A stretch of 64,000 nucleotides of DNA, from NCBI GenBank assembly GCA_039621445.1, contig CP154954.1, forward strand, positions 8,062,634-8,126,633, written 5' to 3'. The notes beneath the pieces are model-generated. The model did no database searches. It worked only from the letters and a program-made list of their open reading frames with translations, and was not told the DNA's origin. The DNA is from Euglena gracilis. Lineage: Eukaryota. Positions 1 to 64,000 of the stretch are shown here, piece after piece. Positions within the stretch are counted from its first letter, which is position 1. Every line of letters begins with the position of its first letter. The translations under genes were made by a program, and so were the position numbers.

Positions 1-212
1 TTCCTTGTAAAGGATAATCAAAAAAATTGGTTGTTACTCAAAAAAAGCATAAAGAGAAAATGATTTCAAATGCTCGCACACGTCTCAAAAAGGTATTTAA
101 TCATTGTTAAATGTTAAATTTTCAAATATCCAAACATACGTAAAAAAGAGAATGTCAGATTTTTAATGATCGTTGTATCGATCTTTCACGGGACGTTTGC
201 GGGGCCTCGGAC

Positions 213-2639
213 CTGCTGCATCGGGTCCAGCAGATCCTTTGCGAGGCAGGCGGCGGGCGGCAGGAGTGCTTCGAGCAACGCCTCAGCCACACCACTGCTC
301 GTAAGAGGAGGGGGGAGGGTCTTCAACTGCGAATGATTCAGGCAAACTCGGTGCCAACGATGGAGAACAATGAGGCAGAAACATGCAAAAGGAGGTTGAT
401 GGCACCCAAACAACGGAAGGAAAACGCAGGACCCTGTTGTAAGGATGTTCGGTTTCTCTTGCCCTGTGTATCCCTGTGTAGCCCCCGAACGTCCCTCTGA
501 CTTGGCATTCCAGTCATCCAGCGTCTGGGTGTGTGTGCGACTCCCGTTTATTTCTCATTTGTCAGTATGGGGACCATCTTTGGGCTGAATCCACCAGAAA
601 ATGTATCCCTGAAAAAGGATGTTTTCGGCTGTTCATCCGATTCCTTCAAAATTCATCCGGCAACGCACCGCAGAAAAAGGCAAACCCCCCAAAAAGGCCC
701 CCGGAGCAGCGGGGGGGCCACCACCCCCAGGAGGTGCTCCGGGGCCTCCGCCATCCGCTCCAGCGCCTCCGCAGAGATCAGGAACGGGTCCCGACCGAGG
801 AGGCCTTTCAGGAACCACACGTCTCCCTGAGGGGCAAGGTTAGGGGTTCCCGTCATAACCGCAAAGCAACAAAAGGAGCAGGAAACTGAGAGCCGATGTT
901 GCAAAGTTGGCGAAGCGGGTCGTTGGCCATTTCCTTGGAGGAGGAAAAAAACGTACCTCGGCATCACCATCACCATTCCATTACCGGGCTCAGTTAGATG
1001 AGGCAAAGGCTTTTGTTTTGTCTCGAAAGTGCCCCTCTCACCCAAAACCCCAAAACTGTCACCCAGCAGGTCCGACAGGACGGGGACCCCGACAGCCTGA
1101 CCGGTTTACCTGGCGTTCTCGAGCATGATAGTTTCCCAGGGGGGGGGGGGCAACCAGTCGTTTGGGGAGTGGTCCCATAACTGCAAAGTCGCTAATTCCA
1201 CCGATTTTCGTTGGGTCCTTCAGAGATCTGCACAGTGTGCAGAAATGAATATGATTCGACTCTTTAAACCCCCCCCCTTGTCTTCCAATCCGTGTCCTAC
1301 GATGCGGCCAACAACCAGGGATGGGGGGTCGCCAACCTCCTGACCTGCCAAGGACCAAGAGTGTGGTCATTCACATGGGGTGGTAATAAGACAAAGGGGG
1401 AGTAATGCACAAACGTGCAGATGCGCACAGAGATAGACACACTGCGCTGCAGGAGGAAGGAAAAAATGCACGTTTGCAGGGCGCAGACTTCAAAACCGAC
1501 CAAAAAGAGCCGAAAGAAGCATGGACGAGGTGGTGTAAACTGCCCAACTCTTCGTGTGCATTCCTAACTCACTTTATTTGGGCCAGTTGCAGGTTACTTT
1601 CAACCCCCCCATGATGATTTCGAAGTTGAAAATGCCCAAATAGAAAAACTCAAAGGAAAACATCAAATCCCTTCCCCATCTAAAAAATCCAGTGCAAAGC
1701 GCCGTAAATTTTCGGCTACACCCATCCACACCCAAACTGCAGGGAATTCGGCCCCAGAAGGTTGTTGGGACGGCTGGTTTGGTGGGCTGAAGGTGTGCTT
1801 TTGGGGGGGGGGGTTGATGGTCCGGAATCGTTCGTCAAATCTGACTCAAAACGAAACAAAAGGCCTTCTCGTGGCATTTTGGTCGGTTTTCATGTCCTCC
1901 TCCCCCCTTCCCCAGGGGGGCCCACGGCACGCCTTGGCCACCGCCTTGCAGTGGACCAGCACGAGGCACGCCAGCGCCGCCTCCGGGCGGGACGACGCCT
2001 TGCGCTCACAGTCGCCCAGCAGCTGCTTCAGGGCCGGCACCGCCGCCTCCAGCTGCGGGGGGGGGGGGGGGCGGCGGTTGCTAAAACAGCTGATGTTCAC
2101 CTCAGACCGGGGGGTCTGAGATGAACCCCCCGGTCAAGACAAGGGGGTGGACCCCAGTTAGACAAAAAGTAACCACGGCTGGCGTATATGGCCTTCTTGG
2201 GCTGTTTTCGGCCATTTTCTGGCCGCTTTTTGGCCACTTTTGACCATTTTTGGCGGGGGTGAAGTGCGCCGGCCAGCAGGGCGAGGCACGCAGTCAGCAG
2301 GGATGTGACCCGCAACCGATTCCGTGACTCGACACAGGGGGTGTGCGCTCCGATCCAGAGGAATTGGCGGCCCTGCGCTATACCGTTGGTGGCAGGTGTC
2401 CATTGGATGGCGACCGGGAGCCCCATGCAGTGGGATCTCAAGGCTGCCACCAGGATGTCAATGCAGGGGACACGGCATAGAACTTTTAAATTGAATGCCA
2501 CCAACTGACAAACCATGTGCCTGAAATATGTGTCTGGGCCCCCCAAACCCAGAATTCAATGCACACACACGCGCGCGCGCGCGCACACACACACACGCGC
2601 GCGCGCGCACCGAGCACTCAGTCACTTGCACCCACACCC

Positions 2640-2685
<46 letters not shown>

Positions 2686-5600
2686 CACACACACACGTAC
2701 ATGCAGACCCACCTTCTTTGGCTCCGCCCCCGCCGCCCGCCCGGCGAAGCGCAGCGCCAGCCGGCGCACCGCCTCGTCGTCGTAGGCCAGCACGTCCTTC
2801 ACCGCCACCCCCGCGTAGTCTGGCACCGCCCCAGCTGCCTCCACGGCCGCCAGCAGCACGTCGTACGCCACCAACCGCACCTGTGTCACACCATCCGGGG
2901 GGGGTGAAGACAACGGCTGCTGTCACTCCCCATAAGATGTGTGCTGCAGTGCCTGTCAAGCCACCACAGGCAAGCAGCAGCGGAGGCAGACAGCTCGAGT
3001 ATCTCGCACGTGCTTCACACGCATATTTCACTTTTGGGGGCCAAAAATTGCACAGGTAGTGTTCTGCATCAAAAATGTGTGCGTGAATGTTTTTTTTTGG
3101 AGGCATTGGACGCGGAGGGGGAGGGGTGTTTGCACGTGCAGGGGTGTGTTTCACTTCGCACCTCCGCCGGAGCCCCAGTCACCGTCGGCTTCAGAGCCGG
3201 CAGGACGAGGCTGGCCGCCAGGGGCTTCAGGGCTGCCTGCACGACCTCCGCGGTTGAGATCAGGTTTCTTCGAGGGATGAGGCGGGGGAGAGGGTGGGAC
3301 CGCATTGGGCCAAACCGGTGTGGGGTTTAGTCAGAGTTGTAGGAGATGACTTTTGTAGGTCAGTCTTTATTCAGCCTCCTCCTCCCCTTGGGGGGACAAC
3401 AAACGATTTGTTGCATCCTTGACCACCGTCCTCGTGCCAGCACCGACGAACGGGGGGGGGGGCTTAAAAGGGGCCAACCGAAAAACCGCCTGGCCGGGGC
3501 GGCCAGCCCGCGGCGCAGGATGGCGGCCAGCAGCCGCAGGCACGCCACCTTCTCCGGGATGTCCTTGCAGCCGTTGAACGCCGCCACCACCTCCCGGAGG
3601 GCCTCCTGCGGGACCCAGCACAGCGGTGTGGTGCAGCGATGCCAGCGTCTGGTGCCTTTCCCTCCACACAATCCGGACAAAAATGGTGGGAAACCAGAAA
3701 GACGTGGAAAAGTGGGAAGGACGACTTATGTTTCTCGACTCTTTATATATCAGTTCATGGCGTTTTTGGGGAAAATGCATCGGCTGTTTGGAAGAATTGT
3801 TTTCAGTACAAGCACAATGAATCCTGCCGTTTCCCCCACATTGTTTTTTCTGCCTCTTTCTCCGCTCGGACGAGAGTGTGAGAGACAGATATACACATAC
3901 ATGCGTATAATATATATATATATATATATATTATATATTATATATTATACATATGGGCATTTGATGATTTTCTCATAACTTTTCAGTTGTCATTTTTTTG
4001 AATTATGCCAGAAAAAACTTCCTTTTTGTCTAAATGCCAACTCCCCTTGAAAGCAGCTGCCAATTTTGTCCTTGTGTTTCTTCATCGTTTCGCTCTCTCT
4101 CCCTTGGGTACGAAGTGAAAGAGACCCTTGAGGGATACCCCAGCCCCAAGCGCTGGAAAAAATCAGAAGGCTTCAAACATGCCTTTTAAAAAATCGTGTT
4201 CTCAAAACCTCTGTTTAAAAGAGAAAATATGTTAAACTTTTCAGCAAAAAGTGCAAATTTGGTGGTCCCGGATACTCCCTCGGTCACACCAAGGGTCGTC
4301 CCAGGTCTCCCCTTGGTGAGTACACGCGACGTTGCACCAACATGACGATCATTACAGGTCATGACGAAGTTGTTTGCACGCATGCACACAACACTATGAA
4401 AAGGACCGAGATGCATGCATGGACCTTGGAGTCACTCTGCGGAAACCAATCAATCACATTTTTTGCTCGAAGAAATAAAAAAGCCAGTCCGTCACTACCC
4501 CCCCCCCCCGGGGGCACTTTGGGGTCCAGGGGAGATTGGCCACAAATGTGAAGAAAATGGCCTTTAAAAAATCGGTGCCTTCGGCGCCGGGTCACCTCGG
4601 TGTTTATTGCCGACCCCCCACCCAAGGGGAGGGGTGTGGGCCGAAACCCAGTCGGTCACTCTGAAAACCCAGTCAGCCACCCCCTCCCTGGGGGGGGGGG
4701 GGTCGGCCCGTGACCAAGTGATTGTATGCCACAGACCCATGCCCAGAAGGACCAACAACACCCGGCACACACCGCCGCCAGGTCGGGCTCAGCGGTGGCG
4801 CAGCACAGGGTGAGGCAGGCGGCGCTGGCCACGGCGCTGATGTCCGCCTCCCGCACCCCCAGGGCCAGGGGCCGGGCGAGCTCCTTCGTCGGGGGAAGGC
4901 CTTCGCGGGGTCAGCACTGGGCGGGGGATCGTCTGGCAGCGTTTCCGTCGTTGGTGGCTGCTTGCTAGAAGAAGCCACCCAAGGTTTTTTCCCGCACTTT
5001 TTGTCTGATCTAATTACATTGTATTATTTTTTACACACTTTGATTACATTATTTTTACGCATAGTTCTCATGCACTTTGCTCCTATTTTTTGGTATTATT
5101 TTTAATTACTATCTGTCGTTTATCATTTTTATTCCCGCATTTTCAGCCCCATTTTCCAATTCTTTGTTCCTGTCATTTTACCCATAAAAACTTCCTTACC
5201 AGCTGGTCAAGGTCGAAGGCCCTTCCTCCACAGGGGGTCCTTCAGCCTGGCCCAAGTGGGGCCCATTGCCCACCCGCCTCCAGCGAAGGCCAGGGCGGGA
5301 GGCTCAGCAGGGCGGGGGGCAGGGCTTGCAGCACGGCGGCCACCGCGGGGATGGTGCCGTGCGACGCCTTGCGCAGTGCCTGAGGGGGCGGCGGGGGGGG
5401 GGGGGGGCGAGGGCTTGTGCCGGGTGATGTGCCCCGTGTCAAACTTCCGTTCTCGAACGTATATGGGCGGGTGAGAAATCTGGGAAAGGAAATTGGCCGC
5501 GCCGCAGCTCGGGGTGGGCCGACCGGCAACGCTACCCCCCCCCCAAGCCCCGCCAGAGTTCGGATGGCAAACTCCCTGGGAGGCCTCTTTCAGCCGGTAC

Positions 5601-7615
5601 GGGACGAATTTGGGGCGGGGGGTGTGTGTCCGTGCGACTAACCGCCATCGGCCGGGACGCGCGGCGCGGCCCCGGGCCCCCAGACCGCGGCCCACACACC
5701 TGCGCCATGCCGGGCAGCAGCGCCGCCGCGTACTGCGCCGCCGTGACGGCCGCCCACGGCCCCGGGGCCGCCGCCACCCGCCGCCACACCGCCCAGTCCG
5801 CCGGCCCCTTCGTGTGCTGCAGCGCCGCGGCGACGCCCGCCAGCAGCGGCGCGGCGGCGGCGTCGGCGTCCGCGGGGGGGAGCCGGCGGGCGGGGGCCGG
5901 GGGCAGCAGCAGCAGGCACGCCGGCAGGAGGCGGGGGCAGGGGGCTGTGTTTACCGCAACACGCACACCAGAGGAAGCAGGAGAGCCAGGAACGTCGGTT
6001 TTGTTTAAAAATATTTATATATACATATATATTGTAAAATGTAAAAATATGTGATAACAAAAAGTAATAAAACAAAACAATATGTATCAAATTTCAACAA
6101 AAATATCGAATTTGAAATTTACGTTCAAACGAAAAATGCAAAAAAGTTCAATTTTCAGAAGCGGGACTTGTAAAGAAAACCAGCCATGTGGTAATGTTCT
6201 TCTTCAAATAGAGGGGACATCCTGGAGAAAGCAATGTAATGAAAATGGAAACAAAGGAACAGAAGCCACAATACAATCACAACTTTCACAGGGAGGATAC
6301 AATTCTGGGGTGGATGGCGATATGGAGAGGAAAATTGCTGAAAGGGCACTTTGCTTACTGCTTCTCAATCTCTAAGCAGGTTCAAAAGCAAAGAAAACGA
6401 ACAGAAATGAATACCGGTAACAAAACAAAAGCAGGCAATTCCTTCAGAAAAAAAAAACATTTCTTATGCCCATTTTTGACATAAACTTCACCCTTTGATT
6501 GACAAAGGAAAGCGACGATCCGAACATGGGTTGTTGAGGAAAGGTGACCCTCCTTTGGGCACAAGCAGGGTCCCACCTCGGACCCGCTGTGGCCTCCGGA
6601 GGTCAATAATTGTGCCATACTCAAAAACAGAGCCCTGCTCGGACCGCGTCCGCTGGGTCTGCAGCTTTCACCTGATGGGCAAATGGTGGGGGGGGGGGGG
6701 GCTCCGACAACACCAGGTCTATTCCTTCTCACAGAATCAACAGAGATTGAAACGCCTGCCTTGGATCAAGGGCGATGCAGCGGCACCCACCACCCACCCA
6801 CCCATTCGCAACCAGGGGGGGGGGCCCCCCCCACCCACCCACCCCCTGGGGGGCCCCCCCCAGGGAGGGAGCGTCCTGGGGGACCCACAAAAAAATGGCC
6901 GAAAATCGCGAAAAGTTCTAAAATGGCACTTTTTTGGCGCCTTTGGCGCCGAAAAGTATATCCTCAACCGCCTCCGGGGGCCACCCCCCCCCCGGGGGGG
7001 GCTCGGACCGACCCACCCACCCTACCCCCCCTCCCCCCCCCGGGGGTCCACGACTAAAAAAAACCCCTGTTCGCAACACATCGCATGGCGCGCGCACACC
7101 ACTGCCACGGCGTAGGGCACCAGCTGGGGACGGATGGCAAAGAGCTGCGCCGCGGGAGCCGCATCGGAGCCAGGCTGCACTGGATGAACCACCGTTCAAA
7201 AACCCTGCTTCAACGCAATACAGATAAGACGGACCGCCATCAATCTGGACAGGAGTCATTATTATTATGGCTGGGGGCGGGATCGTTGTAGGCTTCAGGT
7301 ATGGGTAATTGGGATGGCGTCCAGGGCGGGGGACGGCGCGGCGGGCGAGTCTTTGGGCAGGCGGCGGGGCGGAGGGCGGGCGATGGCGCGGAGCAGAGCG
7401 GCGACGTAGCGGAGCACCTGTGCCAGAAGGTCACTGCGGACGGGGGAGGAGGGCAAATGGGCGGGTTCCAGTGAACACAGGCGTGAGTGCAGCTTGACCT
7501 GCTCGAACAGACACGTTCATGTGTGTATGTGTGTGTGTGTGTGTGTGTGTGTTGTGTGCATGTGTGTGTGTGTGTGCGTGCGTGCATGCATGCGTGCGTG
7601 CGTGCGTGCGTGGGG

Positions 7616-7665
<50 letters not shown>

Positions 7666-7667
7666 AG

Positions 7668-7706
<39 letters not shown>

Positions 7707-7887
7707 TGTGTGTGTGTGTGTGTGTGTGGTGTGTGTGTGGGTGCGTGTGCGTTGTGTGCATGTGTGTGTGTGTGTGTGTGCGTGCGTGCATGCGTGCGTG
7801 CGCGTGCGTGCGCGGTGCGTGCGTGCGTGCGTGCGTGCGTGCGTTCCAGTGAACACAGTGCGTGAGTGTGCGTGCGTGCGTGCTTGA

Positions 7888-7929
<42 letters not shown>

Positions 7930-9758
7930 TGTGAGTTGTGTTGCAAAAAAAAGTGCGGAAAGGGAAAAAATGCAGAAGATTCCGGGGAAATTGCGGAAAT
8001 TGCGGAAAGATGTGGAAATTGCAAAAATAATTGCAGACATCAATTCCTCCATTCAGATATTCAACAACCCTTGGTGTTCAACAACCCTTGGTGTTCTGGT
8101 GAACCAGTGTGAAATACAAAAAAATAAGACAATAAAACCATTTTGCTGCAACATTGTTTTCAAAAATTTCTGAAATACAATAACGGTAGACTGGAAACAA
8201 TCCAACACCTCAGCCCTCGCCTCCGGGCCCAGGGACTCCGGAGCGAACTGGTCCCGTCCGAGAGCGAGCACTGCCGCCTTGCACAGGTGTTCTGCTGCAC
8301 CGTCGATGGCCGCGGCCTTGGTGACCACCTGGCGCATATTCGCAAATATTTGTCTGCAATATGTGTGCCTGCGTGTGAGTGTGCATGTGCACCTGTGCGT
8401 GTGTAAGTGCCTCTGTGCATTCGTGTGTGCACGTGTGCATGCATGTATTATGTGTGCTCTCGTGTGCTATGTGTGCGCAGGCGTGCTTGTGTGTGAATGC
8501 AGATGCGCACGTGTATGCGTGACTGTGTTATGGATGTGTGTGGGTGCTTCTGAGTGTGCTCACACCATTACCAGGGTGTGTGATTGTGTTGGTGCGCAAA
8601 AATGAACCAATGAGCCGTATGATGGAGGAGAGGTAGTCAATCTTTCGGGGGACAAGAAAGAATGAGCCCGACAACTTGTCATTTGGAATTGCATCTCTTT
8701 CAAAGAACTTGCTGACCAACATGTGTCAAACTGTTCAAGTTTGGTGTTGTGAATTGCACTTGGTGGCAATAAATGGTGGCAATTCGCACCAAATGATCAC
8801 ACCAAATCAATTAACCTTTGGTATCCCAAATGGTTGCATTTGGCCGCAGATGAGTTGGGCGAGAATCAAATGCAAGAACAGTTCGACGCGATTCCTTTGC
8901 ACTTCATCTCTAAACTCATCAAGGAAATTCACAGTGAGGAGCTTGCGGGAAACGCAATGAATCTTGTGCAAAGATAGAATTACGTTTCCAATCAAATACC
9001 CACCCTGCCAACATTCAGCTGCAGGCGGCTTTCACAGGATACATTCCTAAACCCTCTGTGGAGGGGTTAGAATTAGCACCCATATTGAAGCGCCACAGAT
9101 TGAATGTTTGGACTGAGGGGGGGGCTACGTCTCACAGTGGGCACCTGCTCCAGCAGATGCCGGGTGCGGCGGTCGTGGGTGTAGCCGAGCACCGAGGCCA
9201 GCACCACCCCCACCACGCCCTTGCCCTCGTCGGGGCTGAGGGCGGTGGCCTGCTGGACGAACGGTGGGGGCAGGCCTTGGGGGTCGGCTAAATGGACACG
9301 TTCAAAACCCCTCGGGCTTTTGTCCATTACAAACCCCAGGGCTTCTATTGGGGGGAAGGGTACGTTGTTAAGCCAGGGTATTTTTGGAAGTATTTTTTCA
9401 ATGAAAAACCACAAAAAGTCACCCAGAAGGCCAATTTGACCATTTTTGGGAATTTTGGGTTGCCTTTTTTGCTGGAAAAATTTCATCACCAGTGGGAAAA
9501 ATTACCACCGTTTTCCATGAAAAGTTGGACTTCTCATCATTAATCTTTCCAAATCGAAATTTCCCATCAGTTTTTCCTGGCAATTTTTTCCCCATCGTTT
9601 TTGGTTCCCGTCATTTTTGTCCAGACTGTAGATGGGCCTCCCGACCCACACTGTATTGGGGTCCCCAGAGGCCTGGGCAGGAGGGTGGCCTGGACCACGC
9701 CAGCACGGACCTCTTTGGAGGTGGAGGTGAGCTGGAACAGCACCTCCCCCCACTTCAT
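213..9758 (-). CDS. GCN1: GCN1-like (ILITYHIA) HEAT-repeat translational activator, 5' portion, multi-exon, continues past window start
   Basis: ATG at 9758 behind a C-rich tract and AG (9771-9772). Exons joined in frame include 9679-9758, 9145-9265, 8209-8328, ~7313-7417, 7100-~7170, 6641-6671, 5700-5932, ~5285-5379, 4773-~4890, 3496-3605, 3162-3255, 2713-2880, ~2260-2465, 1933-~2055, ~710-826 and 213-~300. The N-terminus MKWGEVLFQLTSTSKEVRAGVVQATLLPFVQQATALSPDEGKGVVGVVLASVLGYTHDRRTRHLLEQVVTKA resembles the GCN1 N-terminus as I recall it (TxS..R ... Y.D..sR). Downstream exons are helical and Leu/Ala-rich. Some boundaries are approximate. Confidence 0.6.
6813..7069. mobile_element. hAT-type MITE inside a GT-AG intron of the GCN1-like gene
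   Basis: CAGGGG...CCCCTG ends; TSD TTCGCAAC at 6805-6812 and 7070-7077. Confidence 0.85.
7520..7930. repeat. (GT)n/(GCGT)n compound microsatellite
   Basis: Direct inspection. Confidence 0.95.
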
Positions 9759-10974
9759 GGCGTGGCACGGCTGGTGGGGGGGGGGGGCACGGCAGGGGAG
9801 GGCGGTCATGTGTGGTGCGCGGCGACGTTGCAACACGTTCCACAATTTTACCGCCCTGAAAAGTGTTCCGAGTGAAACCACAACAAGACCTCCCTTCCAC
9901 CCAGGAAAGTATCACCTGACAAGCAAGCCAGCCTAGGTGGTAACTTCAAACTCCCAACAACATGACAAGTCGGCTGGTCCGGACCCCTGGCCAGGCGGGA
10001 ACCTCACGAGAGGGGAGGGGCAACTTCTGGGGAGAAACAGGAAGCCGTTCCTAGCACATAGCAGTCTGACAGACAGTTCACACTGGACGATTCACTAGAC
10101 CTTCACCAATTATGGGACTGACCAGTGATGGGACTGCCTGCGTGCGCCACCTGTGGAACCTCAGGGAATCTGGGATCTGGAGAAAAATGTGGGAGAAAGG
10201 TCAAGGAGCTGGAGGAACATGAGTCCCATTTTTCAGGAATCCAACATTCATGCTGAATTCTGAAAGCTTTAAAAGTAAAAAAAATATATACTTTATTTTC
10301 ACCGGCCAGACAATTTTCATTCGATGCCTGGATGGCCCGCCTTTGGAAAATAGAACCTTAAAAAATCTTCAAATGCCTCAAAATACTTTTTAAAAAATAC
10401 CTTTTAAAATGCCTTGATTTTATTGAAAATTTTCGGCTTAAAAAAGACTGCCTGCCACCGGAAAAATAGCCAAAATTGACAGCCTCCAAGGCGACAAATT
10501 CCCAAGGTAGGCAACACCACCACAGGGGTTCACAGGACAGGGGAACACTCAATTACAAAATTAGGAATCCCGTGGAGGGGGGGGAGCAACTACAAATCAG
10601 CCATTCTGGCAAAATTGCCAGCTATGTTTGTGTATGGGTCTTTGGGATGGGGTTCTAGGGATTTGATTGGTTCAATGCCAAAAGGGATGCCAGGGGGTGT
10701 TTTCACGAAGCTATCCTTCACCTCTGCAGCCTCTGGCCTTTGAAAACGTTCACTCGGGAATAGTTTTATCAAATCGTCATAAATAGTTTTGTAACAATTA
10801 TATGTGAGTGTCTGTGAGGCTTCATTTTCAAAAGCCCTGAGGGAGGGGAGCGCCTCAACCCCGGGTGTGCCTGAAACGCTTGGTGGGGGTGGTTTTGGGT
10901 CCCAAATGGACCTCTGAGCACAGTTGAGAAAACAGCATGTGAAGGAAGGCGCCCGCACAGACACACACCTGGAG

Positions 10975-11106
<132 letters not shown>

Positions 11107-11835
11107 ATACATGCAAACACACAGTCAGACACATGTGGACACACAAGAGCGAATTTCAGACCCAATGGGGGGGGGGGCAACACCAGGTGCTATGCCAATT
11201 CAAGGATCTCAACCCACCAAAAAAGGGAAGGGTCCGGCGTTGTGCAAGCAAGTGCAGAGGAATGATTCAGTGTGAAGGGCCGGATGCGGTCAGTCCTGGC
11301 CTGGCTGAGACCGGAGCAGTGACAAACCCGTTCAATAGGGACGAAAGAAAGAAAGGAGTGAGTGGAGAGGGAGGGGGGGGGGGGGGGGGCGGGCGGGAGC
11401 AGAGATTCACGTCGGGACTCCCGGGGAGGGGGTGGGCATATTCCCCCAGGCGGCAACCCACCCGCCCACCCTTTAAAAACCCCAGCAACCCACAACCCGC
11501 CCCCCCCCAGGGGGGTTCACCCACACACTCAACAATCAAAAAATCCCCCAAAATCATTCAAAATCGGCCAAGAAACCGTTTAAAATTCTCCTGGCCAACC
11601 TCGAAAGTGCCCTACCCCCCTGCGTGCCCCCCCCCCCCCCCCCGCGGCGGCCCCCGCCCTTCCTAAAAAAAAGCCTGGCCCAAACCCACCCACCCACTCT
11701 CAAAAAAACCGCCCACCCAACCCTGGGGGGGGGGGGGGGGGTGGTTAAACTAGGGTTAAGTAAAATATGGGCGGGGGGGAGGCAGCAGTGACATGTGTGG
11801 TCACGCAGCACAAGGGGCCAGGATGGGGGGGGGGG

Positions 11836-14800
11836 TCAGCGCTTCTTCCGCTTCTTCTTCTCCTTGGACTTCTTGGCCTTCTGCTCCTTGCGGCGCTTCT
11901 TCTTCGCCCGCCGCTTGCGGTCGCCACTGCTGGAGGAGCTGCTGGACTCGGTCCATTCGCCACTGCAGGGCACGCGCGTGCACACACACATACACACACG
12001 CGCGCGCGCGCACGCACGCACACACACGCACGCGCGCGCGCGCGCGCGCGCACACACACACCACACACACACCACACACACACACACACACACCCAACAC
12101 ACACACACACACAGGTGCCTCGTTGCTGCTTTTCAGTTAGGGGGGGGGGGTGTCCGGGGTCCCCCAATTGGTGGGGGGGGGGGAGCACATTGGAAGTCAG
12201 GTTTTAATGAGTTTCTGAGAGGTTTATATATTATATATTTATTTTGTTTCAGAAAACCCAAAAAAGCCAAAAAAAACGAGCATTATTGGCAGGCTTTGCC
12301 CTACCCCTGCCCAAAGCACCCACCCCCGCAGGGGGTGTGAATTCCCTTAAAAGAAGCCGTTGAGGGTCCAAAAAAAACTTTCACCTAGTTCAGGTCAGCG
12401 GGAGAATTCTCCATGATAGCGATTATTGTCACACCCCCATTGTCTTCGACACCCAGAATTGTGCATCACCCATCCCAACCCCGACAAGCTCCCACAACAG
12501 TCGAACGTACCTTCCCCACCCGGCCTACCCATAACAACCGTGCGACCATCATTAAAAAAAAAAGCACCCACCTTCTGCTAGCTAGTGCTGCTCAGCAGAC
12601 CCCCCCTCCTGTGGGGGGGGGGGGGGCCACTGGATGCTCCACTGGCCATTGTTTGCACTAGCTGCAGTCAAGCCCCCCCCCCCCCCGGGAGGTTCAGCAA
12701 CCCTTATTGAGAAACCTGCCCACCATAGAGACCATATATAGAGTTTCCAGAAGTCGCATTCAACCCTGCGAGGGGGGGCCAACCGGGTGGGGCCAAGCTG
12801 CCTTCAACAGCCCAGGGGCCAACGGGGGGGGGAGGGTCAGCAGTGGCCTGCTTAGATGCAGAGCTGGAGCTGGAACCGGAGCTGCGGCGGCGCTTCTTGG
12901 CCTTGTCCGCCTTCTTGCGGCGCGCTGCGCCGCTGCTGGCAGGGCCGCCCGGGGGGGGGGGGGGGGGTGGCTGTGCGCCGAGTGCGTAGACCCCAGGTGG
13001 TCATCCTTGCATCGCCCAATTCCATGTAGGGAAGGCGTGGTGGGGGGGGGGGGCGAGGCTTCAAAGTTCCAACCATAAAGTTTCCGGGGCAAGGCATTGG
13101 TTTAGGACCCCCCCCCCCCCCTCCCCGGGGGGGAGGTAGGGGGTCTGGACCAATAACCACGTCACTCTGAAAAATCACTCACCCACCCTCCCCAGGGGGA
13201 TCGGCCAGTGACGAAGTGATTGTATGTTCTGGGATCGAGAACGCCTCTGCTAGCTCTCACTGCTCCCATCATCCGAGCTGCTGCTGCTGCTGCTCCGTCG
13301 TCAGCCTCAGAAGGGTGGGTTCTAGTGCGGCAAGACGAGGCTTCTCAGCTTTTTACAGGTGTACCGGTGGATCGACTTTTACCTATACTTTCTGGTTTTT
13401 TTGCAGATGGTGAAAAATTCCACCAAAATAAAAAAAATTATCTGATGTGTGGTACAAAATCTTGGTTCGATAATCTGGATTGATTCAATGTTTAAGATAC
13501 AAATGTGGGTGTGGGTGTGTGTGTGTGTGTGGGTGTGCATGTGTGCAGGCGCGCGTGCATGTGTGTGCGTGCGTGTGTGTGCGCGCGTGTATGTGCAAAT
13601 GTGTGTGTGTGTGCGCGCGCGCGCGTGTGTGTGCGTGCGTGCGCATGTGTGCAGTGTATACTCAAAGCCAGGCCTATTGCAGTTGACGTGGATACTCTTC
13701 TGCAAATTGTCACCAAAGGGTTGGGTACCACAGACCAAGATGACAAGTTCAGGGTCTGAGAAAAACAACCTCTCGTGTGACAGAAAATCTTCACCCCCTT
13801 GGCTGGATAATTTGACACCAAAAAAAATTCAAACCCACATTTTACGCAGTTGCCGTTTCTTTAGCCTTCAGTTCATACAAAAGTTGAATTTTATTGTAGT
13901 GTTTTTGTTAAAGAAAAAATGAACATTCCCATGAGAAATATCAAAATATAAGATATAATAACATAAAACACAAAACATCTATACTAAAACTAATAAAATA
14001 CTAAAATATCAAAAATATACAAGACATCTGCAACCCTCATGCTTGCCGCCTTCTTCCGCCCCCCCCGCTACCCTTTTTTAAATTCAATCCAGGCTTTTCC
14101 TCCCCCCCCCCTACTGCTTCAGAGGCACCCCCAAGGAGTTGGCCAAAAATACCGTCCCCCCCCCCAATTTTTGAATTATTTGGCTGCCGGAACCCAGGTT
14201 CTGGCTGAATTCAGGGACCGAAAGACAAGTGGAACCTCGGGGCCCAATGCGTCTGGGGCGTCTGAGGCAGCAGACCGGGCCCCGGTCCCCACCCCACCGC
14301 CCTGGCCGCTTCAGGGGCTCCGGGATGAACACCACCTCCGTGCCGTCCGCGTCGTCGGGGACCGCCGCCCGGGGCGGCGGAGCCGGGGGCGAGGGCGGGC
14401 GGCGGGGGCACGGCTGCATGTTGGCCAGGGGGGGGGGGGGCTGGTTCAAAAAAATATTCCGCCGCCTATCCTGGCCCTTGTACGAGAAGGCCCAGTGGGG
14501 TGGGGGTCGACCCCCACACCATAGATTCACTTACTGACCCGGGGGGGGGGGGGCGTTTTCCCGGGCCTTTGAGGGTTGGAGTCCCCCACCCCCAACGAGG
14601 CCTTCCCAAATTTCTGGGGGTGCCGACTGTTAGGTCAACGTTTTCCTTGTGTGGTGCTGTGCTGGGTGTGTGGCATAGATTCATAGAAAGATGGATGGAC
14701 AGGCTACCAAATGGGACTTTGCAAGGGGCGATTCCTTCGGCGCCACCGTAAAACTGGGAAGCAGTGGGTGACCCCCCCCAACCCCACCACCAGATGGGAC

Positions 14801-17800
14801 CCCCCTCCACCGCCACCCACCGGAAATCCAAACGTGCGATTCCGCCTCCTCCCTCCCGCTATGGGGGCGGGGAGGCCCCCGTCCTCCTCCTCCTCCTCGG
14901 CCTCTCTCTCCACACAGGCAGCCCTGGGCGGGGGGCGTAGTACTGCTCGTCACGCTGGAACTGGGCCCCCCCGCGGCCCCGGAGCCCGTCGAGGGTGGGC
15001 CCCTGCCAAGCCGGCGTTCCGCGGCGTTGGCCCACTGTTTCGTGGTGGAGGTTGACCCTCCGGGGCAGAGGGAAAACACACCCGGCAATGAGGGGGAGGA
15101 TGACGTTTGGACGGGGCTGGCGCGGCGCAGTAACCCGCAGCTGGTTTCTCAAAACTCTTGCAGCGGCTCCGCAGCACTCCAGCAGCTGTCCCTTGACAGC
15201 ATTGTTTCCATTAAAAGTGGTCCGCACCCACCCACCCACCCACCACCCCTGGGGGTACCCGGGGGAGGGCTTGGGGGGACCACTTTTGGGGGTCAAATTT
15301 GGGGTCAAAAAAAAAATTGCGCTTCGAAACCCCCCCCTCCAGCGGGCTACCACTCGGCCAGAACAGGGGAGAAACTGCACATGGGCCAGTCAAAAACTGC
15401 ACTGCAAAAACTGCAAAAAACTGCACTTCAACAAAAAAAATTGACAATAAAAAAGCTGAAATGGTGTGCATATGCAAAACAACGGAAAACTGCGACCACA
15501 TGAGCACGCCCCAATTCACCTAACTTTTTTGCACAGCTTTGGAGCTGATGAAGACAAAGGGGATGCCCACCCCGCAGTGCCGGCACTGCGTGGCACTGCG
15601 TGGCACTGCGTGCACTGCGTGGCACTGCGGGCCGTTAAACCCTTGTTTTTGCATCATTGGCATTTCTGGGCCATCAAGGGCAATTCTGGTTGTTTTGTGC
15701 AACTTTTTGCCTTTTTGGGCCAATTTGACTGCTTCTGGCTAGAAATGTCGAAAAATGACCAAAAAGATGCCTGAAAAGCGTTACATCATTGAAGGTTATT
15801 GTATGCGGGTTGAACGGCCCGCAGTGCCACGCAGTGCCACGCGGTGCCACGCAGTGCCACGCAGTGCGGGGTGGGCATCCCCAAAAAATGGAAGCAGTCC
15901 ATCAAGGTACACTGTACACGGTATTTCATACACTGAAATGCAAGTCATGTGTTTGGATGCCGGGTCACACCGACCATGCCCACAAGGATGCCAAATGGTT
16001 TCCTTTCTAAATATGGAAAAACTGCACATAAACCCATACGCAGAAATATTCGATGCTTTCAATTCTTGCAGGGGATGTTCAATTTGGAACTTTCGGTCCA
16101 TTGAGTGGTGTGACATGGGATGAGCATTGGAATGGCATGGCAATGCAAAGAAAACATCATCGCAACATGCTTTCGTTCGACCGGGTTGTTTTAATCAGAG
16201 GAGAGGTCAGATGATGAAGAGGAGGAGGAGGAGGAGGAGGGGGACGGGAAAGTGGAGGTTACTGTTGAACGAAATGTACTCGCAAGCAACCTTCATCTGG
16301 CACATCGACGTTGAGTCTGCCTTTTCCTTTAGACATACCCTTCGCACGTCGCTTTGTGCCTTTGTTGGCTCGCTTGAGCCTGAAGCATGCACGCCGAGCA
16401 CTGAACTGTTGTGCTGCTCAACAACGTCAGAACTCAAACGTAACCGACGATCTGCCAAAATCATCCTCAGCCGACTGAATGCAGACTCAACAACTGCATC
16501 AGACGGGGTCAGAGCAAGGCACATGCGCAAAAAAATACACATCAGGTATTGGGGTGGAACGAAGACGTCGGTTACCTGTTGTAATTTGCGCACTCCTTTG
16601 ACGACTGCCCTCACAACCTTCAACATTGTTCAAACCTCCCACAATGCAAAGGTTGGAGAGGGAGCAATTTTGGTTGGGGAGTAATTGTGGCCTTGTCGCC
16701 AAAACAGCAAGCACCAAAAAATAAACATGTTAGGTTTCCTCAAAACTGGATCAACAAAAAACTGCAAAACAACCTGCAAAAAACCCAAAACGTGAAAACT
16801 GCAAAAAAAACAAACTGCAAAAAAACTTCACGTTGCAGATTTTCCACCTCCCTGACTCCAACCCCCTGGTGGGGGGGGGGGGGGCGGACCCACCCACGCC
16901 CCCATCCCCCCCCCCTGCCTTGACGTCTCAATCGTGTCCATGTGCCGGCATAATCTGCGCACTGGTCTGCAAAGGAAACGAAGCAAAAGTTTTAAATAAA
17001 TTTACAAAATCGTTGCTGCTCGCGGTGCTGGCAGCCACCCAATCGGGACGGGGGTTGGCCTTCTCCTCAACATCACTATCAAGAACACAGGCCCCCCTCC
17101 AGCGACCATGTTGGAGGTAGGTAGTCAGGCCGACCCCCGCAGGCATTATGACCTTTTAAGCCACCTTAAAAAACCTTAAAATGCCCCAAAATGCCTTCAA
17201 ATACCTTAAAAAAAAATCGGACCAGCAGAATTTTCTCTGAAAGAGCAAAAAACAAACCCGGCAAAGTTCCAGCCAACAAAAAACAGCCCAACTCGGGGAA
17301 GAAAAATGATTTTCGGTATCAATAGAACATTATCTATCCAAACTGAACTCAAAATTCCCAGCCGTCCCAGCCGTCCAGGGGGCACCGACCTGTTAAAACC
17401 CTTCTGCGTCAGTGACACCGTGGGACCAGGGCGTTTTTTAAACGACCCCCCCCCCCCCTTAGTTGCACTAAGGCTTCTTGTCTGCCCGGGGTCAGCTCAG
17501 AGGCTGGAAATTTTGGGCTGGCTGGAAAAAGGCTGCTGGCTGACCCCCCCCCCCGGGCTGGAGCTGGACCCAACCTGGGGCCAAACTGGGTCCCAAAAGA
17601 TCGAGAGTGCAAAACCGTTCAAAAAAAACTGCCAAATATGCAAAAAAAACAACAAATGTTTCAACGTTTTTTTCAATTTTTTGACCCCAAATATTTCCTG
17701 GCCAGGCCAAATCTGACCCATTTTTGTCCATTTTCGCCCCATTTTTGGACCATTTTTTGAACCCCCAAAAGCGAAAAACCCGTTGCTGTCCAGCTGCCCA

Positions 17801-18878
17801 AAGGGTGGCTGGAAAGATAAATAAATCTCATTGGGGGGGGGGACCCGAGCTGGAAAAAGACTGCTATGACAGACCCCGCCCCGGGGGGTGGGGTCAAATT
17901 TTCTTAAGCTGCACCCGCCGTGGGACGTGCGGCCGAAAGGGGGGGCCTGGGCCGCGTCGGGGGCCTTCTCCTCCTCGCTCGAGACGCTGCTGGTGCTGCT
18001 GGGCATCTCCCACCGCTCCGGCATCGCCCTCCCTGACGACTCCGCCGCCCGGTCCGGCCCCGACGGCCGCATGTGGTTGGGGGGAGGCCGCCGCCGGGGA
18101 CCCCCCGGGCGGTACGGGAAGGCCGGGTGGGGGTGGGACGGTCGACCCCTCGATGGCGCCGGGCATGGAATACGCATTTGTGACCTAGAAACCCCGGGTC
18201 ACAGGAAGGGGTGGTGGGGGACTGGTCCTGCCCACCCATCCACCCACCCACCAGGATGGGGGGGGGGGTCGACCCACCCGCCACGCATTGGGTTTTCCCA
18301 GCAGGGACCCATAGCCCCAAAGTGGCGGCTGAAACGGACTGGGGTGGGAAGAAGTCACAGCGTCTTGCCTTCTCTGCGGGGCGAGGCGCCATGAAGAACT
18401 GAGCTTAAATAACCTGCAAGCATCACAGGTGGAGACCTGTGATTTCATAATTGTGCGTGAATGAGTATAAGTAACGTATGAAATCATTATGAATTTTTTT
18501 TAATTTATATTTTGAAAAAAAAAATGAAAATGATAAATTGAGTGAGTAATAATGAAATATGTAATAATAATATAATAGTAAAAACAATATATACAATAAT
18601 AATAACAAGAACAAGAACAACACCAACAATAATAGTTGCAATTGTAATTGTTATTGTAATTGAAATTGTGATCGTGATCGCGATCGCGATCGTGATCGTG
18701 ATCATGATCGTAATCATAATCATAATCATTATCATAATTGTAATCAGAATCAGAATCAGAATCAGAATCAGAATCAGAATCAGAATCAGAATCAGAATCA
18801 GAATCAGAATCAGAATCAGAATCAGAATCAGAATCAGAATCAGAATCAGAATCATAACAACAGCAACAACAACAACAA

Positions 18879-18909
<31 letters not shown>

Positions 18910-20885
18910 AAGAAGAAGAAGAAGAAGAAGAAGAAGAAGAAGAAGAAGAAGAAGAAGAAGAAGAAGAAGAAGAAGAAGAAGAAGAAGAAAAAGAAGAAAA
19001 AGAAGAAGTATAAACAGCTTGCAAACTTGCAGAGGAAGTGACTTTAGGGCTTGGAATGTTAATTGGAAATACAAAGCAAACACCAGCGGCCAGTCTATCC
19101 GGGCGCCGGCCTCACCGCGGCACTGGAACGTGAGGTGGCCTGTGGCGCCGCAGCGCTTGCACGTCCCCTTCGTAGCCGCCACCTGCCCCGCCCAGGGGTT
19201 TTCTTACGGACCTGGGGGGGGGGGGGTCCCATGGGCCAGCTGGAAGAAGGAGTTGGCTGGACCCCCCCTGGGGGTGGGGGTCCAGTGGGGGGGGTCCAGC
19301 CAGCTGGAAGCTGGACCCGGCAGGTATCCCAAAAAAAAAAGCCAAAAAAGCCGAAAGCCAGCTGGGTTTGAATTTTTCAGCCAAAATTTGGAGGAAAAAC
19401 CCCAAACCCACCCAAAAACGCCATTTCCCACCATTTATCATTTTTCAAGCATTTTTCTGGCTTCTTCGCCGGCTGGCCTGAACTTTCTGTCAGCGGACCC
19501 CCGGGGGGGGGGGGGACCGCAGCCCAGCTGGGAGGTGCTGGTTGGAAAAAAGGTGCTGGCTCCCGGGGGGGTAGGGTCCCCTCCAGCTTTAGAAAACCCC
19601 TGGCCCCGCCGCCGCGGCGTGTGTCTTCGCCAGGCTGAGCAGCCCCTTGTGGTGCCAGGGCGGAGGGGCCCCAGGCTGGGGAGGGGGGACAACAATGACA
19701 GGAAAAAATGACGGGGAAAATGACGGGAAAAATTGACAGAAAAAAAGGACTGGAAAAAACCATATGAAAAAAAAAATGGCAAGAAAAAAGACGGGAGAAA
19801 CTGATGGAAAAAAACTGACGGAAAAAAACTGATGGGAAAAAATGACAGGAAGAAAAGATGCGAAGAAATGACGAGAAATACTGGATGGATCTTTGTTTCC
19901 CGTCATCTTTGTTTCCCGTCATCTTTGCCCAGACACACTTCAAAAACGTTTCCACACACAACGTCACCCACCAACGAGTCATCCAATGAATCATCTAGTG
20001 GATCAGTGGCACAAAGCAAATGATGTTAAATTGGCAGTAATCAAACATAAATCATCAGGTTGGTTCAGGTTTGATAAAAGGGCAGGTGGGGGACACCCCC
20101 CCCCCACCTAAACAGTGGCACGGTCTGGGAGTCGCTGATTTTGGCCCAGCACCAAGCGCCAGACCGAAAATTTTTGCCCACCAAAAACGGCCATTTTGGG
20201 CAATTTTTGGGCAAAAATTTGTCAAAAAATGCAAAAAAAAAAAGGCGCAAAGCGCCAGAAGGAAAAGTTGACCTTTGGGGGGGGGTCCCGGTTACCCCCC
20301 CCCCCCGGTCGGTCCAGACCCCTCTTGGCAGGTGGGCCCCTCCGGTCCAGGAGGGCCCGTGTAAACCCCGAACACCCTCCTTATATCAAACCCTGGTCGG
20401 GTTGCAGGTTGTTTAAAAATCGGACTTCAAAATGCGTTGCACCGTCCCCTTTTTCTGAACATCCATCCCCAACTGTCCTCAAATTCTATGACAACCCATT
20501 TCAATTATCCTCCCCCCACCTCCCCACCTGGGGTAACTGTCCTCAATGAGAGACTGCCCTGGAACAATTGTACTTAACAACATGACCTGCGTGTCCCTTC
20601 CGAAGGGTGGTTAAAAGGGTGACAAAAATTTAGGTTTATGCGGGATTCCATCCTGTCGAAATGAAAGTGGGAAAGGTAGGCTGGGTTGCGTGCCAAAAAA
20701 GGGACACTCGCACATTCCGACCGGCCCCGCCCTGCGCACGTGTCGTAGGCACTGCTGCCCGCGGCCTGGCCCTCCGCGGCGGGCTTCGCGGTGGCGCCCA
20801 TCGTCTGCCACACCGCGTCGCCCCCGCTGGCGGAGGACATGTCGAGGTAGTTGTTGCGCCAGAAGTCCGGGGCGTACTTCGGCAT
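11836..20885 (-). CDS. CXIP4: CAX-interacting protein 4 / SREK1IP1-like CCHC zinc-knuckle protein with Ser/Lys/Arg-rich tail, multi-exon
   Basis: Exons 20738-20885, 19606-19650 and 19116-19187 splice to ...AYDTYKGLLSLAKTHAAAAGQVAATKGTCKRCGATGHLTFQCRG, matching the CXIP4 motif (FQGLLALAR...RGxCKKCGxxGHLTFQCR). Further exons lie near 18370-18413, 17920-18150, 14860-15030, 14308-14420, 13254-13302 and 12855-12935. The last exon encodes ESSSSSSSGDRKRRAKKKRRKEQKAKKSKEKKKRKKR with TGA at 11836. Confidence 0.8.
15559..15882. mobile_element. MITE with ~75-bp TIRs (GGGGATGCCCACCCCGCA + GGCACTGCGT repeats), nested in the hAT relic
   Basis: 15559-15641 is the near reverse complement of 15809-15882; AAA lies on both flanks. 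Confidence 0.75.
16410..16626 (-). pseudogene. hAT transposase C-terminal dimerisation-domain remnant
   Basis: Translation ..IFLRMCLALTPSDAVVESAFSRLRMILADRRLRLSSDVVEQ matches the hAT dimerisation consensus (L..P.s.a..Er.FS....i....R.rL). The catalytic N-terminal part is absent. Confidence 0.8.
18545..19008. repeat. Compound microsatellite: (ATCGTG/ATCATA)n, (ATCAGA)n, (AAC)n, (AGA)n
   Basis: Direct inspection; lies within a CXIP4 intron. Confidence 0.95.
19193..19602. mobile_element. hAT-type MITE forming CXIP4 intron 2
   Basis: Perfect 12-bp TIR CAGGGGTTTTCT...AGAAAACCCCTG with perfect 8-bp TSD GCCCCGCC at 19185-19192 and 19603-19610. Confidence 0.9.
20066..20395. mobile_element. Older copy of the 24039-24508 MITE family
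   Basis: Ends CAGGTTTGATAAAAGG / CCTTATATCAAACCCTG and a shared internal GGACACCCCCCCCACCTAAACAGTGGC; TSD degenerate. Confidence 0.7.
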
Positions 20886-20911
20886 GGCGCCCGGGGGAGG
20901 GGGAGGGGTGC

Positions 20912-20975
20912 CTGCGTGTGTGTGTGTGTGGAGGGGTGGGCGGGTGGCAGGCGGGGGTGGGGGGAGTGAGTACTG
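20912..20975 (-). promoter_or_regulatory. Putative spliced-leader trans-splice acceptor of the CXIP4-like gene
   Basis: C-rich tract ending CGCAG 26 nt upstream of the ATG. Similar sites lie at 9771 (GCN1-like) and 59690 (YR gene). Confidence 0.5.
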
Positions 20976-22970
20976 CGCCTGTTGGGACTGGAGGACACTT
21001 TTCAACTCTTTTTTTTTTCAGGAACAAAATCTTGAATTGCCGTGTTTTTTAAATTAGAATAGGGAACAGGACAGAGTCAGAGGTAATACAACGGTTTTTC
21101 ACAGACTCAATTGCCGCAGCCCATATGGGGCCCAGGAAATGGGTCTTTTGTCACATTTAACTTTTAATGATTCATCGTGTGCAAGTATTCACATAATTGC
21201 AGCAAATCCATCAGCTGAATGCGCAAAGGAATCACTGGCGCAATCGTGGAAAACCTCCACTTTGTTCCCGCTGTTGTGCAAGTAGTCCTGTGCCAGGCTC
21301 CTTTTAAAGGAAGTTCACCCCCGGGGGGTGGATGCTGTGGGCAGGTAGGGGGGGCAGGACACTTTCGACCCCCCGGAGGGGTCAGGTTTTTGGGGTGTTT
21401 CTGTTATTGACCCCCCGGCGCGGGGGCCTGAAAATGGTCATTTTCAAGGGAAAATTGGAAAGTTGGTAAGCACCGGGACCCAAAGCCGATCTCCTGGGGT
21501 GGGGGGTTCCTGCTGTGGGCAGGCACCCCATGGCACAAGGCGTCCCCCCCTCTCCCCCAGGTTGGAAAAAAGAAGCCTGCCGTATGCGCATTTGAGCGAA
21601 TAGTCCCTTTGCGCGATTGTGCAACCAACATTTTAAGTCGAAGTCAATGGTATCGTCCAGCGCTCGGTCTCACCTGCCCCAAATCGCTCCGGCAACTCTC
21701 CCGAAACTAGGTTGCTCGTTATGGATTTGCGTCTTGTAAACCCCGCAGGTGCATATGCAAGTGTCTTGTCCATTGCCTCGGGTATCTGGTGCAACAACTG
21801 AGACACTTTTTTGACCAACTCAGATGTACTGTACAAACACTTCCACTTATGAACGCCACTCACAGAACGCCGCTCCCCACTAGGGTGTTTTTTATCGACC
21901 CCCCCCTTCCAGGGGGTCCAGCTCAGAGGCTGGAAAATTTGGGCTGGCTGGAAACAGGTTGCTGGCTGACCCCCCTCCACCCCCCCCCAGGGGTCCGGGG
22001 TCCGGGGTCGAACCAGGTACCAAAAAGAATCGAAACTGCAAAAATGTCCAAAAAAACTGACAATTACTTCTCAGCCCTTTTCCAACCCATTTTCGCCCAT
22101 TTTTGACCAATTTTGGTCAAAAATGTCGAAATTCCAGAGGAACATTGAATCTTCTCGATAAAACCCCATCAGGGTCGAACACCAAGCCGCACTCTGTAAC
22201 AATGAGGGAGTTGTGAGTGGGGCAGGATTTGACACACTGAAATCCAGACTTTCCTGGATTCTGTAGTCTTCCTTATTCTGCAGTTAGCTGTGCAGATTAT
22301 TCAAAGGCCATTGTTTTCTTTCTTTCACGGTTTGGGAGACACAGTGGAGTGCAACTGAGGACATTTCATCCGTCGGGGGAATTTTTTCCACGCAAAACAT
22401 ATTACTGGCAATGCAGACTCCCCAGCAACGGTTGAAGGATATGACACCCATGTTCAACTCCGCACTTCAGGCAGCAATGAATTATGAGAGCCCTAAATTC
22501 CCGCAAACCAAGAACACAATTGAGCACGTGAACCCTTGCTGGTGCCCACTGGAGCCAGTGTGATTGGGTCGCAGAGGATTTGTGCCAACGGCGCACCCGT
22601 CGCAGGGCAGGAGGCTGTGTTGGCCGGAACACAGGATTGGCAAACAGGAGGCAATTACTGCCATTCGCCCCCCCCCCCCCGACACCATGGACATGGTAGA
22701 GATATCTAGATAGACAGAGCATGGACATGGCCATGCTCAGGCCGTGGCTTGGCGTGTACCGGCCCAAATGCCTGCCCAACACCCTCCCCGTGTCTCGCCA
22801 CGGCTACACTGTACACCGCACTGATGCTCGCGCAGTCCCCTGCCCTGCCACGCTCCATCCGCCAATGGACTGTGGGGGGAGGGCAGCCCACAGCTCTTGG
22901 ATGGCACGCGGAGCTGCAGTGGCAAGCGGAAGCCGGCGGACCGCACTGGTCAGTGAGAGGGCAGGGGAGG

Positions 22971-48464
<25,494 letters not shown>

Positions 48465-49395
48465 GAACTCAGGCCTTGCACCCCCCCCCAAATGGCAAGG
48501 GGCTTTTGGATCTGGCAGATGTCAATCAAGGTCCAAAAAATGACCACAACCGGAAAAAAATTGTTGGAGTTGTTCCACATCTCCAAATTCACATGTTGCA
48601 TTTCTTTTCTTTTGGGGGGGGGGGGCAATAATTTAACAACCATTTTGGAGGTCGATTAGGACTTCTACCTCCCCGCACTCTTGAGCTAATTGAAAGAGGT
48701 CTTCTGGGGGGCTGAACAACGCCATTTGGGGTCATTTCAGGGCCATTTTGAACAATTATGGACGATTATTGGACATTTTCAACCATTTTCAAAGTGATCC
48801 AAGGTCCACAAAAATGCAAGCAAGTTCTCCAAAATAATTGGGAAAGACCATCGTTTCGTTCCGCACTTAAAGCTTGCGACGAACGAACTCGTGGCGGAGG
48901 TCGGCATTAGTTTTTGAACCCCCACCGAGTCCTGAGGTCCAGGACAGCCCAATTCGGTCTGTCCCCACACCCCCTGACGGGACTCCGTTGCGCATTTGCA
49001 CAACCGCGCTGTTTGAAACTCATCTCACGACGCAGGGAGAGAACGGCTGTCGCAGAGTATGAACACCAGAGGGGATAGAGCACAGTGGGGGACGGGTGGA
49101 TGGAAGCCTTCTCTCGGTCATGTTGTCTCAAAATTGGGCAAACATTGCGCATCTGCGAAACAGCCACGCTGACATGGAATTGAAATGAGATGAGATGAGA
49201 GATGAGATGAGATGAGATGAGATGAGATGAGATGCTTCCAGACCACTCTCTCTCCGCCCAAAGCGATATAAATAAGAAATTTAAAATGGGTGGCCACTGC
49301 GCATCTACGCAATGGGCACCCTCATGTAGGTTGTGTCCGGCAGTGGGCTCATCAACACCCACAACCCCGGCACCCAGGTGGTTCCCTACTGTGAA

Positions 49396-52135
49396 CTACT
49401 GCAACCCTCCTCCCGCTTCAACCTCCAAGGGATCAAACTCTCTGGCACGCCGTTCTTGAAGCTCCTCAGCAACATGTGCGTTGATTCCACCCTGTAGACG
49501 ACTCAGCAGATAACCCTTTACGGACATTTTGCAGAGCCTGAAACAAGCCAAATTTCACCTGGACTGTGCAGCGCTGTCTGGGGAACACAGTCGGGGCTTC
49601 GAAAGCGAGGGACTGGCAACGGGGGGGGGGGGGGGGTGGGGCTTTTTCGGGGGGGGGGGGAATTCACATCTCCCAGAGTCGAAACCCGGGGGTTTGAACT
49701 TTTCTTTAACGAAAACTGCGATTTCCCCAATTCTCCCGCAATTTTTCCGCAATTTTCCCGCAATTTTTCTGACATTGATTTTCCCCCTGGGGACAGTCCA
49801 GGGCCATGGAGTTGGGCCAGTGACCAGACAACAGACAGTTGTTCTGGATGAGACCCCCGAACAGAATTTGTTGACACCAGAAACGACTGGTCGTGAACAG
49901 TTTTTGCCATCCCGGGAAAAAAAGAGCAATCAACGTTTTTTAGGGGGTGTCTAATGATTTGGAAAGCCATCCACTTCGAAAATGCTTTCCTGAAGTCGAG
50001 GTTCCAGGGGCCAGCAACATCTTCAGAGCAGCGCGCGACTTGAATTCAGATTCAGATCGAACGAACAATCGACTAATTGACTGGTCGTACCGACCTCATC
50101 CAGGGAACCACTTTTGGAGGTGAACTTTGGGTTCAAAAAGATTTTCTTCGCTTTGTGTCAAAAAAAAGGCCTAAATGACCAAAAGGCTGCCTCCGGCGGG
50201 GAACCCAAAAATCCCTTTGGGGTAAAACCCTCCCCCCAAATAATACCCCCCAAATAATACCCCCCTTGGGGTCCGACTTCAGCGACCGGGTTAATCCCCC
50301 CCCCCCCCGGTTTCGGCCGAAGGCCCAGATTTTGATCTGAAAATACAGGTAAAAATCACAATCTCTGACAAAAAAAAATCGATTTTTCTGGATCATCTGA
50401 CCTCCAAAAAAAAAATGGTAAATTTCATAAGAAAGTGCAAAAAATGACCCCAAAGGGTTTTTTGGCTCCTTCGGTACTTCGAAAAATTTCGAAAAATTTT
50501 GGGTGCTATTACCCCTCTCCAAATAATACCCCCCCCCCTCAGGCCGGGACTTCGGGCGAAAAAATAATACCCGGGGGGTATTATTTGGGGGGTTTACCCC
50601 CCCCCCTTTATTTGACCCCCCCTTAATTGAGCATTTGGGTCCGGGGGAAAAAAATTTTTCATGCAAGGAATTTCATTGGCCGAGCCAAAAAAACCCCTCG
50701 TCGGCCGGGGCCGAGGGACAATATGGGGGGGGGGGGTGGTATTCCTAATTTTTGGTGCCAAACCCCTATTTTCATGTGCCCCCCCCCCGGGGTACCACCC
50801 CCTCCCTTATATTTGAGCACACCCACGGGCCAAAGGACCCCCAAATGCTCAAATAAGGGGGGGTCAAATACCCCCCCCCCTCATTGTCCCACCGACCTCC
50901 CCCCGGGAGGCCCGACCGGACAATATGGGGGGGGGGGACAATATGGGGGTACCAAAGGAATTTCATTGGCCGAGCCAAAAAAACCTCCCGTCGGCCGGGG
51001 CCGAGGGACAATATGGGGGGGGACAATAGGGGGGGGGGGGGGAAAGGGGGGTCAAAAATTCCGGGGGGAGGTCGGTGGGAAAATAAGGGGGGGGGGGGTA
51101 TTTGACCCCCCCCTTATTTGAGCATTTGGGGGTCCTTTGGCCCGTGGGTGTGCTCAAATATAAGGGAGGGGGTGGTACCCCGGGGGGGGGGGCACATGAA
51201 AATAGGGGTTTGGCACCAAAAATTAGGAATACCACCCCCCCCCCATCTTTTCCCCCCCCCAAATTGTCCCTTGGCCCGGCCGACGAGGTGTTTTTTTGGC
51301 TCTGTCAATGAAATTTCCTTTGGTACCCCCATATTGCCCCCCCCCATATTGTCCCGGGGGGCCTCCTGGGGAGAGGTCGGTGGGACAATATGGGGGGGGG
51401 GGTATCGAGCATTTCTGTCAAAAAAGTCCTTTCAAACAAATTACCTGCAATTTCAATGATATTTTCTTTAAAAAAAAGAACAGATGTTTTTTTTTAAAAA
51501 AAAATCAACAAGTTTTTGTTAGGAAAAAAAACTGGTCCAAACTCAAAATAACCTGGTCCTCACCCTCGCTTGTAGGGACACCTTACGCAAAACGCAGAGC
51601 CTCTTCCTCCAGACGAAAAACTCAGCGAACATTCTTCGGTTTTCCGTGTTTGAGTGCTGCGGTTTCCAAAATGTGTTGGCAATTGCACCACTGTCCAACA
51701 GAAAATCATACAGACAAAACAATGGTTTTGATGGTGCCCTCCTTTTTCACAAATGCAAATTGAGGGGCGAAATTCAAATTTATCTGGTGATAAGGTGTCC
51801 TGGGCATGTGGATACTTTGCACATTTCGCAAATTTTGCGCATTTTGCATCTGCGTTTCCAAGGAATGCATGCAAACAGTTTGAAATTAGGTCAAAAATGC
51901 CCTGGTTGAGTGATAAAAATATTTGGTACCCAGGGGTCTTCAAAAAAAAACATTGAACCGGGGGATCAAAACAATTCAAGATGGAATTGGGGGATGGTCA
52001 TGTTTTTGGTTGCGAGGAGAGAACAGGTGTGCTCACAAGGTCTGTTCATCTTCAACATCTCCCTCCTCATTCTCCTTCACCTCTCCATCGACAGTTGGCT
52101 CGCTGGGGCAAGAGACCCCCGCTGCCATCTACATT
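49396..52135 (-). other. Scattered coding-like fragments of an unidentified gene or transposon relic
   Basis: Open, protein-like stretches at ~49396-49536 (..GYLLSRLQGGINAHVAEELQERRAREFDPLEVEAGGGLQ*), ~49960-50045, ~51553-51692 (..ENRRMFAEFFVWRKRLCVLRKV..) and ~52035-52130 (acidic). No consistent splice path was established. Confidence 0.3.
50665..51404. mobile_element. Foldback cluster of TA-flanked (Tc1/mariner-type) MITEs
   Basis: 50665-50880 and 51090-51320 are inverted copies; the same MITE unit occurs at 50869-51040, 51230-51404 (reverse) and 61200-61381. Confidence 0.75.
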
Positions 52136-53124
52136 CCAGTTAGTGGAAAGCAACATCCGTGCAACATAAAAATGTTATGACAAAAATCACCTGTGGAACA
52201 AAAAAGCTCCAAACCGGTTGATTCCTTCTGGGTTTGTTTTTGTGACATTTTTGTTCCATTTTCAAACATTTTTTTGGTTCTTAACCTTTTTCTTTAAAAA
52301 AAATATCTCATCTCTTTCAGGTCTCCTTTCTCCTTTCTCCCCCCTATGCAATGGAAATTTGGGACCCTTCATTTTCATGCCAGCATGATGCCCGTAAAAA
52401 GCCATTTTGGACGCTAAAGGGGAAAACTTGGGCGGTCCAAAAATGGCAAAAAAAATGGCCAAAATTTTGGACGATTTTGGCAAAAAATAACAACCAATAT
52501 TTTTCACCATCACGGTCATTTCCTTTGACCAACACCCCCCCAAGCTTTTCAGACCAGGTTTTGCGTGGAGCTGAGCTCTTTTGCCGGGGGGGGGGGGGGC
52601 AACATGGACCCTCAAAAAAGGAGGCGCAAAAAACCACAAATAAACACAAAAAAACACAAAAAAAACACAAAAAAATGCAAATTCCATGTAAAATCCTTCA
52701 GGAGCTCCCCCAGGATGAGCACTGCTCCACTGGAGAGGACTGGGATGAGTTTTCCACTTTGCTAGGGAAAATTACATTTTGCCTGAAAATGAGCTTTATT
52801 AAACAAAAAAAATGGTAAAAATGGCAAAAATTTGACAAATTTTTTGGTCTCGAGGAATTTATCATCCAACTCCAAATCCAACAATCGCTGGGAAAGAAAA
52901 ACACAAGCACAAAAAAAGAAAATTTTGCCAAAATCGAAAAAACGTGTATGAAACGAAAAACACATTTGCGTTCCCCCCTGCTGTAACCTCGCCGGCGGTG
53001 GGTATGGGGGTGTGGGGGGGGAATGGGTGAACTTCACCGGTGAACTTCACCACCGAAAGTGCCCCCCCCCCAGTGAACGTTCACCGGGGGGTCTACAGCC
53101 TCCCCCCCCCCTGTACTGCCTAAC

Positions 53125-53570
53125 CTCCAGCGCTGTGCGATGTGGCTGAGTTCTGTGGGTGCCAAGTGAAAGGTCTTGGGGGGATTGCTCAATTGATATG
53201 CTAAATGGTACCTGAACCGTGGGATTTGACAAATTTAGATCGAAATTTACAATCGCTGAAAATAAGAGCTCTATGCCTTATGGCTGAATTATGTGGCCAT
53301 CTGTCGAAAGCCCTTGAGAAGCGCTTTCGATTGATGGGTAACATGGCTTCAGAAGTGTGAAATCTACCAATTTCGGCGACCAATTCCGGCCAAAATCGCC
53401 CATAAGTGTCCCAAACATGGGTATTTGGGGGGAAATTGGCTGTGAATCCTTGGCCGCCAGTTCGGGCGTGAAGCCGGAACCCTCAAGACGCGATTTCAAA
53501 AAACTGTGTCCAGGACCCCGGTTCGGGCTTCTGCCCAAACCGGCGTCCTGGACACGGCGATTCCGAAAAT
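53125..53570. repeat. Dispersed repeat, inverted homolog of 60020-60430; related units at 46740-46960 and 54620-55100
   Basis: Shared blocks TGTGGCTGAGTT..GAAAG..GATTGATATGC..TGG(T/C)ACCTGA and GCTTTCGATTGATGGGTAACATGGC. Confidence 0.75.
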
Positions 53571-56203
53571 GCACATAGGATCAGGGATAATTTTTTTCAA
53601 GTTAAACCCCCACCCCACACCCCCCACTGAGGTTTGTGGAGGCAGCAGTTTTTGCAATGTATGCCCGGACCCGCCCCACTCGAACTCGACTGGTCCGGTT
53701 GAGTCGTAACTCGAAAGGGGGGGGACCCGTGGGAGCCCCCCTCCCCTGCCTGGGCTCCGAGTTGTGTGGGGGGGGGGTATGGGGAAGGGGGAGGGGATGG
53801 GGGTGGGTGTGGCTTTTGTTTTTTTAAGCCGGCGTTTGAGACGCCGGGTTCAGGACAGAACTGGCGTCCCCTCCCACGGGTTTTCCGGACGCCGGTTCTG
53901 TCCTAAAGCCCGGCGTTAGGAACGCCGGTTTTGTCCAAAGCCCGGCGTCCGGTTTTCATTCCTAAAAATGTCACCAAAAGTGCCCAAAAGTGGCCCTAAG
54001 TTGCGGGTATGACTGTTTCAACCATCTAGGACAATGAACTTTGCCATCTGGGGCAGGGTTGGCGTTTTTTTTGTTTTTTTTAAAAAAAACATGTTTTTTT
54101 TTAAAAAAAAACGCAAAAAAAAACATGTTTTTTTTGAAAAAGCAAAAATTGACCTTTTTCTTTTGCGAAATCGCCATTTTTTGAGGAAAATTTTTCGGGT
54201 GTGGTTCGGGTGACGGGGGGGTCACGGGGGAGGGGGGTCACGGGGGAACACCACATTTTCGGTGGGCAAATTAGGAATCTCCGAAAACGAATTTTGGGGG
54301 GGAAATCCTTTTTGGCTCCAAATTAGGAATCCCTCAACCTAAAATTAGTATTTTGACACCAAATTAGGCATCACCAGTCTAAATTTTGCAAAATTTATGC
54401 CTCAAAATTAGGAATCTACCTGAATATTTTGTCAAATTAGGCTTCACCGACCAAGTTTCTTTCAAAAAAAACATTGCAAAAAATTTTCCGCCAAACCCTC
54501 CATGACGTTTTTTTTTGTTTTTTTTAAAAAACATATTTTTTTTAAAAAAAACAATTTTTTTTGTTTCAAAAAAAACAAGCCGTCAACCTTGATCTGGGGA
54601 CCAGTGGGGTGGACATCCAAATTTGGTGGAAATTGGCCCAGATTTGGAAATAGAGTACCGTGCAGTGTGGAAAGATCTGATGAGCACCGCTGGTCGTCTG
54701 TTGAAAAGAGCTTTCAATCGAGGGGTAACTTGGTACCCAAACGTTGCAAGCAGCCCGAGATACGCTCGCGATCGTCGGATCGGCCAGAATCTGAGTCGAA
54801 ACTTGTGGTAATTTTCAGTGATTTTTGGTTTGAGATGCTGAATAAACCTTACAGAAACGTTTTTCTCTTCAAATCGACCATCTGAGGGGTCCTAGGGGGC
54901 ACCAGAGTTTTGAAATTAGGGTTTCCCGGTGACAGAAAATAAGAGCTCCAGGCGGCGTGGCTGAATTTGGTGGTGATCGCCAGTCGTCTGATAAAAAGAG
55001 GGTGAGTTTGTACTGGGACGATTGACACAGCCAGAAATACCTACCGATCGCCGGAATTCGGTGAAATGCAAAATGGCGTGACATTGTGGTCCTGGGAGTG
55101 TCCTTTGACCGAAGGTTGGGGACGCCGGTTCTGTCCTGAACCCGGCGTCTCTAAAACGCCGCTTTAAACAAGGGGTGGCTGACGCCGGTTCTGTCCAAAG
55201 CCCGGCGTTCCGGACGCCGGTTCCGTCCGAAGGACGGAACCGGCGTCCGGAACGCCGGACTTTGGACAGAACCGGCGTCCGCCACCCCTTTTTTGTTGTA
55301 TGCTTGTTTTGGCGTTTTTTTTCTTCAAAAAAAAACATATTATTTTGTTCTTTTTTTAAAAAAAACACCAACTATGGATTGATGATTGGTTGATGAAATT
55401 GGTTTCATCTCAAAACTAAAAAAAGATAACCTTTTTACGAGGTACCACATCCCCCACCCTAATTGAATGTGGGACCTCTCCACGGGACCCCCCTTTTGGT
55501 CAATTGGGGGGGGGGGGGGGGTGCCGTCAATTAAGGGGGGGTACCGTCAAATAAGGGGTGCTTCAGCACGGAATCCCCAATTAGGGGGGGGGGGTTAAAA
55601 AATTCCCCGGGGCGTTTGGTCAATTGGGGGTTCAATTAGGGGGGGGACTGATCAAAAATTGACGCCCCCACTAGCAAATCCCCCCACGCCTGGGGAAATT
55701 TCATTGAAAACCCTCGTCGTGGAACACACATACTTCGATCCTACCAAATTCAAAAACTGCAAAAAAATGTCAAAAAAAACATCCAAAAATGAAAAAAATG
55801 CATTTTTTTTACTCTTTTCTTTTTTTTGTGTAAAGAAGTTCTTGGCAGAAATGACCCAAAAGTTGCCAAAAATGATTGAAAATGTGCATTGAAAAAATTT
55901 TACGTGCGAAACCTCGTGGGCGTTTTTTTCCTGTTTTTTTATAAAAAAAATGGTTGTTAAAATTACCATGACCCCCCCCCTTACTGTTTTGGTTGACATG
56001 CTTGAAAATTGCACCTCCACAACATCCATTTTGGCATTGGGTTGGATATTGATGGGATTGAGAACAACTAAAAACGACCAAAAAATCTCATTTTGCCTTG
56101 TGTTCCGAGAATCTTTTAAAAAAAAGTGCTATGGGGGTTGGGGACGCGGGGGGACGCGGGGGGGGGGGAGGGGGGGGGGGGAGACGCGGGTCTGGGTACC
56201 ATG

Positions 56204-56882
56204 TAGCATTGGGTATCTTTCGAAAGATTGGGAAAATATATTTCATTTCAGAAATATTTCAACAACATTTCAGAAATATTTCGAAAGATGAAAAATATTT
56301 CCCCCATTTTTGCAAGCATGGAGGATCCTCATACCATATCTTTCCCGCCATTATTTTTCCACCATTCCTTATCCTCCCCTCGCCATCCGCGCCTCGGGTA
56401 CCCCCCCCCCCTCCCTAGTTAGTCACCCCCCCCCAGTTAGTCACCCCCCCCTTTTTGTTACCCTTTGGCCACATACGAATTTTTTTTCGAAGGGAAATAT
56501 TATTCTTTTAAAAAAAACACCGAATTTGGCCATCGGAATTTTTTTTATGGTTACCATCCATGAAAAGTGCCCTGGAATGCCCAAAAACAACCTTGAAACC
56601 CCCAAGAATTGGGCAGGGGGCAAAATTTGGGCATAAATTGACCCCCCCCCCCCCGAGTTAGTCACCCCCCCCCTGTTAGTCACCCTTGGCCAAATTCCCC
56701 TCCCAAGGGGGTGACTAACTGGGGGGGGGGGGGGCACGGTAACCTCGCCATGCTTTCCCATTCAAGTGGATTGTCAGGAAGGGTCCATATTTCAAATCTT
56801 TCACCAAGGGTAAAATGTATTTCTGAAATTTCATGAAATATTTCAAGTGAAATATTTCAATATTTCTTTCGCCGCAATGCTA
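56204..56882. mobile_element. hAT-type MITE (TAG-initiated TIR) with a nested TA-flanked MITE at ~56399-56740
   Basis: TIR TAGCATTG...CAATGCTA; TSD GTACCATG at 56196-56203 and 56883-56890. Confidence 0.85.
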
Positions 56883-57212
56883 GTACCATGCTGGTGTTTT
56901 TTTAAAAAAAAGTTTTTTGTTCTTTTTTATGAAAACAACAAAGAATGTGTGTTTTTCCTTCAAAATGGCAAAAAAACGGGTTGTTTTTAAATGCAGTTCT
57001 ACAAGGCATTACCATCTCCTTGTTCTGCCCAACGCACCTTTGCACCCATTCTATTTCTTCTGTTTCTAGTTTTCTTTGGGTACTTGTTCGCTGTACGACC
57101 CCCACCCCCAAAACCACGACCCCCAAACGGCAGAGTCGAACCCTAACCCCAACCCTTATAGCAAAAACTGCGTCTTAGACGCAGACTCCGTCCCGAAAAA
57201 AACATGTTTCTT

Positions 57213-59980
57213 AAAAACGTGTTCAGCCCGCCAAATGCCTGCCCTGAAATTCGTGGTCATGAACACGTTTTCAATGAGGACATTTGTGGCAATGACACGT
57301 TTTCAGTGAAGGCATCTGTGTTCAGGCACGTTTTCAATGAGGGCATTTGTGGCAATGACACGTTTTCAGTGAAGGCATCTGTGTCCAGGCACGTTTTCAC
57401 TGAGGGCATCTATGGCAATCCCCAGCAAGAAAAATCGGCGTGCAAAATCGCAATCATGAAAAATCGGCGTGCGGTTGAGAGGCCGGGTGGTCCTCAACGG
57501 GTGAGGCGGGTCGGGGGCACTCTACAACACGAAGACGACAACAAGAAGGCTAGGTTGCCTTGGCACAACGACAGGGAAGGGGCGAAAATCACGGCACACG
57601 ACATGCTTTACACAAAAAAAGAGCCATACTTTGGTGGCCGCCGCAAATCTTGGCAATGAAAATGATATGCCAAACCGCAGGCGTCATAGACAACCTTGTT
57701 CAGCTCCACACAATTTGGATTTTTCGGAATCGCAACACCACAGAAACCACATTTCTCCTGTTTTATAGGCAGTCGGGACACAGCACGAGGCACAGGGGGT
57801 TGGTCAGCGGAGGGAAAAGAGCTGACCGCAGGAGCGGAACGTTGCTCGGCGGTGGGAAAGACAGAGGGAACACTGGTTAGGTCCTGATTTTCGACCGAGT
57901 GTTCGTCACTTGGTGGGGCGCAAAAATTTGCCCAAGTTGACCACCGTGCAACGTTCCGCGCCGTAGCTGCACCGTCGTCGTCCTCCTCGGTTTTCAGGGT
58001 GACGGACGGCGGGCAGGCGGCCGAGGGTTGGGTGAGGTCGACGTAGTCTTCGTCAACGTTGATGGCAATCATGTGCTCACTGCGGAAGTGGTGACCATGA
58101 AATTTGAGGGTTTTTCTTTGGAAATACCTGGAAAATGGCGCGTATTCGGGCACATGCGGTGCAAAGAACTCCTCCTCGGTCATCAGTCTGTGGTGGATGA
58201 CATAGGAACAGGGAAAAACATGCGTTTAGTACCCGATGGATTCAGCCTCTTTCTTCACGTCGGGAGTGGAGAGTTGCTGATCTGCTTTATCCTTCAAAGG
58301 CGCCCTGAGAGTTAATTAACAGGGATGAGAACGGAAAATTGAAACGTATAACACACGTCGTGCGCCGCCGTTTGGCCGATGCGCGAGAGAAAAGCACACG
58401 CCGCAACGGTTTCCCTTCGTGTTTGGTCTCACCACCGCCACTGTCGGCAACCTCACCCTTTGGTTCGGACTTTGTCCCCCGGGAAAGAATGGTGGCGGCT
58501 TTGACAGGGGTACTGCGTGACATTTGGTGGTAAATTTGGATGGTGTTGCGATGTACCATGAAGTACTTCGCGACATCATCCAGTGACAAGTCTGGCGCGT
58601 TGGCCAGTCTTGTCATCGCGGCTCTTCTGGCCACGTCTTTGAATGTCAACCGCCGGTCAACCTTGCTTGTTGCCCATGCAGCAACACCCCGGTACGTCTC
58701 CGGGGAGGTCTGCAGGGGTAACAAGGTGTTGATGGTGTATTTCGCGGAGTAACCAATTGCCATCCTTCCCGGGTGGAGCTTTTTCCACCAGCTACTTTTG
58801 TCGGCTGATTGCTGCAACCGGACACGACAGAGGATCGGATCCCTCAACGATCACCTGCCGCAGCAGAGCCGCATCCACCCGATCAAAAGCAGCTGGGTGA
58901 TTCTTCATGGTTCCAATTGTTGCAGTCAACATTTTTCTGCCATCCACTGTAACCCCCTCTATGAAGGAACCAACCTCCAGTCGACTCAACACCTCGCTAC
59001 GGAGGCCAGTGGTGAAACCCACCACCAGGATGTTCGCTCGTTGCGCCTCATAAGCGTTGGACCAGTTCACCCCCTTCAGCAACTGGTCCAACTCTTCAGG
59101 CTGCAACACGTCAGCTGGAGGCCGAACCGCCGTTGACACTGCCTTCCGTGCGCGTTCGCGCTCCAGGGAACGCGAAAACATCTCGTTGAAGTGGGGGAAT
59201 TGGCGCTCTGAGGAAGGCAACACTACTCCCTCGGTCGTTGTTTTGCGGAATGCCCGAGCGACGGCATTCACGTATGTCCGAAAAGAGGTTGCCGAACGAT
59301 TCCCTGAAACGAACAAAGTTCCCGACTGCTGCTCACGTTGAGCCACACATTGTTCAATGACACTCGCCTCATCGAACAACAGGCTGGGTTCCAGCTCCCA
59401 TCCCGTCCAGGCAACAAAGAAAGCATCCAGCTCAGGATAAGAGGCTTGCCGATGTTGACACAGTTTGGCGAACTCCAAACAGTTGGCAACAACAAGCTCT
59501 GCACCCACGGAGCCGGACTTTTTCTTTGTGTTGCCCTGTGCCAGCAAGGTGCCATGAAGGGGGTCAACCTTCGGCTTCTTGGGATCTTGCTGGTATACCG
59601 CGAGAGCAGCCAGGAACAGTTCCGTCCTAGGGGGTGGTGGCAAAAGACCATTCACAAAGTTTGCCGTGCGTTTGGCCATATTGGCAGGGCTGCGGGAAAA
59701 AGGTAAAAAAGAAAAAAAGGGGGGGTGACACGTTTTCAGTGAGGGCATTTGTGGCAATGACACGTTTTCAATGAAGGCATCTGTGTTCAGGCACGTTTTC
59801 AGTGAGGGCATTTGTGGCAATGACACGTTTTCAGTGAAGACATCTGTGTCCAGGCACGTTTTCACTGAGGGCGCCGTTTTTTTTGGGTCCGAATTTCACA
59901 AATTCGCGTTTTTGACCCCTTGCGTGAATCATGACCACGAATTTCAGGGCAGGCATTTGGCGGGCTCTGAACACGTTTTT
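57213..59980 (-). mobile_element. Tyrosine-recombinase (Crypton-like) element with 50-bp TIRs and internal direct-repeat arrays
   Basis: 57213-57262 is the reverse complement of 59929-59980 apart from a 2-nt indel; 57264-57408 is directly repeated at 59729-59872; these enclose the recombinase gene. Confidence 0.8.
57589..59679 (-). pseudogene. Tyrosine recombinase fused to a C-terminal PHD finger; spliced and disrupted
   Basis: ATG at 59679. YR motifs: GFTTGLRSEV (R), TMKNH (K), CPV, TFKDVARRAAMTRL, MVHR, IQIY (Y). GT-AG introns 58305-58356 and 58188-58232 join it in frame to CGFC..YDAC..YHFHC..(F)LCKAC. Lesions: TAG at 58792-58794, a frameshift near 58730-58745, and an extra T in the homopolymer at 57614-57620. 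Confidence 0.8.
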
Positions 59981-61199
59981 TGATACGAAAACTGTGTCCA
60001 GAACGCCGGTTCGGGCGTGAAGCCGTGTTCCAGAACGCCGGTTCGGGCGGCCGCCCGAACCGGCGTTCTGGAACACGGCTTCACGCCCGAACCGGCGTTC
60101 TGGACACAGTTGTTGAAACCGTGGATTAGGGGCTCTGGCTTCACGCCCGAACCGGCGTTCAAGGAATCCAGGCCAATTTCGCTCTAAATACCCATTTTTT
60201 GAACCTTTTTGAGCATTTTTTTGACCTCCGATCGGCCGATTGAAGTTTTCACAAATGTGATGCCATGTTACCCATCAATCGAAAGCTCTTCTCAATCATG
60301 TATTCCAAAAATTGACATCCTGATTTGTGAAATCCCACACCTCAGGTGCCATACGGCATATCAATCGAAAGCTCTCCCCATGAGCTTTCATTTGGTTCCC
60401 TTAAAACTCAGCCACACTGCATAACGCTCTGAAAATTGCCGATCGCATGTTCCGACCCTTTTCGCAAATTCCAAAATCCACTGTGCACCTGCTGTGGGGG
60501 GGGTTGGTACACCCCTCCCCCCCCCCTCTCTGAGGGGCTCGCCACGCCATTTACCCCCCCTCCCTCTTCCTACAGCCGGCAGACACAATTATTGGACCCC
60601 GCTGGACATTTTCGTTGGCCCCCGCTGGACAGGAAATGGGAGACTGGGGGACTTTTCTGTAGAGCCCCCAGGGAGACAAATAGAAAACCCCCCGGCCCAT
60701 GAAGTTTTGGCCCCGATGGACACTTTTTGCAGGGAAACCCGTCTGAAACCTGGAACTGAAAATTCCACGGCAGACGTTGCGATTCAAATGAAATTAGGGG
60801 GAATGTCTTTGAGAGTCTGCGTATTGATCATCTTCCACCCAAAAGGTGGGGCTAAGCCACAACTCCCAAAGTGTCACAAATGTGGAAGGCAGAGGGATCA
60901 TCCAGTAACTTCTCTGAAGCTGTTCCACACTGTCTCTCATTACCATGCCACACATTCACATTGATGACCAAACTTTCTGAAGCAACCTTTCTTGGTAGCA
61001 ATGAACATTCCCTAAACATTGCAATTGTGGTTTGTGCCCATGTTTGAACAAATATGCAAAAAATATAAAAAATAACCTTCACGCGTAAACAGTTTTGTGT
61101 CTACTGCGTATCATGCAAAGCAAGAGGCAACGGTGGCTGTGACGGGGTACACAGCTTTTCAAAATCACTAAACTCACCTTAATTCAGATCATGTGAAAA

Positions 61200-61381
61200 T
61201 ACCACCCCCCCCCCCTTTATTGTCCCACCGACCTGCCCCCGGGAGGCCCGACCGGACAATAAAGGGGGGGGGGGACAATAAAGGGGTACCAAAGGAATTT
61301 CATTGGCCGGGCCAAAAAAAACCCCAGTCGGCCGGGGCCCAGGGACAATAAAGGGGGGGGGGACAATAAAGGGGGGGGGTA
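61200..61381. mobile_element. TA-flanked MITE, same family as 50869-51040
   Basis: TA-CCACCCCC..TTATTGTCCC ... GGGACAATAAAGGGGGGGG-TA. Confidence 0.75.
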
Positions 61382-61501
61382 CAATGTACAGCTTTTTATG
61401 GGTCATTTAACAAAACAGGTGGTCTCTTTGCCGGCCAACATCCAAAACACTCTCTCGACTTTTACGAATGTCACCATCTTTGCACAAATGTTTCTCCATA
61501 T

Positions 61502-61604
61502 GTAAATCAACAGACACTAACGATTTCAGCAGGGGCGCCGGGCCGTGCGAGCGAAGCGAGCGGCCCGGTGCCCCTGCTGAAATCGTTATTGTCTGTTGAT
61601 TTAC
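61502..61604. other. 44-bp-stem hairpin with GCGAGCGAAGCGAG loop
   Basis: 61502-61545 pairs with 61561-61604, with two non-Watson-Crick positions. Confidence 0.9.
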
Positions 61605-62589
61605 TAAAACCTATTTTGTCTGGGCCCGCACGTCTGCCTTGAAAATTCATTCGACCGATGCAACTGGCTTGAGTTTTGGCCGGTTTTGTCTTTTTTTTCA
61701 AGAAAACGTACACCGTCTTGGAAATCGTTTTACACTAACGGATCCCTGTCTTGGAAATTGTTTTACACTAACAATAGCCTGTCTTGGAAATCGTTTTACA
61801 CTAACAGAATTGGCCTGAAATCCATTAGTGTCTGTAGAAATTCAAGTCAGGCGTCGGGCCAGGAAATAGGTTTTAAAAAAAAAGCTGTTTGGTCCATCAC
61901 CAGGTGAGCTGGGACACAGAATGTTACAGGCCGATCAGGTTGGCGAATGCCCAATATCGTTCACTCAAAGGGCTTGTTTCAGACCTTTTTGTTGTGCGAA
62001 TCCGAAAACTGCTGCAGTGTGGGGGGAAAAAAGCATTTGGTAAAGGTCTGGCCTGCTCCTCTCAGTCTTCTCCATCCACTCACGCATATAACAATAGTAT
62101 GGACCCAGCATGTCCACAACAGGCACCTTCTCAGTGTGGGTTTCAAATTCTTCAAAATCTGGATGTCCTCCATGTTTTTTTCCCACCCACCTCAGTGAAA
62201 AAGCGCTTTCTGGTTCATTTGTATCAAAGTTAAATTGATTTGACCATTCTTACATAACGTGCCCCCCCCCCTATTTGTCCCTCCCCCCAATTGGCATGAG
62301 CCCAATTGGCCAATGAGGGGGCGGCGGGGGTACTCGTTTCAAAGCCTTAGAACAAAAAATGTCTTTCCAGTCGAGGCAGTGGCATTGTCAGCACAACCCA
62401 CAGGTATGAGGTAAACAAAAACTGTAAGAACGGAAAGGGTGAAAAAAAATCACGAGTCCCGCGCAGAGTGTCCACGCGGGCTCAACGAAAAGAGGGGTAG
62501 CTACATCCTGGGGGGGGGGGGGGGGTAGTAGGGGTCGACCATGGTCCACCCACGGTCGCCCTCGGTCGCCCTCGGTCGCCCTCGGTCGT

Positions 62590-63075
62590 GGGGGTCGACC
62601 GAGGCCAGGCCGTATTCGGTCGTGGGGGTCGACCGAGGGCGACCATGGTCGACCCCCACCCCACGACGGGAACCCCCCCCTTTTCAGGGGCGACCATGGT
62701 CGACCCCCACCCCACGACGGGAACCCCCCCCTTTTGAAGGGCGACCATGGTCGACCCCCACCCCACGACGGGAAACCCCACCCCCTTTTGAAGGGCGACC
62801 ATGGTCGACCCCCACCCCATGACGGGAACCCCCCCCCCTTTCAGGGGCGACCATGGTCGACCCCCACCCCACGACGGGAAACCCCCCCCTTTTCAGGGGC
62901 GACCATGGTCGACCCCCACCCCACGACGGGAAGACCCCCCTTTTGAAGGGCGACCACGGTCGACCCCCACCCCACGACGGGAAACCCCCCCCTTTTGAAG
63001 GGCGACCATGGTCGACCCCCACCCCACGACGGGAAACCCCCCCCTTTTGAAGGGCGACCAGTCGACCCCCACCCC
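62590..63075. repeat. ~52-bp tandem repeat containing the palindrome CGACCATGGTCG
   Basis: Units start at ~62640, 62691, 62743, 62796, 62848, 62900, 62951 and 63003. Confidence 0.92.
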
Positions 63076-63084
63076 AAGACATGC

Positions 63085-64000
63085 CCCCGAAAACGGGTGG
63101 GCAACAAAAGGGATTTGCCCCCCAAATGAGTTGGGCAACAAAAGGGATTTGCCCCCCAAAACGGGTGGGTAACACAGGGGTTTTTGTTATTTTGGGGCCC
63201 TGGAACAGTTGGGCAGCAAAAGGAATTTGCCCCCCAAAACGGGTGGGTAACACAAGGGATTTTGTTATTTTGGGGCCCTGGAACAGTTGGGCAACAAAAG
63301 GGATTTGCCCCCCAAAACGGGTGGGTAACACAAGGGATTTTGTTATTTTGGGGCCCTGGAACAGTTGGGCAGCAAAAGGGATTTGCCCCCCCAAAACGGG
63401 TGGGTAACACAAGGGATTTTGTTATTTTTGGGCCCTGGAACAGTTGGGCAACAAAAGGGATTTGCCCCCCAAAACGGGTGGGTAACACAAGGGATTTTGT
63501 TATTTTGGGGCCCTGGAACAGTTGGGCAACAAAAGGGATTTGCCCTCCAAATCAGTTGGGCAACAAAACGGATTTGCCCGCCAAAACGGGTGGGTAACAC
63601 AAGGGATTTTGTTATTTTGGGGCCCTCGAACAGTTGGGCAACAAAAGGGATTTGCCCCCCAAATCAGTTGGGCAACAAAAGGGATTTGCCCCCCAAATCA
63701 GTTGGGCAACAGAAGGGATTTTGTTATTTTGGGGCCCTCGAACAGTTGGGCAGCAAAAGGGATTTGCCCCCCAAAACGGGTGGGTAACACAAGGGATTTT
63801 GTTATTTTGGGGCCCTCGAACAATTGGGCAACAAAAGGGATTTGCCCCCCAAATCAATTGGGCAACAAAAGGGATTTGCCCCCCAAAACGGGTGGGTAAC
63901 ACAAGGGATTTTGTTATTTTGGGGTCCTCGAACAGTTGGGCAGCAAAAGGGATTTGCCCCCCAAAACGGGTGGGTAACACAAGGGATTTTGTTATTTTGG
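63085..64000. repeat. ~78-bp tandem repeat with 34-bp sub-duplications, runs off the window end
   Basis: AAAACGGGTGGGTAACAC recurs at ~63158, 63236, 63314, 63393, 63471 and onward. Confidence 0.92.

Follow-up and report, generated by a model that had tools for sequence, protein, structure and literature searches.

An intron of 418 nt in a zinc-knuckle gene of Euglena gracilis consists of exactly one short element bounded by terminal inverted repeats (TIRs) plus one copy of the 8-bp direct repeat that flanks it. It probably began as a non-autonomous cut-and-paste DNA transposon that landed in a coding exon and is erased from the transcript as a nonconventional intron. We found it in a 64-kb stretch of E. 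gracilis DNA that was analysed as a whole (the window), to which all positions refer. The element (19193..19602) is 410 bp long, non-coding and MITE-like, has a GC content of 0.59 and begins with CAGGG. Its TIRs are perfect over 12 bp, and their sequence has two exact matches in the window, on opposite strands. In the minus-strand orientation of the transcript, the 5' TIR is CAGGGGTTTTCT (19591..19602) and the 3' TIR reads AGAAAACCCCTG in RNA sense (19193..19204). A perfect 8-bp direct repeat (GCCCCGCC) abuts both element ends, with the transcript-upstream copy at 19603..19610 (GGCGGGGC on the minus strand), where the RNA joint has eight shared letters, and the transcript-downstream copy at 19185..19192, flush with the end of the element. 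This architecture had been described in the earlier note and was confirmed by a sequence search. Scans of positions 17500-21500 placed no Rfam family and no tRNA inside the element, and their three sub-threshold matches all fell in microsatellite sequence. The locus contig of DNA run X1 carries a T>A change at 19201, within the 3' TIR.

Removal of this interval is seen directly in RNA. Reads mapped to the locus give a joint, 19184->19603, that skips 418 nt and has eight letters that fit on either side. Support comes from 16 reads with 16 starts in X21, a raw RNA run with the same species label as the source (51 X21 reads aligned), and from one X16 transcript contig (depth 144.5); both DNA runs (X1 and X9) lack the joint. 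Read depth in X21 is 0-1.3 within the intron versus about 10-12 in exon bins. Computationally, removing the 418 nt yields ...KTHAAAAGQVAATKGTCKRC..., and an independent E. gracilis transcript protein, P0004 (eukprot EG_transcript_22677), reads ...AAAAGQVAAT... (THAAAAGQVAATKGT). The X21 reads, the X16 contig and P0004 agree that the element and one repeat are removed without a scar, as the earlier note had predicted from the reading frame; the RNA mapping across the exon junction that it had proposed as a check returned a clean junction of exactly 418 nt. Its expectation that mRNA would not fix the cut register also held, as the 8-nt ambiguity leaves nine registers that give an identical mRNA.

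One of these nine registers conforms to the published code for euglenid nonconventional introns. This code places CAG at +4..+6 and CTG at -8..-6, leaves spacers of 3 nt and 5(-6) nt, starts the downstream exon with a purine and needs a stem beyond CAG/CTG (PMC12501133, PNAS 2025; other works on these introns include PMC11170887 and PMC3935182). In the register 19605..19188 on the minus strand (GGC-CAG...CTG-GGCGG, next exon base G), CAG occupies +4..+6 and CTG -8..-6, with 3 and 5 nt left unpaired, which is the pairing that the earlier note had proposed. The downstream exon then starts with a purine, the G at 19187. Terminal base pairing beyond CAG/CTG extends over a perfect inverted repeat of 12 (13) bp, and the MFE and centroid folds both contain the terminal stem. 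The fold energy of the whole intron is only marginally better than that of shuffled sequences (z = -1.97; 6 of 100 shuffles fold equally well). Among the joints listed at a threshold of 3%, outside which lie 34 further joints with less support, the mature-RNA junction is noncanonical, being neither GT-AG nor GC-AG, and no back-joint, the sign of a circle, is present. In the code register the cuts would lie at distances of 3 and 5 nt from the stem. The intron may be released as a circle, by analogy with the circular release published for other nonconventional introns.

The host gene lies on the minus strand, and we describe it as CXIP4/SREK1IP1-like. Exon 1 (20738..20900, with the ATG at 20885) was placed from RNA joints, exon 2 (19606..19650 in the code register; ..YKGLLSLAKTHAAAAG) from RNA joints and P0004, and exon 3 (19117..19187; QVAATKGTCKRCGATGHLTFQCR) from an RNA joint and a loose end at 19117. 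Exon 3 encodes a CCHC zinc knuckle that scores 29 bits against Pfam zf-CCHC_3 (PF13917; cut-off 27). P0004 bears a precomputed PF13917 assignment, and its protein atlas neighbours are zf-CCHC_3 clusters (scores 0.85-0.88), which we treat as a lead only. When residues 1-130 of P0004 were used to search for orthologues, P0004 itself was the only match.

Other introns of this gene provide a frame of reference. Intron 1 (19651..20737, minus strand; 1087 nt) is nonconventional and reads GCG-CAGGGCGG...CCGCCCTG-GCACC|A in an unambiguous register; its joint, which has 0 shared letters, is supported by 18 reads from X21 and one contig from X16. Intron 3 (18079..19116, minus strand; 1038 nt), delimited by RNA loose ends, is a nonconventional GAG/CTC variant with spacers of 3 and 5 nt. 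It harbours (AAG)43 and hexamer repeats. These two RNA-verified introns have the same 3/5 spacing, with flank matches of only 1/8 and 3/8, and by this measure the 418-nt intron looks younger. Introns 4-9 were placed from the P0004 protein alone, with their nucleotide ends not fixed, and only intron 4 is clear enough to describe. It has a perfect 10-bp CAG/CTG stem and spacers that sum to 10, so an arrangement of stem plus 8 nt is not universal.

We propose that a short non-autonomous transposon with hAT-like CAGGG termini and an 8-bp duplication entered a coding exon of the zf-CCHC_3 gene of E. gracilis or a very close relative. The transposition event itself is what we infer from this anatomy, and the pre-insertion (empty) site would have read ...GCGGCGGCGGGGCAGGTGG... 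Once transcribed, the two terminal repeats of 12 nt would pair in the pre-mRNA to form a stem closed by CAG:CTG, which the nonconventional-intron machinery of euglenids may recognise. The machinery would then make one cut 3 nt before the stem and the other 5 nt after it, and ligate the exons. Since 3 + 5 equals the 8-nt duplication, such cuts would return the mRNA to its exact pre-insertion sequence. The joined, empty-site form was found in 0 of 2 DNA runs (X1 and X9), whose contigs cannot show absence. The earlier description of the intron as young fits the perfect TIRs and duplication, with "young" to be understood in a relative sense, as these DNA runs yielded no empty site.

The same 64 kb contains another four TIR elements that are flanked by perfect 8-bp duplications, all in non-coding DNA. 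One of 470 bp (24039..24508), with a perfect 18-bp TIR (CAGGGTTCGATATAAGGA) and a perfect duplication (GATTAAAG), is nested in another of 2282 bp (23838..26119), which has a 10-bp TIR (CAAGCACCTA) and the duplication GGCAGGGG. A third, of 2344 bp (29307..31650; 19-bp TIR CAGGGATGGATGGGAAGCC, duplication GTACACCC), includes an internal 161-bp tandem array, and a weaker fourth spans 679 bp (56204..56882; 8-bp TIR TAGCATTG, duplication GTACCATG). The window has 291 pairs of YAR-start TIRs of at least 8 bp; the matches between their flanks form a background distribution from 0 to 6 of 8, beyond which stand five outliers at 8/8. These five, counted as YAR-start TIR elements that are not of low complexity, start with CAGGG (three), CAAGC (one) or TAGCA (one). 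Of 100 windows simulated with a first-order Markov model, 0 contained a perfect TIR of at least 10 bp whose flanks repeat at 8/8. A second MITE family (TIR about CAGGGTTTGATATAAGG) has three copies in the window, including a decayed one inside intron 1 (20066..20395; flanks 5/8) at which DNA word depth reaches up to about 2x10^5.

The element at 19193-19602 is itself a single copy in the window, and neither another complete copy nor another intron of its family was recovered. DNA word depth over parts of it ranges from 11x to about 1500x that of the flanks, a measure that is not copy number and that differs greatly between the two ends. At 19201-19207, in or beside the TIR, depth reaches about 18-21 times the value for the locus contig, and 18 distinct X1 contigs cover 19207. 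An introner, as postulated in the earlier note, would have many sister copies that serve as introns; the signal for further copies here is elevated DNA word depth along parts of the element. A metagenome pattern scan with one element terminus gave 0 matches. The one metagenome match to the other terminus lies in a bacterial sequence that we interpret as coding for a C5 cytosine methyltransferase; this sequence had no BLAST similarity to the window, so we regard the match as due to chance.

Transposons of the hAT superfamily have the terminal motif YARNG and a target consensus, nTnnnnAn, that is weak even among accepted hAT families, and Merlin elements have the terminal motif GG... The CAGGG terminus of the intron element fits YARNG. 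Its duplication, GCCCCGCC, does not fit nTnnnnAn, and none of the five duplications in the window has T at position 2 plus A at position 7. Like MITEs of the hAT superfamily, the element combines an 8-bp duplication with short TIRs that start with CAGGG and has no coding capacity; it differs from them in its departure from the target consensus and in that Pfam detected no transposase domain, of hAT or other type, in the 18 long open reading frames tested in the window, 10 of which overlap or adjoin the two 2.3-kb elements. The hAT-type assignment made in the earlier note is plausible, with duplication and terminus in its favour and transposase and target consensus not. The same mechanism may instead have involved an element of Merlin or P, superfamilies that also leave 8-bp duplications, but we consider this unlikely. 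All five elements are YAR-start and three begin with CAGGG, which is the hAT motif and not that of Merlin, the latter being set apart here by its general motif and not by the TIR sequences of E. gracilis Merlin elements. The lack of a hAT transposase among the reading frames tested and the poor fit of all five duplications to the hAT target consensus would be compatible with Merlin or P, as would the two Merlin families reported from the E. gracilis draft genome, which share with our element the organism, 8-bp duplications and near-perfect TIRs (PMC8101967).

A different origin, double-strand-break repair with filler DNA, would make the 8-nt repeat a repair footprint, which is how the repeat at a new nonconventional intron, in gapC of E. 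agilis, was interpreted (PMC4770533). We consider this improbable at the present locus. Break repair leaves unexplained the perfect 12-bp TIR that abuts the repeat, as well as the four other TIR elements with exact 8-bp repeats in a window where flank-repeat lengths are otherwise at most 6, and it does not account for the nesting or for family members in multiple copies. The four extra elements and the 0/100 simulations favour transposition over break repair.

More improbable still is an old nonconventional intron whose stem was lengthened by selection and whose flanking repeat is a coincidence. Short junction repeats are indeed common, occurring in most nonconventional introns (84.4% of E. 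agilis introns are "slidable"; PMC12501133), but the repeat here is 8/8, against 1/8 and 3/8 at the gene's two other verified introns, and the combination of TIR and 8/8 flank did not arise in any of the 100 simulations.

The earlier note was wrong in stating that no in-frame GT-AG pair is available: there are 19 canonical pairs that are in frame and free of stops, 3 GT-AG and 16 GC-AG. The GT-AG donor is GTTTTC at 19597, and its pairing with the AG at 19183, for example, would remove 415 nt and give the product AAAAGPGVAAT. An ordinary spliceosomal intron that uses one of these pairs can nevertheless be dismissed almost entirely, as none of the 19 options is among the X21, X16 and DNA joints listed at the 3% threshold, the sole listed joint across the interval is the 418-nt skip (whose ends in the code register differ from GT..AG), and P0004 lacks the extra residues that canonical pairs would add. 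Taken together, the observation in the earlier note is partly confirmed and its interpretation is partly supported.

The locus provides a clean, RNA-verified nonconventional intron in which both the TIR and the 8-bp duplication are still intact, with sibling elements of the same architecture in nearby non-coding DNA. Both the source of nonconventional introns in euglenids and the machinery that removes them have been described as unknown to date, and this is a concrete case for the long-suspected transposon origin of these introns. The hypothesis can now be tested genome-wide, by comparing TIR families that have 8-bp duplications with nonconventional introns and by asking whether junction repeats are capped at 8 nt. 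The locus also suggests why the spacers follow the odd 3 + 5 rule known from mutagenesis. More tentatively, euglenid nonconventional splicing as a whole might serve as a device for "precise excision" at the RNA level that is tuned to a single class of DNA transposon, with 3 + 5 nt of spacer matching the 8-bp duplication; we regard this as possible and not as the likelier outcome. If it were true, any CAG...CTG element of this class in a transcribed exon would be erased without a scar, in either orientation, and most Euglena introns would be decayed insertions (about 72% in E. agilis; PMC12501133). Young introns would be marked by junction repeats of up to, and never above, 8 nt.

A MITE origin of nonconventional introns was proposed in 2014 (PMC3935182) and is still a suggestion in the discussion of PMC12501133. 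Published nonconventional introns share with the one described here the CAG/CTG positions, the 3- and 5-nt spacers, the purine, the stem and a "slidable" junction (PMC12501133), whereas here the stem is a perfect 12-bp TIR of transposon type and the slide covers the full 8 nt of an intact target duplication. A recently gained intron in gapC of E. agilis ACOI 323 (intron 4), absent from other strains, is likewise nonconventional, with direct repeats of eight nucleotides at the junctions (PMC4770533, 2016). Its repeat is read as a break-repair footprint, and it shows presence/absence polymorphism among strains, whereas none was found at the E. gracilis locus in DNA runs X1 and X9; this comparison was made from the published description. 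In the literature covered, supplementary tables aside, we found no paper linking the 3 + 5 spacers to an 8-bp duplication and no superfamily assigned to the TIRs of nonconventional introns. Introners of Micromonas, Aureococcus and other algae were reportedly described by Huff et al. in 2016. In algal introners (reviewed in PMC11282704), insertion of a DNA transposon likewise makes an intron and the target duplication restores the mRNA. They form large, near-identical families, whereas the 19193-19602 element is a single copy in the window, and they are spliceosomal, with GT-AG sites derived partly from the duplication, whereas the Euglena intron has a noncanonical junction. Given the MITE idea of 2014 and the E. 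agilis 8-nt repeat of 2016, the locus is a strong new example and not a new kind of intron.

In the mRNA of the minus-strand CXIP4-like gene, the 410-bp element with terminal inverted repeats (TIRs) at 19193-19602 is cleanly removed together with 8 nt, as the earlier note had expected of the junction. Window positions 19010-21100 were compared with the raw RNA-seq run X21, with X16, which is probably a transcriptome assembly, and with the DNA assemblies X1 and X9. The joint 19184->19603, which skips 418 nt between exons 2 and 3, is carried by 16 of the 51 RNA-seq reads placed (with 16 start points) and by one transcriptome contig at a depth of 144.5. Neither DNA run has this joint, and thus it is an RNA event. 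RNA-seq depth is ~10-12 in exon bins versus 0-1.3 within the 418-nt intron. An in-frame exon 1 query retrieved the eukprot protein EG_transcript_22677, whose sequence (...SLAKTHAAAAGQVAATKGTCKRC...) shows the same junction as the RNA reads from an independent source. The finding is real and RNA-verified. No other RNA-supported joint crosses the interval among those listed at a 3% threshold, which left out 34 less-supported joints. An empty-site allele was not seen in the two DNA assemblies, whose contigs cannot prove its absence.

On the minus strand the locus reads ...GCGGC GGCGGGGC / CAGGGGTTTTCT ... AGAAAACCCCTG / GGCGGGGC AGGTGGCGGC..., with slashes at the element ends. The 12-bp TIRs form an exact inverted pair, and a perfect direct repeat adjoins each end, both as described from the sequence alone. 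This repeat is exactly 8 nt long, the bases beyond it being unlike both outward and inward, and the RNA alignment separately gives eight letters compatible with either side of the joint. Nine registers therefore yield the observed mRNA, which agrees with the earlier view that mRNA alone cannot fix the cut. The locus contig of the DNA assembly X1 differs from the window at 19201 (T>A, within the TIR) and 19207 (C>A), both in the element's first 15 nt. The A at 19207 looks like the family consensus, since 18 contigs of that assembly carry it.

The earlier note stated that no in-frame GT-AG pair lies between the two exons. That statement was wrong: 19 in-frame, stop-free canonical pairs are present, comprising 3 GT-AG (with a weak GTTTTC donor, 19597) and 16 GC-AG. 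The proposed fit to the euglenid CAG...CTG code did hold. Published work describes nonconventional introns as having a 3-nt spacer followed by CAG, a 5(-6)-nt spacer after CTG, a downstream exon that opens with a purine, a required stem inside CAG/CTG, and common junction repeats that make them "slidable" (PMC12501133; PMC11170887; PMC3935182); the code is given as fitting 61.2% of E. agilis nonconventional introns (PMC12501133). Just one of the nine mRNA-equivalent registers, 19605..19188, has all these features, reading GGC-CAG...CTG-GGCGG/G. The terminal stem closes the 418-nt intron in both the predicted MFE and centroid folds, and whole-intron folding energy is only marginally better than that of shuffles (z = -1.97).

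Two further RNA-verified introns of this gene have the same 3/5 spacing. Intron 1 (19651-20737; 18 reads plus a contig) reads GCG-CAGGGCGG...CCGCCCTG-GCACC/A in an unambiguous register, and intron 3 (18079-19116) reads GGT-GAGGCCG...CTC-CCCCC/A. Their would-be duplication halves match at 1/8 and 3/8 positions, respectively, versus 8/8 in the 418-nt intron, which therefore looks, by flank similarity, the youngest of the three. Intron 4, placed by protein alone, has a perfect 10-bp CAG/CTG stem with spacers summing to 10, which, like the 61.2% fit of the code in E. agilis, counts against generalizing a 3 + 5 = 8 rule. Intron 3 contains long simple repeats at 18668-19008, including (AAG)43 and hexamer arrays. 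It also has two donor positions at the end of exon 3 (19101-19117, minus strand): four RNA-seq reads and the transcriptome contig end at 19117 and three reads at 19101. Both forms run into the same exon-4 sequence, and the form longer by 16 nt shifts the frame.

The 272-aa EG_transcript_22677 protein carries PF13917 and is 98% identical to exon 1, so that the source of the window is Euglena gracilis or a very near relative. The protein maps onto ten minus-strand exons (20885 down to 11839), of which exon 3 exceeds the gathering cut-off for zf-CCHC_3. The label CXIP4-like follows plant proteins that have such a knuckle and a Ser/Lys/Arg tail. The window gene has a two-residue insertion in exon 7 (PPSPPAPPP versus PPSPPPP; 14306-14407) and a few substitutions (S20G at 20826-20828, R105K at 18028-18030), differences that suggest another strain or allele. 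A 91-aa Logan predicted protein that continues past exon 1 into intron 1 was called on unspliced DNA and is not an isoform.

The window was scanned, strictly and with relaxed settings, for perfect TIRs with an 8-bp repeat on either side. Microsatellite artefacts made up 30 of the 35 raw rows of the strict scan. A 385-bp palindromic unit at 50793-51177, whose perfect arms are 71 nt long, was rejected as a long hairpin, because its flanks extend the inverted repeat and its "duplication" is a palindrome extension. Five elements remain, one found in the relaxed scan only: the 410-bp intronic element (TIR CAGGGGTTTTCT; duplication GCCCCGCC); a 470-bp element at 24039-24508 (18 bp, CAGGGTTCGATATAAGGA; GATTAAAG), hosted by a 2282-bp element at 23838-26119 (10 bp, CAAGCACCTA; GGCAGGGG); a 2344-bp element at 29307-31650 (19 bp, CAGGGATGGATGGGAAGCC; GTACACCC); and a weaker 679-bp element at 56204-56882 (8 bp, TAGCATTG; GTACCATG). 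A TIR of at least 10 bp with 8/8 flanks occurred in 0 of 100 simulated windows. Among 291 YAR-start TIR pairs, flanks matched at 0 positions in 33, 1 in 76, 2 in 79, 3 in 61, 4 in 24, 5 in 12, 6 in one, 7 in none, and 8 in five. All five duplications open with G on the plus strand, which may reflect a target preference or an extra element-end base in this small sample. The 2344-bp element contains long simple repeats at 29910-30842, including a 161-bp unit x5.8.

DNA word depth over parts of the intronic element is 11x to ~1500x that of its flanks, suggesting a multi-copy family, word depth not being a copy count. Within and beside the TIR (19201-19207) it corresponds to ~18-21 single-copy equivalents, with 18 distinct contigs in assembly X1. 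No second copy occurs in the window, and a second full copy was not recovered, metagenome pattern scans giving no useful match. Homopolymer stretches of G or C, 12-16 nt long and occurring by the dozen across the window, dominate the element's BLAST self-hits. The CAGGGTT(C/T)GATATAAGG MITE family, intact at 24039-24508, has a partial copy at 45424 and a decayed copy in intron 1 (20066-20395; flanks 5/8). Word depth at 20060-20400, a repeat of very high copy number, reaches ~2x10^5, versus ~85 in flanking single-copy DNA.

The intronic element has two hallmarks of hAT elements, its 8-bp duplication and its CAGGG termini, which make the earlier assignment plausible; it falls short in that no transposase domain occurs in the 18 window ORFs tested and the five duplications do not fit the hAT target consensus. 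Merlin elements with 8-bp duplications are documented in E. gracilis (PMC8101967). For these three reasons "hAT-like" stays a best guess, somewhat more likely than not and short of demonstrated membership.

The element anatomy and RNA outcome are observed; the likeliest course adds an inferred insertion event, cut positions and circular product. Insertion would double 8 bp of exon; the element would be transcribed into pre-mRNA, where its TIRs would base-pair, and the nonconventional machinery would cut the RNA 3 nt ahead of the stem and 5 nt beyond it, then ligate the exons. As the two spacers total 8 nt (3 + 5), a single copy of the duplication would leave with the element and the frame would be restored without a scar. 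Orientation should not matter, the TIRs being symmetrical.

The literature searched, in its accessible portions, contains neither a claim that spacers of 3 and 5 nt add up to the length of the duplication nor a case of intact long TIRs with sibling non-intronic elements, either of which supplementary data might hold. A MITE origin of nonconventional introns was proposed in 2014 (PMC3935182) and is restated, always as a suggestion, in later papers (PMC4770533; PMC11282704; PMC12501133). The 418-nt intron directly supports this hypothesis and is a well-preserved case of a known, mechanistically unexplained intron class. In E. agilis, a strain-specific, recently gained gapC intron is reported to have eight-nucleotide junction repeats, interpreted there as break-repair footprints (PMC4770533); that intron and the 418-nt intron share a maximum repeat of 8.
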